This document shows, piece by piece, positions 1 to 64,000 of a stretch of DNA of 64,000 nt. The stretch is from the IMG/VR virus record IMGVR_UViG_3300017991_000009, positions 1 to 64,000 of that record. One strand, 5' to 3'. This DNA is from a virus. Made by a program: the position numbers and the translations under genes. The notes below the pieces were generated by a model. That model was given only the letters and a program-made list of their open reading frames with translations, was not told where the DNA came from and did no database searches. Each line of letters opens with the position of its first letter. Positions within the stretch are counted from its first letter, which is position 1.

Positions 1-8
1 AGTCGCGA

Positions 9-596
9 GTGGTTTGCTGGGCCGAGGCTGATGAGTACAATCTGCGGGTGGTGCACCGAGGCTGGACGATGCCCGGATACGGATACCTGCACTGGTACTA
101 TACCCTCGCCGGCGAGATCGATACCTATTACCCCGACAGAGATCCGAAGCCAGTGGTAGTGGGCGCCGGCAGGTTCCGCTACGAGTGGTACGACCCGATC
201 GGCCCGTGGCAACATAGCGACAACACTTGGGCATATGGTGTCGCGGGGCTCTCCTACGATGAGACCACCACGTTGGTCTACTACCTCAACGCACCAGTGG
301 TACCTACCAACACCGATGCCTGGAACTGGATGGCCAACCACCGGCGCAGGTGGAGCCAGTACAGCGGGAAGCAGTACCGTGCGAAGCTTGTCCTGGAGTC
401 CCGGACTAGTGGTCACATGGAGTACCGAGGTACGCTGCGGGATGTCTACTACACCAACCATCACACGCAGCACTTCGCACTCTTCAAGGTGGGATCGGAT
501 TGGTGGGCGCACATGGCGGGGGGTCTCCTGTTTCCCTGGAATGGTGCGCGTAACTGGTTCATTTACACATCCTGGGATTCCGCAGGTGGAGGTTAA
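9..596 (+). CDS. Putative virion/tail protein, probably 5'-truncated by the window edge
   Basis: C-terminus HMAGGLLFPWNG resembles the C-termini of the next two ORFs (VHDGIVVNWPG, VQDGLAFEWPE); tail-gene context. Confidence 0.5.
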   Translation: MVCWAEADEYNLRVVHRGWTMPGYGYLHWYYTLAGEIDTYYPDRDPKPVVVGAGRFRYEWYDPIGPWQHSDNTWAYGVAGLSYDETTTLVYYLNAPVVPTNTDAWNWMANHRRRWSQYSGKQYRAKLVLESRTSGHMEYRGTLRDVYYTNHHTQHFALFKVGSDWWAHMAGGLLFPWNGARNWFIYTSWDSAGGG

Positions 597-598
597 TC

Positions 599-1870
599 AT
601 GGCTAGTCGTTGGATGAGAAGGTTGTCCTTCAGTGTTGTACGCCTCAACGCCGCGTCGAAACAGGGGTGGCCGGCGAAGGCCATCGCGTGTTTTATGCAA
701 CACGTGTTGGGTTTCACTTTCCAGTCAGAGAACTGGTCGGGGGGTGGCAGTTTCACCGATGCCGTAAAGTCGGGCTCCGATGGCGCGCTCACCAACTCTG
801 ACTGGACCTTCACCGACAGCGTGGCAGGCTCCTTCGTCCAGGACGACTATCACCGCTGGCTCCTTGTAGCTGACAACAGCAACCCGGGGAACGCTGGTCT
901 ATACCTTATTACTAAGGTAGTCAGCGCGAACCAGATTGAGGTTGACTTCGCCACGTCACCGATAGAGTTCCCAACCTCAGCGTCAGGGCTAAGTTGGTGG
1001 ATTATCGGTGAGGACCAGGACCTCCCTGCTGACGGTGACTATGTACGCTTGCGCTCAAGGCACGCCACCCAGTGGGCTTTGCAGGTGCAGCACACGAGCG
1101 GGTTCTACCATGCGGTGAAGTTCCAGATGAGCCCTGATGGTCAGTGGAGCAGGATCTTGGGGAGCATCGCCGGCGGTGACTGCCCGGCGTTCTCGTATGT
1201 CGAGGCGAACGGTAGTGGGTGGAACAAGATGTATATAGAAGCGGACTACGACGGTGAGTGGTTCCACTTCTGGCGAACCCAACAGGACTGCGGCCTAACG
1301 GAGTATGAACCCAGCCCGGATGGTTTCATCGTGGCCAGGTTGACGGAGACGGAGGCCGGCCGGGAGGAGATCGAGAAGACGGTGTTCTGTGGGCCGGCGG
1401 ATGTCGGCTACGTGGGTACCGGGTACGACTTCTTTGGCCGGGCTTTCGATACCAACGTCCCACCCCAGAAGTACCTCATGGCCCGCTACTGGGATGTGAA
1501 GTCGAATCAGCAGAAGTTGGCTCACATGGTGGACATGAGCTACTACGGTTACGCTGAGGCGTTTGTGGTGGACGTCGACTTCGATCCCGTGCACAACAAC
1601 CGCCGCCTGGGGAACAAGCTCGAGTTGTTTGACGGGACGTACCTCATCACAGACCCGCAGAACGAAATCAATGAGTACGCCCTACTGGGCAAGATGAAGG
1701 GCCACTGGACGATGAGGGCCTTGCCGACCGATCCTTATCTCGACTGGAGATACGAGTACCGCGAGTCCCATTCCCTCATGGTGCTGTCGGTAGGGGGCAC
1801 GAGGAACCGCATGATGGTGCACGACGGGATTGTCGTCAACTGGCCTGGCTTTTCAAACGGAGAGGTGTAA
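599..1870 (+). CDS. Putative tail/virion structural protein (paralogue A)
   Basis: GGAGG RBS; beta-rich, W/G/D-rich sequence; clear paralogue of 1872..3812 (WLLVADNSNPGNAGLYLIT vs WLVVADANRLNAGIYKIT). Confidence 0.6.
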   Translation: MASRWMRRLSFSVVRLNAASKQGWPAKAIACFMQHVLGFTFQSENWSGGGSFTDAVKSGSDGALTNSDWTFTDSVAGSFVQDDYHRWLLVADNSNPGNAGLYLITKVVSANQIEVDFATSPIEFPTSASGLSWWIIGEDQDLPADGDYVRLRSRHATQWALQVQHTSGFYHAVKFQMSPDGQWSRILGSIAGGDCPAFSYVEANGSGWNKMYIEADYDGEWFHFWRTQQDCGLTEYEPSPDGFIVARLTETEAGREEIEKTVFCGPADVGYVGTGYDFFGRAFDTNVPPQKYLMARYWDVKSNQQKLAHMVDMSYYGYAEAFVVDVDFDPVHNNRRLGNKLELFDGTYLITDPQNEINEYALLGKMKGHWTMRALPTDPYLDWRYEYRESHSLMVLSVGGTRNRMMVHDGIVVNWPGFSNGEV

Positions 1871-1871
1871 C

Positions 1872-3812
1872 GTGGCTTCCTGCTGGCTAAGAGAAGTGAA
1901 GGATACCAACTCAGGTGAATCGACAGGCACACCGTTCTTCCTCAAGTGTCTGGCCTGGTTCCTGGTTCGGATATGTGGCTTCACCAACTACACCAACGGT
2001 GCTAACGATGAAGACTTCCTGACAAGCGTATCGAGCGGTACGGATGGAGAGTTCAACATCAGCGGTACCGACAAGGACTTCAGGGACACCGTGGCATCGG
2101 GGTTCACTGCTGGTATGGTGAACAACTGGTTGGTCGTAGCGGATGCAAACAGGTTGAACGCTGGCATCTATAAGATCACAGCGTTCATCGACGCCACGAG
2201 AGTCACGCTCGATTTCAGGAGCGGGGCCGCGGAGTATCCCGTGCAGACCACCGGGGTTGATTGGTGGGTGATATCTGCGACGCCGGCGGCGGCCACCGGG
2301 ACGATCTCTGGTAAGGACGGCACCACCGTATCGGACGGTGACTGGGTGCGTGTCGATGACGGTGACTCGATCAATGACGCGAAGGTGGTCATCCTCAGCA
2401 GGGCCGACCCGGGGACGTACACGCCCAACAACTGGCGTGGTGGCGTGCTCCCCGACAACCCCGTAAACGTCAACAACCGCCTGGTGGGGAAGACGGTCAA
2501 CTTCACGGTCGCAGGGTCAGCCAAGTCCTGCACCTTCACTGGTAGCAGCCCACTGCCACTGGCGACCATCGTGAGTCAGATCAACACGGCCGCTGGATCT
2601 ACGGTATGCCACATCGGCACCTCGAGAGGCTACGAGACGACAGGCGGGAAGTACATCATCTGGCGTACCCAGATCGGCGGCGTGTGGGGTAAGCCCAACG
2701 ACCCGCCTGCCTCGGATGGTAATGACATCACGGTGCAGGAATCGGGTAGCACTGCATGGGAGGATCTCGGGTTCTCTGGGGGCGGTGACCGCTCAAACCC
2801 GTACCTGGCCCAGGGGCATCGCACGGTGGATAACAATCCCGATCCTGACTGGGACGATGCCTCCGAAGTCGCGGAGATGATCAAGGATGAGTACAACGGC
2901 CACAACTGGCTGACGGCTAACAGGACGGGGTCGACGGTCAACCTGACCAACACCAAGGATGGGGCCCACGGGAACAAGACGATCGAGTCTGGGGGTATCA
3001 GTACCTCGGGCATGACCGGCGGTTCCCTGGGTACGATGGAGGGTAACTACTTCCGCTGCAGGACGCCGCACGCCAACGGCTGGGAGATCGAGGTGGAGTA
3101 CGTCGGCCTCCCGGAGGCGGGCTCGTATCAGTTCGTCCAGGTCAGGGTGTCCACCAACGGTGACTGGGCTGTCGGTTCGGGTAAGGTGCTCGGCCCCATC
3201 AAGTTCGGTTGCCCGGATAGCCGAGACATGTGGTTCTACGCCTTCGGAGACGACGCCGGCGAGTACGTTACCCTGATGGCCCACAACAACACCGACGGGG
3301 CCTACATCGGCAGCATTGTGGCGAACATCGTCCCGTCTGACGCGGGGCTCTCTACGGCTGAACAGGTGGCGCTGATGGGATGCAAGGACCTGGGCGCATC
3401 TGAACCGACCTACGACCACTTCCTCCGGGACTACAACGACAACCGGCTGGGTCACGGGTACATGTGGTGGGACCGGGTGACTGACCAGGTGGAACTCTAC
3501 ATGGTCGATCTTTCCTACTACGAATATGGGGACTCGCTCACGCAGTGGGGCTCCAGGGAGGTCAACGCGAGGCGGACGAACGCCGCGGGCTTCGATCAGG
3601 AGGACGTGATCGCCGGTACCTACGTCGTGGCCGATCCTGCGAACGAGGACAACCACTACAGCATAGTGGGCAAGCTCTCGGGACTGTATTCGGTGCGGGA
3701 GCAGGTGGGCGCACGGACGACCTTCGATGAAGCATCCTCTGGAGCCCAGGACTTCTTGCACGTGCAGGACGGTCTCGCCTTCGAGTGGCCGGAAGTAACA
3801 CCTCAGCACTAG
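1872..3812 (+). CDS. Putative tail/virion structural protein (paralogue B, with large central insertion)
   Basis: In-frame GTG at 1872 after GGAGAGG gives an N-terminus matching paralogue A (ASCWLRE vs ASRWMRR); shared C-terminal motifs MVD.SYY and GTY...DP.NE.N.Y..GK. Confidence 0.6.
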   Translation: MASCWLREVKDTNSGESTGTPFFLKCLAWFLVRICGFTNYTNGANDEDFLTSVSSGTDGEFNISGTDKDFRDTVASGFTAGMVNNWLVVADANRLNAGIYKITAFIDATRVTLDFRSGAAEYPVQTTGVDWWVISATPAAATGTISGKDGTTVSDGDWVRVDDGDSINDAKVVILSRADPGTYTPNNWRGGVLPDNPVNVNNRLVGKTVNFTVAGSAKSCTFTGSSPLPLATIVSQINTAAGSTVCHIGTSRGYETTGGKYIIWRTQIGGVWGKPNDPPASDGNDITVQESGSTAWEDLGFSGGGDRSNPYLAQGHRTVDNNPDPDWDDASEVAEMIKDEYNGHNWLTANRTGSTVNLTNTKDGAHGNKTIESGGISTSGMTGGSLGTMEGNYFRCRTPHANGWEIEVEYVGLPEAGSYQFVQVRVSTNGDWAVGSGKVLGPIKFGCPDSRDMWFYAFGDDAGEYVTLMAHNNTDGAYIGSIVANIVPSDAGLSTAEQVALMGCKDLGASEPTYDHFLRDYNDNRLGHGYMWWDRVTDQVELYMVDLSYYEYGDSLTQWGSREVNARRTNAAGFDQEDVIAGTYVVADPANEDNHYSIVGKLSGLYSVREQVGARTTFDEASSGAQDFLHVQDGLAFEWPEVTPQH

Positions 3813-3821
3813 GACTAGCTC

Positions 3822-4865
3822 ATGACCTGGACGGGGAAAACAGCCGAATACGAGGTACTCAATGCCGATCGGCAGGGTAGCGTCCCACTGTGGTCAGAGT
3901 ACGTCGAGCCTACGACCGCTGAGAGGTTGCTGGTAGCGGATCTCGATCGGCAGGGTAGCGTCCCACTGTGGTCAGAGGCGGTTGCTGATCCGGTGTCCTT
4001 CTCTATCAGCAAGGCGGAGAAGGTCAACACCACACCATATGTAAAGACAGCGAACCTCAACCCGGCCCCTAGTGAGATCGACGTAGACCCCGTGACGGTG
4101 GTTGTCGGCATTCCTATCGGTGATGTCGTCCCCGAAACCGAGTACGGTGTTGACGCGGCGGGATCGACGATGCCTCACCCGGACACCGAGGGTGTAGGTG
4201 TCTACGACAGCCAGTTGAAGATCTACGTGGACCAGGGGAGCGGGTTTGCGGTCATCTACCAGAACGGTGCGGCGCAGGGTGGTTGGGGGGTATCGAAGCC
4301 TACGAATGATGAATACGGCTTTGACTACGCCTTCACGCCGCCTCCGGGAGGGCTCACCCCCAATCAGTTGATCACAGTGAAGGTGGAGCTATACGACTAC
4401 ACCAACACCTTCACCTGCTACGAGTATACGTTTGAGACAGGATCCTCTGATCCCAATCCGCCGTGGATCATTGATGCCCTGCCTGTGCCGAACTCGAGCA
4501 CCGCGGAGAAGGATGACCCGCTCTCCTTCACGATCGCTGACGACGTGACTGGGGTAGCCCCCGACACGATCGTGATTTACGTGAGGGGCCTGATGGTGTA
4601 CCGCGGGTCCACGGGAGAGCGGCCGACTGGATGGCGCGGGACGATCGTTGCGAACACTCTGAACCTCGGTTTCGATCTGGTGTTCTATCCGGACAGGGAG
4701 TACCAGTGGTACGACGGCGAGGTGGTCAACGTGAGGGCTGTAGCCCGTGACTACGAAGGAAACCTGATGGACACTACGTGGCAGTTCGCAGCCGTGAACA
4801 AACCCTTCAGGACGCGGGTGTATCAGATGCTACTGAGGTCCATCCGCAAGTTCGACGAGAGTTAG
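3822..4865 (+). CDS. Virion protein with two Ig-like beta-sandwich domains
   Basis: Repeated P.I....P.P...D.P.SFTI.D..TGV and V.V...DY..N patterns; tail context. Confidence 0.55.
   Translation: MTWTGKTAEYEVLNADRQGSVPLWSEYVEPTTAERLLVADLDRQGSVPLWSEAVADPVSFSISKAEKVNTTPYVKTANLNPAPSEIDVDPVTVVVGIPIGDVVPETEYGVDAAGSTMPHPDTEGVGVYDSQLKIYVDQGSGFAVIYQNGAAQGGWGVSKPTNDEYGFDYAFTPPPGGLTPNQLITVKVELYDYTNTFTCYEYTFETGSSDPNPPWIIDALPVPNSSTAEKDDPLSFTIADDVTGVAPDTIVIYVRGLMVYRGSTGERPTGWRGTIVANTLNLGFDLVFYPDREYQWYDGEVVNVRAVARDYEGNLMDTTWQFAAVNKPFRTRVYQMLLRSIRKFDES
3866..3977 (+). repeat. Perfect 34-bp direct repeat (3866-3899 and 3944-3977), in frame
   Basis: CGATCGGCAGGGTAGCGTCCCACTGTGGTCAGAG twice, period 78 bp; encodes DRQGSVPLWSE twice. 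Confidence 0.9.
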
Positions 4866-4887
4866 CTTATCGGAGTACGATAAGCTA
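4863..4887. repeat. Dispersed 25-bp palindrome, copy 1
   Basis: TAGCTTATCG-GAGTA-CGATAAGCTA beginning on the TAG stop of 3822..4865. Confidence 0.9.
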
Positions 4888-4897
4888 TTAGGAGGAA

Positions 4898-6490
4898 GTG
4901 ATGATTCTCCCAGAAGGCGGCATCCTTGAGAAGGTCTGTTACCTCATCGACAGGGTATGGGAGGACCTCATCTACGATCGCTGCACCGACCTCCCCACCC
5001 TGTTCAAGCCTGACGAGATAGACAAGAAGTGGCTCCCCTACCAGCTACCACTGGTAGGCTTCACGTCCGACCTCCCCTTCGATGCCAACGAAGAGGAGAT
5101 GCGGCGCATGATGGAGAACGCGATCACCTACTGGAACGAGAAGCCCTCCGAGTACGGGGTGATCGATCTAGCCATCAAGATGATCACCGGCAACAATTAC
5201 CGGGTGCGCGGGTACCACGACTTCAGGATGCAGGAGAGCGAGACGTGCTTGACGGAGGAGCTTGCCGGGCTCGACCCCAACGTCCTGGACTTCCCGGCCA
5301 AGAAGTACATAGGCGCGCAGGCTCTCATCACGACGGCCAACACCTTCATGATCGTCGACCTCCCTGGTGGAGGTTTCATCAACCCTGACGACTTCTCGTT
5401 CCTGGTGTTCACCTACGACTCCATCGATCCGAACAACGAGGCTATCTACGAGATCGATTCGTTGAACCCGCCGGCGGCGACCGGCACCATTAAGGGTTCC
5501 TTCAACAGTGTACATATGGGGTACATCAACTGGGAGTTGATGGGGTATATGGACGACTTCGTGTCGGAGGTCAGAATCGTTGATGAGGGAGAGGGAGATC
5601 TCTACTACGACAACCTCGATCCTGGGAACCCCACCTTCTCGGTTGGCGATCAGGTGCACGGCATGACATCAGGCGCGCACGGTGTGATCACCGCGAACCA
5701 GTATGAGGGCGGCCTCGGGTTGATGTCCCTGCGCCATCTCTTCCGCAGGTTCCAGGACGACGAAGTGATCCGGGCAGCGAGCGGGGCCAACGCTACCTCA
5801 AGGGGTAAGCTGCAAGGCATACTCAACCGCGACCTCCTGCGGTTCCTGATGGGTGGTGATACCCAGAAGCCCTTCAGCGAGCGAATCGACGTCGTGTACG
5901 TAGACCTGCTGGATGAGTTCCTGACTGCAGGTGATCTCGACCAGTGGATCATCGGGAACTATGGCGCCGGCGCGGAGCCTTCTGTCCCCTCTCCTGGTGG
6001 CGATCTGCTACTCGACACCGATGCGTGGGTGCTCTTCGATAAGACCCGGGCCTACGAGTGGGAGGACATGATCGCCTCCAGCAAGTGGTACGTCGACACG
6101 GCCGACTGTTATCCCAGGATGCACTTCTGGGTGAACAGCGGCGCGACGGAGGGGTGGTATGTTGGGATCGACTACTCCACCAAGACCCTCCACCTCGGAG
6201 AGTTTAACGTCGCCGGCGTCTCCTTCTCTCACCCGGTACCGTTCGTCAAGGAGCAGGTGCCAGACGTGATCAGGGTCACCGCTCTTCATGAGAGTACGGG
6301 GGTCCGCATCAAGGTGGCGGTGGATGGGGAGGAGTACATCAACCAGTACGTCGCTTCCCCCTATAGTAACGAAGGTTCTGTGGGGGTAAGAGGCGGCGGC
6401 ACGACCCTCGGAACCGATCTCAGTAGGTGCCGACTCATCGAAGCAAACGTGCTACCATCAGAAGGTGATCGGGTTGGACCACTGCCATAG
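4898..6490 (+). CDS. Baseplate wedge/tail protein (P2 gpI-like N-terminus, lectin-like C-terminus)
   Basis: L..PDEID.KWLPY...VG....EEMRR...AI.YW.EK resembles the phage tail protein I pattern; AGGAGG RBS. Confidence 0.6.
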   Translation: MMILPEGGILEKVCYLIDRVWEDLIYDRCTDLPTLFKPDEIDKKWLPYQLPLVGFTSDLPFDANEEEMRRMMENAITYWNEKPSEYGVIDLAIKMITGNNYRVRGYHDFRMQESETCLTEELAGLDPNVLDFPAKKYIGAQALITTANTFMIVDLPGGGFINPDDFSFLVFTYDSIDPNNEAIYEIDSLNPPAATGTIKGSFNSVHMGYINWELMGYMDDFVSEVRIVDEGEGDLYYDNLDPGNPTFSVGDQVHGMTSGAHGVITANQYEGGLGLMSLRHLFRRFQDDEVIRAASGANATSRGKLQGILNRDLLRFLMGGDTQKPFSERIDVVYVDLLDEFLTAGDLDQWIIGNYGAGAEPSVPSPGGDLLLDTDAWVLFDKTRAYEWEDMIASSKWYVDTADCYPRMHFWVNSGATEGWYVGIDYSTKTLHLGEFNVAGVSFSHPVPFVKEQVPDVIRVTALHESTGVRIKVAVDGEEYINQYVASPYSNEGSVGVRGGGTTLGTDLSRCRLIEANVLPSEGDRVGPLP

Positions 6491-6502
6491 TAGGAGCGAA
6501 CG

Positions 6503-9025
6503 ATGCCAACGAACGACCGCAAGATCAATATCTACGAAAAGAGGCTGTTTAGCCTCACCGCCATCAAGACCAACTTCCTCGACTTCTTGTCGGACGAGTT
6601 GGACGAGGTGGTGTCGGCTATCTTCCAGGGGACAGCGGGCGTCCTGGATGACGAAGAGATCGGGCTCCTGGTCGACGGGGCTAACAACATCTTCAAGCTG
6701 GACCTGACGAACGCGAGCCGAGTGGTGGTAGGGACGGGGCAGATCATTGACCTGTCCCAGATCACCGGCAGCAGTATCACCGAAGGCATCCAGTGGGAGG
6801 ATGACGGTAGCTCACCGTACTACGTTGGCATCAAGTTCATGGAAATGCCTGACGGTATCGAGACCAACCCGCGGTCAGGGGACCCGGAGTACCCATCCCT
6901 CAAACAGACCTACGGCGAGGTTGATTACCCCGACTCGGTGACCGACAACACCACCTATATTCGCCTCATTATCAACTCCATCACGGAGAGCGGAGTTGAT
7001 CACAGCGGGCGGACGATCAGGGTGTGGTTGGTCGATCCGGTGAGCCACACGGAGGCGGTCGCTTACTTCGAGGGGACCTCTGGCTACGCCGGCGGCAACA
7101 ACTACGTCGACATCCCCTACAGCGGCGCGAACGGCCCGCTCGGCCAGGACACCAGCGTGAACCCGCCTAGCACGACCGCAGTCGACTACAAGGTGGCGAT
7201 CGAGGGTGCCACGTGGAGGAAGAACACCGACCTGCGAACCGACAGCGACTATGCTTTCATCGGTATCATGAACAGCACGGGTGGGGTGCCGACCTTCAAT
7301 CTCTCGGACCAGATCCCGATCTTCATCAACACCCTAGACCGCGCTTACGACGGTGCGACCGGCAGTGGCTCCGGCCGTAGGATCTGGGTGGACGGTGGCG
7401 CGGTAGAACTTAGAACTACTAGCGGGGCGTCTGGCGATAACATGAGAGGCCAGTTAAGATTAACAAGGGATGGTAGCACTGAAGATTCACAGTTTATGCT
7501 CCAGATGATAATGGAGGATGAGACCACTATCCCTATTGCAGTACTTGAACCATTGAGAGACGGGTCTGCACTACAGGAATTGGAGCCAGTGATCTTTAGC
7601 GGATCCTCCGTTGTATTTACACGCGGTGGTATTGATCTTGAGGACCTTGGCCTTAGAGTTAATCCGAATATACACTTGTTGTTAATAAGTAGTGCTGACG
7701 ATTCATCTGACGATGGTTTGTACTTAATTAATAGTGTTGCCTCATCTAGTGTTATTGGTGTAAGGGACCTTGATGGGAACGCCTTCTTCTTTACGGCAAC
7801 AACTGGGCAAGCGACTATTTTACACCCGGCACTCGTTGTTACAAACTCTGTACCTAACTCCCTTGTAGGAAGTGGGGTACTTGATTATTGGACTGGCTTC
7901 CTGTTCACCCTACGTGATGGTCAAAAGAATGATCGTACAATGCGCGTCCTACCGGAAAAAGGCGGGACAATTATTGTTTATGACCATGGGCATAGCAGTC
8001 CGTCAACCTACCCTGATGACATCCGGCCAAGAGAACTCATCGTGATCGATCCCGATGCGGTAGGGCAAGACCTCGAGTGGCCTATTATCTTTAAGCGGAG
8101 TGTGTTGATTAATGGTGGTCTGGCCTCGGGCGCAACTGGGGAAGAGAGTTATTACGCTAGGGACGGTCTCCGTATTTACAACAGCGGCAGCGCTTATGAT
8201 GACCGAGACCCCACCTTTGGTTTCGTAATGGATTATGGATGGCCCGAGAACGTCCCCACCCTACATACCTGGCCGTCTTTCGCTATAGATACGAGTGGCG
8301 GAGTGTGTAGGGGGCACAACTTCAGGGATGACTTCCTAGAGTACCCGCATGACGTATCGGGATCCTTGACTAGTCTCGGCCCGTATCTTTTCGCGTCGAG
8401 TGGCGGTGTAGGTGCTCTCACCGTGCCCGATATCCGAGATGGTGCGGGGTACGGTCACGGTTGTGTCGAGATCGCAACGCCGGCAGTGGCTGGCGCCTCC
8501 GCCGAGTTGTACCAGTCCTGTGTCTCCTATAACCTTGACACCAACTACGACTTCCGCTGGTCTTACAGGTCACGTGTGAAGTTGATGGATAGCGCCGATG
8601 TAAAGTACGCCCATGGGTTCTTCCAGTACAGGGGAGGATCACCCGCCGATACCCGGCGATTCTTCTTCTTGATGAACGACGATGGCAACTGGTACGGCGT
8701 ATGGGAGGAGGGCACGTCGCAGTATATGACTAGCGCGATTTGTGGGTTTGACGTAGGGGAGTACCAGTGGTTTGGGATATCTATATCCCCCATCTCGGCG
8801 ACCTTCGTTATCGCAAGTAAGGACAACGGGGCCAACCGTAGCGGCAGCGAGTATGCCAGCATTGCCAGCATGGGTGGGGCTGTTGGTGCGATGGGCCTCA
8901 GTGCTTACGCCATAACCGTAGGAGTGGCAGTGGAAAAGTCCATGGTGCTGGACTACTGGGAGGTGTGGGACAAGGAGGTTTTGTACGGACGCTTTGGTAC
9001 TAGCCACAACCAGCAGCACCCATAG
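6503..9025 (+). CDS. Tail fibre / receptor-binding protein
   Basis: 840 aa directly after the baseplate gene; TLDRAYDG..GSG.GR.I.VDGGAV fibre-like motif; beta-rich C-terminus. Confidence 0.65.
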   Translation: MPTNDRKINIYEKRLFSLTAIKTNFLDFLSDELDEVVSAIFQGTAGVLDDEEIGLLVDGANNIFKLDLTNASRVVVGTGQIIDLSQITGSSITEGIQWEDDGSSPYYVGIKFMEMPDGIETNPRSGDPEYPSLKQTYGEVDYPDSVTDNTTYIRLIINSITESGVDHSGRTIRVWLVDPVSHTEAVAYFEGTSGYAGGNNYVDIPYSGANGPLGQDTSVNPPSTTAVDYKVAIEGATWRKNTDLRTDSDYAFIGIMNSTGGVPTFNLSDQIPIFINTLDRAYDGATGSGSGRRIWVDGGAVELRTTSGASGDNMRGQLRLTRDGSTEDSQFMLQMIMEDETTIPIAVLEPLRDGSALQELEPVIFSGSSVVFTRGGIDLEDLGLRVNPNIHLLLISSADDSSDDGLYLINSVASSSVIGVRDLDGNAFFFTATTGQATILHPALVVTNSVPNSLVGSGVLDYWTGFLFTLRDGQKNDRTMRVLPEKGGTIIVYDHGHSSPSTYPDDIRPRELIVIDPDAVGQDLEWPIIFKRSVLINGGLASGATGEESYYARDGLRIYNSGSAYDDRDPTFGFVMDYGWPENVPTLHTWPSFAIDTSGGVCRGHNFRDDFLEYPHDVSGSLTSLGPYLFASSGGVGALTVPDIRDGAGYGHGCVEIATPAVAGASAELYQSCVSYNLDTNYDFRWSYRSRVKLMDSADVKYAHGFFQYRGGSPADTRRFFFLMNDDGNWYGVWEEGTSQYMTSAICGFDVGEYQWFGISISPISATFVIASKDNGANRSGSEYASIASMGGAVGAMGLSAYAITVGVAVEKSMVLDYWEVWDKEVLYGRFGTSHNQQHP

Positions 9026-9031
9026 GAGGAA

Positions 9032-9259
9032 GTGATGGCAACGTTCGAGATTCAGTGCACAGGGCACACCTTTGAGTTGACGCTAGACGCGGAGACCGAG
9101 CGGGTTGTGCAGGGTAGCAGGAGTGGTTACCTGCACGGTGTGAAGTGCCCCACCTGCAACACCAGGTATAAACTGGACCTGGCCGACCTGGCCGTTGGTA
9201 CGGTAACCGCAGTGGAGGCTGATCCATCAAGCTCGGTGTCCTTGCCACGCGCAACATAG
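9032..9259 (+). CDS. Small zinc-ribbon protein
   Basis: AGGAGG RBS; C..H and CPTC. Confidence 0.5.
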   Translation: MMATFEIQCTGHTFELTLDAETERVVQGSRSGYLHGVKCPTCNTRYKLDLADLAVGTVTAVEADPSSSVSLPRAT

Positions 9260-9319
9260 CTGACGCCCCTAGCTGGACGTGATAGAGTACGAGATACAAC
9301 GAGAGAAAGGGAGAGTTTC

Positions 9320-9850
9320 ATGCACATGCACCGCAAAGCCCTATTGCTAGTAGGCTGCCTGTCCTTGCTGTTGATAGCGGGACAGGTGAACGCTGCTCTG
9401 GATGCGGGGCTGCCCCAGACTGACGCGAAGGTCACAGTACCTGCCAAAGTAGACACCACCCCAACCGCGCAGCCTGCTGACCCGACGATGCCGACAGACG
9501 TGCCGAAGGATGGTAGTGCCGCCCTGGACAAAGGAAAGGAGGTGGTGGAGTTAGCGAAGGCAAAGAGGTGGTTCGCTATGTCGGCCGGTGTGATTTGGCT
9601 CCTCTTGTTCCTGCTGAAAGTGGGGAGGAAGACGTTGGACTTCCTCAAGGGCATGCACCGCAGGTGGTTGTACGTCATCGTATGCGTATTATCGATCGCC
9701 GCCATGGTCCTGGCGAAGCTACAGGGTGACCTATCGTGGGGAGCGGCGGTGAACGTTTTACTCAGCGGGCCTGCGGCAGCGTACCTCAACGACCTCTTCA
9801 AGAGGGGCATCTTCGGGAAGGAGCCAACGCCTAACGGCGGAGGTGGGTGA
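9320..9850 (+). CDS. Membrane protein, putative holin
   Basis: Signal/TM segment plus 2-3 further hydrophobic helices; lies directly upstream of the spanin-like pair. Confidence 0.55.
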   Translation: MHMHRKALLLVGCLSLLLIAGQVNAALDAGLPQTDAKVTVPAKVDTTPTAQPADPTMPTDVPKDGSAALDKGKEVVELAKAKRWFAMSAGVIWLLLFLLKVGRKTLDFLKGMHRRWLYVIVCVLSIAAMVLAKLQGDLSWGAAVNVLLSGPAAAYLNDLFKRGIFGKEPTPNGGGG

Positions 9851-10242
9851 TGCCGGGGTGGGGATGGTTCCTCATTGGGCTAGGGGGCGCCCTGGTTGTG
9901 GTGCTCATCCTCTGGCTCCTCTTTAGGTCGAAAGGCGGCGCTAATACCGCTGCCCTGAAGGAGTCAGAGGCCCAGAGGCTCCGCGATGAACTCGAGGCCG
10001 AACGCAAAGCGAAGGAGGCCGTTACCGAGGAGCTAAAGGCCCTTGCCGAGGAGAAGAGGCGGATCGATTCGTGGTATAATCAGGTAATGAATCAAATCAA
10101 CGAGGAGGCGAAAGATGAGTACAAGAGGTTGGCGACGGATACTGCTGCCCTTGATGCTAAGCTTGATAGCCTCCTCGGCGTTCGCCCAGCCGAAGACGAA
10201 GACACCGACCCCGACGGAGAAGGCCCGCCTGCAGAAGGGTAA
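9847..10242 (+). CDS. Putative i-spanin (Rz-like)
   Basis: Single N-terminal TM helix then coiled coil; next ORF overlaps it in the +1 frame. Confidence 0.6.
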   Translation: MMPGWGWFLIGLGGALVVVLILWLLFRSKGGANTAALKESEAQRLRDELEAERKAKEAVTEELKALAEEKRRIDSWYNQVMNQINEEAKDEYKRLATDTAALDAKLDSLLGVRPAEDEDTDPDGEGPPAEG

Positions 10243-10582
10243 GAAGGCCCCCTTCGCTGGGGTGCTCCTCACCGACGCCGCCTTAGCTCGTATCATTACC
10301 GGCTACGAGAAAAAGCTGAAGGAGCAAGCGGCTACGATCGAAAAGCTCAAGAGGGGGCACGCGGCCGAGAAGAAGTCGGCCGACGCGATTTGTGCGGTGA
10401 AGGTGATCAAGGAGCAGGCGAAGTACCAGGCCTGTACACTGGACCGTGAACGCCAACGAGAGATCTACCGCAAGGCACTTGACTCCAAGAAGTGCCCACA
10501 CCCCGCCTGGAACTACGTCTCGTTCATCGCAGGAAACATCGTAGCAGGTGGCATCTGCGCCGCCATAGATAGGACCAGATAG
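10115..10582 (+). CDS. Secreted coiled-coil protein, putative non-canonical o-spanin partner
   Basis: Signal peptide ending SAFA-Q with no lipobox Cys; coiled coil; C-terminal hydrophobic segment; overlaps the Rz-like gene. Confidence 0.45.
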   Translation: MSTRGWRRILLPLMLSLIASSAFAQPKTKTPTPTEKARLQKGKKAPFAGVLLTDAALARIITGYEKKLKEQAATIEKLKRGHAAEKKSADAICAVKVIKEQAKYQACTLDRERQREIYRKALDSKKCPHPAWNYVSFIAGNIVAGGICAAIDRTR

Positions 10583-11158
10583 ATGACGATTCATGGAATG
10601 ATGATGGCCCCTGGTGGTGGCGCAGGAGGTGGTGGAGGGAGCGACGATAGCAACAACAAGAAACCTAACCCCGAGGCTCCGAGGCGGCCGTCAGGCACAG
10701 CCTACCCAATGGTAAGCCCGGACGACTCGGTGCCGCACACCCCTATAGTGAAGAAGGAAGAGGATGAAGTCATGGTGCCTATGCCTGTCGTATTAGCAAA
10801 GGGCACCTTCATGAAGTTCGCCTTCCTGTTACTGGGGTCGTTGTTGGTAAGCGTGTCGGCGATTCTAGCGTTCTACTGGAAGCATCACTTTGAGTTCAAG
10901 ACCCACATCGGTGACCAGACCATTCACCTGACGAGCGGAGAGCGCGCTACTCTGGAAACGAAGAGTGAGGCGCAAGCAAACCGCAAGATGATGGTGGAGC
11001 AGGTGAAGCGGGAAGTTGAGTACAAGCACCGCGAAATTGTGTTGAAACAGAAGGAGCAGATCCAGAAGATTGGCGAGGAGCTACAATCCTCACAAGAAAA
11101 GAAGCTGAATAGCATCCTCAACGAAGTTAGGCGCACGCGCCGCGCAGTTAGTAACTAA
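10583..11158 (+). CDS. Membrane-anchored coiled-coil protein
   Basis: One central TM helix followed by coiled coil. Confidence 0.55.
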   Translation: MTIHGMMMAPGGGAGGGGGSDDSNNKKPNPEAPRRPSGTAYPMVSPDDSVPHTPIVKKEEDEVMVPMPVVLAKGTFMKFAFLLLGSLLVSVSAILAFYWKHHFEFKTHIGDQTIHLTSGERATLETKSEAQANRKMMVEQVKREVEYKHREIVLKQKEQIQKIGEELQSSQEKKLNSILNEVRRTRRAVSN

Positions 11159-11248
11159 CCCACCTTTGACGCGCACGTGACGCGGTAAAAATACCTTGCA
11201 ACCAACTTGATCCTATTATAGACATGTTGCAGTTATTTTCGACTGCAC

Positions 11249-13510
11249 ATGAGGGACAGACAGTTGGTAAGGTTATTCATCGAAAGCGGCATTCGAATCA
11301 GGTGTAGGGAGCTACCCAAGGAAGTTCTGAAGGAGCTTGCACGCAAAACCACCTACACCGACCCCGTTTACATCAAACGCAGGAAGATGCACCAGGACAC
11401 GGGTGACCTCACCCTGAGAATCAAGACCCACCAGAAGGACCAGCAGTACATCTGGTTTTGGAGGGGCGCCCTGGGCAAGGTTGTGAGGGTTCTGAAGTCC
11501 CACGGCCTCAAGTACGAGGTGGTTGACCAGCGGCTTTGGCTGCCGAAAGTCGACCTCGCGTGCAGCGTAAAGCTCCGCGACTACCAGGAAGCACCTGTTG
11601 CTAAGATGGTTCGCCGGCACCAGACGATCGGCAGGGGCCCGGCCGGGAGCGGTAAGACAGAGATGCTCCTGTCTGTTATCTCCCACTTCAAGCAACCAGC
11701 CTTGGTGCTGGTGTGGAAGGAGAGCCAGCAACGCACCTGGTTGGAGCGCATCCCGAAGTACTTCGATATCGAGCCTGGTGGGATTGGTGGTGCGTTCACT
11801 GGCAAGCCCAAGTTCTCCGAGATCACTGTAGGGATGATTCAGTCGGTACGCACCAGGCTGGAGGAGGTGAAGTACAGGTTCGGCACGGTGGTGTGTGACG
11901 AGGTCTCGAGGTTCGCGGCCCCCACGCTCAGGGAGGTAGTCAACAACATGCCGGCCGCGGTCAGGCTGGGGGCCAGCGATGACGAGCGCAGGTCGGACGA
12001 GAGGGAGTTCCTGCTGTACGACACCTTTGGCCCTAGGGGGTGGAGGCTAGCCGAAGGCAGCGGGCAGTGTGACGTGGAGGTCCTTGCCTACCCCACCAAC
12101 TTTATCTTCGAGGGTGACTACTTCTGGCCCGACCTCATCAAACAATTAACCACCAACAGAGCAAGAAACCAGACCATCATAAGCTTGGCCTGCAACGAGG
12201 CACAGGCGGGTCATCGTGTATTGATATGGAGTGATCGCACCACACACTGCAGGTACCTGAAGGAGGAGATTGAGGCCGCGGGGTTCAAGGCGGGCCTGCT
12301 GTTGGGCGGTCCTACGAACAAGAAGGAGGCGAAGGCAACAGAGAAAGGATTGAGCGACGGAACAGTAGAGATAGGCATCGGCACTTCAGTTGCCGAAGAT
12401 TCGATCAACATCCCACCCCTCGACCGGGGGATCATGACCTGTGCCTCTGCGGACAGGAAGCTGTACCGCTTCAAGCAAATGAGGGGCAGGTTGGCCAGGC
12501 CGTTTGAGGGCAAGCACAGCAGGTTGTATTATCTCTGGGACCGGCGAGTGCCGGTGCTCAAGAGAAAGCTACCACCCATCAGGAAGAGGTACGGTGCAAA
12601 GATACTGTGCCCAACAAAGGAGATGAACATGGCAGAACAAGTAGCAGTGACAACGGAATCCCTCACCAAAGGCTGCAAGGACCTGGGACTGAAGATCCCG
12701 AAGGGTGCGACCCAGCGTACCCTGGAGAAGATCATCCGGCAGGCCTTGAGCAAAGACAAGACCTATGGGTCCTATAGTTGCGGCGCGTGCCGGCGTGACA
12801 TTGTGGACAAGCTGAAGGTCTGCCCCTTCTGCCAGGCAAAGTTCAAGTTCGCCGGCGAGGAGGAGCCCGAAGAGGAGTACGAAGAGGAAGAAGAGGTGAT
12901 GGAGGAGGAAGAGTTCGAGGAGGAGGGCGAGTACGAAGAGGAGCCCGAGGAGGAAGAGGAGCCGGAAGAGGAAGAGGAGCCCGAGGAGGAAGAGGAGGAA
13001 GAAGAGGAAGAGGAGCCCGAGGAAGAGGAGTACGAGGAGGAAGAGGAGGAAGAGGAGGAGCCCGAAGAGCCCGAAGAGGAAGAGGAGGAGGAGTTCGAGG
13101 AGGAGGTAGAGGAGGACGAGTTCGGGGAAGAGCCCGAAGAGGAAGAGGAGGAGCCCGAGCCCCCCAAGAAGGCCCGCAAGAAGCCCACTAAGGCCGCGGC
13201 GAAGCGGAAGAAGGTCTCGGAGGCCGATAAGGCCGCGAAGCGCGAGGAGATCAAGGCGGGGCTCCCCTATAGCAGGGCGCAACTCGAGGAGATGTCTAGA
13301 CCCACGCTGGTGATGATCGCCTCGATCTTGGGCTTCAAGGCCCCGATCAAGCTGGGCTCGAACGAGAAGGTCATCGCCGCGATCCTGAAGGTGGAGGCAA
13401 AGAAGTTCCCCAAGAAGACCGCTGCCAAGAAAGCACCAGCTAAGAAGAAGGCCCCCGCCAAGAAGGCCCCTACCCCCCGGAGGAAGAAGGTTCGCCGTCG
13501 CAGTAGTTAG
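11249..13510 (+). CDS. SF2 DExD/H helicase (UvsW/XPB-like) in frame with a Zn-finger, poly-Glu and Lys/Ala-rich module
   Basis: LRDYQ Q-motif, Walker A GPAGSGKT, VVCDEV, motif VI QMRGRLAR; internal AAGGAG RBS and in-frame ATGs at 12623 and 12629. Confidence 0.85.
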   Translation: MRDRQLVRLFIESGIRIRCRELPKEVLKELARKTTYTDPVYIKRRKMHQDTGDLTLRIKTHQKDQQYIWFWRGALGKVVRVLKSHGLKYEVVDQRLWLPKVDLACSVKLRDYQEAPVAKMVRRHQTIGRGPAGSGKTEMLLSVISHFKQPALVLVWKESQQRTWLERIPKYFDIEPGGIGGAFTGKPKFSEITVGMIQSVRTRLEEVKYRFGTVVCDEVSRFAAPTLREVVNNMPAAVRLGASDDERRSDEREFLLYDTFGPRGWRLAEGSGQCDVEVLAYPTNFIFEGDYFWPDLIKQLTTNRARNQTIISLACNEAQAGHRVLIWSDRTTHCRYLKEEIEAAGFKAGLLLGGPTNKKEAKATEKGLSDGTVEIGIGTSVAEDSINIPPLDRGIMTCASADRKLYRFKQMRGRLARPFEGKHSRLYYLWDRRVPVLKRKLPPIRKRYGAKILCPTKEMNMAEQVAVTTESLTKGCKDLGLKIPKGATQRTLEKIIRQALSKDKTYGSYSCGACRRDIVDKLKVCPFCQAKFKFAGEEEPEEEYEEEEEVMEEEEFEEEGEYEEEPEEEEEPEEEEEPEEEEEEEEEEEPEEEEYEEEEEEEEEPEEPEEEEEEEFEEEVEEDEFGEEPEEEEEEPEPPKKARKKPTKAAAKRKKVSEADKAAKREEIKAGLPYSRAQLEEMSRPTLVMIASILGFKAPIKLGSNEKVIAAILKVEAKKFPKKTAAKKAPAKKKAPAKKAPTPRRKKVRRRSS
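12856..13160 (+). repeat. Purine-rich low-complexity tract encoding about 100 acidic residues
   Basis: GAG/GAA runs with recurring GAGCCCGA(A/G)GAG units. Confidence 0.85.
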
Positions 13511-13533
13511 TGCTCCTCGACTGTAGTATTACC

Positions 13534-13571
13534 CGAGGGGCAGGGCTGTTATGGCTCTGCCCCTCGCTTTT
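13534..13571 (+). terminator. Rho-independent terminator
   Basis: CGAGGGGCAGGGC-TGTTATG-GCTCTGCCCCTCG followed by CTTTT. Confidence 0.7.
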
Positions 13572-13585
13572 AGTAGGAGCCGCAG

Positions 13586-15343
13586 ATGGAAATCTTGCCC
13601 GAGTTGAAGCAGTATATTTTGCGAAAGAAGTGGAAGTACCGAAACATTAGTGGTGGTAATCTGGCGATCCAGACCTGCCCCTTCTGCGGTAAGTCGAAGT
13701 GGAAGTTCTACATCCACGCCCAGCGTACTATCTATCGGTGCTGGAACTGTGACGCACGGGGCAACCTGTACCGGCTGAAGCGGGAACTAGGGGACCTCCA
13801 GCAGGTGGTGTCGGCAGCCCAGGCCGCTGGCGAGGAGGGTGCTAAGGGCGGGAAGCCGGTACCAATGAAGTACGTGGAGAAGTGGCACCAGCAACTCCTC
13901 CGGAACGAGAGAGCCCTCGAGTATTGCGATAGGAGAGGCTTCGAGTTACAGACCATCAAGAAGTTCAAGCTGGGTCTGCAGAAGAAGCACGGCATTTACT
14001 GGTTAGCGATCCCCCACATCAACGACGGCGTGTGCCACAACGTGAAGTTCAGGAGCTTACCCCCAGCCGAGAAGTCTTTCAGGCGGGTGAAGGGAGCGGC
14101 CTCTGTTCTGTTCAACGCTGACTGCTTGGCGGACTTTGATACGGTGGTGGTCACCGAGTCGGAGACCGACGCGATAGCCCTCTGGCAGGCAGGTGTGCAC
14201 AACGTCATAGGGCTCACAGGAGGAGCAGAAACATTCTTGCCCGAGTGGTACGACGTGTTGGCTGATAAGGAGGATATCACCATTTGCTTGGACGCTGATG
14301 CAGTAGGGCAGAACGGGGCCCGTGCACTAGCCCGTAGGATGGGCTTCGATAAGTGTTACAACGTCCTACTCCCAATGCACGACGCCAACGAGGTGCTGAA
14401 GGTGATGGGCGGGCCGGAGCTAGCCAGGGCGGTACAGCAACGCGAGCAGTTCGAGGTGCACGGGGTGGTTACGGCCGCGGATGCAATGCTCCAGTGCCGC
14501 ACCAGGGCAGAGTTAGGTGACGAGGGCTTCACAACACCCTGGGAGTCCGTGAATCGTCTCCTCGGTCCAGGGTGGCAACCTGGTGACCTGGTGATTCTGA
14601 GTGCCAAGGTGAAGATAGGGAAGACCACGTGGGCACTTAACCAAGGGATACACCTGGCCAAGTTGGGGGAGCCGAGCTTGGTCTACTGCCTGGAGATGAG
14701 CGTAGACAGGTTGGCGGAGAAAGTTGCCGCGGTACTCAGGAAGAAGCCGGTGGACGAGCTTAACCACCTGGACTTCTCCCTGGCGCGGTATAAGCTACGC
14801 CGGCTGCCCCTCTACTTCGTCGAGCCCGACTGGGGCGGCTCCCTAAAGGTTGATGCTGTGTTCGATCGTATCAAGGAGAGCGTGAAGCGGTACGGTATCA
14901 AGTTCCTGATATTCGATCACCTCCACTTCTTGTGCAGGTCGTTGCAATACCTTACGGCCGAGGTAGGCCAAGTAACCAGGGCATTCAAGTTGTTGGCCCA
15001 GGAGATGAATATCGTGGTGTTACTGATCGCCCAGCCGAAGAAGATTCAAGGCGACCGGGTGATCAAGTACGACGACATTAAGGACAGTAGCTCCATCCCA
15101 GCCGACGCCGACCAGATTATCCTGCTGCATAGGCAGGCCCGCCCCGCGTCCCTTGCTGATGGTGGCGATGTATCCAACGAGGACGACAACGAAGTACTAG
15201 ACCCCAAGACGTTAGTACGAATTGACGCCGCACGCTTCCGAGGTGGAGGTCAATCAGTGCTATGGTACGATGGGGCCGGTGCAACGTTTTACTCGATGGA
15301 CGATCGCCCCGGGGCAAAGAAGGAACGCCCGCCCGCTGGATAG
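13586..15343 (+). CDS. Primase-helicase (Zn ribbon, TOPRIM, DnaB-like; T7 gp4/Twinkle architecture)
   Basis: CPFC...CWNC; VVTESETDA and CLDADAVG TOPRIM motifs; Walker A AKVKIGKT; LIFDHLHF; DIKDSSSIPADAD. Confidence 0.92.
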   Translation: MEILPELKQYILRKKWKYRNISGGNLAIQTCPFCGKSKWKFYIHAQRTIYRCWNCDARGNLYRLKRELGDLQQVVSAAQAAGEEGAKGGKPVPMKYVEKWHQQLLRNERALEYCDRRGFELQTIKKFKLGLQKKHGIYWLAIPHINDGVCHNVKFRSLPPAEKSFRRVKGAASVLFNADCLADFDTVVVTESETDAIALWQAGVHNVIGLTGGAETFLPEWYDVLADKEDITICLDADAVGQNGARALARRMGFDKCYNVLLPMHDANEVLKVMGGPELARAVQQREQFEVHGVVTAADAMLQCRTRAELGDEGFTTPWESVNRLLGPGWQPGDLVILSAKVKIGKTTWALNQGIHLAKLGEPSLVYCLEMSVDRLAEKVAAVLRKKPVDELNHLDFSLARYKLRRLPLYFVEPDWGGSLKVDAVFDRIKESVKRYGIKFLIFDHLHFLCRSLQYLTAEVGQVTRAFKLLAQEMNIVVLLIAQPKKIQGDRVIKYDDIKDSSSIPADADQIILLHRQARPASLADGGDVSNEDDNEVLDPKTLVRIDAARFRGGGQSVLWYDGAGATFYSMDDRPGAKKERPPAG

Positions 15344-16005
15344 CACACCGAGGGATCGTATCGCATCCTCACAGCCCTGTATGTAAGTAGCATGACATTC
15401 CGACAGCATCCTCCGACCGTCCTCGCCATCGAGTAGCCTCAAATCAGCCTAACTAATTGAAAGTGCAGTGGAACTTTTTCACTGCATATGCAACGAACTT
15501 CTTGCATTCTGAGTAACCTTCCGTAAAATAGAATATGGATGCAATACATACCGACATCATGGCAAATAAGGCCCCTCAGCAAGCAAGTGAAACATTGCTT
15601 GGTGGTGTCGCGGGATTCAATGAAATCCCAAGAGAAGGCTCCCGGATACAAGCAATCTTCCGCAATGGCGCATTGTAGCTCCGGGTTGGAATCAAGCTTA
15701 CTTAGCTCTGCTCGCTTTCGATAGCAAGCAGAGCTAGATCGATCATCAAGATCGATTGCTCGAGTGATTCGCGATTCCAAAAAGCTAGATCAAAGCGATT
15801 TAGCGCCGACGGCCAGCAGGTGAAATGATCTGCAAAGCGTAAGCTATGTCTCGCGCTTTTTCTTTGTCTGAATTCCAGACAAGCTCCCAGATTGAAACAC
15901 CGGGAAGGAAGTTCACTGAATCGTGAGGAGGTGGTTCCCACGATTCAGTGAACGCACATATGTCACCACCTCATGGTTTGTTGGTGGGGCAGGCGAGGAG
16001 CTTTC
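15344..16005. promoter_or_regulatory. Long lower-GC non-coding control region with several hairpins (candidate early promoter/leader)
   Basis: No convincing ORF; TTGCAT-N16-TAAAAT at 15502-15529; inverted repeats at 15464-15486, 15703-15736 and 15911-15953. Confidence 0.6.
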
Positions 16006-16089
16006 GGGTTGTTCGCCTGTCCCTTGATGCCCTTTCGAGTAGAGGGCATCAAGGGGCAATGGAGCCCCCAACAACGTCAGAGGTGACAA
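16006..16089 (+). ncRNA. Structured intergenic element E1 (degenerate copy)
   Basis: GGGTT..[TGTCCCTTGATGCCCT/AGGGCATCAAGGGGCA stem]..ATGG-AGCCC, then CAACAAC and GAGGTGAC before the ATG. Confidence 0.6.
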
Positions 16090-16305
16090 ATGAAGAACGA
16101 CCCCTTCGATACGACAGGAAAGAAAGCTTGCTCGCACTGCAACGGTTACGGATCTTCGCTCAAGGAGCCTGGCAATCGCTGTTCGGTTTGCAATGGCACG
16201 GGCCTGGTTCCGGATTACGAGCACTGCAAGATCTGCAAGGGCGTGCTTGCTGCCGACCCCGAGAGCGGCGAATTGTACTGCACCGAGTGCGGGAGGGTGC
16301 AGTGA
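16090..16305 (+). CDS. Small Zn-finger protein (DnaJ-type CxxCxGxG repeats)
   Basis: CSHCNGYG, CSVCNGTG, CKIC, CTEC; strong RBS. Confidence 0.75.
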   Translation: MKNDPFDTTGKKACSHCNGYGSSLKEPGNRCSVCNGTGLVPDYEHCKICKGVLAADPESGELYCTECGRVQ

Positions 16306-16406
16306 TGGATAAGGATAAAGACAAGCTGGACTTTGCGGATTTCATCGGTATCTATATCTCGATCGTGATTCTCATCACGATCGCCGGTCTGCTACGCGGC
16401 TGTTGA
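16305..16406 (+). CDS. 33-aa membrane peptide
   Basis: GGGAGG RBS; single hydrophobic helix; coupled to the upstream stop. Confidence 0.5.
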   Translation: MDKDKDKLDFADFIGIYISIVILITIAGLLRGC

Positions 16407-16478
16407 TTGTTGCTAGGGCTCACCCACTGGGTGGGTCCACTGGAGCAATCAAGCTCCCAACAACGAATGAGGTGACAC
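16403..16478 (+). ncRNA. Structured intergenic element E2
   Basis: TTGATTGTT-GCTA-[GGGCTCACCC/GGGTGGGTCC]-ACTGG-AGCAATCAA-GCTCC-CAACAAC..GAGGTGAC. Confidence 0.8.
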
Positions 16479-17660
16479 ATGACGACAAGAGTGAAGAAGC
16501 AACGCAAGCCCGCTCCCAAGCTGTCGGTGCAGGACAAGCTGACCAAGCTCCGCGAGGAGATGAACGAGGCGCTGGTGGAGAGGACGGACGAGGTAGACGG
16601 CCTCTTGGTGGCCCTGCTGGCCCGGGAGCATATGCTCCTGTTGGGCCCTCCAGGGACGGCTAAGACGCTGATGGTGGAGCTTGCCAGCAAGGCGATCGAC
16701 GGGTCGTCGTATTTTTACTGGTTGATGTCGAGGTTCACGGTGCCCGAAGAGTTGTTCGGGTCGTTCAGCCTGAAGGCCCTCAAGCAGGACAAGCACGAGA
16801 GGGTCACCGGCGGCAAGCTCCCCGAAGCCTCGATCGCGTTCTTGGACGAGGTGTTCAAAGCTAACTCGGCAATCCTTAACAACCTGTTGACGCTGATCAA
16901 CGAGCGAAAATTCCACAACGGCGGCCAGGCACTCGACGTCCCCCTGGAGACGATGGTTGGGGCGAGCAACGAGCTACCAGAATCAGGCGAGTTGGACGCC
17001 CTCTACGATCGCTTCCTGCTGCGCTACTGGACTTCGTACATATCAGACCGCGGGGCGTTCAAGGATATGTTGATGAACGGCGAGCCGATGATCTCCACAA
17101 CGCTGACGATGGCGGAGCTACAGGCTGCGCAGGAAGAGGCCGACCAGGTGGTCATCACCGAGGACATCCTCGACCTTCTGGTTGAGGTAAAGCAGGCTAT
17201 CGAGAAGGCGGGCTTTCTATGCAGTGACAGGCGATGGGTCAAGTGCTTGTGCCTGCTGCAGGCACACGCTTACCTGAACGGTCGGAGCGAGGTGACGGAA
17301 GAGGACCTGATGCTACTTCGTCACATCCTCTGGAAGGAGCCGAAGGACAGAGGGGAACTGGGACGGGTGATCGCGAAGGTAGCTAACCCGCTGGCGCACG
17401 AGTGCCAGGTTATCCTGGATGCGTGCAAGGAGACGTACAGGGAGATCCCCTTCAACGAGCAAGTGGAGGAAAGCAGGTCGGCAGAGGTCTTCACCCAGGT
17501 AGTGGAGGCCAACGGGCAGTTCAAGCAGGCGGTGGAGAAGTTGAAGAAGCTTGCTAACGGCAAGCGGAGCGGGGTGGTGGAGAGTGCGGTTGACGAGATC
17601 GAAACCATGATGACCGAGGCCGGCCGGTTTGCTGGCAAGGTCAGCGGGCTTTCTATCTAG
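16479..17660 (+). CDS. MoxR/RavA-family AAA+ ATPase
   Basis: LLGPPGTAKT, SRFTVPEELFG, FLDEVFKANSAILNNLL, GASNELP, LYDRF, SDRRW. Confidence 0.95.
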   Translation: MTTRVKKQRKPAPKLSVQDKLTKLREEMNEALVERTDEVDGLLVALLAREHMLLLGPPGTAKTLMVELASKAIDGSSYFYWLMSRFTVPEELFGSFSLKALKQDKHERVTGGKLPEASIAFLDEVFKANSAILNNLLTLINERKFHNGGQALDVPLETMVGASNELPESGELDALYDRFLLRYWTSYISDRGAFKDMLMNGEPMISTTLTMAELQAAQEEADQVVITEDILDLLVEVKQAIEKAGFLCSDRRWVKCLCLLQAHAYLNGRSEVTEEDLMLLRHILWKEPKDRGELGRVIAKVANPLAHECQVILDACKETYREIPFNEQVEESRSAEVFTQVVEANGQFKQAVEKLKKLANGKRSGVVESAVDEIETMMTEAGRFAGKVSGLSI

Positions 17661-17743
17661 GTACCAATGTTGCAACCTGGCCCTTCAGAAGAGGGGCCAG
17701 TGTGGAGCAGTGGTGCTCCAACCAACCCAACAGGAGGTGACAC
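17661..17743 (+). ncRNA. Structured intergenic element E3
   Basis: GTACCAATGTT-GCAAC-[CTGGCCCTTC/GAGGGGCCAG]-TGTGG-AGCAGTGGTGC-TCC..GGAGGTGAC. Confidence 0.8.
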
Positions 17744-18895
17744 ATGGCAACGAAAGCACAGTCAGAGATCAACCGTATCGCGAAGGCTATGGCCAGCACG
17801 GACGCGCCCCACATCGGCAGTATCTGTATGTGGACGCTTACGGGCTGCAGGATCAACCGAGACGACTTGATCAAGCTGTACAAGAAGCACGGCCTGGACG
17901 AGGCTTGGTTGCCCCCAGAGATTGAGGGCAGCGTGGCCTTCACTAAGGCTTTGCGATGGGCGCAGCGTGGCGATCGGCAGGGCTACATGATTCGGCCGAT
18001 CGACGACACCAAAGAGGCAATCATCGTGGGCATTGTGAAGGAGGACGTGGACAAGCCGAAGGAAGACCTGGCCTACGGCGTCGAGGCGAAAGTGAAGTAC
18101 AACAAGGAGCACGAGTCGGTGCAGGTAACTGATTCAAAGCACCCCCTGGCAGGTCGCATCAAGGCCTTGTTCACGGAGATGCAGGAGGCGTACATCGGCC
18201 GGGACTTCACGAGGATGCTCACCAGGAACATTGCCAAGCGGATGGGGTCTATCTGTTTGCGGCACACGGGTGGCGTCTACTTCGTTCCTGTACATCACAC
18301 CGAGACACTGCTGAAACACAGGGCGGTGATGTCGGAAATCGGCGCCGAGTTCTCGGTGCTGCCGGTATATGGGAACGACCTCTCCAAGGAGGACCTGGGG
18401 AAGCAGGCGCGACGCGCGTTGGAAGAGGAGATCAAAGAGGTGGAGGCGGAGATCCAGAAGTTCAAGGAGACCGCCCCGCGCGGCGATACCCTCAAACGCC
18501 GGCTGGAGGAGTTCAAGGAGTTGAAGAAGCGGGCGCAAATGTACGCCCAACTTCTCCAGATCAAAGTGGTCGACATCAACCAGGGGCTGGGGGACTGCGA
18601 AAAGCAGATCAAGGCAATCCTGGGTGTAGTCGAGAAGGAGAAGGGTGAGAAGAAGGGCCGCCGGCGTAAGACGGAGAAGAAGGATACGGAAGCGGTGCCG
18701 AAGGTCAAGAACGTAGTGAAGTCCAGGAAGAAGGCTCCAGCGAAGAAGGCAACGAAGAAAACCCCCGCCAAGAAAGCACCGGCAAAGAAGGCGCCGAAGA
18801 AGAAAGTCCCCGCCAAGAAGAAGGCGCCAGCCAAGGCCAAGGAAGAAGTGATCTCTGATACCGGCAAGGTGAAGATCGTGAAGGTGAAGAAGTAG
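17744..18895 (+). CDS. Coiled-coil protein of the MoxR/VWA cluster (DUF6744-like) with a histone-like PAKKA tail
   Basis: LR.TGGVYFVP motif; position between AAA and VWA genes; KKAPAKK repeats. Confidence 0.6.
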   Translation: MATKAQSEINRIAKAMASTDAPHIGSICMWTLTGCRINRDDLIKLYKKHGLDEAWLPPEIEGSVAFTKALRWAQRGDRQGYMIRPIDDTKEAIIVGIVKEDVDKPKEDLAYGVEAKVKYNKEHESVQVTDSKHPLAGRIKALFTEMQEAYIGRDFTRMLTRNIAKRMGSICLRHTGGVYFVPVHHTETLLKHRAVMSEIGAEFSVLPVYGNDLSKEDLGKQARRALEEEIKEVEAEIQKFKETAPRGDTLKRRLEEFKELKKRAQMYAQLLQIKVVDINQGLGDCEKQIKAILGVVEKEKGEKKGRRRKTEKKDTEAVPKVKNVVKSRKKAPAKKATKKTPAKKAPAKKAPKKKVPAKKKAPAKAKEEVISDTGKVKIVKVKK

Positions 18896-18972
18896 CTTGA
18901 GTGTTGCTAGAGGGCACCATCTCTGGTGCCCTCACTGGAGCAATCAAGCTCCCAACAACCAGAGGTGACAAT
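18894..18972 (+). ncRNA. Structured intergenic element E4
   Basis: AGCTTGAGTGTT-GCTA-[GAGGGCACCA/TGGTGCCCTC]-ACTGG-AGCAATCAAGCT-CCCAACAAC..GAGGTGAC. Confidence 0.8.
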
Positions 18973-20424
18973 ATGGGCAAATTATCTAGAGAGGACCTGG
19001 TGTACAAGGTATCTCGTTGGCAGCGGTACCTGTACGACAGTGAGCGGGATCATAACAAGGGCCTGCAAGCTGCGGAGAAGGATGGCAGGGGCCGGGCGAA
19101 TCGGTACCCCGACTATCAGCGGGAGTTGTTCTCTAGGCTTTACAACCCGCGCACCAAGAAGTTGGACGAGCCCGCGGCCGACAGTGAGTGGGCCCAGAAG
19201 CTTCACGGGACGGCCGAGGGGGTGCCGGAGTTCAAGGTGCTGCAGGACAGGTGCAAGGGCGACGAGGTTTGGTCTGGGATGGCCACCACCACCCTGAGTA
19301 AGCAGGTGTCGGCCACGATGGAAAAGAGGCAGTCGAAGGAGGACATCCCCGACCTGGAGCGGCGAGTGCAAGGGCTCTCCGACCTGATGTCAAAAGGGGT
19401 GCAGGTGGGTAAGAGGCTGAAGGCTGCCCAGAAGCGGTTGGAGAAGGCGAAGGCTGAGGCACAGGAGATGGCCGAAGGTCTTGACCCGGTAGCTTTGAGG
19501 CAGGCCATCAGGAAGGGGTGCGAGCAGGCGCAGGAAGAGATCGGAGAGATGGATAAGGCAGTTGAGTCGTTCAGCTACGGTACGGAGCCTGGGGCGCCGG
19601 CGAGGCTGGGCAACGCAGAGGCAAAGCGGAAGCTTGCCAAGCGGATCAAGGCGAGCCCCAAGCTTTCCAAGATAGCGGAGCTTGCAGGGCGACTCAGGCG
19701 GGTGGCAGCGGAGAAGCAACGCAGCAAGGCGAGTGACAGCAGGAGCGAGGTCACTGATATTGAGCAGGGCAACGAGATCGATCGCCTGCTCCCCAGCGAG
19801 TTGATGGACTTGCTCAACGGGGGCGGGGGCGAGAGGGAGTTGATGTTCTATTCCCGCTTCTTGGATCGGCAGTGCTTGCAGTACAAGCTGTCGGGCAAGG
19901 AGAAAGAAGGTAGAGGGCCGATCGTCATCTGTATGGACGAGTCGGGCAGCATGGGTGGTGACCGAGAGGTGTGGGCCAAGGCGGTGGCGTTGGCCCTGCT
20001 CGAGGTCGCTAACAGGCAAAAGAGAACGTGGGCGTTTGTTCACTTCGACACCAGAGTGACCCGCACCGATGTGGTGCCCCATGGGAAGATCGACACCGCG
20101 GCCCTGATGGACTGTATGGAGCACTTCAGCGGGGGCGGTACAAGCTTTCAGGCACCGCTAGATCAGGCGGTAGAGATCATCAGAGGCGATAGTGAGATGA
20201 AGAAGGCAGACGTTCTCCTGGTTACCGATGGTTACTGCTCAACCAGCGACGACTGGGACAAGACGTTCGCCAGGAAGAAGGAGGAGTTGTCGTTCCAAGT
20301 GTTCAGCGTGATGGTGGCCATGGGTGGCGGCAGCTATGGGTCGGTGGAGAAGTGGAGCAACCAGATCTTCCCGATCAACGAGTTGCTGGAGGACAAGTTC
20401 CACGATGTGATGTTCAGTGTTTGA
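18973..20424 (+). CDS. VWA-domain protein (ViaA-like partner of the MoxR ATPase)
   Basis: RLLPSEL, MIDAS motif GPIVICMDESGSMGG, GGGTSF, ADVLLVTDG; start reassigned to ATG 18973 after the RBS. Confidence 0.92.
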   Translation: MGKLSREDLVYKVSRWQRYLYDSERDHNKGLQAAEKDGRGRANRYPDYQRELFSRLYNPRTKKLDEPAADSEWAQKLHGTAEGVPEFKVLQDRCKGDEVWSGMATTTLSKQVSATMEKRQSKEDIPDLERRVQGLSDLMSKGVQVGKRLKAAQKRLEKAKAEAQEMAEGLDPVALRQAIRKGCEQAQEEIGEMDKAVESFSYGTEPGAPARLGNAEAKRKLAKRIKASPKLSKIAELAGRLRRVAAEKQRSKASDSRSEVTDIEQGNEIDRLLPSELMDLLNGGGGERELMFYSRFLDRQCLQYKLSGKEKEGRGPIVICMDESGSMGGDREVWAKAVALALLEVANRQKRTWAFVHFDTRVTRTDVVPHGKIDTAALMDCMEHFSGGGTSFQAPLDQAVEIIRGDSEMKKADVLLVTDGYCSTSDDWDKTFARKKEELSFQVFSVMVAMGGGSYGSVEKWSNQIFPINELLEDKFHDVMFSV

Positions 20425-20499
20425 TTGTTGCACCCCTGGCCACCACTAGCTGGTGGCCAGTATGGAGCAATCAAGCTCCCGCAAACAGGAGGTGACGAT
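20421..20499 (+). ncRNA. Structured intergenic element E5
   Basis: TTGATTGTT-GCACCC-[CTGGCCACCA/TGGTGGCCAG]-TATGG-AGCAATCAA-GCTCC..GGAGGTGAC. Confidence 0.8.
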
Positions 20500-21105
20500 A
20501 TGATGCACCCAACACACAAAGGGTACGTGGTCAACAATTACACTGCACTTGTCAACGAAAAGGGACAAGCGCAGGTAACGCTCCCGAAGGGAAGCCACTT
20601 CGATCTTGAGAAGGGGCAGATCTTCGGGCTCACTGGGGCAATGGCAATCTGGAACGGTGAGCCACCGCCTTGGTGCGCCTCAGTGGTCAGGGTCAAGGGC
20701 GCAACCGAGCCCTGGGCTGATCTGCCGAAGCGGGCCAAGACCGTCCTGTGGTGCAGGGAGGAGCTTCCTGATTCGCTTGCACGCGAGTTGGATTCCCTCT
20801 CAAGGTTCTTTGGGGATGCATGCTTTGACCTGGCGGACAAGTGGACCTACCCGGAGAAGTGGGCAGAGTTGAAAAAGGCTGGTGTGAGGGACATCAAGGG
20901 AGCCCTGGCCGATGAAATCTACAACGACGTGAATGCGGCGGAGGACCTCTTGGGGGACCAAATGCACAACGCCTTCTACTCTTCAGGGAACAAGGACAAG
21001 CTGAACCTCTTGTGGAACAAGGCAGCGAGGTATGTTGCCGACACGCTCCCGCATATCAAGGGCCTGTTTGCTCGCCTCGCTCAAGGGGAGGTGTGCAATG
21101 CCTAG
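20500..21105 (+). CDS. Hypothetical protein
   Basis: Strong RBS at the end of E5; typical codon usage. Confidence 0.7.
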   Translation: MMHPTHKGYVVNNYTALVNEKGQAQVTLPKGSHFDLEKGQIFGLTGAMAIWNGEPPPWCASVVRVKGATEPWADLPKRAKTVLWCREELPDSLARELDSLSRFFGDACFDLADKWTYPEKWAELKKAGVRDIKGALADEIYNDVNAAEDLLGDQMHNAFYSSGNKDKLNLLWNKAARYVADTLPHIKGLFARLAQGEVCNA

Positions 21106-21391
21106 CCGACGATATGTTCCACTGCACGAACACCTTGCGATTGAGTACGCCAAGAACGACCTCGGATATTCCAGCCCGGAGGTCTATGGGAACCAGCTTG
21201 ACCCGCAGGTGAGGGAGATCTCGGCGGTGTGGTTGAGGGATCAAGACAATCCCGACTACGACATTGGGTTGATAGTTCACACCAAGGACGGAGTACTGGA
21301 GGAGTTTGACCCAGCTATCGACGGGAAGCCCGGTGAGTTACAATCAGGTAGTAACTGCGACTTATCGCGGATGCGGATGGAGGTATACTAA
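21098..21391 (+). CDS. Hypothetical protein
   Basis: GGAGGTG RBS; overlaps the upstream stop. Confidence 0.65.
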   Translation: MPSRRYVPLHEHLAIEYAKNDLGYSSPEVYGNQLDPQVREISAVWLRDQDNPDYDIGLIVHTKDGVLEEFDPAIDGKPGELQSGSNCDLSRMRMEVY

Positions 21392-21582
21392 TGGATCCGG
21401 ATGCGAACCTGAAGGAGCAGTTACAACTTGCTGCCGCGCTTGAGGACGTGGACTACGATCAACTGGACGAGAACTCGAAGGAGGCGGCCATCTCAGATGC
21501 CTGCCGCTTGGCCGAGCTTGTCCTGGCCCTCGACGAGTGGATCTCAAAGGGTGGGTTCCTGCCCAAGCTTTGGAGTAGGTGA
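21391..21582 (+). CDS. Small phage protein (MDPDA.L...ALDEW.SKGGFLP..W type)
   Basis: TAATG coupling; GGAGG RBS. Confidence 0.7.
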   Translation: MDPDANLKEQLQLAAALEDVDYDQLDENSKEAAISDACRLAELVLALDEWISKGGFLPKLWSR

Positions 21583-21672
21583 GTGTTGCTCGAGGTCGTT
21601 AGCTTATCGTACTCTGATAAGCTAACGGTCTCCCTGGAGCACTTACGCTCCCAACAACGAAAGAGGTGGCAT
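21579..21672 (+). ncRNA. Structured intergenic element E6; its upper stem contains palindrome copy 2
   Basis: GTGAGTGTT-GCTC-[GAGGTCGTTAGCTTATC/GATAAGCTAACGGTCTC]-CCTGG-AGCACTTAC-GCTCC-CAACAAC..GAGGTGGC. Confidence 0.8.
21600..21624. repeat. Dispersed 25-bp palindrome, copy 2
   Basis: TAGCTTATCG-TACTC-TGATAAGCTA. Confidence 0.9.
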
Positions 21673-21963
21673 ATGGTAACGATCAGAGTGCAGGGCAACC
21701 TAAAGGAGTGCAACGGCGATCACATCCTGGAGTTCATCACGTTCCTGAACAACAGGCAGGTGGTTCTCTTGGTCAGCAAGCTGGATGAAGATGGGGTCAC
21801 CCTGAACCTGTTCCGCGGTGTGCTAAGGCTGGCGTTCAACGTCGCGGCGTCAGAGCAGGACCTCCCGATCACCTCGGGTGAGGTAGAGGGCCTCTTGGGC
21901 GCCTGGGTTGACAAGGCAGCAACGGAGGGCCGGCCGTTGTGGAAGTATGAGGTGCTCTCATGA
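21673..21963 (+). CDS. Hypothetical protein
   Basis: ATG after the E6 RBS. Confidence 0.65.
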   Translation: MVTIRVQGNLKECNGDHILEFITFLNNRQVVLLVSKLDEDGVTLNLFRGVLRLAFNVAASEQDLPITSGEVEGLLGAWVDKAATEGRPLWKYEVLS

Positions 21964-22166
21964 AGGGCGAAGTGATCTACAGGGCCCCTGAAGGCGGAGG
22001 GGTCTGCCCCTCCTGTGAGGCTGTGATGGAGGTGTACTTCACCTTCAAACCTGGTACCACGCACAAGTCGATCAAACAGTTTGAGATAGACAACACCATA
22101 CACATGAAAGCGATCGGCGAGGTGGCGAGGTGCAGGAACTGCGGGTACTCCGAGAGGCGAGGGTAG
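21960..22166 (+). CDS. Small zinc-ribbon protein
   Basis: CPSC...CRNCG; ATGA coupling. Confidence 0.65.
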   Translation: MKGEVIYRAPEGGGVCPSCEAVMEVYFTFKPGTTHKSIKQFEIDNTIHMKAIGEVARCRNCGYSERRG

Positions 22167-22246
22167 CCAGCACTGCTTGATCTCCTGAGTGAGTAGGCTC
22201 GGGGGATCGCTGGAGTGCTGGGCCCGTCACCTCCCCGGCAGACTCC

Positions 22247-22297
22247 CAGCAACCCCAGGAAACGGTAATGGTGTACGCCCTGGGGTTGCTGTATTTT
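22247..22297 (+). terminator. Hairpin, possible terminator of the early operon
   Basis: 13-bp stem CAGCAACCCCAGG/CCTGGGGTTGCTG with a long loop, then TATTTT. Confidence 0.45.
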
Positions 22298-22299
22298 GC

Positions 22300-22530
22300 C
22301 TGTATATACAGAGGTGAAATCCTGCAAACCAAGCACACGACCTAAGTTATCGAAAAGTATAAACAAAAACTGCTGACAATCTATTATCTGGTATATAGCA
22401 CATAGAACATTGATCTTAGATCTTTGATCTTTCCTTCTTTTTATTTGTAAAGAAGAAAAGAAAATATAAGGAAGAAAATATAAAGATACATAGCAATAGA
22501 ATATATACGGTTACGTGTATATACACCAAA
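22300..22530. promoter_or_regulatory. Very AT-rich non-coding tract bounded by TGTATATACA palindromes (promoter or origin candidate)
   Basis: T-rich then A-rich runs at 22420-22500; TGTATATACA at 22301 and 22516. Confidence 0.55.
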
Positions 22531-22545
22531 CCCAGGAGGTGACGA

Positions 22546-22962
22546 ATGAAAGTGAGCACAGCATACAACCACAGGGAGCGTGCACTGCAAAGCCTGGCGG
22601 AGATGTATCAGCACGCTAGGATGTTCGGCATGACCGCGCAGGCGATGAACGAGAGGCGGGTCGAGATCCTAAAATCGATCAACCACTGCCCAGGATGGGT
22701 GCTCTCGTACATCTCAGGATGGGAGAGGGCGATCTCGGCAGAGGTCTACCGTGAGCAGGTCTTCTTCTACACGATGCCCGATGGTTCCCTGGTGAGCAGT
22801 CACAGAGATCGTGACGACTACTACGAGAAGAAAGGCTGGGGCCCGAGGGAGGTCTACGAGCAGGCAATCGAGTGCGGGCACTACTGGATCATCAACGGCA
22901 AACCGAAGCCGTATTCGGTTAGCCCTAACGAGTACAAGAAGGAGGTGGCGAATGCTGGATAG
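22546..22962 (+). CDS. Hypothetical protein
   Basis: AGGAGGTGAC RBS. Confidence 0.75.
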   Translation: MKVSTAYNHRERALQSLAEMYQHARMFGMTAQAMNERRVEILKSINHCPGWVLSYISGWERAISAEVYREQVFFYTMPDGSLVSSHRDRDDYYEKKGWGPREVYEQAIECGHYWIINGKPKPYSVSPNEYKKEVANAG

Positions 22963-23407
22963 GAAAGCGGGATGCAAGTCCCGATCATCGTGCGAGATGC
23001 GTGAGTGGCTAGACAGTCTCCGGGACGAGTTGGAGAGGTCGTCCGCTCTCGCTTCAGGTGTGCACAAGTTGGCAAGGCAGACGCTTGCCATCATGGACTT
23101 CATCCGCGGGGTGGAGCACAAGGAGGAACTCGGTGGGGCTCACCCCGACCTGCTTGACTTGAAGATGAAGTACGCACACAAGAACGAGCAGGGCCAGGTC
23201 GAAGGTGTGGAACTCGATCTCAGTGAGGCCGGGCTGTCCATGATGGTGGCCCTTGAGATCCTGATGCCGATGTTCGTCTTCCTCATGGACTCGCTGCAGG
23301 AGTGTGACGCCCAGGCTCAAGACCTCTACCGGGCGGTGGAGAAGTTCAAGGTGGTGAAGCAACACATGGCCTCACCAGAGGCGGACCCGGAAGACCGCCC
23401 TAACTGA
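22952..23407 (+). CDS. Hypothetical protein
   Basis: AAGGAGGTG RBS before ATG 22952. Confidence 0.65.
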   Translation: MLDRKAGCKSRSSCEMREWLDSLRDELERSSALASGVHKLARQTLAIMDFIRGVEHKEELGGAHPDLLDLKMKYAHKNEQGQVEGVELDLSEAGLSMMVALEILMPMFVFLMDSLQECDAQAQDLYRAVEKFKVVKQHMASPEADPEDRPN

Positions 23408-23440
23408 TCGCCCAGGTGGTGACATCGTGTGCACCAGATT

Positions 23441-23479
23441 GCCCCCGGCCTTCCTTCGTGGAGGGTCGGGGGCTTTTTT
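23441..23479 (+). terminator. Rho-independent terminator
   Basis: GCCCCCGGCCTTCC-TTCGT-GGAGGGTCGGGGGC followed by TTTTTT. Confidence 0.9.
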
Positions 23480-23644
23480 GCGTTTGGAGTGGTAAGATTA
23501 GATCACGGTGGTTGGTGCGAAGGTCTGGCACTTTGGGAGAGCCCTCCAGCCCTGTCCCTCGTTGTCGGTACTCTCCGACGCACCAGCGGGGCTCTCCTTT
23601 CCCTTGAGAAAATAAAGCTTGCATTTGCTTTAAGGCCATGATAT

Positions 23645-23785
23645 CCAAGGCGCTGGTGATGTTATGAAACAGCGATCATCAATACATAATTCCAGCATTC
23701 GAGCGAACCAATCAGGGAGCGTTACACATCCCCGTAGCTGTGTTCATCGCATCACCAGCCTTGGTTGGTTCGCTCGAATGCTGGA
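23645..23785 (+). ncRNA. Structured leader of the DNA polymerase gene with two interleaved long stems
   Basis: 23691-23717 pairs with 23759-23785 (27 bp, 2 G-U); 23645-23673 pairs with 23737-23764 (about 25 bp with bulges). Confidence 0.7.
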
Positions 23786-23805
23786 GATCATAGCGGAGCG
23801 ACTGT

Positions 23806-26487
23806 GTGGCAAATGTGAAAGTGAAAGCGAAGGCTCAGCCAGAGCCGACAATCCAACGGCCCCTGAAGAGAAACCCCGACTGCACGCGATGCAAGCTCGG
23901 AGAGACGAGTCAAACTGTTTGCTGCAGGTCAGTAGGCCCCAAGCGCCCAGATATCATGTTGGTCGGAGAGGCCCTTGGAGCGAACGAGGAGATTCATTGC
24001 AGGCCTTTTGTTGGTGACGCCGGCCGCAAGCTGAACTACCTGTTGTCGAAGGCGAAGCTTAGACGCAAACGCCTCCGCATACGCAACACGGTTAGTTGCC
24101 GACCCCCAGGCAACGCTGCCCCCTCAAAGACGATCATCGAAGCGTGTTACCCGTACCTTTGGCACGACATCCTGGTTTCCAAGCCGAAGGTGATCGTTGC
24201 CTTGGGAAGCGTTGCTTACCGCGCCCTGGGTGCCTCGGTAGATGTGAAGGGTAAGCTCAAGATGGACACGCGCGGGGTCACTGACTGGCGCGGGTTCTAC
24301 GAGCAACGAACCATCATGTGGGACGCCCCGAACGGGAAGCACTACGAGCACACGTTCTGGATCGTCCCCACCTTCCATCCATCGGCCTGCCTTCGCAACT
24401 GGGAGAAGGACGACCTCCTCGTCCACGACCTGAAGATCGCCAAGGACCTCTCCGAGGGAAAGCAACCGCTGAAGTATCCAGACACCAAGGTAACCGTCAT
24501 CAAGACCAAGGAGGAGGCTATCCGCTTCCTGCGCCACCTGCGGAAGGTTGGTGCATTCGTAGTTGACTTAGAGACTGCAGGCTCCCCTGCTCGGCCGCAG
24601 GAAGCCCTCGACCCGCACCGTGCAAAGATCATGTGTGCGGGTTTTTGCTATCGGGATGGGCACGCGACTATCCTCCCCTTCTACCGGCAGAACCTGAAAC
24701 CCTACTGGACGCCGCGGGAGCGGAACGAGATCATCGAGGAGTTCACTGGGCTACTGGAGCACGCCAAGCTCTACGGGCAGAACATCAAGTTCGACATCAA
24801 ACACCTCCGAAAGCTCACCGGCTTGGTCGACTACAAGATCGGCTTTGACACGATGATCGCTCATCACGTGGTGGATGAGAACAAGCCGCATAACCTAACC
24901 TTCCTCTGCCAGTGGTACCTTCGTTGGTGGAAGTACGACTCGGCCCTCGACCAGTTCAAGTTCAGCAAGGGCAAGAAGACCATGTTCCGAGTCGACCTGG
25001 TCCCCGACCAGATGTTGTGGAACTACTGCGGGTATGACGTCGATGGCACCTGGAGACTCAGGCGCAAGCTGATCCCCCTCATCAACGAGGAGAAGGTAGC
25101 CAAGCCCTTTAGGGTGGAGCTTGACCTCACCGTCCCGCTGGCCGACGTGGAGTTCCGCGGGCTGCAGGGTGACAGGGCAAGGCTCCTGCAGTTGTCCGCG
25201 GTGTACCGCAAGCAGTCAGCGGCGATCGTCAAGAAGCTCCAGACGAGCGCGGTGAAGCTTCTGGGGGTGCGTAAGGTGAAGGGCAAGATAGAGCCCTTCA
25301 ACCCCAACAGCCCCAAGCAACTCACCGAGCTACTCAAGACCGCCGGCGCCGATCTCAGGAAGACCACCAAAGGGGGGAGCCTCGCCGTTGACAAGTACGT
25401 CCTAGCTGCACTTGCACTGAAGAAGAACAAGGCAGGCACTATCGCCAAGAACGTGCAGGAGCTACGCCGCTTGGGGAAGTACATCTCTACCTACCTGGAT
25501 GGCAAGGACGGTGACGAGGGGTTCCTGCAGTACATGGGAGAAGGTGACCGTTGGCACCCGACCTACAATATCACCAACGCTAGGACGCCCAGGCTGTCCG
25601 CTGATGACCCGGCGATCCAGACCGTCCCGCGTCTAATGGTGCTGCGGTCGATGGTTATCCCTGACAACGAGGAGTGCATGCTCATCGCGGTGGATTACGA
25701 GAAGATCGAGTTGTGCGTCATGTCGTGGTTGGCCAACGATGAGGTAATGGTGCAGGAGCTACTCGATAGGGTTGACCTGCACACCAAGATGGGCGTCACG
25801 GCGCGGTTGATGCGGAACCCCACGGACGAGGAGTTCAAGCGGATCGCTCCGATGATAAGTAAGGACGAGCGGGCCGTTGCAAAGGGCGTGAACTTCGGTA
25901 TTCCATATGGCCGCGGTGCTTATGCTATCGCCGAGGCGAACCCTGACGCCTTCCCAGGCACGATGCCAAAGAACGAGCGAACCGAGACGGTACAGAAGGT
26001 GATCAACGCCTTCTTTGAGAAGTACTGGGGCATCACGGAATACCGGGAGCGGGTTGTCCAACGGCTTGAGGACAACGGGCAACTCCGAGAGTACATGTTC
26101 CATCGGCTGCGCCGGTTACCGGCTGTCGATTGGTACAACTCGAAGTGGGGGATGGACACCGACCGCAGGGATGCTGACTTCGGGCACCTGAAGAGGGAGG
26201 CCCTCAACTTCGAGATTCAGGCATTGGCCACGCAGATACTGAACATGAAAACGAAGGTGGTCTATGATGGTATCCAAAAGGTGCGGATACCTGGCCTGCG
26301 TATCAACCAGAGCCTTCACGATGCTTTGATGTTCAACTGTAACCGCGCATACACCGACGAGGCCGTGCACCACATTACGGAGTGGATGGAGACGTCCTTG
26401 CCGAAAGATCGCAGGCACAAGTTTGAGATGCCCCTGAAGGTAGAGGCGCTGGTTCAGAACTACTGGGGAGAGGAATACTCCGCATAA
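23806..26487 (+). CDS. polA: Family A DNA polymerase with N-terminal family-4 uracil-DNA-glycosylase-like domain and 3'-5' exonuclease (SPO1-like architecture)
   Basis: CTRC..MLVGEALG..PFVGDAG..TFHPSA (UDG4); VVDLET, GQNIKFD, YCGYD (Exo I-III); DYEKIEL, R..AKGVNFGIPYG, LHDAL (Pol motifs A/B/C). Confidence 0.95.
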   Translation: MANVKVKAKAQPEPTIQRPLKRNPDCTRCKLGETSQTVCCRSVGPKRPDIMLVGEALGANEEIHCRPFVGDAGRKLNYLLSKAKLRRKRLRIRNTVSCRPPGNAAPSKTIIEACYPYLWHDILVSKPKVIVALGSVAYRALGASVDVKGKLKMDTRGVTDWRGFYEQRTIMWDAPNGKHYEHTFWIVPTFHPSACLRNWEKDDLLVHDLKIAKDLSEGKQPLKYPDTKVTVIKTKEEAIRFLRHLRKVGAFVVDLETAGSPARPQEALDPHRAKIMCAGFCYRDGHATILPFYRQNLKPYWTPRERNEIIEEFTGLLEHAKLYGQNIKFDIKHLRKLTGLVDYKIGFDTMIAHHVVDENKPHNLTFLCQWYLRWWKYDSALDQFKFSKGKKTMFRVDLVPDQMLWNYCGYDVDGTWRLRRKLIPLINEEKVAKPFRVELDLTVPLADVEFRGLQGDRARLLQLSAVYRKQSAAIVKKLQTSAVKLLGVRKVKGKIEPFNPNSPKQLTELLKTAGADLRKTTKGGSLAVDKYVLAALALKKNKAGTIAKNVQELRRLGKYISTYLDGKDGDEGFLQYMGEGDRWHPTYNITNARTPRLSADDPAIQTVPRLMVLRSMVIPDNEECMLIAVDYEKIELCVMSWLANDEVMVQELLDRVDLHTKMGVTARLMRNPTDEEFKRIAPMISKDERAVAKGVNFGIPYGRGAYAIAEANPDAFPGTMPKNERTETVQKVINAFFEKYWGITEYRERVVQRLEDNGQLREYMFHRLRRLPAVDWYNSKWGMDTDRRDADFGHLKREALNFEIQALATQILNMKTKVVYDGIQKVRIPGLRINQSLHDALMFNCNRAYTDEAVHHITEWMETSLPKDRRHKFEMPLKVEALVQNYWGEEYSA

Positions 26488-26500
26488 AAGGAGAGCGAAA

Positions 26501-26986
26501 GTGGTTGACCATAAAACCGCGATAGCAGACGAACTGGCGATCAGTGCCGACCTCAACCACGAGTTCAGCAAGCAGGCTGGCTCCTTTGCGCACTATGCGT
26601 TCTTGCTGGCGCGTGCCGAGGACTTAGTGAGACAACTGGAGGAGAAGGCCGAGCTACTGTTTGCCAAGCACTACCGGATCTACAGGCAGAAGAACCCCAA
26701 GGACAGCAAGGAGAACGACTGTAAGTCGTATATCCGCAGGACCCGCGAGTACCAGGAAGCGGTGAACGCCCTGCACAAGGCGAAGTACAACAGGGATATC
26801 CTGAAGGCTGGTGTGCGTGCCTTTGAGATGAGGCGCGACATGCTGATCCAACTCGGGGCGATGTTCCGCATGGAGTTGGATGGGACAGACCTGAAAACAC
26901 GTTCACTTCAATCGAAGGTCAAGAAGGCCACGAGGGTGGTCAGGAAGACCGCACGGACACCCCGCAGAAGGCGGAAAGGAGAGTAG
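26501..26986 (+). CDS. UvsY-like recombination mediator
   Basis: Helical protein with EYQEA...ILK..V.AFEMRRDML.QL pattern; precedes SSB and RecA genes. Confidence 0.6.
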   Translation: MVDHKTAIADELAISADLNHEFSKQAGSFAHYAFLLARAEDLVRQLEEKAELLFAKHYRIYRQKNPKDSKENDCKSYIRRTREYQEAVNALHKAKYNRDILKAGVRAFEMRRDMLIQLGAMFRMELDGTDLKTRSLQSKVKKATRVVRKTARTPRRRRKGE

Positions 26987-26991
26987 TAGCT

Positions 26992-28041
26992 ATGGCAACA
27001 CGGAGAAGGCCGGTCAAGAGGGAGGCCGCACGGAGATCGAGCAGTAAGCCAAAGTCGAGCCGCCGACGCCTGAATATGGATAAGGCGCGAAAGAAGCAGG
27101 AGGAGATTGACTCCAGGTCGAGTAGTTCCTTCCACGAGATCAAGGAGGGGTGGAACTACTTCTTCGTCATGCCCCCGTGGGATGACGACGTTGATGTGAT
27201 CTGGAAGGAGGTGCAGCAACACCGCTTCTTGGTGTGCCCCAGGCACGCAACGGAAGGCAAGAAGGACTGTATGATCTGCACCGAGCTACGGAAGACCAAA
27301 TCGTCCGAGTTCTCGGAGCAGTACGCCCTGAAGTCCCGCGGCTTCTTCAATGCCATCCGGAAGGCTGATATCAAGAAGAAGGACCCCGACACCGTTGGCA
27401 TCCTGGCGCTGAGTAGCGCGATCTTCCGCGAGGTGATCGACTACATCAACGATGAGGATAAGGACATCTCGGACCCCGAGGCCGCGATCCCCATCGGCAT
27501 CCACCGCCGTGGCAAGGGCCTGCGCACGCGCTACAAGATCAAGTTCGGTGAGGCGGTCAACATCTCGGCCTACCTGACTGACAAGATCATGGACGCCCTG
27601 CACAACCTGGACGACATGAAAGCGGCGCAGCCGGCCAGCGTGAAGGACATGCGCAAGGCAATCCGCGGCGCGGCCGACGATGACGACGACTTCGAGGATG
27701 ACGATCTCGACGGCGAGGAGGAGATCGATAGCGACGAGGAGTTTGACGGCGAGGACCTCGCGGAAGAGGATGACCTGCTCTCGGAGCCGGAAGAGGAAGA
27801 GCCCGAGGAGGAAGAGATCGAGGAAGAGGAAGAAGAATATGAGTTAGAAGACGATGGGGAGGAGCCCGAGGAAGAGGCAGAGGAGGAAGAGATTGAGGAA
27901 GAGGAAGATGAGTTCGAGCCGGAAGAAGAAGAGCCCCCGAGGCGGCGCAAGGCCAAGCCTGCTGGACGAGGGCGGGTACGCAAAAATAGTCGTGAACGCC
28001 CTGCCACCAAGCGGCGGAAGGTCAAGCGTAGGAGAGCTTAA
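26992..28041 (+). CDS. gp32-like single-stranded DNA-binding protein with long acidic tail
   Basis: IKEG.N...MPPW, H...CP..C.IC Zn site, DISDP, G.GL.TRY; D/E-rich C-terminus. Confidence 0.7.
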   Translation: MATRRRPVKREAARRSSSKPKSSRRRLNMDKARKKQEEIDSRSSSSFHEIKEGWNYFFVMPPWDDDVDVIWKEVQQHRFLVCPRHATEGKKDCMICTELRKTKSSEFSEQYALKSRGFFNAIRKADIKKKDPDTVGILALSSAIFREVIDYINDEDKDISDPEAAIPIGIHRRGKGLRTRYKIKFGEAVNISAYLTDKIMDALHNLDDMKAAQPASVKDMRKAIRGAADDDDDFEDDDLDGEEEIDSDEEFDGEDLAEEDDLLSEPEEEEPEEEEIEEEEEEYELEDDGEEPEEEAEEEEIEEEEDEFEPEEEEPPRRRKAKPAGRGRVRKNSRERPATKRRKVKRRRA

Positions 28042-28185
28042 CTACTGTACGTGGTGTGACGAGAAGATCACCAACTTCTGTATCGCTAGGACCGCTGAGT
28101 TTGACGGCCAGCGGCAGCGGATGGGGTTTTGCTCCTACAACTGTTTCACCGCGTGGTGCCACGCTAATGGAAGGAGGGCTTTCAA

Positions 28186-29721
28186 ATGAGACGCAGGCTT
28201 CTCGTCGACGTGTCGGGGCTAGCCTACGCGGCGGCTTACAAGGTGGACCTCTCCTACAAGGGGAAGAAGGTCAACGTCGTGTACGGCGTCCTGCGCACCC
28301 TGGAGAAGCTAGCCGAGAGCCTGGAACCCGAGGAGATGATCCTGTGCTTTGATGGTGGGAGTGAACTGCGGAAGGAGATCTATCCCGAGTACAAAGAGAA
28401 CAGGAAGAAGAATCCCAAGCATGAAGAGATGCGTCGAGAGGTCGCCCGGCAGCTACCCGTACTGCGGGGCATCCTCGACGCGCTCCCCGTGCTCCAGGTG
28501 CAGAAGGACGGATACGAGGCTGACGACCTAGTAGAGGCGATAGCCTCGTTCCTGCACCTGGAGCACGTGGGCATCGTGACAAAGGACCAGGACCTCTACC
28601 AGCTAGCAGAACCACCGAGGTGCGTCATATTCAACAAAGAGGGGGGCGAGGAGAAGTTGGCCCTGCGCCCCAAGCAATACATCACCTACAAGGTCTTGGT
28701 GGGTGACACGTCCGACAACATCAAGGGCGTGGATCAGATCGGCCCTGTCAACGCAGGGAAGCTGATCAAGCGGTTCAAGACCCTCAAGGGCATCATGGCT
28801 CATGCGAAGGAAGAGGGGAAGCTAGGGGCGATGCCTTACAAACAGGCCCTTACGAGAGTGCGGCGGAACCTCAAGCTTGTGCGGCTTGGTGACATCTTGA
28901 CAGGCGACGATCGGTCCTCAGTCGTGAAGAGTTATGCTCGGGCCCGCCTACTCAGGGGGACCAACAAAAAGTTACTGAGGGAGAGGCTGTTAGAGGTGGG
29001 TTTCTCCTCGTTCGTGTCGCGACTGTCGCGACTGATCACAACCTTCAAGTGCATGGAACGCACACCCAGGACGGCGCCTAATGAAGCGAAAGCGGACCAC
29101 CACAATAGTGAGGAACGTGGTGAGCGAAAGCGAAAAGCGGTATCCCATCGTCAGGAAGGTGGAGGGTACACCAGGATCATCGTTAAGGTGGTCGAAAGCA
29201 AAAGAAGCTGCCGAGAGGATCAAGGGTCTAAGCGAAGACCCGCCCAGGGCCCGCGCTACGCTCGCCGTATACGAAAGAAAGCACCTGTGGGCATGGCTCC
29301 ATCAGGCAAGCGACGAGGTGATAAGAGAGCTACTCGATCAGATAGCGGGGAAGGATCAGACGGCAGCGACAAGCGAGCTACGGTGGAAAAATGGCGTTGC
29401 AGAACTAAGGCATTTGCTAAGCGACTATCTTCTTCGCCGGAAGTACTACAGCGAGGGGAGCTACGGCGCCGGCAAGCCCTGTTCCTTCTGCAAGCTTTTC
29501 ACCAAAACGACGAAGGATGGGGATGGCTCCGACGACAATCAAGAAGGCGACTCGAGTTCGTGAGTTCGATGATCTCGGCGCTCGATAGCGATCCGGAGTA
29601 CGCCCCCGACAAGAAGGCGCTTGCCTTCCTGGAGAAGTTGAAGAACGACTACGCTTCTGAGATGCCTGATTGGATGCTAACCGACGAGGAGATCGAGGAG
29701 CGGCACGTAGATAGCCGATAG
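28186..29721 (+). CDS. 5'-3' exonuclease/flap endonuclease (PolI N-terminal-like) with C-terminal extension
   Basis: LLVD, FDGG..RKEIYPEYK.NR, GYEADDL, KDQDLYQL, LVGDTSDNIKGV..IGP. Confidence 0.92.
   Translation: MRRRLLVDVSGLAYAAAYKVDLSYKGKKVNVVYGVLRTLEKLAESLEPEEMILCFDGGSELRKEIYPEYKENRKKNPKHEEMRREVARQLPVLRGILDALPVLQVQKDGYEADDLVEAIASFLHLEHVGIVTKDQDLYQLAEPPRCVIFNKEGGEEKLALRPKQYITYKVLVGDTSDNIKGVDQIGPVNAGKLIKRFKTLKGIMAHAKEEGKLGAMPYKQALTRVRRNLKLVRLGDILTGDDRSSVVKSYARARLLRGTNKKLLRERLLEVGFSSFVSRLSRLITTFKCMERTPRTAPNEAKADHHNSEERGERKRKAVSHRQEGGGYTRIIVKVVESKRSCREDQGSKRRPAQGPRYARRIRKKAPVGMAPSGKRRGDKRATRSDSGEGSDGSDKRATVEKWRCRTKAFAKRLSSSPEVLQRGELRRRQALFLLQAFHQNDEGWGWLRRQSRRRLEFVSSMISALDSDPEYAPDKKALAFLEKLKNDYASEMPDWMLTDEEIEERHVDSR
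29081..29563 (+). CDS. Nested alternative-frame ORF inside the exonuclease extension
   Basis: 160 aa with globular helical composition where the outer frame looks low-complexity. Confidence 0.45.
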   Translation: MKRKRTTTIVRNVVSESEKRYPIVRKVEGTPGSSLRWSKAKEAAERIKGLSEDPPRARATLAVYERKHLWAWLHQASDEVIRELLDQIAGKDQTAATSELRWKNGVAELRHLLSDYLLRRKYYSEGSYGAGKPCSFCKLFTKTTKDGDGSDDNQEGDSSS

Positions 29722-29743
29722 CTTATCGGACTCCGATAAGCTA
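29719..29743. repeat. Dispersed 25-bp palindrome, copy 3
   Basis: TAGCTTATCG-GACTC-CGATAAGCTA on the TAG stop of 28186..29721. Confidence 0.9.
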
Positions 29744-29761
29744 TCCCAGTAGGAGCGAAAG

Positions 29762-29941
29762 ATGAGAGCAATCAAACCGAAAGTGGAGCTACTGCAGATC
29801 ACCCCCAACGGCGCGGAGGTGATCGGGTCCATCCTCTCGCAGGAGTGCCCCGCGGTGTTTGACCCGGAGAAGTACGCGGTGGACGTGCCGGGTCAAGCTT
29901 ACGTCACCTACTGCCAGGGTGAGGTGACTGATGGTTCGTAA
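29762..29941 (+). pseudogene. 59-aa ORF resembling fused N- and C-termini of ThyX (internally deleted remnant)
   Basis: AGGAG RBS; MRAIKPKVELLQITPNGAEVI joined to ILSQECPAVFD; absent from the supplied ORF track. Confidence 0.45.
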
Positions 29942-30854
29942 GTACAAAGGCCGTATCGTGCGAGAGGTGGAGCCTTCGAGCCAGATCGATCAGATAGTCG
30001 GGGCCCTCTCGAAGGTGTTGGGCTCCGACGCTGTCCACAAGGCTCGGGACTCTGACCTGGGAGAGCCCCGCATGTTTGTTCCTTCAGGCGTCCCCGACCT
30101 CGACCTGGTGTTAGACCGGGAGGGGCGAGGGTGGCCCGGGGGGCGTATCGTGGAGGTGTTCGGCGGAGAGGCTACCTGTAAGACCGGGCTTGGCTACGCC
30201 CTGATCGCCCAGGTGCAGAAGATGGGTGGTGACGGCATCCTCTACCCGGCTGAGGGCAACTGGGATGAGTGGCTGGCCGACCAGTACGGTATCGACCTGG
30301 ACAAGCTGGTGCTGGGTGATGACGAGACGGTAGAGGGTATCTTCGGCTCCTTCCACCGGAGCCTGCGTGTGATCGGCCGCAGGGGGCTCCTGGTTGGGAT
30401 GATCGATTCTGTTGCAGGCATGGCTACCCGCGACGAGTTGAAGGAGATAGAGGAGAAGGGGGAGATCAAACGGGACCGCGCGGCACAGATTCGGGCGTTG
30501 ATGTTGAGCGCTGCTCTCCGGAAGATGGGTGCACTAGTACCGAGAACCAACGCAATCCTATTCTGCGTGAACCAGGTGCGGGAGAACACCGACGTTACCT
30601 TCGGCGAGAAGACCAAGCCGCCAGGCGGCCGGGCCCTCAAGTTCTATGCGAGCATACGCCTCAAACTGGAGTCCCTCGGCAAGATCAAGCGCACGCGCCA
30701 GGGAAAGCAGTACGTCGCAGGGTTCAAGATCAGGATCACCGCGGTGAAGAACAGGTTGGCGCGGCCGTACCAGCAGGCGGAGATCGTCTTGGACTTCGAG
30801 CGTGGGTTACTCTCACTCGAGGAGGCCTCCAAGAGGAGCAGGAAGCGAAAGTGA
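29931..30854 (+). CDS. recA: RecA/UvsX-family recombinase
   Basis: PSG...LDLVL..GWPGGRIVEVFGGEATCKT, IDSVA, NQVRE, PGGRALKFYASIRL, VKNRLARPY. Confidence 0.93.
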   Translation: MVRKYKGRIVREVEPSSQIDQIVGALSKVLGSDAVHKARDSDLGEPRMFVPSGVPDLDLVLDREGRGWPGGRIVEVFGGEATCKTGLGYALIAQVQKMGGDGILYPAEGNWDEWLADQYGIDLDKLVLGDDETVEGIFGSFHRSLRVIGRRGLLVGMIDSVAGMATRDELKEIEEKGEIKRDRAAQIRALMLSAALRKMGALVPRTNAILFCVNQVRENTDVTFGEKTKPPGGRALKFYASIRLKLESLGKIKRTRQGKQYVAGFKIRITAVKNRLARPYQQAEIVLDFERGLLSLEEASKRSRKRK

Positions 30855-31150
30855 AAGAAGAGGACGACAAATCAGGCGCCCTGCGGAGGGTGCGCGGTCT
30901 TGCATCGATAGCTGGGGCGACGAGAAACCCCGCTATCAGGAGAGCTATGGCCGCGCGGATGTACTTCGAGGAGATGATCATCAAGTTCAGGCTCCTGGGG
31001 TACACCCAGGAAGAGATCGACGCCATCCTAGAAGAGGTGAGGCATCTCGGGCGGACTACTGTTCACAGCCCGCAAGCTTGGCTAAAGCAGGCGTTGATTG
31101 AAGCCAGTGAGGCCGCGGGGCGAGGAGAGAAGAGGAAGCCGTGGAAGTAG
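30851..31150 (+). CDS. Hypothetical protein
   Basis: GTGA coupling with the recA stop. Confidence 0.6.
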   Translation: MKEEDDKSGALRRVRGLASIAGATRNPAIRRAMAARMYFEEMIIKFRLLGYTQEEIDAILEEVRHLGRTTVHSPQAWLKQALIEASEAAGRGEKRKPWK

Positions 31151-31776
31151 GAGATCAAGCAGTCATAGTCAAGCTGAAAGGTGCAGAGCAAAAGCCCGGG
31201 GCGGAGTTAGAGGACCAGCTACGCGCATCGCTCGGGCAGCCCACACTCCCTGGCGGGTTCGAGGTGACGTACAAAGGCCCAGGCCGATCCTTTGGTGCAG
31301 AGGGCAAGACCTTTCAGCGGGGCGTCACGGTGCAGATTGGTGACGTCAACCTTGCTGCACGCCTAACTAAGACGAAGGGGTTCCAGGTCATCATGTCGGG
31401 CAGGAAAGCGGAGGTGAAGGCTGGCCGCATCCTGACGATCTATGCGCGGCAGGAACACGCCCTGATGTTCCACGAGAACATGTTCGATGGCGGTATATCG
31501 TCAACGGAGGTGGATACCAAGGAGTTCATCGACAGCTACTTGATCTGCACTGTTGATGGGTTGGTGGCCGAGGCTGCTGAGGTCCGCCCACCAACGAAGG
31601 AGGAGGCGAAGGAGCTAGAAGCTGAGGAACTCAACCAGGTGATGTCTGGCAAGGTCCCATACCGCAAGAAGTTGGTCCCCAAGGGTAAGGGGAGGTGGGG
31701 CGTGCCCGAGCCCGAGAAAGAGTACGTGGTACCTGTTGAGATGCGGAACATGGGCCACAAGAAGGGAGGATGGTGA
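31141..31776 (+). CDS. Hypothetical protein
   Basis: Coupled ORF; typical codon usage. Confidence 0.65.
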   Translation: MEVGDQAVIVKLKGAEQKPGAELEDQLRASLGQPTLPGGFEVTYKGPGRSFGAEGKTFQRGVTVQIGDVNLAARLTKTKGFQVIMSGRKAEVKAGRILTIYARQEHALMFHENMFDGGISSTEVDTKEFIDSYLICTVDGLVAEAAEVRPPTKEEAKELEAEELNQVMSGKVPYRKKLVPKGKGRWGVPEPEKEYVVPVEMRNMGHKKGGW

Positions 31777-32051
31777 TGCCGGATCGACCTGGCCCAGGTT
31801 TCGAGGAGGTGATCATATCCTCTGTCCGTATGACAGAAAACATCGTGACCTCGTACTGGCGCAGGTTCTACGCTGGTGCAGCCTGCACACTTTGCGGTAA
31901 CTCCGGTGTGATCGATAGTCGAGGGCGCGCGATGACCGCGGTTGGGGTGGCTGTCGGCAGGCTCAACTACTGCATTTGCCCTAATGGTATGGTGCTGCGC
32001 CGGAATAGGGCCAACCCGGAAGATCACTTGGACGAGCGGAGAAGAAGATGA
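31770..32051 (+). CDS. Zn-finger protein
   Basis: CTLCGNSG...CIC. Confidence 0.6.
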   Translation: MVMPDRPGPGFEEVIISSVRMTENIVTSYWRRFYAGAACTLCGNSGVIDSRGRAMTAVGVAVGRLNYCICPNGMVLRRNRANPEDHLDERRRR

Positions 32052-32254
32052 GCAGTAGAGACCCTGTGTACCTGGATGAGTGTGAGTGCCTCAAAGAAAC
32101 CGACAAGGCTCTCCTGGTGGAGATACCCGACCTGGGTGATGAGATCTGGATCCCCAAGTCCTGCGTGCATGATGACAGCGAGGTATACCGAGAAGACGAC
32201 CGTGGCACGCTTGCCGTCGTACAGTGGTGGGCAGACCAAGAGGGGCTGGGATGA
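32048..32254 (+). CDS. Small phage protein
   Basis: ETDKALLV...EIWIPKS...W.A..EGL pattern common in phages. Confidence 0.7.
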   Translation: MSSRDPVYLDECECLKETDKALLVEIPDLGDEIWIPKSCVHDDSEVYREDDRGTLAVVQWWADQEGLG

Positions 32255-32432
32255 GAGCCCGTTGGATACGAGTGCAGGTATGGGCCTGCTCAAACTGCAA
32301 GGGCTTGATCCACCTCCCTGAAGGCGAGGACCCCATGACGGTGTGCCCCACGTGCCGGCGCTGCGGTACAGTGATGAGGGAGACCTCCCAGCTATACAGC
32401 GATAGCAGCACCAAGAAGAAGTGGGGGCACTC

Positions 32433-33584
32433 ATGAGGATCGCGGCGATCGGAGACCTCCACCTCGGTCGTGCTCTGTACGGGTACGACCTGACCCCTCA
32501 TGTCAGGGACAAGATGTATCGGTTCTTTGACCTGTGCGTCAACAAGGATGTGAGGACCGCTGTCGTGCTGGGTGACGTATTCGATCGCCCGACGCCTCCC
32601 GAGCACCTCCGCAAGATGGTGGTGCAGTGGTTCAACGAGTTCGAGAGGGCCCGTATCAACCTGTTCGTGCTGGTTGGGAACCACGATGTGATGAGCAACC
32701 CAGAGTCACCGTCTGCCCTCGAGTCGTTGCGGGTGGTGGACTGGGACTATGTGCAGGTGGTGGATCGCCCCATCCAGTTCCTGCGCCGGCTGTTCTTCGT
32801 ACCGTTCCCTTCTCCTGGCCTGTACGAGACGATAGACGAGTGGTTTGGGGAAGTAGCAGATGTGCAGGAGGTCCTCAAGCCCGGCGCTGTAGCTTTCACT
32901 CACCTGGGCGTGGAGGGCGCGAAGGTGGGAGAGCAGGAGTTCCCATACCGAGGCAGCGACTACAACATCCCAGAGGTGATGTTGACCGACGACCATATCG
33001 AGAAGATCGTGTGCGGGCACGTGCACAAGCCCCAGGATGTGGGCAAGGTGGTCATCTCTGGTGCGGCCGAGCGGTTGCGGTTCGATGAGCGAGGAGATCG
33101 CCGTGCGTTCATCCTGATCAACTTGCAGCGCCGGCTCACTGTGGCCAGGGTGCCATACGGCTCGAAGGCCCTCACGCTGCGCCAGATAGAGCTTGACGCA
33201 TCAGGCTGGGCTCATGGCGGCACACCGCCGACCACCCAGGAGATGATCACCACGATAGGCCCCACCGATGTTCGGCAGGCGATCGTGAAGGTGCGGCCCT
33301 TCGTTGATGAGTACAGCACTGTGGACTGGTCTGTTATCGAGGCTGAGTTCTATCGGAAGCAGGCCCTCATGGTGTTCGTCGCTCCACCCATTAGGACAAA
33401 GCGGGAGCGAAAGCAGAAGCACGAGACCAAGGCTACCTCGTCGAAGGTAACCGCTCAGCGGTTCATCAGGGCGCGGATAGCCGACAAGAACGAGCGTGTG
33501 CGTGTCACGCGGTTGTTCGAGAACTTGCGGAAGCGGATAGAGGATGATGGCAAAAGTGAAAGTAGTATTCCAGGTGTGGGATGA
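32433..33584 (+). CDS. SbcD/Mre11-like metallophosphoesterase nuclease
   Basis: GDLHLG, LGDVFD, VGNHD, FTH, CGHVHKPQ. Confidence 0.92.
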   Translation: MRIAAIGDLHLGRALYGYDLTPHVRDKMYRFFDLCVNKDVRTAVVLGDVFDRPTPPEHLRKMVVQWFNEFERARINLFVLVGNHDVMSNPESPSALESLRVVDWDYVQVVDRPIQFLRRLFFVPFPSPGLYETIDEWFGEVADVQEVLKPGAVAFTHLGVEGAKVGEQEFPYRGSDYNIPEVMLTDDHIEKIVCGHVHKPQDVGKVVISGAAERLRFDERGDRRAFILINLQRRLTVARVPYGSKALTLRQIELDASGWAHGGTPPTTQEMITTIGPTDVRQAIVKVRPFVDEYSTVDWSVIEAEFYRKQALMVFVAPPIRTKRERKQKHETKATSSKVTAQRFIRARIADKNERVRVTRLFENLRKRIEDDGKSESSIPGVG

Positions 33585-33792
33585 TCGAACCAAGCTCATC
33601 GACGTGAGCGAGGAGATCGAGGTATCCCCAATTAGGCTGGCCGGTCAGGTTACCCGGTGGCAAGCAATCGCTACTATCGATAAGGAGGCGGGTGACGATC
33701 ATCTTGTCGGTGTTGGTTACCGGCCTGTTAAAGCAATCACTAGTTGGTTGGACGAAAAAGTTACGGCGAAGGTGCGATCATGCCTGCAGTGA
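33544..33792 (+). CDS. Hypothetical protein
   Basis: Fills the gap between coupled genes; GAGG RBS. Confidence 0.5.
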   Translation: MMAKVKVVFQVWDDRTKLIDVSEEIEVSPIRLAGQVTRWQAIATIDKEAGDDHLVGVGYRPVKAITSWLDEKVTAKVRSCLQ

Positions 33793-34259
33793 GAATCAAG
33801 CATAGGGATGTCACCGCGGCCCGTGACCAACTCTACGACGAGATCTTGGATGAGGGGTGCTACTGCCCCTGCTGTGATCGGTACGCACGGGCCTACGCCA
33901 GGGCAATCAACCACACGATGGCGCGGGCTCTAATCTGGTTGTGCAGGGAGTACCGGCGCACGGGTGAATGGGTCGACGTGCCGAAGACCGCGCCGCGGTG
34001 GCTAGTTAGGTCCAACCAGCTTCCTACCTTGAAGTATTGGGGCTTGGTGCAGCGGAAGCCCAACAACGACCCTGCCAAGAAGTGTAGTGGGCTATGGCGC
34101 CCTACTCCGCGTGGCCGCAGGTTCGCTGGGAGCAGGATCAGGCTGAGGAAGAAAGCATTGGTCTACAACGATCGCGTGCTTGAGTACCAGGGAGAGTTTA
34201 TCTCGGTTGTCGATGCACTTGCACACCACTTCGACTACCGCGAGTTGTGGGAGGGGTAG
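33780..34259 (+). CDS. Zn-ribbon/winged-helix phage protein
   Basis: CPCC..Y.R; LKYWGLV..GLWRPTPRG..F. Confidence 0.65.
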   Translation: MPAVRIKHRDVTAARDQLYDEILDEGCYCPCCDRYARAYARAINHTMARALIWLCREYRRTGEWVDVPKTAPRWLVRSNQLPTLKYWGLVQRKPNNDPAKKCSGLWRPTPRGRRFAGSRIRLRKKALVYNDRVLEYQGEFISVVDALAHHFDYRELWEG

Positions 34260-36041
34260 ATGATCGTCGAGTCACTGGCACTGAAGAACTTCCTCGGGTA
34301 CCGGCGTCAACTTTCCCTGCAGCTAGGCGACAAGTCAGCAATTGGGATTGTTGGTGGCAACGAATCCGGAAAATCGAGCATCTTGCAGGCGGTGTCCTAC
34401 GGTATCTACGGCCGCACTCGTGCGGAGCGTGAGCTACAACTGATCAACGACAACGCCCGCAGCGATCTTCTGGTGGAGATATGCTTGCGCTTTGCTGACG
34501 CCACTACCCTCGATATCACCAGGGGCCGCAGCAAGAAGAACGAGCGTATACTCAGGGTGGGGCAGTTGAAGGGTGACGAGGCGCAAGAGGCCATCGCTGA
34601 GAAGGTAGGCGTGTGCTACGACGACTTCATCGCCCTTTCGTATTTCATGCAAGGGGACATCCACCAATTCATGACGGGGAACAAGCGGGCCTACTTTCAA
34701 CGGTGGACCTCAAGCTTGCGGTATTGGGATGCTCTAGCAGAAGAGGCGAAGGCCTGGGCCGGGGACGTGGAGGCAAAGCGCCACCTGCTGCAGGTGAAGA
34801 TCGATAACGCCCGAGATACGATAAACTCAGCGAAGGACCTGCGGCGGAAGGTTGAACTGGCGGCCGACGCGGTGGCCAAGTATGAGGAGCAGGTGCGTAT
34901 CAGGACGGAGCAGGTAGCCACGCTCCAGGTGCAGATGAAGGAGGAGAAGGGCACCTCGGACCTGGACGAAGAGTTGGCCCGACTGCAGAGTGACCTAGGT
35001 GACTACCACGACCAGGAGCGTGACCTCTCTCACCGTATCACTAGGAGGAGACAGGAAGCAAAGGAGATCAGTACCGGTAAGTGCCCCCTGCTCGGCTGTT
35101 ACTGTAAGCCGCTTGAGGCGAAAGGTGTGAAGGCTAGGGAAGAGACCGACAAGGAGGTCAAGCAATTGGTTCGCCGGCGGCGATCTATGAAGGAGAAGGT
35201 CGCGGCTATACGAGAACGTGTGGACGCACTCGAGGAGAGGGTGGAGCGGCAAGGGCGACCTCTCCGCGGCATACAGACCGCCTTAGCAGAAGCCCGCAGC
35301 CAACTTAGGACAGTGCAGGAAGCGCTCAACCGCGCCCTGCAGTATCAGGCGACGGCCAAGGTTAGATACGAAGAGGTAGGCAAGGCTAAGGCCCTGTTGA
35401 ACCGGGCGAAGAAGGAAGACGCGGCGTGGGCTATAAAACTCCGCCGGTTGAACTTTCTCCGATTCATGTGCGGTAAGTCTGGTGTACCTGCCCAACTTAT
35501 CGAGGAGGAACTAGAGAGAGTTGAGGACAAGTGTAACTGGGTTCTAGACCGGCTTGACTACCCAAAGCAGATCAAGTTCAGCGCCTTTAAGGAGCTTGCA
35601 AAGTATGAGGCGGTGTGCCCGTCTTGTGGTGGGGAGGTCTGGCGTGGCGGGTTATGCAAGGGATGCGGTAACGCCCGGCCCCGCGCTCGAAGGGAGGAGC
35701 CCACCGTCACCGTCATCGATGGAGGCGTGACGCGCCCTTTTGCCCTTGAAAGTGGGGGCGCCCAGGTATTACAGTCGTTCGCTGTTCGTCTTGCGGGTAG
35801 CCTCTTCGTAGCATCCATGATGGGAGTGAAGGTCAGCTTGGTGATGCTCGACGAGGTGTTTGCAATGCTGGACGCGAGCAACAGGCAGAAGCTAATGAGT
35901 CTGGTGATAGATAAGTTGAAGTCTGAGTTTGGGTTGAAGCAACAGTTAATTGTGAGCCACCAGGAAGATGTCATCAGCACAGTGGAGCACCTCCTGGTGG
36001 TGCGCAGGGAGCGAGGTGGCTCCGTAGCAACGTGGGCATGA
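34260..36041 (+). CDS. SbcC/Rad50-like SMC ATPase
   Basis: LKNFLGY, GGNESGKSS, MQG Q-loop, coiled coil with central CPLLGC hook, signature ESGG, MLDEVF..LD, IVSH. Confidence 0.92.
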   Translation: MIVESLALKNFLGYRRQLSLQLGDKSAIGIVGGNESGKSSILQAVSYGIYGRTRAERELQLINDNARSDLLVEICLRFADATTLDITRGRSKKNERILRVGQLKGDEAQEAIAEKVGVCYDDFIALSYFMQGDIHQFMTGNKRAYFQRWTSSLRYWDALAEEAKAWAGDVEAKRHLLQVKIDNARDTINSAKDLRRKVELAADAVAKYEEQVRIRTEQVATLQVQMKEEKGTSDLDEELARLQSDLGDYHDQERDLSHRITRRRQEAKEISTGKCPLLGCYCKPLEAKGVKAREETDKEVKQLVRRRRSMKEKVAAIRERVDALEERVERQGRPLRGIQTALAEARSQLRTVQEALNRALQYQATAKVRYEEVGKAKALLNRAKKEDAAWAIKLRRLNFLRFMCGKSGVPAQLIEEELERVEDKCNWVLDRLDYPKQIKFSAFKELAKYEAVCPSCGGEVWRGGLCKGCGNARPRARREEPTVTVIDGGVTRPFALESGGAQVLQSFAVRLAGSLFVASMMGVKVSLVMLDEVFAMLDASNRQKLMSLVIDKLKSEFGLKQQLIVSHQEDVISTVEHLLVVRRERGGSVATWA

Positions 36042-36060
36042 AAGCCCAAGGAGGAATCCA

Positions 36061-37428
36061 ATGGAAGCGAACGTGAAGGTAGTACTGCTCGATCCCAAGT
36101 CGATCAAGGTAGGCTGGCGGGTCAGGAAAGACTACGGCGATCTGAAGGAGCTTGCCGACTCTATCAGCGAAATAGGCCAGCTACAGCCCGCGGTGGTCAG
36201 GCAGAACGCAAAAGGTGAGTATGTGATTATCGCCGGCCTGCGGCGGGTCAGGGCTTGCCGGATGTTGGGCATCAAGGTCCGCGTGACGGTGATGGCTCCC
36301 GAGAGCGAGGAGCACAACCTGGTCATGCAGTTGGCCGAGAACGTCAAGCGGAAGGGCTTCGATAAGCTCGAGGTGGCCGAGGGTCTCAAGAGGTACCAGC
36401 GGGTGTACGCGAAGATGCACCCAGAGACGGCGTCTGGGGCCACCGGCCGCGGCCGGGCGAAGTCCAAGGATGCGGCGCCGCGCTTCACCCTGGTGGCGGC
36501 GAGGCAACTCGGCGTGTCCGAAACGGTGGTGATGGACCTCATGGGGATCGCCAATCTGCCAGCGGACGAGAAGAAGGAGGTAGAGAAGGCCAGCACTACC
36601 AGGGAGCGCAACGTCGCCGCTACCAAGGCCCTCAGCAAGGTCAGGTACACCCGCAAGGTGCAAAAGCTGGAGGATGAGGGTGAGAAGAAGGCCAAGGCGC
36701 GAGCAAAGAAGGCCAAGGCGAAGGGTAAGCCCGCGCCGAAGGCCCCTCCCGTGTCCTTCTTCCTGGGTGCGTGGGAGGGCAAGATCAAAGACCTCGAACC
36801 GGAGTCGGTTGACCTTGTGCTCACTGATCCTCAGTACAACCTCGAACGGAGTTTGATTGCTCACGCGGAGCGGTCAAGCATCAACGAGGATGTAGACTGG
36901 GACAAGTTGGACGTTGGGTGGGTGTCGGCCATTGCCGATTCTGGCGTGCTTGCAAAGAACTCGACTATCGTTGCTCACTGTCCCCTGGAGGCAATCGGAG
37001 ACTACAAGTGGGTGATGGGGAAGGCGGGGCTGAAGTATCGCGGTGCACTCATCTGGCACAAGACAAACCCCGGCACCGCGCACCGTAACACCTACTTGTC
37101 CTCTTGCGAGGCTATCGTGTGGGCCACCAAGGGCAAGGGAGGTACCTTTGTTCCCTTCAGCAACGCGGGAGTGAAGGACGCCCACAACTTCATCGAGGGG
37201 CCGATCTGCGGCGGTAACGAGAGGCTGAAACACCCTGCCCAGAAGCCGCTGTGGTTGATTCGCAAGCTCCTCAAGCGCCACTCTCAGAAGGGCGATGTGG
37301 TGCTTGATCTCTTTGCTGGCACGGGGACGACCTTGGTTGCTTGCAGGGAGATGAAGTTGCAGTGCATCGGGATCGAGAAGTCCCGCAAGTACGCCCGGCT
37401 CCTGCGGGCGCGACTCGAGGTGATGTAG
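36061..37428 (+). CDS. ParB/Srx domain fused to a beta-class N6A/N4C DNA methyltransferase
   Basis: LADSI..IGQLQP.VV, IAGLRR.RA, QLAEN..R (ParB); DLVLTDPQY, HPAQKP, VLDLFAGTGTT (methyltransferase). Confidence 0.9.
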   Translation: MEANVKVVLLDPKSIKVGWRVRKDYGDLKELADSISEIGQLQPAVVRQNAKGEYVIIAGLRRVRACRMLGIKVRVTVMAPESEEHNLVMQLAENVKRKGFDKLEVAEGLKRYQRVYAKMHPETASGATGRGRAKSKDAAPRFTLVAARQLGVSETVVMDLMGIANLPADEKKEVEKASTTRERNVAATKALSKVRYTRKVQKLEDEGEKKAKARAKKAKAKGKPAPKAPPVSFFLGAWEGKIKDLEPESVDLVLTDPQYNLERSLIAHAERSSINEDVDWDKLDVGWVSAIADSGVLAKNSTIVAHCPLEAIGDYKWVMGKAGLKYRGALIWHKTNPGTAHRNTYLSSCEAIVWATKGKGGTFVPFSNAGVKDAHNFIEGPICGGNERLKHPAQKPLWLIRKLLKRHSQKGDVVLDLFAGTGTTLVACREMKLQCIGIEKSRKYARLLRARLEVM

Positions 37429-37429
37429 G

Positions 37430-37654
37430 GTGGATAGTATCGACGAGATCTTGGCCCAAATGAGGGCTGGGATCATCACGGTAGACGATATGCCTGCAGG
37501 TGTCTTGATCATTGAGAATTACTTGATGATCAATGTCGGTGGGCCTTCACCTGATTGGGTGAACGAGCTTGCCGCGTCACCTGTAGGCGAACGTCTCCTC
37601 CGCCGGATACTCGCCGGCATCGTGAGAAGGAGCAAGGTGACAGGTGCATACTAG
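37430..37654 (+). CDS. Hypothetical protein
   Basis: GAGGTG RBS; fills the gap. Confidence 0.5.
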   Translation: MDSIDEILAQMRAGIITVDDMPAGVLIIENYLMINVGGPSPDWVNELAASPVGERLLRRILAGIVRRSKVTGAY

Positions 37655-38426
37655 GATTATACGCAACGTCGTTACACTAAGGAGACCAACAGCGATAGTT
37701 GGGATTGACCCGTCTCTCCGCGGCCACGCCATGGCGCTTGTCCTCAACGACCGAGTGAAGGCGGTTATGGGGTGGACTGACAAGAAGACGTTACAGAGGA
37801 GGAACCCCGACACGCTCTGTTGGTTCAAGATGAGGGTGAACACGGACAGGGATCAGCAACACAGGTGCGCCCTCCTGTCCCGTTGGACGATCGCTAACAT
37901 CGCCGAGCTAGTCGGCGACTGTGTGGTGCACGTTGCGATGGAGGGTTACGCCTTCTCTAAGAACGACCGAGGGAACACCGGCATCCACGAGTTGTGTGGT
38001 GCGATCAAGCTGGGGCTATGGCACATGGGCATCCCTCTCCGAATCTACGACCCCTTGTCGGTCAAGTTGGCCTGGACCAACAACGGCCACGCAGACAAGG
38101 AAGAGATGAAGGAGGCATGCCTCAAGCTGTTCGGTTGGGACTTCGAGCGGCAGGGCTCCGCCGGCGCGGACCTGGCCGACGCGGTGTTGATAGCCAACTT
38201 ACTGCACGTGGAGCTAGAAGTGAGGGCAGGGAGGATTCAACTAGAAGAACTGCGGCCGAGCCTCAGACGGGTGCTACTCCGGGTTACCAAGAGTGAGCCC
38301 GAGGCGTTGATCACGCGGCCGTTTATCCATCCTGATGAAGTGGAACCCCCCGCGCCGATCTTGGGCGGGCCGGCCGAAAGTCGACTGCTAGGGCCAAGCT
38401 TTGGTACGATACCTGGCAGGAGGTAA
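37644..38426 (+). CDS. RuvC-like Holliday junction resolvase
   Basis: VGIDPSL, VAMEGYAF, EL.G.IK, P.SVK...NG.ADKEEM, DLADA. Confidence 0.85.
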   Translation: MHTRIIRNVVTLRRPTAIVGIDPSLRGHAMALVLNDRVKAVMGWTDKKTLQRRNPDTLCWFKMRVNTDRDQQHRCALLSRWTIANIAELVGDCVVHVAMEGYAFSKNDRGNTGIHELCGAIKLGLWHMGIPLRIYDPLSVKLAWTNNGHADKEEMKEACLKLFGWDFERQGSAGADLADAVLIANLLHVELEVRAGRIQLEELRPSLRRVLLRVTKSEPEALITRPFIHPDEVEPPAPILGGPAESRLLGPSFGTIPGRR

Positions 38427-38433
38427 CAAGGCC

Positions 38434-38835
38434 ATGCAAGTGATAGCAGGTGACCGTACAAACATGCACCAAGAGATGGTGCGGAGCGGAGTACACGAGA
38501 TGACTCAGGCAGAAGGAGCGTCGAGACTGAGGGGCTTACTCCTTGATGTAGTGAAGGAGTTGGTAGACAGGCCCGACAAAGTGGAGGTCACGCAGACCGT
38601 GTCCGACGGTGGCAACACAGTAGTGCTCACCGTTCGCACGGCCGATGGCGAGGTCGGGAAGGTGATCGGCCGCGGCGGTCGCAACGCGCAGGCTCTCCGT
38701 ATCCTGTTCGAGGCGATTGCCGCCAAGTACAAGCAACGTGTGGTGCTCGAGATCGCTGACTCAGACAATCCCCGCAGAAGGAGAAACAATGGATCGAAAG
38801 GCTCTAGAGGGCGCAATTCAGTGCGCGGTTCGTAG
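38434..38835 (+). CDS. KhpA/YlqC-like KH-domain RNA-binding protein
   Basis: VKELVDRPDKVEV...GKVIGRGGRNAQALR.L..A.A.K...RVVLEI. Confidence 0.88.
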   Translation: MQVIAGDRTNMHQEMVRSGVHEMTQAEGASRLRGLLLDVVKELVDRPDKVEVTQTVSDGGNTVVLTVRTADGEVGKVIGRGGRNAQALRILFEAIAAKYKQRVVLEIADSDNPRRRRNNGSKGSRGRNSVRGS

Positions 38836-39583
38836 CGGTATCTTCGTCGACAAGCGAGACGAGATGCCTAGGGGTAAGGGCGCATGGCCCGAGCGGGAGT
38901 GCGAGGATATTCTCGGCCAGTGTGCGCACCAAAACGGGTCGGCTAACTTCAACCGCCCCAAAGACACCGCTGGATACCATACCGGTGAGGACAACCACAT
39001 TACCCCTGGCACGGGGTTGCCCACGACCGTCTATCACATGATGTTTCCTGACCTGCCAGGTCCAGGGTGGTTGGTCACTGACCTGCTTGCCCGTACCTAT
39101 GGCCAGGGAGCCAGTGACAGAGGTGGCTACCCCGGAGATGAGAACACCCACTTGATCGCAATGCTGATCATGGGTGGGTACAAAGGCCCTGGGTACAAGG
39201 GCTACAAAGACAGGCCATCACCACACCAGATGTCAAACTTTTGGAAAGCCACTGCGTGGCTGCAACACGTATTCGGTTACGGTGATGAAGGTCTGTTCGG
39301 GCACTACCACTTCGGCAAGTCGGCATGCCCTGGTTATTACGTGATGGACAAGATTGAGGGCAAGCGAGCCGAAGCACCTGACCTCAAGACGGATAAGGAC
39401 TGGCAGGAGTCCCTGTTGCGGTGGGATGCTGATTGCCTGCCGCAGTTTGGTGCGGACGGCTGGTGGGGCAATGAAAGCAAGGCTGCCCTGCGACGATTCC
39501 AGTGCGCGATGAAGTTGCGGCAAACCGCATTGCAGGACCCCTTTTCAGAACTCGTGCTGTTAAAGAACTACCCACCTAATTAG
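38789..39583 (+). CDS. Endolysin: amidase_2-type N-acetylmuramoyl-L-alanine amidase with C-terminal peptidoglycan-binding domain
   Basis: CAHQ, YH, FGHYHFGKSACPG; GADGWWG.ES..ALRRFQ. Confidence 0.8.
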   Translation: MDRKALEGAIQCAVRSGIFVDKRDEMPRGKGAWPERECEDILGQCAHQNGSANFNRPKDTAGYHTGEDNHITPGTGLPTTVYHMMFPDLPGPGWLVTDLLARTYGQGASDRGGYPGDENTHLIAMLIMGGYKGPGYKGYKDRPSPHQMSNFWKATAWLQHVFGYGDEGLFGHYHFGKSACPGYYVMDKIEGKRAEAPDLKTDKDWQESLLRWDADCLPQFGADGWWGNESKAALRRFQCAMKLRQTALQDPFSELVLLKNYPPN

Positions 39584-39602
39584 TGGGGTGAGGAGGTGTG
39601 TT

Positions 39603-40058
39603 ATGCAGGATACTAATGTTCAGCCACTTAGAGTTTCTCACCACATGGACGGAGTTGTGAGGTCAGCCGATAGGCTATCAGACCTCGGCTTTTTGGAACG
39701 GCTGGTGAGGAAGGCGGCGAAAGCGGCTAACATGCGTGTCCTCAACATGACTACCTCTTGTATTGAGGAAGACCTCGCTAAGTTACGGATCACGCCCTTC
39801 GCGGATGAGGGAGGGTATTCAATCCTTTGTCTCATCTCTACCTCTCACATCGCACTTCACGTTTGGCCAGCCCGGCGGTGTTTCATGTTTGATGCCGTTA
39901 GCTGCCGGCCCTTTGAGCCGAAGGACGTGCATGATTTGATCAAGCGAGAACTGGAAGTGACTGGGATAAGTTACTGCGAAACCTACAGAGGGGATTATGA
40001 GTATCGTGATCGTTCGCCTGCTGTTGACGTTGGCGCTTGGCGACCCAGCGGGACTTAA
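39603..40058 (+). CDS. speD: S-adenosylmethionine decarboxylase proenzyme family
   Basis: GGYSILCLISTSHIALHVWP..FMFDAVSCRPF. Confidence 0.85.
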   Translation: MQDTNVQPLRVSHHMDGVVRSADRLSDLGFLERLVRKAAKAANMRVLNMTTSCIEEDLAKLRITPFADEGGYSILCLISTSHIALHVWPARRCFMFDAVSCRPFEPKDVHDLIKRELEVTGISYCETYRGDYEYRDRSPAVDVGAWRPSGT

Positions 40059-40554
40059 CGCCGTCCACGTAGATAAAGGTATCGCGTCACTCTACCGGCC
40101 GTGGAAGAAGAGTCGGTGGGTGCCATATGCGCGCTACCCAGGTAACTGGGGCGTCAAGCCCACGCCTCAAGATCTGGTGTGCGCTCACCGAACTCTACCC
40201 TTCGGTACGATTCTTAGACTGACGACAAGCAAGGGATCACCACCGGCTGTTTGCGTGGTGCTCGATCGCGGGCCTTTCGGCTACTGCTTACGAAAGCAGG
40301 GAAGCGGGGTGAAGTACTCGCCGCAGTGCCCGCGAGGATATCAGTATGTCGTGGCCGCTGGCGGTAAGGCTACGGTGCGAAAGTGGGAGAAGAAGGATGG
40401 ATTCTATCGAGGAATAATAGATGCTACACCAGCAGTGCATAAGTTAATGAGGTCAAAAGGGTGGACAGTCGTTCGAGTAGACAGACTCACCGGATTAGGA
40501 AGGTGGATGCACGTGCTAAGGCTGACAGACTTAGAACCAGACTTGTTCCTGTAG
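39997..40554 (+). CDS. RlpA-like double-psi beta-barrel secreted protein (lytic transglycosylase-like)
   Basis: Signal peptide; GIAS.Y, CAHRTLPFGT, V.DRGPF, IIDAT. Confidence 0.85.
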   Translation: MSIVIVRLLLTLALGDPAGLNAVHVDKGIASLYRPWKKSRWVPYARYPGNWGVKPTPQDLVCAHRTLPFGTILRLTTSKGSPPAVCVVLDRGPFGYCLRKQGSGVKYSPQCPRGYQYVVAAGGKATVRKWEKKDGFYRGIIDATPAVHKLMRSKGWTVVRVDRLTGLGRWMHVLRLTDLEPDLFL

Positions 40555-41144
40555 CAGGGTTGCAGCCTTGGCCGTGTGAACTCGAGGCAGCCTTTTACTG
40601 CCCCGAGAACGCTAGTGCATATCGTTTGCTCTGGTGCCCTAACTATGACGACTGCTTAGATATAGCCGCGATGGCGGACTGGTGCAGCTTCACCTGCAGG
40701 GCGTGCCCGGTGTATATGCTATTCGCCGACGATGCGCCACGGATAATCAGGAGAGTGAAAGATGAGCAACAGCACGAAGAACCCAAACCCAAAGGACGTA
40801 CAAAAAGCAGTAGGCGGAAACGGGGCCGGCAACGTGGTCCCTATGCGCGTGCCCCTCGTGGGCGGGAGAAGGAAGGAGCCGCCCATCCCACCAAAGGTCA
40901 AACGCCAGATGTTGGCCGAGTTCAAGAGATGGAAGAAGCACCTTCACGACTTGATCGATCGGGGCTCTCAGCTTCAGGTCAACGCGCAAACCTTCGAGTA
41001 CCAGTTTATCCTGCCCACGCAGTTGGTGAAGCTGGTGTGGGGAACCACGATGAAGGAGCGCATCAAGGCAGAGCAGGCGAACGGGTTGGAGAAGGAAGAG
41101 GCAGAGAAGGAGGCGGTGCGAAAGCTAAGGCAGGAGATGGATGA
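40461..41144 (+). CDS. Cys-rich protein; C-terminal half overlaps the next gene; start uncertain
   Basis: C..YDDCL..A....W.SFTC..CP domain. Confidence 0.5.
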   Translation: MDSRSSRQTHRIRKVDARAKADRLRTRLVPVAGLQPWPCELEAAFYCPENASAYRLLWCPNYDDCLDIAAMADWCSFTCRACPVYMLFADDAPRIIRRVKDEQQHEEPKPKGRTKSSRRKRGRQRGPYARAPRGREKEGAAHPTKGQTPDVGRVQEMEEAPSRLDRSGLSASGQRANLRVPVYPAHAVGEAGVGNHDEGAHQGRAGERVGEGRGREGGGAKAKAGDG

Positions 41145-41307
41145 GGGCCAGCAACTGATGATGGAGAAGGGCGCAGTAGAGCAGAGTGCGAGAGCGGAAG
41201 TTGATGAGGAAGAAGAAGCAAAACGAAACGAAGAAGCGGAAGCCCAGGCTAAAGCCAACCTCGAAAAATTCAGGGCGGACCTCATCTCAGGGAAAGCGTT
41301 CAAGTAG
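40762..41307 (+). CDS. Hypothetical helical protein
   Basis: AGGAG RBS; coiled coil. Confidence 0.65.
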   Translation: MSNSTKNPNPKDVQKAVGGNGAGNVVPMRVPLVGGRRKEPPIPPKVKRQMLAEFKRWKKHLHDLIDRGSQLQVNAQTFEYQFILPTQLVKLVWGTTMKERIKAEQANGLEKEEAEKEAVRKLRQEMDEGQQLMMEKGAVEQSARAEVDEEEEAKRNEEAEAQAKANLEKFRADLISGKAFK

Positions 41308-41535
41308 TAAGGGTTACTACTGGCGCAACGTAGTATGTGAAGGATGCCCGAGGAGATGCCGATACGCTGACTTCCGGTTGTTCGATGGCAACGCCTACCA
41401 GGAGATGCTTGCTTCTCTTTGGGACGAAAGCCCGGACCCCGCTGACTGGAAGTACAAGACACGCGGTGTGATCTTGGGTAAGCTTCACGAGTACAAACGC
41501 AAAGCCTGGGAGGAACATATCAACAAGTGCCCTGA

Positions 41536-42186
41536 GTGGAGGAACAGCGAGTGATTGATATCATCAAGTCACACCCGTGGACGTTTGCAGTCAGCATGCT
41601 CATCTCCCTAGTGGCCATCGCCGGCGTGATCTACGGAGTGATCACCAAGGGCCGGTGGAAGGACTACGGGCTCATGGTGCGCAATGGTTACAAGCTCCAC
41701 ATCAACCCGGCCGAGCTACCCATCCTGGTGTTCATGCACTCCAACGTCCCCAACTGGATCGCCGTCCTCTTCAACCAGGTGAGGGAAGAACTCAACAACA
41801 AGGTCGGCTTTGTCATGATGGGCAAGGCTGACGTGATACTGGTCCAGGGCTTGGACCTGGACAAGCTCCCCAAGGGCCACCTGGGCGTAGTCATGGGAGA
41901 AGACGAGAAGCACGGCCAGACCTACCACCGCTACGACAAGCGGACAGGAGAGATACTCTCCACCAAGATCACCCTGCCGCCCCTTGAACCCCTGGGCAAT
42001 CGTGATCTCCTGATGAAGGTAATCATGCACGAGGTTGGCCATGTATTCGGCCTGGCCCACGATGAGCGCAGGGACAGTATCATGCATCCCAGCATCCAAC
42101 ACAGGGCGCAGGCGTTCACCGAAGGCGACATCAACCTGTTGAGGGAAACCTACAACAAGAGAGGAGAGCAATCATGGAAGGCATGA
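41536..42186 (+). CDS. Membrane-anchored matrixin-like (metzincin) zinc protease
   Basis: N-terminal TM helix; HEVGHVFGLAH; Met-turn SIMHP. Confidence 0.88.
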   Translation: MEEQRVIDIIKSHPWTFAVSMLISLVAIAGVIYGVITKGRWKDYGLMVRNGYKLHINPAELPILVFMHSNVPNWIAVLFNQVREELNNKVGFVMMGKADVILVQGLDLDKLPKGHLGVVMGEDEKHGQTYHRYDKRTGEILSTKITLPPLEPLGNRDLLMKVIMHEVGHVFGLAHDERRDSIMHPSIQHRAQAFTEGDINLLRETYNKRGEQSWKA

Positions 42187-42355
42187 GCCACGGCGTGGAA
42201 GTACCCATCGGTTTCATCAAACGTAAAGACACCAAGGGAGCCGAGGTACTCACCCCCAGGAACATCATACCCCTGACTGTTGACACCGTGTCTTTACAGG
42301 AGGACAATGAATGTAAAGACAAAGAAGGAGTAGACAGGCGGTACGTGAGCGAAAG

Positions 42356-42592
42356 ATGAACATCCCCTCCCTCGTAGAAGCAAAGTGCAGTCACTGTGAC
42401 AGCGGGAAGGTAGATGTCGGCTCAATCCTCGGCCCCCAGGCGTGCTCTAGCTGCCTGGGTAGTGGATTTACCCTGGTCCAGCTTCCGACGCCTCCTGCAG
42501 CGGCTCAGAAGGCCAGGCGATGTCCCAAGTGTGGTGCATACACACGCAACTCTCTCCTCGCCCGCCTGTACCACGTATTTACCTGCAGATAG
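42356..42592 (+). CDS. Zn-finger protein
   Basis: CSHCDSG, CSSCLGSG, CPKC. Confidence 0.6.
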   Translation: MNIPSLVEAKCSHCDSGKVDVGSILGPQACSSCLGSGFTLVQLPTPPAAAQKARRCPKCGAYTRNSLLARLYHVFTCR

Positions 42593-42601
42593 GACAAGAA
42601 G

Positions 42602-43570
42602 ATGCCCAACAAACGCCTCCCCGCGGAGAAGCGGAAGCCAACCAAGTACAGTAAGCGTACCCTGATCAAAGCCCGCCGGCAGATCATCCTAAAGTTACAC
42701 ACCGAAGGCAAAACCAACATACAGATAGCGGAAGCGGTAGCCATTAACCCAGCTTTGGTACAAAGGGAGATAGACCTGGCTACCGAGGAGTTTCTCCGCT
42801 CTTGGGCAGAGCAAGGACCAGAGCACACGTTCGTCCGGTACGCTTCCTTCCAACTGAACATCGTGCGTAAGCTCCAAGCCGCCCACGACCGCTTCCTGAA
42901 GGACAAGCACAACAAGCAGTACAACGCGGCTATCTCTGCCCTCCGTGCCCAATCTGATATCTACGACAAGGTATTAGACAAGGGTATTACCTTTGGTGTC
43001 ATCGAACAAACGAAAGCAAAGGACCACATCCGCCAATCTTCAGGAGAGATACGTATCAGACTACAGAAAGAAGTACGTGTCCTCTCCCGCCTCCTAGAAG
43101 AGGTAGACAACCCACCTGGCCCGCCCCCTAAACAGCTTACCCTCCCCCCATCCACTGGTACTGATGATCTACAATCCGCTAGCACCCTTTACCCGATAAT
43201 CGTCAACCCCCTCATGGGTCCCCTAGGTGTAATCCGCGACATCCCAGATTGGAGATTGCGCAAACTTTCCCCCTCGCGTAAAGACAAATCCCCACCCCCT
43301 GTACCTACCTCAGAAGAGGAGAAGTTAGCTGCCCAGGCAACGTATTTACAGGCAGAGCTTGACCGTATCTCTTACCTGCAGGAAGAAGCTACCTCCCACC
43401 GTAAAGACACCAACATCATTGATATCGATCCCCAGGATGTAAATACAATAACCAATTCCCCGCCCCCAGGTAATAACAAACCTAACCCCGCTTCTAAGGA
43501 TAAGAGCAAGCAACCCAATCACCAGCAAGATACACAGGCAGGATGGTTGGTAAAGCCTATGAGAGGGTAG
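42602..43570 (+). CDS. HTH protein, putative terminase small subunit
   Basis: RRQ.ILKL..EG.T..QIAEAV.I HTH followed by helical oligomerisation-like region and disordered tail. Confidence 0.55.
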   Translation: MPNKRLPAEKRKPTKYSKRTLIKARRQIILKLHTEGKTNIQIAEAVAINPALVQREIDLATEEFLRSWAEQGPEHTFVRYASFQLNIVRKLQAAHDRFLKDKHNKQYNAAISALRAQSDIYDKVLDKGITFGVIEQTKAKDHIRQSSGEIRIRLQKEVRVLSRLLEEVDNPPGPPPKQLTLPPSTGTDDLQSASTLYPIIVNPLMGPLGVIRDIPDWRLRKLSPSRKDKSPPPVPTSEEEKLAAQATYLQAELDRISYLQEEATSHRKDTNIIDIDPQDVNTITNSPPPGNNKPNPASKDKSKQPNHQQDTQAGWLVKPMRG

Positions 43571-44048
43571 TATATACACACTACCTTCCCCAGGAAGTAA
43601 ATCCTACCAGTATCTGTTGAATAACCCCCCTTGTATGTCACAAGCACGCCCGTAGCTAGCCCAGTCCCCAGGAATCCCCACAACCACCAGGAGTGTACAT
43701 ACACCACCATTACCAGTAACAGCCTCCCTCCTAACATACCGGGGGGAGGTTAGATTACTGCTATGTGGGTAGAGGTGGGCCGGGGTTCCTACAATACACA
43801 AATGCCGCCAACTTCTGAGTAATCCATGTATATACACCACATACATACAAACAGGTAACAGGGGGAGCCCCGCATCTCACTGCTCTTGCCTCCATGGTGT
43901 ATATACAGTCCATATCTCCCACCCCTATCTCCTAGTTACACGCTCCCTCCTGTATATACAAGCCAGGGGAATCTCAGATGTATTTACGTGTTGACATCCA
44001 TCCCTTCCTGATGTAAATACAGACGTAGGATATCAGGGAGGTAAATAC
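43571..44048. promoter_or_regulatory. Non-coding control region with repeated TGTATATACA palindromes and a sigma70-type promoter
   Basis: TGTATATACA at 43827, 43898 and 43951; TTGACA-N17-TAAATA at 43991-44019. Confidence 0.7.
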
Positions 44049-44255
44049 ATGAGCGACGTAAAGACAAGGGAGGAAAACAGGAAGGCAGTTAATTTCAGGC
44101 TGCCACTCATCACCATCAGGAATCTGGGGAGGGAGGCACGACTGGGGAAGACAACGAGGACCAACGTGGTGGTGGAGGCGTTGGGGATGTACTTCAAGTG
44201 GAAGCAAAAGCGGAGGGACAAGGTAAGTACGGCAAGGAGGGAAAGAGGGAGGTAA
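44049..44255 (+). CDS. Ribbon-helix-helix transcription regulator
   Basis: KAVNFRLP...L...A....TRTNVVVEAL..Y. Confidence 0.7.
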   Translation: MSDVKTREENRKAVNFRLPLITIRNLGREARLGKTTRTNVVVEALGMYFKWKQKRRDKVSTARRERGR

Positions 44256-44262
44256 ATACAAG

Positions 44263-44577
44263 ATGAAGAAGAGCACGGGCGACAACTACCTATCCAGTTA
44301 CTGCAACCAGTACCACGAGAAGGCCACAGGGAAACCGATTGACCACGAGTGCAGGGTGATCCCACCGGCGGCGTTAGAGGCAGAGCGAGTCGGAGATACC
44401 GACTTGGCAATCCGGATACTGGAGCGGTGTGGGAAGTGCAGCAACTGCAAGAAGCTGGCGAGGGTACAACGAGCAGTGCTGAGGTGCTGCAACTCCCCCT
44501 TTAGTCACGCGGACCAGGACGTGATTGATTTATGGAACGCTGAGTTGGAGAGGTTGCCCTGTACTGGTAGGAGGTGA
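44263..44577 (+). CDS. Cys-rich hypothetical protein
   Basis: GGAGG RBS. Confidence 0.6.
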   Translation: MKKSTGDNYLSSYCNQYHEKATGKPIDHECRVIPPAALEAERVGDTDLAIRILERCGKCSNCKKLARVQRAVLRCCNSPFSHADQDVIDLWNAELERLPCTGRR

Positions 44578-44580
44578 ACA

Positions 44581-44841
44581 GTGAAAGAGAAAGCGGAGCA
44601 GGAAGCAATAGAGCAGATGAGGCAGTCGCCTTACAACTTTGATGATACGAGGTGGGCCGCGTATCAGAACCGGGCGCTGGATAGCGCGGGGCTGGGGCAC
44701 CTACAGTTCCTAGCGGTGGGCCCCAGGAACACGTACAAGGAGAAGCCGCCGCAGTTCCCGGACACGGCGCAAGGCGTGGGCTGGAAGTACAGGTTCGTTG
44801 GTTGGGTGGATCTGGGGACGGGGGAGATTCATGCTGACTGA
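44581..44841 (+). CDS. Hypothetical protein
   Basis: GGAGGTG RBS. Confidence 0.65.
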   Translation: MKEKAEQEAIEQMRQSPYNFDDTRWAAYQNRALDSAGLGHLQFLAVGPRNTYKEKPPQFPDTAQGVGWKYRFVGWVDLGTGEIHAD

Positions 44842-45499
44842 CACGGGCTCCCAGTTTCTGAGGTGGATAGACACCGCCCACTCCCTCTCTCACTTACCGT
44901 GGTACTCGAGGTTCAGGGTGGTCATCGACCTGTTCTACTTCGCAGTGCTCAGGGAGGAGCAGCAGTACATGCAGGCGGTGGAGGAGGCGGGGAAGCAGGC
45001 TACCAGGGACGCGCCGGAGTGGATGGCAAAGCTCATGATGGAGATGCACGCCAACCCCAGCGACCACCTGGGGAGCATCTACCAGGAAGCGTCGGTCAAC
45101 GACAAGAAGCGGCTGGCCCAGTACTTCACCCCGGATGGGGTAGCGGCAGCGATGGCCGCGATGACTCTCGCCGACATCCACGAGGAGCAGTTCACCAAGG
45201 CTGGTGGGTTGAAGATTCACGAGCCCTCCTGTGGGACGGGAGTTATGTGCATTCACGCTGCAAGGCTGATCAACGAGGAGTTCGGTCAGTGGGGGCTGAA
45301 CAGGACCAGCTTCACCCTGGTGGACAAGGACATCCTCTGTTGCAAGATAGCCCTCCTGCAGATGTTGTGGTTGCCGTACCCGGTGGCGGAGGTGGTGGTG
45401 ATGCACGGCGATAGCCTGCGCCGGGAGGTATGGATGGAGGCCAGGTTCGGAAGAGGGACGCCACCCTCCCACACCAGGATTGTGAGGAAGACCCAATGA
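44831..45499 (+). CDS. N6-adenine DNA methyltransferase-like protein (SAM-binding half only)
   Basis: DHLGSIY..QYFTP..VA, HEPSCGTG.M, DKD, HGDSL; no NPPY/F motif before the stop. Confidence 0.75.
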   Translation: MLTDTGSQFLRWIDTAHSLSHLPWYSRFRVVIDLFYFAVLREEQQYMQAVEEAGKQATRDAPEWMAKLMMEMHANPSDHLGSIYQEASVNDKKRLAQYFTPDGVAAAMAAMTLADIHEEQFTKAGGLKIHEPSCGTGVMCIHAARLINEEFGQWGLNRTSFTLVDKDILCCKIALLQMLWLPYPVAEVVVMHGDSLRREVWMEARFGRGTPPSHTRIVRKTQ

Positions 45500-45939
45500 A
45501 GAAGAAAGAAGCCCAGCCGATGGCCGCGGTTGATGACAGCCACCACCTGCTCCGCACCATGATGGACCTGGCAGTCAGCCTCCGCCTGCTGGAGATGGAG
45601 AACAGGGACCCACCGGACATGTACGAGGAGATCACCTGCTTGGAGTGCCGAGGTTTGTGCAACGGCTGCGCCACCTGTGGAGACCACGGGAAGATGCCCA
45701 GGCACCTGGCGTATGCTCACTACCTGGGGGCCCACGGTGATGACCTGCTGTACCGATCAAAGAAGAAGGGAGAGACGGCGAAGGTGTTCAACCTGGTGGC
45801 GGAGATGCTGGCCGGGCTGGCCTTCCAACCAGGCGGGGTGACCTTCGCCGGCACCCACTACGAGGTGAAGCCCAAAGAGAAGCTATACCCAATCATTAGA
45901 AACGTGGAAGGGGGCGGGTATGAAAATGGTAATGCTTAG
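45496..45939 (+). CDS. Hypothetical protein with Zn-finger insertion
   Basis: ATGA coupling; CLECRG..CATC; GD.LLY...KGETA..FN..LAFQPGGVTF.G. Confidence 0.65.
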   Translation: MKKKEAQPMAAVDDSHHLLRTMMDLAVSLRLLEMENRDPPDMYEEITCLECRGLCNGCATCGDHGKMPRHLAYAHYLGAHGDDLLYRSKKKGETAKVFNLVAEMLAGLAFQPGGVTFAGTHYEVKPKEKLYPIIRNVEGGGYENGNA

Positions 45940-46129
45940 GTTGATTTTATTGGTGGCCCTATTGGTGAACTGCTGTGCTCATGGTGAGTTTAGGGAGGTT
46001 GTATCAAATACTAAGTGTGTCGAGAATGTGATCTTTGTCTTTGATGGTAAAGAGTGGTCTTGGTATACGGATTGTTCGTTGGTAGGTAGGGCGTGTTATG
46101 AAACGCATGATGGCGCACGGTGTTTATAA
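45920..46129 (+). CDS. Small putative lipoprotein
   Basis: Hydrophobic N-terminus ending LVNC; lower GC. Confidence 0.45.
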   Translation: MKMVMLRLILLVALLVNCCAHGEFREVVSNTKCVENVIFVFDGKEWSWYTDCSLVGRACYETHDGARCL

Positions 46130-46139
46130 GGAGGTAGAG

Positions 46140-46370
46140 ATGGATAACCCAACCAAGCAGTGGGTAGACAGGCTGGCAAAGAAGCTGGGCTACGAGGTGG
46201 TCTGGTCGCCGGTGAATCAGGCCTTCTTCATCACTGAGAAGCCAATCCGACTTCCACATGCCGCGTGGTCTGGTCCTATCCGGTCTGAGCCCAAGGTGAT
46301 GGCAGTGAAGCACGACCTGGTGGACGTTGCGAACTGGTTGGAGGATAAGCGGAGTGAGGCGGTCGGCTGA
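46140..46370 (+). CDS. Hypothetical protein
   Basis: AAGGAGG RBS before ATG 46140. Confidence 0.6.
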   Translation: MDNPTKQWVDRLAKKLGYEVVWSPVNQAFFITEKPIRLPHAAWSGPIRSEPKVMAVKHDLVDVANWLEDKRSEAVG

Positions 46371-46741
46371 CCTGTGGAGATCACCCCGCTGTGTATGGCC
46401 TGTGTGACGAAGCGGATAACCATAAAGAGAGGTAACGAGTGATGACGAGACAAGAGATCGACGCTTGGTGGGGCTTGCTCTTGAGCATTAGTGGTTTTGT
46501 GATCGGGTGGGTGCTGCGAGGCCTTTGGATCGGAGGGGTGTGATGGTGAAGCCTGGGTTTTGGCAGATACAGGCGAGGGTGTCTTACCGCAAGCCTAACG
46601 GGTGGACCGAGGAAGCCCAGCTTCCGACCTTCTATCTTGATCCTGACGTGCAAGCTATTCGTTCTGCAGAGCATGCCGAAAGCATAGCGGAGAAGATCAT
46701 CGACCCGTTCGGGCTGTACCAGGTGTGCCCGTTGGCCGCCC

Positions 46742-47041
46742 ATGTTGAGTGAGCACCGATTCTCGGTCTACGTCGTGCGGGATAGGAAGGACCGCCTGTA
46801 CACGGGGATCTCCACCCACCCGAAGGCGCGTGTGCATGCACACAACAACTACAAGAACGGAGCGAAGTGCTTGAGGGGCACTCGGCCAGTGACGCTGGTC
46901 TGGGTGTCTACCATCAAGTTCACCAGAAGCGAGGCGCTCCGCATCGAGGCAGCGATCAAGCGGATGAACAAACAAGAGAAGGAGGACTTCATCGTATCCA
47001 CCACGTGCGGTGGTGAGATGGGGCTCCTTGGCGGGGAGTGA
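46742..47041 (+). CDS. GIY-YIG nuclease (YhbQ-like, standalone)
   Basis: VYVV..LYTGIS..R...HN..GAK..RG.RP..EALRIEAAIK. Confidence 0.88.
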   Translation: MLSEHRFSVYVVRDRKDRLYTGISTHPKARVHAHNNYKNGAKCLRGTRPVTLVWVSTIKFTRSEALRIEAAIKRMNKQEKEDFIVSTTCGGEMGLLGGE

Positions 47042-47478
47042 AAGTGAACCGGCGTAGTCCTAATATCTCCAAGTGGATCAACGGGAAGGTAGCGTACATC
47101 CCGAGAGTGCTTGAAGGTTGTATAGAAGAGGAGCTTGATGCCCGCGCACCCCAGTGGCGCCAAGTGTTACAGGCTGACGTGGAGTTGGAGTTCCACGGGT
47201 ACTTGCAAGATCCTGTCACGGATAGGCTGGCTGACTACGAGAAACTAAAGCACGTAGTGCGGGAGGCCCTCAGCACGTTGAATCCTCGTGAGCAGTGGAT
47301 CCTTGAGTGTAGATTTGGCCTGGGTGTTGAGTCGGGTATGGCGTGGACGCTAGAGGAGATCGCGGCGTACCTTGGTAGATCAGTAGAGCGTATTAGGCAG
47401 GTGCAGAACAGAGGGTTGCGGAAGCTACGACATCCGAGCCGTACAAAAGGCACTAAGGCATTTTATTTGTACTATTGA
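47038..47478 (+). CDS. Standalone sigma-70 region 4 protein
   Basis: LSTLNPREQWIL.CRFGL...TLEEIA..LG.SVERIRQVQ.RGLRKLRHPSR, closely RpoD-like. Confidence 0.88.
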   Translation: MKVNRRSPNISKWINGKVAYIPRVLEGCIEEELDARAPQWRQVLQADVELEFHGYLQDPVTDRLADYEKLKHVVREALSTLNPREQWILECRFGLGVESGMAWTLEEIAAYLGRSVERIRQVQNRGLRKLRHPSRTKGTKAFYLYY

Positions 47479-47502
47479 CCCGAGCAGAAGAGGAGCGAGT
47501 GA

Positions 47503-48162
47503 ATGAACGAGCTACAGTTACAGCAGGCCCTGAACGACTACAACAAGGCGCGGATAGAGAAGATCCAGCAGTGGTCCGAGTCGCATGACGCTATCACCGT
47601 GGGGTGTAGCCAGTGCAGTATCACCCCCTACTGCTGCTACCAGATGGTGATGACACCGATCATGGAGGGGGTAGTGATCGCCCAGTACGCTAAGGAGGAG
47701 TGCCCCGATAGGATGGCGAAGGTGATCGCCCAGGGGAAGACCCAGGCGTACCTTCTTGCCCAGAGATTGGGCAAGACCCCGGCCGAGCTAGTAGTGGGCA
47801 CCTCCCAGGAAGAGTTAGAGCAATACCAGGACCTCTTCGATGACGCGGCTCACGCTTGGTACAACATGAGCGAGCCCTGCGGCTTCCTGGATGGGCACAA
47901 CCAGTGCTCGATCTACTCCCGCCGGCCGACGATGTGCGCGGCGTACTACGCTTGCGATACCTGCACGCGAAAGATCGGCACGCACGAGGAGGTAGCGGTG
48001 TGGGACCACCGGGAGATCGTCGGGCTGACGCTCCAGGTGTCGATGTTAGCGGTTATGGATCTGTTTGGTATTGATGGGGAGGACACTCGGTACTTTCTCC
48101 CTATGCCGCTGGGTGCGGCTGTAGCGTTGGCGGATGAGGTGTTGTTGCCGCACGTGCGATAG
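47503..48162 (+). CDS. YkgJ/FliB-like Cys-cluster protein
   Basis: CSQC...YCC, PCGFLD..QCSIYSRRPTMC..Y. Confidence 0.8.
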   Translation: MNELQLQQALNDYNKARIEKIQQWSESHDAITVGCSQCSITPYCCYQMVMTPIMEGVVIAQYAKEECPDRMAKVIAQGKTQAYLLAQRLGKTPAELVVGTSQEELEQYQDLFDDAAHAWYNMSEPCGFLDGHNQCSIYSRRPTMCAAYYACDTCTRKIGTHEEVAVWDHREIVGLTLQVSMLAVMDLFGIDGEDTRYFLPMPLGAAVALADEVLLPHVR

Positions 48163-48184
48163 GTTATCGGATTCTGATAACCTA
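48160..48184. repeat. Dispersed 25-bp palindrome, copy 4 (compensatory variant)
   Basis: TAGGTTATCG-GATTC-TGATAACCTA on the TAG stop of 47503..48162. Confidence 0.85.
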
Positions 48185-48403
48185 TAACCTAATGGAGGAG
48201 TGGCTGTGCACAGTACTAACAGGGCAGACTTAGAGATGCGCGACACTTGCAGGAACTACGGAGAGGTGGAACTCATGATAGGCAACCGGCCCCGCCGCGT
48301 GTCGCTTTGTTACTTGACTGACGAGTCGCACCCGCGGTGCACTCGGTGTACCCACTGGACACCCAGGGATCACGCGATCCAGGTCAGCACAGGATAGGAG
48401 CAG

Positions 48404-48958
48404 GTGATGAAGAAAACGGAGAACAAGTTCAGCGTGTCGATCAACACTGGTGCTGTCGACCGCATCGTAGAAGAGATGCGGGTTGATATGCTGAAGGCGG
48501 GATTGACCAAGGAGCAAACCGACGGCATATTCCAGCAGGCCCACGACCAATACCGCACCTGCCGCGACGCGGGGAACTACTGGGATCATGTTAAGCGGTG
48601 TGCGGAGCAGGCGCTTGCTGCCTTGCCTCGCTGCGAGGAGTGCAAACGGGTGGTGCAGTATGAGGATGCGCCCGTGTGCCCCGAGTGTAGGAAGGGAGAG
48701 GTCAAGGTAGAAGTGGAGGGAGTAGTCAACGAAGGTGTCAACCCCGTGCACCCGACCAAGCCCTGGCGCAAGGAGGTGGGGCAGTTCTCCTTCCAGTTCG
48801 ACCATGCGGATGGGGGAGTCAGTACCTATTGTGCCCCCGTCTTCATCGAAGCGGAGGCGATGTACGAGCAAGCCCACAAGATCCTCACCAGAGTGGTGGA
48901 GGCTGGGGATAACCTGAAGCTAGCCGAGCTAGTGATGAAGTTCTTCGGTCAAGAGTAG
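48404..48958 (+). CDS. Hypothetical protein with zinc ribbon
   Basis: AGGAG RBS; CEEC..CPEC. Confidence 0.65.
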   Translation: MMKKTENKFSVSINTGAVDRIVEEMRVDMLKAGLTKEQTDGIFQQAHDQYRTCRDAGNYWDHVKRCAEQALAALPRCEECKRVVQYEDAPVCPECRKGEVKVEVEGVVNEGVNPVHPTKPWRKEVGQFSFQFDHADGGVSTYCAPVFIEAEAMYEQAHKILTRVVEAGDNLKLAELVMKFFGQE

Positions 48959-48967
48959 GAGGCAGCC

Positions 48968-49546
48968 ATGAAAGAGAGCAAGAGGACGGCCACCAACCAG
49001 CGCCCGCTCCTGAAGCGGCAGGAGGAGATCACCTCCTGGCTTGTGGGTAGGCTAGAGGCGATCAGGCAGGCGCGCAAGACGCGCTCTGTTGACCTGGGGA
49101 TTGCCCAGGCTCGGGTGGCCGCGCACGCGGCGCAGGCTGACGGGTTGGCGGAGAAGAAGGGGCAGTGTCAGGACAAGATCGCTTCCCTGGTGGAACAGAT
49201 CACCACCTGCAATCTTCAGATCGCCGCCCTCAAGAAGGAGATCGCCAGCGTGGAGGAGCAGCAGGATCGGGTGAGTGGTCATATGGCGAAGGCAGAGCAG
49301 AACGTCAGGCGTGTGCGACTGCATCACGTCGGCGTTATGCGGAAGCTGCAGGATGGGAAAGTTCGCCGTAAGCGTCGCGAACTCGCGAAGGTGGTCCGCC
49401 GGTTGGAGGCGAAGGAGCGCCGCCGGCGGGAGTCGGAGGAGTTGCCGAGGTTGGCGCCCCATGAGTTTCCTTTCATGACGCCGAAGATGAAGGCCGAGCA
49501 GATGAAGAAAGCCGAAGAGGAGAAGAAGGAGGCTACCAATGGCTGA
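48968..49546 (+). CDS. Coiled-coil protein
   Basis: AGGAGG RBS; heptad pattern. Confidence 0.65.
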   Translation: MKESKRTATNQRPLLKRQEEITSWLVGRLEAIRQARKTRSVDLGIAQARVAAHAAQADGLAEKKGQCQDKIASLVEQITTCNLQIAALKKEIASVEEQQDRVSGHMAKAEQNVRRVRLHHVGVMRKLQDGKVRRKRRELAKVVRRLEAKERRRRESEELPRLAPHEFPFMTPKMKAEQMKKAEEEKKEATNG

Positions 49547-49796
49547 CGAAGTGAACGAGGTGAAGAACCTATCCGGTCTCAAGATCTTCGAGCTAGAGGA
49601 GATCAGAATCAATGAGTACCACCCGCAGGACGATGGCAAAGGGCTGCCTACTGAAGTGCACATGGCCCTGCGGTTGATGGGTGCCCCTCCCAACATGTTG
49701 ATGGTGATGCGGCTGAAGTCGCGCCGCGCGGTGGATGACCTGGTGACGGCTTTGTGTCGGCATCGGGACAACGTGTGGCCGGAGAGGGGATCCTGA
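49539..49796 (+). CDS. Hypothetical protein
   Basis: AAGGAGG RBS. Confidence 0.65.
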   Translation: MADEVNEVKNLSGLKIFELEEIRINEYHPQDDGKGLPTEVHMALRLMGAPPNMLMVMRLKSRRAVDDLVTALCRHRDNVWPERGS

Positions 49797-50236
49797 TGTC
49801 GTATGTGAAGACCTTCACGCCTCGGCTTGCCTCCGTGCTGGGGCACATCTCGGAGGGGTGGATGAGTATCTACGACCTGTCGGAGAAGACAGGAGCCCAT
49901 CCCTCCTACATCAAGCGGTGCCTTCCCCTCCTGGATGAACTCGGCCTTGTGACCCGCGACACCGCGGCTGTCGCCGACACTGTGTCGGTGCGGTTAACTG
50001 CGAATGGTGAGCGGGCTATCAGATCCTTGTGGGGGGCTTTGCGATACCCGGCTGACGGTTCGCCTCCTCGCAACCCACGCAAGAAGAAGCAACTCAAGAA
50101 CGCAGTCAAACGCCCCTGCGGAAGATGCGGCGGCCAACCCGCCAAGGTGGACGGTGGTTGGTGCAAGGCATGTGCTGGCCAGGGCTACATCGTAGTGAAC
50201 GAAGGAAAGGTGAAAGATGGAACTCGCAGAGGCTAG
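49796..50236 (+). CDS. Winged-helix (MarR-like) protein with C-terminal Zn finger
   Basis: SIYDLSEKTG..L.ELGLV.R..VRLT.NG; CGRCGG..CKACAGQG; TGATG coupling. Confidence 0.65.
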   Translation: MSYVKTFTPRLASVLGHISEGWMSIYDLSEKTGAHPSYIKRCLPLLDELGLVTRDTAAVADTVSVRLTANGERAIRSLWGALRYPADGSPPRNPRKKKQLKNAVKRPCGRCGGQPAKVDGGWCKACAGQGYIVVNEGKVKDGTRRG

Positions 50237-50678
50237 AGCGGTATTTAAGGAGAAGTTGGCTGGGGATGAGGGTACGTACCTCGCCTACCTTAGCCAGGTC
50301 GCTTGTGTCTTGATGGATGAACTCGACGTCACCAACAAGGCGGAGCGCAACGGGGTGGCGGAGCAGGTCCTCAAGGCGTTGTTCTGGGAGCCCGGTGAAC
50401 AGTCGCCCGGTGTACCGGAGGTCATGCTCGACAAGCCTACCAAGGAGCCTGACATGGTGAATCACCCGCCCCACTACCAGTCGGGGTCGATGGAGGTGAT
50501 CGAAGTCATCGAGGCGTTCAACCTCAACTTCCACCTGGGCAACGTGGTGAAGTACACCTTGCGCGCGGGGAAGAAGGCCGATCCCCAGGTCGATCTGGAG
50601 AAGGCGAAGTGGTACCTGGATCGGATGCTCAAGAGGATGGGTGGAGTAGCGGAGGAGGTAGTTGATGGATCCGAGTAG
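50217..50678 (+). CDS. DUF3310-domain protein
   Basis: DMVNHPPHY..EVIEVI..FHLGNVVKY..RAGKK..DLEKAKWYL. Confidence 0.88.
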   Translation: MELAEARAVFKEKLAGDEGTYLAYLSQVACVLMDELDVTNKAERNGVAEQVLKALFWEPGEQSPGVPEVMLDKPTKEPDMVNHPPHYQSGSMEVIEVIEAFNLNFHLGNVVKYTLRAGKKADPQVDLEKAKWYLDRMLKRMGGVAEEVVDGSE

Positions 50679-50949
50679 CGGTAAGTTCTACCGAGAACTG
50701 AACGATGACGAGGCGGCCGAGTCACGAGGGCAGTTGGATGCCCTGCGCCATAGGTTCATCGAGAAGGGTGGCGAGGTCATCCCCGTACCCGATGACTTCA
50801 TCCCCTTTGAGACAGGCGAGCGTATCCCCATCAAGGGTTACTTCTTCAAGCTCGTCGAGATCGATACCATCAACCACACCATTAAGCTCAAGTTTGAGGG
50901 CCCCACCAAATCGACCCAGCGCAAGGCGAAGAAGAAAGGGAGGAAGTGA
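50662..50949 (+). CDS. Hypothetical protein
   Basis: GGAGG RBS. Confidence 0.6.
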   Translation: MMDPSSGKFYRELNDDEAAESRGQLDALRHRFIEKGGEVIPVPDDFIPFETGERIPIKGYFFKLVEIDTINHTIKLKFEGPTKSTQRKAKKKGRK

Positions 50950-51040
50950 TGAAGGTAGGCTATATAGCCGGTTCACTCACAGGAAACTGGATCTCCTGAA
51001 CATCAAACCAAAATGGAGTCATTTTGTAGAGCAGCCCCAG

Positions 51041-51391
51041 TTACCGGGACCTTTTGTGGAGGGCGGCCCTCTTCCGGGCAAGCATGTTGAGGCACGCATC
51101 TAACAACCAGATGGTGCGGGGGATGTCCTTCTCGTCACACCGTGTGTTGATCTCGTCTATGAGGTCGCCTTCTACCCGCGCCATTAAGGTGACTTTATGG
51201 GCTAGCATCTTCTCCGCGGACACCAATACCTCCCGCGGCCTCCTCATCCTCAAGTAGATCCGAAAGGCGCGGGTCATCCACTGGTTCCTGCTTATCCCGC
51301 TTCGTTCTACTGCGCGATCTACTTGAGCTAGGAGGTCAGTGCCTAGCCGAAATTGTATCGGGTACTTGTCAGGGGCTCGCTCTTGTGCCAT
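51041..51391 (-). CDS. Tandem ribbon-helix-helix regulator; the only credible minus-strand gene
   Basis: AAGGAG RBS on the minus strand; IQFRL..DLL..VD.AV..SGISRNQW and LMARV..DLI.EI...C.EKDIPRTIW. Confidence 0.8.
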   Translation of the reverse strand: MAQERAPDKYPIQFRLGTDLLAQVDRAVERSGISRNQWMTRAFRIYLRMRRPREVLVSAEKMLAHKVTLMARVEGDLIDEINTRCDEKDIPRTIWLLDACLNMLARKRAALHKRSR

Positions 51392-51425
51392 GACTACTCT
51401 CCTTGGGACCCTTGGGATGTACCAT

Positions 51426-51472
51426 ACAAAACGACTGCACTTCAAGCCTTTTGCAATATGCAGTCGTTTTGT
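51426..51472. promoter_or_regulatory. 14-bp perfect inverted repeat in a divergent promoter region
   Basis: ACAAAACGACTGCA-N19-TGCAGTCGTTTTGT. Confidence 0.7.
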
Positions 51473-51508
51473 GTTGTAAATCGAATCTGAAAGTGGTAGG
51501 AGATTGGT

Positions 51509-51715
51509 ATGAGAGTAACCCAGGTACACGAGCTAAAGACGGCGAGGGATGTCCTGCGGTTTTGCAGGACGTTGGTCCGTCTGAAAAACGAGTCGCCGCG
51601 GTCTTTGACTTTCACGGTCGCGGTAACAGCGGAGCAGCAGGTGAAGGTGGTCCGGCCGACGGGTCGGAAGGTGAATGGGAACTACTTGGAGGATACCCTT
51701 GAGCGCCTTGGTTGA
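51509..51715 (+). CDS. Hypothetical protein
   Basis: AGGAG RBS. Confidence 0.55.
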   Translation: MRVTQVHELKTARDVLRFCRTLVRLKNESPRSLTFTVAVTAEQQVKVVRPTGRKVNGNYLEDTLERLG

Positions 51716-52313
51716 TCACAAGTTTGGGTACACCACCATGCGCTGTATGGCAGGTGGGCGGTTAGACCAGCTATGCGCGGAACTGAAGCAGGAGTTCCCC
51801 AAGCTGCGGATGCAGGAGAAACGAAGGCACTGGTACTGGAGGGTATTGCGTTACCTGATTCTCGTGCTTACCTTCGGTGGGAACCGCAGGTTTCTGGGCG
51901 GGTTCACAACAACGATCAGGCAGACGATCGCTTGGAGTGATGAGAAGTGGGAGAAGATAGATAGGAGGCTTGACAGTAACTGGGAGGACCGAGTGTGGTC
52001 TACCCTCATGCACGAAAGGGAACACCTCCGGCAGTTCAAGAGGTACACCACGATCGGGATGTCGTTGCTGTACTTGCTGGTCTTCTTCCCAGTGGGGCTA
52101 TCATGGTTTAGGGCACGCTTCGAAAGAGAAGGCTATCTCCAGACACTGAGGTGTTGGTACGCCCTAGATCCGAGTTGGGCTCGGCACCCCAAAGCAAAGA
52201 GATGGTGGGTCGACCAGTTCACTGGTCCGAACTACGCCTGGTGCTGGATCTTCAGAGGTCAAGTGGAGGGGTGGTACGATCGCGAATTGTTTATGCTAGA
52301 GGCAGCAGCTTGA
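51675..52313 (+). CDS. HExxH metallopeptidase-like membrane protein (start uncertain)
   Basis: TLMHEREHLRQ, R.RFEREGY; hydrophobic segments. Confidence 0.65.
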   Translation: MGTTWRIPLSALVDHKFGYTTMRCMAGGRLDQLCAELKQEFPKLRMQEKRRHWYWRVLRYLILVLTFGGNRRFLGGFTTTIRQTIAWSDEKWEKIDRRLDSNWEDRVWSTLMHEREHLRQFKRYTTIGMSLLYLLVFFPVGLSWFRARFEREGYLQTLRCWYALDPSWARHPKAKRWWVDQFTGPNYAWCWIFRGQVEGWYDRELFMLEAAA

Positions 52314-52559
52314 CCGATGAAGAGGACCTGTCGATTGAGCAAGTTGATCAAATCCTCCTCTCGTGGGGGATTGATCCTGTCGGCTTCAGGGAGTTCGCGA
52401 GAGAAGTGGTGGGACAAGAAGTGGCGCAACCTCTGCACGACAAGCCCTACACCCAACGAATCATCGCCCTGCGTGAGCGGGTTGACGTCCTCATCGGATG
52501 GCTCAAGAAGGCCGGGGCCAAACCGGAGGACCTCGCCTCTGTTTTGGAGGGAGTGATTA

Positions 52560-54161
52560 GTGGCCTCTACCAAGAAACCCACCAGTTTAGGGAAGGGCAT
52601 AGCGCGAAAAGGAACCAGCAGGAAGGCGCCAAAGAGGTGCGTGAAGCAAAGCCCCGGCGCTTCTACAGAGTTTGCCGAGCCGACCTCCAAGTCAAAGAAG
52701 CCCAAACGGCTCCTCCGTCCAAAAGGTTCAAGGGGCGGTAAGTACGGCACGGGGACTCACCCCAAGGGCGTAAGCCGCCACACCCAGATCGCCAGGTACG
52801 AAGCTAGCCGCGAAGCCACCAACGATATGCTTCGTAAGTTGGTGATCGAACACGATCGGATGGATATCTTCTGCGAGTTTATTATGGGTGGGGATCCGCC
52901 CATGTGGTTCCACACTGAGATGATGGAGTTCCAGGACGAGCACGACGAGGCTCTCATCTTAGCCTTCGCCGGCGCACGGAAGACCCAACACTGTACTGTG
53001 GCGCGGGCTATCAAGGAGATCATCAAGAACCCAGATGTCCGCATCCTCCTCGTAGCGGACGCCGCTGATCAGGCGAAGACCTTCCTGCGTGGTGTAAAGT
53101 CCCACTTCGAGAACAACGAGAAGTTGAAGGAGGTGTTCGGCGACTTCTATACCGGTGCCGATAAGTGGACCGACTCCGAGATCATCGTGAACAAGCGCAC
53201 TGCGGTTGGGCTCAGGGAACCTACCATTATGTGTGCCGGCGTGGATACCTCCTTGATCGGGCGCCACTTCGAGATCATCGTATCGGACGACCTGGTGACG
53301 GAGGAGAACTCTGCTACCGACAACCAGCGGCAGAAGATCAAGAACTACTTCTATAAGACCCTCCTCCCGCGCCTCACACCTGATGGCCGGCTCTGGATCA
53401 TTGGCACCAGGTGGCACGACGAGGACCTCTACGGCTGGTTGGCCAAGAACGACTACAAGGACTCCACCTACGTCCTGGGTATCATCGATGAGGCGACCGA
53501 TGAGTCGATCTGGGAGGATGTGTTCTCTACTGAGAGGATGCACCGCCTGCGGAAGGGTAACCTCGCAGCCTTCGAGTTACAGTGGCTATGCCGCAGTGGT
53601 GTCGCTTTGGGCGGCATCTTCAATGAGGACCACTTCCGGACATACGAAGACCTGCCCCCCAACATCTTCAAGTGGCAGGGCGTTGACCTCGCGGCCGGCC
53701 AGAAGGCCCGCAACGACTTCTTTGCTCACGTGACGATCGGAGTGGAGAAGACCCACCGAGATATCTATCTCGTGCACTTCAGGGAGGCGAAGCTCACCTT
53801 CCCCAAGCAACTCGAGCTAGTGAATCAGCGGTTTAGGGATCACCCTGACACCGTGCGGGTGGGCATCGAGGCGAACGCCTACCAGATCGTCATGACTCAG
53901 CAGGTGAGGGATCAGTACCCCGACATCCCGGTGGTGCCGCGGTATACCCTGAAGGATAAGGTTGCACGTGCACAGCAAATGGCGACCCTTGCGACGGACA
54001 AGCCGATCTACGTTCGGCCGCAGCACCACAAGTTCGTTAGGCGCTTGTGTGCTTTCCCTAATGGCCCCAAGGACGTGTTTGATGCCTTCGATATCGCCGT
54101 GGGGATGGGGCTCAAAGGAGTGAAGAAACGGGGTAGGAAGCAGTCGATTGGTTTGATTTGA
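52560..54161 (+). CDS. Terminase large subunit
   Basis: LILAFAGARKT, Walker B IIVSDDL, coupling motif IIGTRWH.EDL, nuclease motifs GVDLA, GIEANAYQ, KDKVARA, FPNG.KDVFDA. Confidence 0.93.
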   Translation: MASTKKPTSLGKGIARKGTSRKAPKRCVKQSPGASTEFAEPTSKSKKPKRLLRPKGSRGGKYGTGTHPKGVSRHTQIARYEASREATNDMLRKLVIEHDRMDIFCEFIMGGDPPMWFHTEMMEFQDEHDEALILAFAGARKTQHCTVARAIKEIIKNPDVRILLVADAADQAKTFLRGVKSHFENNEKLKEVFGDFYTGADKWTDSEIIVNKRTAVGLREPTIMCAGVDTSLIGRHFEIIVSDDLVTEENSATDNQRQKIKNYFYKTLLPRLTPDGRLWIIGTRWHDEDLYGWLAKNDYKDSTYVLGIIDEATDESIWEDVFSTERMHRLRKGNLAAFELQWLCRSGVALGGIFNEDHFRTYEDLPPNIFKWQGVDLAAGQKARNDFFAHVTIGVEKTHRDIYLVHFREAKLTFPKQLELVNQRFRDHPDTVRVGIEANAYQIVMTQQVRDQYPDIPVVPRYTLKDKVARAQQMATLATDKPIYVRPQHHKFVRRLCAFPNGPKDVFDAFDIAVGMGLKGVKKRGRKQSIGLI

Positions 54162-54225
54162 CTTCAGACTGCGTGTTATCCTACAGTTCAATCGTTGAAA
54201 TGACCCATTTTAAGGAGGAAACACA

Positions 54226-54552
54226 ATGTCAAGTTCCACAGGTGCTCGTTACAAGGCGGGCAGCATCGTCGCCACGAACGCGGAACTCCTGGTCCAGACC
54301 GTGGGATTCGTCCCGCAGAAGATCAGAGTCCACAACGAGGACAACAACGTGATGGTCGAGTGGTTCGAGAGCCTGGCCGCCGGCAAGAACGTCAAGCACG
54401 CGGCTGACGGGACCCGTTCCGTCCTCGCCTCGGGCGGCGTCGAGCCCTACAGCTTCGACGACGGCGACGGGAACCCCGGCATCAAGATCCCGCAGTTGGC
54501 CGACGTCAACGACACCACCACCGAGACCCTGCACTGGGAAGCCTGGGGCTAA
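54226..54552 (+). CDS. Small beta-rich virion protein
   Basis: TAAGGAGG RBS; VGFVP.KIRV.N, L.WEAWG. Confidence 0.6.
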   Translation: MSSSTGARYKAGSIVATNAELLVQTVGFVPQKIRVHNEDNNVMVEWFESLAAGKNVKHAADGTRSVLASGGVEPYSFDDGDGNPGIKIPQLADVNDTTTETLHWEAWG

Positions 54553-54600
54553 TCGCCGCTTAGCGGGTGACGATCAAGCAACCCTGGCAAAGGAGGAACA

Positions 54601-55113
54601 ATGCAAGTCGGAAACATCCCCGAAAGGCACTTTGACGGGCAATCGAACGTCACCCGTGCCTCTAAGAAGGAGGCCGCAGATCTGCACCTGGCGGAACTGC
54701 TGGATCTCATGCAACTCCACCGCGTCCCTTCCAATGTCGAGGCGGCAGCTTTCACGGCCGCGGCTAACGACACCTGGGAGGACGTTGACGTTGTGACACT
54801 CCTCAACGCGGCCCTCTCGTCCGACAGTATCCGGACAGGTGAGGCGGTTATGCTTCTCTGCACCCTGGAGGTGATCAACGGGGAAGCGGCCGTCAACAAC
54901 ATCAAGTATGGGCACGGCGAGATGCCGGACAACGACGATACCGTGAGGACATTCGCTATGGCGGGCGCGGTTGGTTCGGAGTTCATCCAGGGCGTCTGGC
55001 TGATGACCGACGACGACGGCCAGATCAAGTTCGAGACGGACGATACCACCAACGTGACGGTCAAGATCCATCTCGAGGGCTTCCAGTACATCAGGAAGTC
55101 AGCCACTTCCTAG
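54601..55113 (+). CDS. Putative virion structural protein
   Basis: AAGGAGG RBS; lies between terminase and portal. Confidence 0.55.
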   Translation: MQVGNIPERHFDGQSNVTRASKKEAADLHLAELLDLMQLHRVPSNVEAAAFTAAANDTWEDVDVVTLLNAALSSDSIRTGEAVMLLCTLEVINGEAAVNNIKYGHGEMPDNDDTVRTFAMAGAVGSEFIQGVWLMTDDDGQIKFETDDTTNVTVKIHLEGFQYIRKSATS

Positions 55114-55166
55114 TCGTGGGCTACATCTAGGGCGCGGTCACCCACCTCGCCCTTGAGGAGGGTGGC

Positions 55167-56837
55167 ATGACCACAAAACGCAAACGTGCTGCCCGCACGG
55201 CTAAAACCCCGGCGGACGCCGATCGTATCCAACTAGAGGCGATCGACAAGAAGGGGCAGCGGCGGTCGGTTACTCTGAAGGCCACGATAATTGACGGGCC
55301 CGAGGATGAGCCTCCGCGCCTGGACGAGGGGCCCACTAGCGCCGCTGACGAGCGAGACCCCTTCAAGAGCCAGTCGTTGGGTAAGCACCGCATCATTGAT
55401 CCACCCTACAACCAGCGGAACCTCCTCACCCTGAAGGAGAAGTCCAACGTGTTAACGTCGTGCGTGAACAGCATGGTGACTAACACAGTGGGCTTTGGCT
55501 GGCGACTCAGGGAACGCATCATGCCCGATGATCTCCGGCGGAAGTTCGAGTCCGAGATCATACGGGAGAAAATGTCCCTCCTCACGTGGCTTGAATCGGT
55601 GCATCCTACCGAGTCGTTTACCGCGTTGCGTGAGCAGGCGAAGGATGACCAGCACTCCTGCGGCAACGGTTACCTCGAGTTGATCGAGAATAAGGCAGGA
55701 CGCCTGGTCGGACTGAACCACGTACACGGCCACTGCATCAGGTTGTGTGAACGGCAGAAACGCGCCGTGAAGGTAGACGTACCGCGCATCCGGCCGGATA
55801 AGAACTTCATGATCGAGGACGTCGCTATGTGGCACCGCTTCAGGAAGTTCGTCATGATGGTCGGCACCAAGCCTCTCTTCTTTAAAGAGGCAGGCGATCC
55901 AAGGATGTTGGATCGCTACACCGGGGAGTACGGCAAGGACATCCCGTTCAACTGCCGCGCTACCTCACTCCTCCACTTTAAGAACTACTTCGCGGCATAT
56001 GCCTACGGCCTCCCTGTCTGGATCGGAGACACCCTCTCCGTAGTGGGGAGCCGCGAGGCGGAGGAAGTAAACTACGCCACTCTCCGCAACAACTCGATCC
56101 CATCGATGTTTGTCATAGTGGAGAACGGGTCACTTACCCAGGAATCGGTTGACCGCCTGCGGGAGTGGACGGAGCAGCAAATCCAGCGGTCGGCGAACCG
56201 ATCGAAGTTCATCATCCTGGAGGGTGAGACTTCTGACGAGGGGATCATTAATCCCACCGACTTCAAGATCAAAGTCGAGCCCTTGAAGCAACTCCAGCAA
56301 GAGGACCAACTCTACCAGGAACTCGACAAGAACAACCGAGACAAGGTGCGGCAGGCTTTCCGTCTGCCGCCCATCTTTGTTGGTCGGGCCGACGACTACA
56401 CTAGGGCCACGGCCGACACCAGCCGCGATATCGCAGACGAGCAGGTGTTTGCCCCGGAGCGGAACGGTGATGACTTCAAGACCAACCGCTTCATCCTCTT
56501 GCCCCTGGGTTCTCGGTTCCACGTGTTCCGATCGAACCATCCGAACATCACTGACGACATCGAGTTGATCCGCCTGATGGGCATCGCCGAGAAGTCTGGC
56601 GGTATGACCCCGCGGCGTGCCGACCGAATCATCCGTGATGTGTTCGGTGATGATATAGGGCCGATGCCCACCGGCATTGACCTGGACAAGCCCTTTACTA
56701 TCACGTTCGCCGAGGCTCAGCAGGGCGGTACACTTGCGCAAGGCAACGCGAACGCAGACCGAGTTATTGACGGCCTGCTCAACTTGCGTGAGAAGATAGA
56801 GGAGGAGCTTGAAGAAAGGTTGTACCACGAGGAGTAA
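55167..56837 (+). CDS. Portal protein (PBSX/HK97 family)
   Basis: IIDPPY, GNGYLE, LLHFK.Y...YGLP.W, N..IP, VRQAFRLPP.FVG..DYTRATA, EQVF.PE. Confidence 0.9.
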   Translation: MTTKRKRAARTAKTPADADRIQLEAIDKKGQRRSVTLKATIIDGPEDEPPRLDEGPTSAADERDPFKSQSLGKHRIIDPPYNQRNLLTLKEKSNVLTSCVNSMVTNTVGFGWRLRERIMPDDLRRKFESEIIREKMSLLTWLESVHPTESFTALREQAKDDQHSCGNGYLELIENKAGRLVGLNHVHGHCIRLCERQKRAVKVDVPRIRPDKNFMIEDVAMWHRFRKFVMMVGTKPLFFKEAGDPRMLDRYTGEYGKDIPFNCRATSLLHFKNYFAAYAYGLPVWIGDTLSVVGSREAEEVNYATLRNNSIPSMFVIVENGSLTQESVDRLREWTEQQIQRSANRSKFIILEGETSDEGIINPTDFKIKVEPLKQLQQEDQLYQELDKNNRDKVRQAFRLPPIFVGRADDYTRATADTSRDIADEQVFAPERNGDDFKTNRFILLPLGSRFHVFRSNHPNITDDIELIRLMGIAEKSGGMTPRRADRIIRDVFGDDIGPMPTGIDLDKPFTITFAEAQQGGTLAQGNANADRVIDGLLNLREKIEEELEERLYHEE

Positions 56838-56873
56838 TCCCAGTATCTCTGCCGAAGGGCAAGGAGGTTTCTA

Positions 56874-57494
56874 ATGAGTAGCAAGATCGAAGTACACAAG
56901 GTGGAACTCGTCGATGGCGAGGAACTCATGCAGATGGTGGACAAGGTGATTGCCGCGGTCACCCAGTCCAAAGGCAAACTGAAGAAGTCGCTATCCCTGC
57001 GCGGCATCTTCAAGGACCACGTCGTGGTGCGGGACGCGGAGTCCGGCAAGATGTTCCGGATGAAGATGACCCGCGACGACAAGGGCCAGGTCGCCCTGGA
57101 GGGGATGGAGGAAGTCAAGCAGGTATTTGTCCCGGTTAAGCAAAAGGCTGATGGCGCCGGTGATCATACTTGTGTTTGTGCAAGTTGTGGTTATACGGAG
57201 CAGGCGAAAATAGGTGAGGAGTGTCGGGCAAAAACGTGCCCGAAGTGCGGCGCTAAGATGACAAAGGCGCCAGCTAAGAGTGGGGATAAAGATGAGGACA
57301 AAGACAAGAAGGGTAAAACGGAAAAGTCCGATACCCCTGCTGTCACACTTGTTGCAGTTGATGGTGATGTCGTTGAGACCCCACTTAGCCCGCCTGAGAT
57401 CCTCACCCTCCTGAAGTCGGCCTCCGACGAGCAGGGCGAGATGGTCGAGGTCAAGGTCGAGAAGTCCGACAGTATGTGGGCGGGGGTTATTTAG
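56874..57494 (+). CDS. Hypothetical head-region protein with inserted zinc ribbon
   Basis: AAGGAGG RBS; CVCASCG..C...CPKCG encoded in a lower-GC insert. Confidence 0.65.
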   Translation: MSSKIEVHKVELVDGEELMQMVDKVIAAVTQSKGKLKKSLSLRGIFKDHVVVRDAESGKMFRMKMTRDDKGQVALEGMEEVKQVFVPVKQKADGAGDHTCVCASCGYTEQAKIGEECRAKTCPKCGAKMTKAPAKSGDKDEDKDKKGKTEKSDTPAVTLVAVDGDVVETPLSPPEILTLLKSASDEQGEMVEVKVEKSDSMWAGVI

Positions 57495-57516
57495 CTTATC
57501 GGATTTCGATAAGCTA
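57492..57516. repeat. Dispersed 25-bp palindrome, copy 5
   Basis: TAGCTTATCG-GATTT-CGATAAGCTA on the TAG stop of 56874..57494. Confidence 0.9.
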
Positions 57517-57536
57517 ACTGCCATCAATGGAAGCCC

Positions 57537-58544
57537 GTGGTAGGTCTGAATCCCACAAACCTCACCACCGAGGAGTTGTGTGACCTGGGGAGTGCAATTG
57601 ACTCCACGTTGTGTGTCGTGCTCAAGGTCGCGCCTCGGAGGGAGTCTGAGATCATCGAAGGTCGAATTGCCTCGACCATCGGTAGAGCTTGGAAGTCCAC
57701 GGCGAATGCCGCGACCAACTCCGGCATAGCCAAACTCCTCAAGGGCCCTTTCACTGACCGGCGGATCACCTCCTTCCTGAAGTCCTTGGGTGTGAAGCTG
57801 AAGACCCCCCTCACCAAGACCCAGATCAAGGTGATAGAGAAACGGCTCCAGTCTATCTGGAGGATCGCTAAGAAGTGGGCGGCGAAGGAGGCCAAGATCT
57901 CCTTCTCCTTCTCTCACGTTGATCAGCGAGCAGTCGCCGCGATCAACAGGCACCAGGTGTTCTGGGTAGGTGACTTCTACAACGACAAGTTGTCCCGCAG
58001 GATACGGGCCGTGTCTGAGGATGTCCTCCTTCGGCGCGGCCTCTCGCATAAAGAGGCGGGGGCGGTGCTAAGGAGAACTCTTCGCAGGGAGTTCGGTATC
58101 CTCCCTGGCGGTAAGACTAGGTTCGCGCCCACCGTCCCCGCTCGCTATGCGGGAAACCCCGATCTCTACTTCCGACAGGTAGCGTCAACCGCGGCGCACC
58201 AGTCGAGGACCTTCGGCACGTTGACCGCGTTCAGCGAGGCGGGGGTAACCAGCTACCAGCTTATCAACCCGGATGACGAGCGTACCGGGCAGATCTGTCA
58301 ACAGATGAGCGGGCAGGTTTTCTCCGTACAGACGGGGGTGCGGCAGATGAATCGCATCCTTGGAGCGAAGGACCCGAAGGACGTGAAGAAGATCGCCCCG
58401 TGGTTGTCAGGTGACGACATCGAGGCGGCCCTCGCGGGTGCACGCACAGGCAGCCAGCAGGCTACGGATAGGCTTGCCGCTGCAGGTGCGATCCTTCCGC
58501 CGTTCCACGCTTTGTGCAGGACAGATATTGTGATTCCGAGCTAG
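57537..58544 (+). CDS. Head morphogenesis protein (Mu gpF/SPP1 gp7 family)
   Basis: DERT..IC..M.G.VF and PPFHALCRT. Confidence 0.88.
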   Translation: MVGLNPTNLTTEELCDLGSAIDSTLCVVLKVAPRRESEIIEGRIASTIGRAWKSTANAATNSGIAKLLKGPFTDRRITSFLKSLGVKLKTPLTKTQIKVIEKRLQSIWRIAKKWAAKEAKISFSFSHVDQRAVAAINRHQVFWVGDFYNDKLSRRIRAVSEDVLLRRGLSHKEAGAVLRRTLRREFGILPGGKTRFAPTVPARYAGNPDLYFRQVASTAAHQSRTFGTLTAFSEAGVTSYQLINPDDERTGQICQQMSGQVFSVQTGVRQMNRILGAKDPKDVKKIAPWLSGDDIEAALAGARTGSQQATDRLAAAGAILPPFHALCRTDIVIPS

Positions 58545-58546
58545 TC

Positions 58547-58888
58547 ATGAAGAAGCGGACTACGATACAAACTCTCATCTTTGACAAGGCAAAGTTTCCT
58601 ACGAGGGACTCGGTACGTAAGTGGATCAAGGCTCATGGATTTCACATCATGCGCCAAAAGGAGAAAGTGACGAAGCCGGGTATTGACGAAACCGCTGGTA
58701 GCTTTAGAGTGCGCCAGAGGGCGCCTAGTGATTTCGTGCGAGGGTCGTTCAGAACGATTAATATTACTGATGGAGTGAAAGCTGTTATCGGAAGGCTGAA
58801 GTCTAGCGTGAAGAAAACGGGCGTAGTACTTGAAGTAAAAGGCCCCTATGACTTGCTGGATATATTGGAGGAGTTATGTGGCGATTAG
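58547..58888 (+). CDS. Hypothetical protein
   Basis: IQTLIFDK.KF...KWIK.HGF..DET..SFRVRQ pattern. Confidence 0.6.
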   Translation: MKKRTTIQTLIFDKAKFPTRDSVRKWIKAHGFHIMRQKEKVTKPGIDETAGSFRVRQRAPSDFVRGSFRTINITDGVKAVIGRLKSSVKKTGVVLEVKGPYDLLDILEELCGD

Positions 58889-59241
58889 AGAAAGCGTTCA
58901 AATTTGAGGCAGCACATTCCCTGCCTTATCACCGTGGTAAGTGTAAGCGGGTACACGGCCACTCTTGGCATGGGAAGGTAGTCCTTGAGCGTAACGATCT
59001 TACCGAGGATGGCCCCGAGGCGGGAATGGTCACTGACTTTGGGAAGGTAAAGGAGGTGATTGACCAGGTGTTAGACCAGTACCTCGATCACCTGTTCCTC
59101 AACGAATCTACTGGGATGCGCAACCCCACCTCGGAGCTACTTGCGAAGTGGCTCTACGATCACTTGAAGGTTCGCCTGCCGTACCTCGCGGCGATCGTCA
59201 TCCAGGAGACGGACTCGAGCACCTGCGAGTACCGACCGTAG
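58876..59241 (+). CDS. queD: 6-carboxytetrahydropterin synthase
   Basis: FEAAH.L, CKRVHGHSW, GMV.DF, LDH.FLN, NPTSE.LA.W. Confidence 0.95.
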   Translation: MWRLEKAFKFEAAHSLPYHRGKCKRVHGHSWHGKVVLERNDLTEDGPEAGMVTDFGKVKEVIDQVLDQYLDHLFLNESTGMRNPTSELLAKWLYDHLKVRLPYLAAIVIQETDSSTCEYRP

Positions 59242-59244
59242 GCG

Positions 59245-59847
59245 ATGCTGGGGAAGAGGTACATAGTCAAGGAGATCTTCTACTCCCTACAGGGAGAGGG
59301 GATGCGTGCAGGCGAGGCTAGTGTTTTTGTCCGCTTCGCTGGTTGTAACCTTAACTGTAGGAAGGAGACGCATGGTTTCGACTGTGACACCGACTTCAAG
59401 GGCGGTGTGAAACTGACCGCGGAAGGGGTACTCGAGGCAATCAAGAACGTCAACGAGCACTGTCGCTGGATCGTGCTGACCGGCGGGGAGCCCGCCGTGC
59501 AGTTGGATTCGGCACTCGTTTCTGTTCTGAAGGCCGCTGGCTATAGCCTGGCGATCGAAACCAATGGTACAAAGGCCTTGCCCGAGGGGCTTGACTGGAT
59601 ATCAGTTTCGCCGAAGCCCGGTACCTGCCTGGAGCAAACGAGAGCGATGGAGGTGAAATATGTCCTACGTGCTGGTGACCTTTTGCCTACGCGGTCAGAG
59701 ATTAAGGCCGCTTACTATCTATTGAGCCCCGCCTTTGAGGGAAACACTCTGCCCCAGGATAACCTGCGGCACTGCATCAACCTCTGCCTGGGTAACCCCA
59801 AGTGGATCCTTTCTGTCCAACTACACAAGCTAATAGGTGTGAGATGA
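59245..59847 (+). CDS. queE: 7-carboxy-7-deazaguanine synthase (radical SAM)
   Basis: EIFYSLQGEG, FVRFAGCNL.C...CDTDF, LTGGEP, IETNGT, SPK, S.QLHK. Confidence 0.95.
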   Translation: MLGKRYIVKEIFYSLQGEGMRAGEASVFVRFAGCNLNCRKETHGFDCDTDFKGGVKLTAEGVLEAIKNVNEHCRWIVLTGGEPAVQLDSALVSVLKAAGYSLAIETNGTKALPEGLDWISVSPKPGTCLEQTRAMEVKYVLRAGDLLPTRSEIKAAYYLLSPAFEGNTLPQDNLRHCINLCLGNPKWILSVQLHKLIGVR

Positions 59848-60401
59848 GTGAAGATCTAGTACGAGAGATGATTCTAGCGATTGGTGACGACCCCGACCGA
59901 GAAGGTCTGAAGGAAACACCCAAGCGGGTGGTGAAGTCGTGGGCTGAGTTGTACTCAGGCTACAACGCGGATGCGGCTGAGTACTGCAAGGTGTTCTCCG
60001 CGACCTATGATCAAGTAGTGGTGTTCAAGGACATCGACTACTTTTCAATGTGCGAACACCACATGCTGCCTTTCTTCGGGAAGGTGTATATCGCCTACTT
60101 GCCTGCAACCAACGGCAAGCAGGGGGCCAAGGTGATCGGGGCGTCTAAGATGGCCCGAATCGTGAACGTGTTTGCACGCAGGTTGCAGATACAGGAGCAG
60201 ATGACTCAACAGGTCGCGGAAGCGATCCAGGAGATGATTCACCCGAGGGGGTTGGCAGTCATCGTGGATGGGATGCACCTTTGCATGATGGCAAGAGGCG
60301 TGAGTCAGCAACACGCCACGATGCGAACCAGTGCCATGTGGGGCCTCTATCGAGAGGACCACAGGGCGCAGGCTGAAGCCCTTCGGTTGATGGGGTTTTA
60401 G
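59844..60401 (+). CDS. folE: GTP cyclohydrolase I
   Basis: REGL.ETPKRV, SMCEHHMLPFFG, RRLQIQE, HLCMMARGV. Confidence 0.96.
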   Translation: MSEDLVREMILAIGDDPDREGLKETPKRVVKSWAELYSGYNADAAEYCKVFSATYDQVVVFKDIDYFSMCEHHMLPFFGKVYIAYLPATNGKQGAKVIGASKMARIVNVFARRLQIQEQMTQQVAEAIQEMIHPRGLAVIVDGMHLCMMARGVSQQHATMRTSAMWGLYREDHRAQAEALRLMGF

Positions 60402-60402
60402 G

Positions 60403-61146
60403 ATGCCAAAGATCATCCTTGCCCCGCACCTAGATGACGAGGTGATCGGCTGCTACTCCATCCTCGGAGAAGTGGACCGAATCGTGTACTTCACAAGCGA
60501 CTATCGTGAAGAGAACCTGCCCGATGATCGCTACGAGAAGTTCAAGGGCACACTGCCCCACGGCATTGCTGAGGCCGACACGGTATTCCTCCCAAGCAGG
60601 TTCGACCACCATCCCTTTCACCGATATGTCCGCAACGTCGGGCTCGGGCTTCCTGGGATCAAGTGGTTCTATAGCGTTGAAATGAACGTACCGTGGTTAG
60701 AAGAGGAAGCGGACCCTGACGGGAAGTGGGCCATGATGGAACGGCTTTACCCGCAGGAGGTACCACGGCTCGTTGATCATAAGTATCGGCTGTTCAAGAG
60801 TATCAAGCCGTTCGACGAAGTGATCCGGGCTAGCGTGAAGATCGTCATTGAAAGGTGGCACCGCTGGCCCGCTGCACCGGAGAAGGTCGCGTTCTTGCGC
60901 AACCTCCACCGCCACTTGTTCCACGTCAACGTGCGCGTTCAGCAGTTCCAAGACGACCGCGACCTTGAATACTTCCTGTTGAGGGAAGAGGTGGGAGAGA
61001 TTGTCAACGGGTTCAAGTGGGAAGAACGCACCAGTTGTGAAATGCTAGCCCTTAGCGTAAAGCGAACATTGGAAATGAGGTACCTCGACCGAATGGTTCA
61101 GGTATCAGTCTATGAGGACAACGAAAACGGATGCGAGGTGGAGTGA
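60403..61146 (+). CDS. PIG-L/LmbE-type deacetylase fused to a DpdL-like T-fold domain
   Basis: N-terminal ILAPHLDDEVIGC and DHHPFH; C-terminal HRWP.AP..V.FLRNLHRHLFH, DRDLEY, SCEMLA, V.EDNENG. Confidence 0.7.
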   Translation: MPKIILAPHLDDEVIGCYSILGEVDRIVYFTSDYREENLPDDRYEKFKGTLPHGIAEADTVFLPSRFDHHPFHRYVRNVGLGLPGIKWFYSVEMNVPWLEEEADPDGKWAMMERLYPQEVPRLVDHKYRLFKSIKPFDEVIRASVKIVIERWHRWPAAPEKVAFLRNLHRHLFHVNVRVQQFQDDRDLEYFLLREEVGEIVNGFKWEERTSCEMLALSVKRTLEMRYLDRMVQVSVYEDNENGCEVE

Positions 61147-61880
61147 TGAAACACGTAGGCGAAAACAAACACGTAGGCGAAAACATCGTCGATATAGCCA
61201 ATGAGGGCCGCAAGCTCAACCTGTTTCAGGTTGAGGTAACCAACATATGCAACGGCAAGTGTGAATACTGCCCACAGTCGACAATGAAACGAAAGGCGGG
61301 GTATATCTCGCCTATGGTGTACCGCTCGGCGCTTCACGCAATGGAGAACGACGCCTTCCACCTGCATGGGCACGGGGAAACCTTGATGCACAAGCAGGTG
61401 GTTGAGATGGTGGACCTTGCCACCAGCTTGGGTAAGGAGGTCGGGTTTTCAACCAACGGCTCCCTTCTCACGCAGGAGAAACTCGATGCGTTGGCCCAGG
61501 CCGGGTTGAAGTGGCTCCGTCTGCACGTCGGCCCGTTCGGTGTGCGGCTCAACCAGTTCAAGGTACCCGAAGGCTTGATCGCCACCGAGCACCGGGTGGG
61601 CGATAACGGTCCCGAGGAGGTTGAGGACAAAGGGATGACTTCGTGGGGTGGTTGGGTGGATGGTGTCGAGGAAACAGGAGGGGCTGACCGCTGCTCCTTT
61701 TTAGGGTACCCCAACGGCAAGGAGTGGCGGTGCTTGCTCTACGACGGAACGGTAACTTTGTGTTGCGTTGACTACGAAGGTGGTGCTACACAAAGTGACA
61801 TCTGTAGCAAGTGCCGTGGGTTTGTTTTCAGGAGCCCTCGCGATTGGGGAAACTATGACGGCGAAGGCTGGGAATTCTAG
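61146..61880 (+). CDS. Radical SAM protein with Twitch/SPASM-like C-terminus
   Basis: CNGKCEYC, GHGE.LMH, STNGSLL, C...YDG.V.LCC.DY, C.KC. Confidence 0.88.
   Translation: MKHVGENKHVGENIVDIANEGRKLNLFQVEVTNICNGKCEYCPQSTMKRKAGYISPMVYRSALHAMENDAFHLHGHGETLMHKQVVEMVDLATSLGKEVGFSTNGSLLTQEKLDALAQAGLKWLRLHVGPFGVRLNQFKVPEGLIATEHRVGDNGPEEVEDKGMTSWGGWVDGVEETGGADRCSFLGYPNGKEWRCLLYDGTVTLCCVDYEGGATQSDICSKCRGFVFRSPRDWGNYDGEGWEF
61149..61184 (+). repeat. 18-bp tandem duplication
   Basis: AAACACGTAGGCGAAAAC twice (KHVGEN twice). Confidence 0.85.
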
Positions 61881-61889
61881 GAGCGAATC

Positions 61890-62330
61890 ATGAATACGAA
61901 AGTGCAAGCGGCAAAGCATGTGATTGCGGACGCGATAGCGAAACACGATCACCGAATCTACGTGGCGTACTCAGGCGGCAAGGACAGCCAGGCTCTCCTG
62001 CGGTTGGTGCGCTCGGTCAACCCCCACGCCCTGGTCGTGCACAATGGCTACGAGGGTGAATCGGTCGAAGACGAGTTCGGCATCTTGAAGGTCAAGCCCC
62101 CCAAGGCAGAGACCGTGCCGAAGTTCATGGAGGCGGTTGACCTTGGTGCGCAGTTCGATGCAACGCGCCGCGCCGAGAACAAGCTGGTGTGTATCGACGG
62201 CAAGGAGATCCACCGCAGCAACATGACCGGCCCCTACACCGCAAAAGGTTACTTCGGGCTGGAAGTCTACTTCCCTCTCTGGGACTGGTCAGACGAGGAA
62301 GTGCTGACCTTCTTGGAGGTGAGCGAATGA
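61890..62330 (+). CDS. Minimal PAPS-reductase-family PP-loop protein
   Basis: VAYSGGKDS, ATRRAE, FPLWDWSDEEV. Confidence 0.8.
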   Translation: MNTKVQAAKHVIADAIAKHDHRIYVAYSGGKDSQALLRLVRSVNPHALVVHNGYEGESVEDEFGILKVKPPKAETVPKFMEAVDLGAQFDATRRAENKLVCIDGKEIHRSNMTGPYTAKGYFGLEVYFPLWDWSDEEVLTFLEVSE

Positions 62331-62857
62331 AGGTTGACCGCTGCCACTACAGTTATGACGGCGAGGGAGATCTAATCGGTACCAAGACCTTCTTTTGTCA
62401 CTACCCAGGTGAGACCTCAATCGAGCAGTTTGACTTGAGCAAGGTAGGGGCGGTCTTTGTCAATACGGACACCCTTGACGAGACCCTTGGAGGGTGGATC
62501 GACCGTTGCGGTAAGATAGTGACGGTTGAGGTAGACGGGGAGGTGTTGAACACGACGCCCGCCGTAACCATCGACCTTGATGGTGCGAGGCTGTTCGTTG
62601 TCGTGGATCGCTTTTTCCCGCACCTCGTCAACTTCACTGGGTTCGTAAAGGTTAGAGTAATGGCCGAAGCTAACCTCCCTGAGTGCTTGAGGCTGGCAAA
62701 TACCTACGCGATGCAAGGGCGGCAAGTCCTCCTGATGCCCGAGTTTACTGACATCGGGCACAAGGAGGTAGGTGAGGTCATGATGGGGATCTACGATGAG
62801 GTCCACCCGCTGGTGCGGGTCATGCCTCCAGTTCAGTTCCTCTTGGGGGTGAAGTGA
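62327..62857 (+). CDS. Degenerate QueE-like paralogue lacking the Fe-S motif
   Basis: HYSYDGEGDLIGTKTFFCHYPG aligns with QueE FYSLQGEGMRAGEASVFVRFAG; C-terminus PPVQFLLGVK vs VQLHKLIGVR. Confidence 0.6.
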   Translation: MKVDRCHYSYDGEGDLIGTKTFFCHYPGETSIEQFDLSKVGAVFVNTDTLDETLGGWIDRCGKIVTVEVDGEVLNTTPAVTIDLDGARLFVVVDRFFPHLVNFTGFVKVRVMAEANLPECLRLANTYAMQGRQVLLMPEFTDIGHKEVGEVMMGIYDEVHPLVRVMPPVQFLLGVK

Positions 62858-63924
62858 TGCTCTACTATCTGCCTATCGAACCGCTTGAGGAGAGGTACAC
62901 CGAGCAGTGGTATCGGTGGTTCCCGGAAGAGTTCAAGCGGCAAGGGATTCGCTACCAGACTATCGACGGGGAGACCCTCGTTGATGAGGTTCAGGTAGGG
63001 ACGTTTCTGGACGTGAACTCAACGCTCTATTACAAGGCAGAGCAACTCAGGCGTGTCGCCAAACTCTTTCACCATGGGTTGATCGAGAGTGGTGACAAGT
63101 TCTTTGTGGCGGATGTCGAGTTTTGGGGTATCGAAAGTATCAGGTACCTCGCCACCCTCAACAAGGTGGACGTGGGGATCCTCGGGTTCTGTCACGCAGG
63201 GAGTTACACGGTTGAGGATTTCATGGAACCGTGCGCACCCTTCGCTCACCACTACGAGACCGCTTGGGGATCGGTCTTTGATATGATCTTCGTTGGGAGC
63301 GAGTACCATAAGCGTATGCTGGTGGAAAAGCGGAAGCTGCCCGCTGACAAGCTCATGGTTACCGGCAACCCCTACGATGCGTCAGAAGTGCCTAAGCTGA
63401 ACCTCCCTGTGAACCACACACGGGTCATCCTCACCAATCGCCCTGACCCTGAGAAACGTCCCGAGGTCACACTGAAGGTTTTCGCTCAACTTAAGAAACA
63501 ACACCCCTCTTGGGACTTTCTGGTGACCACTGGCCGCAAACAGTGGGGCTCGGGTGCCGTTAGAAACACCGCCCTTGCCCTGCGGGACCAGGGTGTGATC
63601 ACCATTCACGAAGGTATCTCAAAAGGCGAGTACCTCGAACTGCTAGCAAGTAGCCGCGTCATGACAGGGAACACCATTGAGGAGAACTTCGGGTATTGCG
63701 TCCTGGAGGCCCTTTTGGTTGACACCATCCCTGTTGTGCCGAACGACTTTAGCCACCCTGAACTACTCCAGAATGACGAAAGGTGCCTCTTTGACACTAC
63801 AGGTCGTCAGATGACCTTGATCGAACGTGCAATAGAGGATCCTTTTTCCGTTCTAGGGTATAGTAAGCGGTACGAGGATTCGCTTGCGGCGATAGTGCTA
63901 AGTATCAAGGAGGGCCGACCATGA
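62854..63924 (+). CDS. GT-B glycosyltransferase (phage DNA-modification type)
   Basis: IEPLEERYT.QW, HAGSY..EDF, R.DPEK.P, EENFGY..LEA, P.VPN.FSHPE. Confidence 0.85.
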   Translation: MMLYYLPIEPLEERYTEQWYRWFPEEFKRQGIRYQTIDGETLVDEVQVGTFLDVNSTLYYKAEQLRRVAKLFHHGLIESGDKFFVADVEFWGIESIRYLATLNKVDVGILGFCHAGSYTVEDFMEPCAPFAHHYETAWGSVFDMIFVGSEYHKRMLVEKRKLPADKLMVTGNPYDASEVPKLNLPVNHTRVILTNRPDPEKRPEVTLKVFAQLKKQHPSWDFLVTTGRKQWGSGAVRNTALALRDQGVITIHEGISKGEYLELLASSRVMTGNTIEENFGYCVLEALLVDTIPVVPNDFSHPELLQNDERCLFDTTGRQMTLIERAIEDPFSVLGYSKRYEDSLAAIVLSIKEGRP

Positions 63925-64000
63925 AGTTTTATTTCGTAGCAGGAGCTAACGACTCCGTGAACGTACTGTTGGACGAAAAGGTCCGGTCTATCCTCGTGTC
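63921..64000 (+). CDS. Partial CDS truncated by the window; possibly a TGT-like DpdA
   Basis: ATGA coupling and AAGGAGG RBS; MKFYFVAGANDSVNVLLDEKVRSILV; identity guessed only from context and a TIM-barrel-like first strand. Confidence 0.35.
   Translation, partial: MKFYFVAGANDSVNVLLDEKVRSILV

Follow-up and report, generated by a model that had tools for sequence, protein, structure and literature searches.

Why would a phage join, in one polypeptide, a domain of the LmbE/PIG-L type to DpdL, a protein of 7-deazaguanine DNA modification? The question is raised by a gene at 60403..61146 (plus strand) of the window analyzed here. The window covers the initial 64 kb of a viral genome that is complete at 95,166 bp and has terminal repeats. 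In the literature searched, DpdL is described only in one 2023 paper (Cui, Hutinet et al., NAR 2023, PMC10516641) and its preprint, and no word beginning with 'glycosyl' occurs in that paper. DpdL is a QueD paralogue for which a role as a decarboxylase of 7-carboxy-7-deazaguanine (CDG) is only proposed, and when dpdL and dpdA of phiST or ACP17 were expressed together in E. coli, no dDG was formed (PMC10516641). We found no description in the literature searched of a deazaguanine/DpdA module accompanied by a glycosyltransferase, a deacetylase, LmbE or PIG-L.

A fusion gene in a phage 7-deazaguanine operon that lacks queC

The fusion gene is part of a translationally coupled phage operon that lacks queC and encodes the enzymes expected for 7-deazaguanine modification of DNA:

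58876..59241, plus strand: QueD (CPH4 synthase); Pfam PTPS 1.5e-32, TIGR03367 above its cut-off
59245..59847, plus strand: QueE (CDG synthase); phrog_2076 2.5e-31, TIGR04508 2.5e-51
59802..60401, plus strand: FolE (GTP cyclohydrolase I); Pfam 1.1e-64
60403..61146, plus strand: fusion of an LmbE-like domain and DpdL, between FolE and the radical SAM gene
61131..61880, plus strand, likely true start 61146: additional radical SAM enzyme, Cys-rich at its C-terminus
61890..62330, plus strand: PP-loop (PAPS-reductase-like) ATPase
62327..62857, plus strand: 176-aa protein resembling the QueE N-terminus, without CxxxCxxC
62854..63924, plus strand: GT-B glycosyltransferase of the GT4 type; Pfam Glycos_transf_1 2e-9, EX7E motif
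63921-65027, plus strand, of which the window holds 63921..64000: DpdA-like transglycosylase; phrog_887 1.4e-19

The ATG of the fusion gene lies 1 nt downstream of the FolE stop codon, and its own TGA overlaps the probable start codon of the radical SAM gene (TGATG, 61144-61148). A search of the complete 95-kb genome for QueC (PF06508) gave no match at E ≤ 1. The genome encodes FolE, QueD, QueE and a DpdA-like protein and not QueC, the setting from which DpdL was originally described and one shared with phiST and ACP17. In pairwise BLAST of the DpdA-like protein, phiST DpdA3 and the TGT-like protein of X1 were matched with E-values of 0.02-0.03; Pfam TGT gave no match at the DpdA-like gene, and its sole match in the genome (15.8 bits) fell in an unrelated ORF at 33819-33917.

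Three genes separate the fusion from the glycosyltransferase. The extra radical SAM enzyme was found, among related loci, only in the closest relative (L006). Homologues of the PP-loop ATPase were present in 7 of the 15 related loci and also in phages X1 and BCSR5, and in two loci (L008 and L014) the PP-loop protein and the QueE-like 176-aa protein form a single fused product. Such a PP-loop::QueE-like module could activate the carboxylate of CDG, a role that would fit poorly with prior decarboxylation. The genes flanking the operon encode portal and minor head proteins at one end and a prohead protease at the other.

Relatives of the fusion protein were plentiful, with 3,518 recovered at E ≤ 1e-3 in an exhaustive profile search and about 40 full-length homologues (245-281 aa, 39-62% identity) coming from separate metagenomes. 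A scan of 185,579 species-representative cellular genomes with the fusion alignment returned no relative, which suggests that the module is restricted to viruses. At the nucleotide level, megablast of positions 55000-64000 against phage records gave no match. In a FastTree phylogeny of the 105-aa DpdL domain (172 sequences), the fused forms fell into at least six groups among standalone ones, with weak support.

The preliminary description of this DNA had named an assembly artefact as a concern. That an assembly error, or a frameshift, had joined two neighboring genes would agree with the arrangement in the cultured Xanthomonas phages X1 and BUDD and Burkholderia phage BCSR5, in which the two domains are encoded by separate genes. 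However, among 192 relatives that we collected, 92 were fused, 27 had the N-terminal domain without DpdL and 73 consisted of DpdL alone; the 92 fused proteins came from independent metagenomes, and the fused gene was present on 15 IMG/VR contigs. Because the fusion is retained so widely, because the identical protein sequence is encoded on 5 contigs, and with a structural model that has a pLDDT above 90 across the junction, we give this explanation virtually no weight and consider an assembly artefact ruled out.

The two halves of the fusion protein

The gene is translated without an internal stop into a protein of 247 aa, in which the following features were located:

60403..60816, plus strand (residues 1-138): predicted minimal LmbE/PIG-L-fold metallohydrolase domain
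60421-60441, plus strand (residues 7-13): APHLDDE, in the N-half
60427-60438, plus strand: H9-x-D11-D12, in the N-domain
60604-60621, plus strand (residues 68-73): DHHPFH (HxxH), in the N-half
60610-60621, plus strand: H70-x-x-H73, in the N-domain
residues 90-102: subfamily motif YSVEMNVPWLEEE, in the N-domain
60817..61143, plus strand (residues 139-247): DpdL-type T-fold domain
60895-60921, plus strand (residues 165-173): LRNLHRHLF, in the C-half

The PHxDDE and HxxH motifs that had been noticed in the N-half are therefore present, as APHLDDE and DHHPFH, as is the LRNLHRHLF of the C-half. These motifs are not chance occurrences, because 114-117 of 120 N-domain relatives, standalone forms included, retain each of H9, D11, D12, E13, H70 and H73, and LxxxHRHxF is the form found in 123 C-domains among those examined. 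An AlphaFold (AF2) model built on an alignment of 41 homologues had a pLDDT of 93.8 and replaced a model made from the single sequence, with a pLDDT of 46.9; in it, the protein forms two domains that pack against each other.

The C-terminal half is homologous to the proteins that carry the name DpdL and has a T-fold with a predicted three-His metal site. In comparisons with VIA-align its matches were T-folds, those of PTPS/QueD among them, at Z 9-11.2 (3d7j, Z 11.2; 3qn0, Z 11.0; 2dj6, Z 10.9), and Foldseek also returned QueD/PTPS, with E. coli QueD at a probability of 1.00. Among PHROG families, phrog_17812 (unknown function) spans residues 147-246 of the fusion (1.7e-14). By tblastn, the C-half matched phiST (E 8e-5) and ACP17 (E 9e-9), the former match being CGPG_00067, the protein named DpdL in the 2023 paper, and the latter gp125; profile comparison gave E-values of 5.8e-19 to the phiST DpdL and 1.4e-27 to the ACP17 DpdL. 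Both the T-fold and the identity with DpdL, which the preliminary description had proposed from the letters of the sequence, were thus borne out.

The signature on which that proposal was based, given there as LxxxHRHxF, agrees with the published form, which replaces the CxxxHGH of QueD (PMC10516641). It reads L165-RNL-H169-R-H171-L-F173 in the fusion, and L165, H169, R170 and H171 are invariant across the 41 homologues. Also invariant in the C-domain are H153, H169, H171, E213 and E238, the three His and two Glu that it has in common with QueD and with the LxxxHRHxF T-folds of phiST and ACP17, whereas an insertion of QueD is absent in the alignment with these two DpdL proteins. What sets the protein apart from phiST and ACP17 DpdL is that DpdL here makes up only the C-terminal of two domains. 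The domain is predicted to decarboxylate CDG to 7-deazaguanine; DpdL has been proposed to act on the free base (PMC10516641). In PA5oct-like phages the signature takes the form LxxxHFHxF.

The model shows the N-terminal half as an LmbE/PIG-L-fold metallohydrolase with a predicted intact His-x-Asp-Asp...His site. An exhaustive structural comparison of residues 1-138 (VIA-align) returned, at Z ≥ 9, chains of the LmbE superfamily only:

2ixd, BshB/BC1534: Z 11.7, 137 aa, rmsd 2.9
3we7, diacetylchitobiose deacetylase: Z 10.8
3dfi, Dbv21: Z 10.4
1uan, TT1542: Z 10.4
5cgz, GalB (a hydratase): Z 10.3
1q7t, MshB: Z 9.2
5bmo, LnmX: Z 9.0

In the ESM Atlas, residues 1-140 adjoin clusters of viral proteins, 95% of whose members carry PF02585, with a structural TM of 0.76-0.86. 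The metal-binding and general-base motif of the LmbE family, HXD1D2 plus H (PMC4101496), corresponds in the fusion to H9-L-D11-D12 plus H70-P-F-H73. Sequence profiles were less telling. The Pfam PIG-L model (PF02585) scored 16.5 bits, over residues 5-21 only, against a gathering cut-off of 28.2 bits, and gave weak, sub-threshold matches in 28 of the 41 homologues (best E 4.2e-4); NCBIfam had no match to the fusion, and a profile search of PDB sequences with the fusion alignment found none at E ≤ 10, so that the N-domain is tied to the LmbE enzymes through fold comparison only. The earlier reading of the N-half as a PIG-L deacetylase agrees with the fold and the HxDD+H motif, although the Pfam score stays below the PIG-L cut-off, and we file the domain, by fold and motif, as a divergent member of the LmbE superfamily.

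The N-domain is also the smallest LmbE-type domain seen so far. Its 138 residues lack the usual LmbE C-terminal subdomain, and the ligand spacer from D12 to H73 spans 61 residues, in contrast to 97-148 residues in known LmbE members (PMC4101496). Standalone N-domain proteins have C-terminal tails of 50-87 aa, which gave an hhalign probability of 1.6% against the T-fold and no significant HMM matches.

Could so reduced a domain be a non-catalytic scaffold or oligomerization module for the T-fold, with only the DpdL chemistry of consequence? T-folds such as PTPS/QueD form hexamers. The LmbE enzyme BshB is hexameric too (PMC4101496), and the domain is truncated relative to known enzymes. Yet at least 95% of 120 N-domains retain the residues for metal binding and general-base catalysis, which is unexpected for a pseudoenzyme and argues for a working enzyme, and standalone N-domain proteins occur apart from DpdL in X1 and BCSR5; we consider a scaffold very improbable. 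As a working enzyme, the N-domain probably strips an N-acetyl group from a sugar. All LmbE enzymes characterized up to a 2014 review act on GlcNAc-containing substrates (PMC4101496).

Glycosyltransferases in the neighborhood of DpdL

The operon also encodes a glycosyltransferase (GT), at 62854..63924. Its EX7E motif corresponds to E277...E285, both invariant, and profile searches gave distant matches to GlgM, MshA, TreT and BshA (the first three from the PDB). The family is rare, being present in 18 of 50,697 phage records. In a survey of co-occurrence, all 15 viral loci that carry the fusion had the GT as well, within about 1.5 kb and at 46-67% identity, and across these loci the GT is more conserved than the fusion itself. 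The preliminary description had taken the fusion as an argument that the GT belongs to the same pathway; this strict co-occurrence supports the same claim independently of the fusion. A complex prediction for the GT and the fusion, run without controls, gave scores of 0.00, 0.54 and 0.00.

The association extends to DpdL in general. At least 563 IMG/VR stretches encode DpdL, and in 52 of 80 viral DpdL loci that were fetched a member of the GT family lay near DpdL (within about 4 kb, E ≤ 3e-36; mostly within 1.3 kb, many of the contigs being incomplete). When one locus per phage group was inspected (n = 6: X1, BCSR5, ACP17, Phosso, BUCT-ZZ01 and the PA5oct-like PAC2), the GT was in the QueE cluster beside a DpdL homologue in all six. 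The GT gene of ACP17 is directly upstream of dpdL, and a missing partner is therefore a possible reason for the failed reconstitution of dDG. phiST, in contrast, has neither a GT nor an LmbE-like domain, and its DNA contains plain dDG.

The LmbE-like domain is more narrowly distributed. None of 95 viral loci examined had an N-domain without a GT, and the GT accompanies the N-domain also where the latter is split from DpdL, in X1, BUDD and BCSR5. Furthermore, the N-domain is partnered only by GTs at least 41% identical to the one encoded here, whereas identity to it is 22-32% for the 51 GTs that have no N-domain partner. In ACP17 and PA5oct, DpdL is accompanied by such a distant GT and not by an LmbE-like domain. 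The distribution is thus nested, DpdL ⊃ GT ⊃ LmbE-like, a pattern expected if the GT acts on the DpdL product and the LmbE-like domain on the sugar of one GT subfamily. The natural candidate for the attached sugar would be an N-acetylhexosamine, and the tracking of one GT subfamily by the N-domain is the only hint at such a donor.

These same distributions bear on the possibility that the LmbE-like domain hydrolyzes another bond, for example an amide that the PP-loop::QueE-like enzyme would form at the carboxylate of CDG, or hydrates an intermediate as GalB does, in which case the GT step would be chemically independent of the N-domain. The fit of the N-domain to the hydratase GalB (Z 10.3) equals its fit to the deacetylases, all of the known ones being much longer than it, and PP-loop enzymes form amides from CDG in roseomycin-type clusters. 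The PP-loop module moreover occurs with the N-domain in X1, BUDD and BCSR5 and in 7 of the 15 viral loci. The other 8 of the 15, however, have the N-domain without the PP-loop module, and it never occurs without the close GT subfamily; in addition, the domain retains the complete HxDD+H site found in the deacetylases, and the GlcNAc-containing substrates of all LmbE enzymes characterized up to the 2014 review (PMC4101496) argue for a sugar. We therefore regard action on another bond as unlikely, though it is the alternative that we take most seriously, and we retain de-N-acetylation of a sugar as the predicted role of the domain.

A predicted pathway and its relation to known systems

Taking all of this together, we think it somewhat more likely than not that the fusion acts, in a QueC-less operon and alongside a dedicated GT, toward a hexosamine-bearing 7-deazaguanine in virion DNA. 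The substrate, the sugar and the attachment site in this product are ones that we infer. In the proposed pathway, FolE, QueD and QueE would first produce CDG, and the DpdL domain would remove or transform its C7 carboxyl, as proposed for phiST. The DpdA-like enzyme would swap guanine in DNA for the deazaguanine, the GT would add an N-acetylhexosamine to the deazaguanine, and the LmbE-like domain would finally take off the acetyl group to leave a free cationic amino sugar. The order of the steps and the form of the substrate, free base or DNA, may vary in this proposal.

7-Deazaguanine has no hydroxyl, and the acceptor would therefore have to be C7, C8 or N2. A carbon or an N2 amine is an unusual acceptor for GT4 enzymes. 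The strict dependence on DpdL would be explained more easily if the sugar were attached at the position that DpdL uncovers.

The combination of a GT4 enzyme with an LmbE enzyme is itself familiar, since the pairs MshA/MshB (mycothiol), BshA/BshB (bacillithiol) and PIG-A/PIG-L (GPI-anchor) install amino sugars. The fusion shares with such pairs the LmbE fold (Z 9.2-11.7 over 134-137 residues) and the HxDD+H motif, and its partner is likewise a GT-B enzyme with EX7E, here in strict genomic pairing. The difference lies in the substrate, which is predicted here to be a nucleobase or DNA adduct, whereas theirs is a lipid, inositol or malate glycoside, and in the dimensions of the N-domain, which set it apart from known LmbE deacetylases along with its score below the PF02585 cut-off. 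In T-even phages, glucosyl-5-hydroxymethylcytosine is likewise the result of a post-replicative addition of sugar to phage DNA against restriction. In T-even phages, GT63/GT72 enzymes attach the sugars to hydroxymethyl pyrimidines. The predicted target here is instead a purine analogue, with a sugar trimmed to the amine.

A precedent for a GT4-type enzyme on a base derived from 7-deazaguanine is HuiG of the huimycin pathway (PF13439), which transfers GlcNAc from UDP-GlcNAc onto N2 of a preQ0-derived free base (bioRxiv 10.64898/2026.04.15.718813). HuiG belongs to bacterial secondary metabolism, in clusters that have neither DpdA nor DpdL and for which the text consulted mentions no deacetylase. 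A further possibility is that the GT and the LmbE-like domain produce a small metabolite, for instance a deazapurine or pterin bearing a sugar, or act on a host target, with DpdL co-opted for the purpose. Huimycin and dapiramicin are both glycosylated 7-deazaguanine metabolites made by GT4-type enzymes on the free base; DpdL is itself proposed to be a free-base enzyme (PMC10516641), and some phages with a DpdL-GT pair encode phosphoribosyltransferases beside the cluster. Against a small molecule, the DpdA-like gene directly follows the GT gene here and in several relatives, and the module is restricted to viruses, with none in the 185,579 species genomes. Furthermore, PA5oct carries the DpdL-GT pair, and its DNA resists several restriction enzymes in a pattern that points to a modified G (PMC12191111). 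We accordingly find a small-molecule or host-directed role improbable, and modification of the phage's own DNA remains our preferred reading.

A bolder version of this preferred reading can be put forward only tentatively, and we would sooner expect it to fail than to hold. Phage DNA is known to contain eight derivatives of 7-deazaguanine, of which, to our knowledge, none bears a sugar. The product predicted here might then be the first sugar-decorated purine analogue in DNA, a 7-deazaguanine to which the DpdL-dedicated GT adds HexNAc, possibly through a C-glycosidic bond at C7, and from which the LmbE-like domain then removes the N-acetyl group. Since about two thirds of viral DpdL loci have the GT, glycosylated deazaguanine would then be the rule, from which phiST with its plain dDG departs.

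The module is a variation on the known 7-deazaguanine DNA-modification systems, and the chemistry of its product is a prediction. The fusion provides a Rosetta-stone link between DpdL, the least understood enzyme of the field, and a predicted sugar-trimming chemistry. That DpdL usually occurs with a dedicated GT may explain why dpdL and dpdA alone gave no product. The cultured phages X1, BUDD, BCSR5, ACP17 and PA5oct open the prediction to direct mass spectrometry of their DNA, in which the pathway would amount to a new class of anti-restriction DNA modification.

Prevalence of DpdL and its glycosyltransferase

DpdL, the proposed decarboxylase of CDG (7-carboxy-7-deazaguanine), is encoded on at least 563 viral stretches in IMG/VR, whereas the literature suggests that it is much rarer. 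Because a dedicated glycosyltransferase adjoins DpdL in 52 of 80 sampled IMG/VR loci (L026-L105), the layout of Cellulophaga phage phiST, which has DpdL without this enzyme, is in the minority. A further homologue was found in a Pseudomonas phage:

L024:8147-8524, unannotated 125-aa DpdL homologue of vB_Pa-PAC2 (PA5oct-like), profile E 2e-23

It carries the variant signature LxxxHFHxF and adjoins a GT4 gene, in a cluster that also encodes an epimerase-domain protein and a phosphoribosyltransferase.

Tailoring genes around the operon core

Between the fusion of the LmbE/PIG-L-fold and DpdL-type domains and the glycosyltransferase gene, the window encodes:

61131-61880, extra radical SAM enzyme with a Cys-rich SPASM/twitch-like C-terminus
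61890-62330, PP-loop ATPase
62327-62857, QueE-N-terminal-like protein without the CxxxCxxC motif

In the radical SAM enzyme, KHVGEN is duplicated in tandem at the N-terminus; among the relatives with a related operon, only the closest one (L006) has this enzyme. The genes for the PP-loop ATPase and QueE-N-terminal-like protein share an ATGA overlap, and two relatives encode the pair as one 351-aa protein:

L008:7678-8733
L014:8802-9857

Phages X1 and BCSR5 have weak homologues of the pair, which may constitute a CDG-binding adenylating enzyme. Another relative differs in its complement:

L009:6911-7450, 179-aa SAM-methyltransferase-like ORF (VLDVGCGIG), in place of the PP-loop module between fusion and glycosyltransferase
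L009:4239-5609, 456-aa radical SAM ORF between QueE and FolE

Both kinds of ORF also occur in L010-L012, of the same sublineage. The core is fixed, and the tailoring genes around it appear modular.

Operon placement and the prohead protease

In the region 55167-65027 (genome coordinates extending beyond 64000), the entire modification operon lies inserted within the late head-morphogenesis block, flanked on one side by portal and minor head genes and on the other by protease, scaffold and capsid genes. In phages ACP17, X1 and Phosso, by contrast, the operon adjoins replication genes. The DpdA-like gene (63921 onward) and the prohead protease gene are separate in the window genome, with an 8-nt overlap. 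Three relatives encode the DpdA-like protein and an XkdF-type prohead protease in a single ORF:

L006:8004-9620, 538 aa
L007:10333-15540, 1735 aa
L009:8515-10548, 677 aa

Through this tie to the head protease, the DNA base-exchange enzyme may be loaded into the procapsid.
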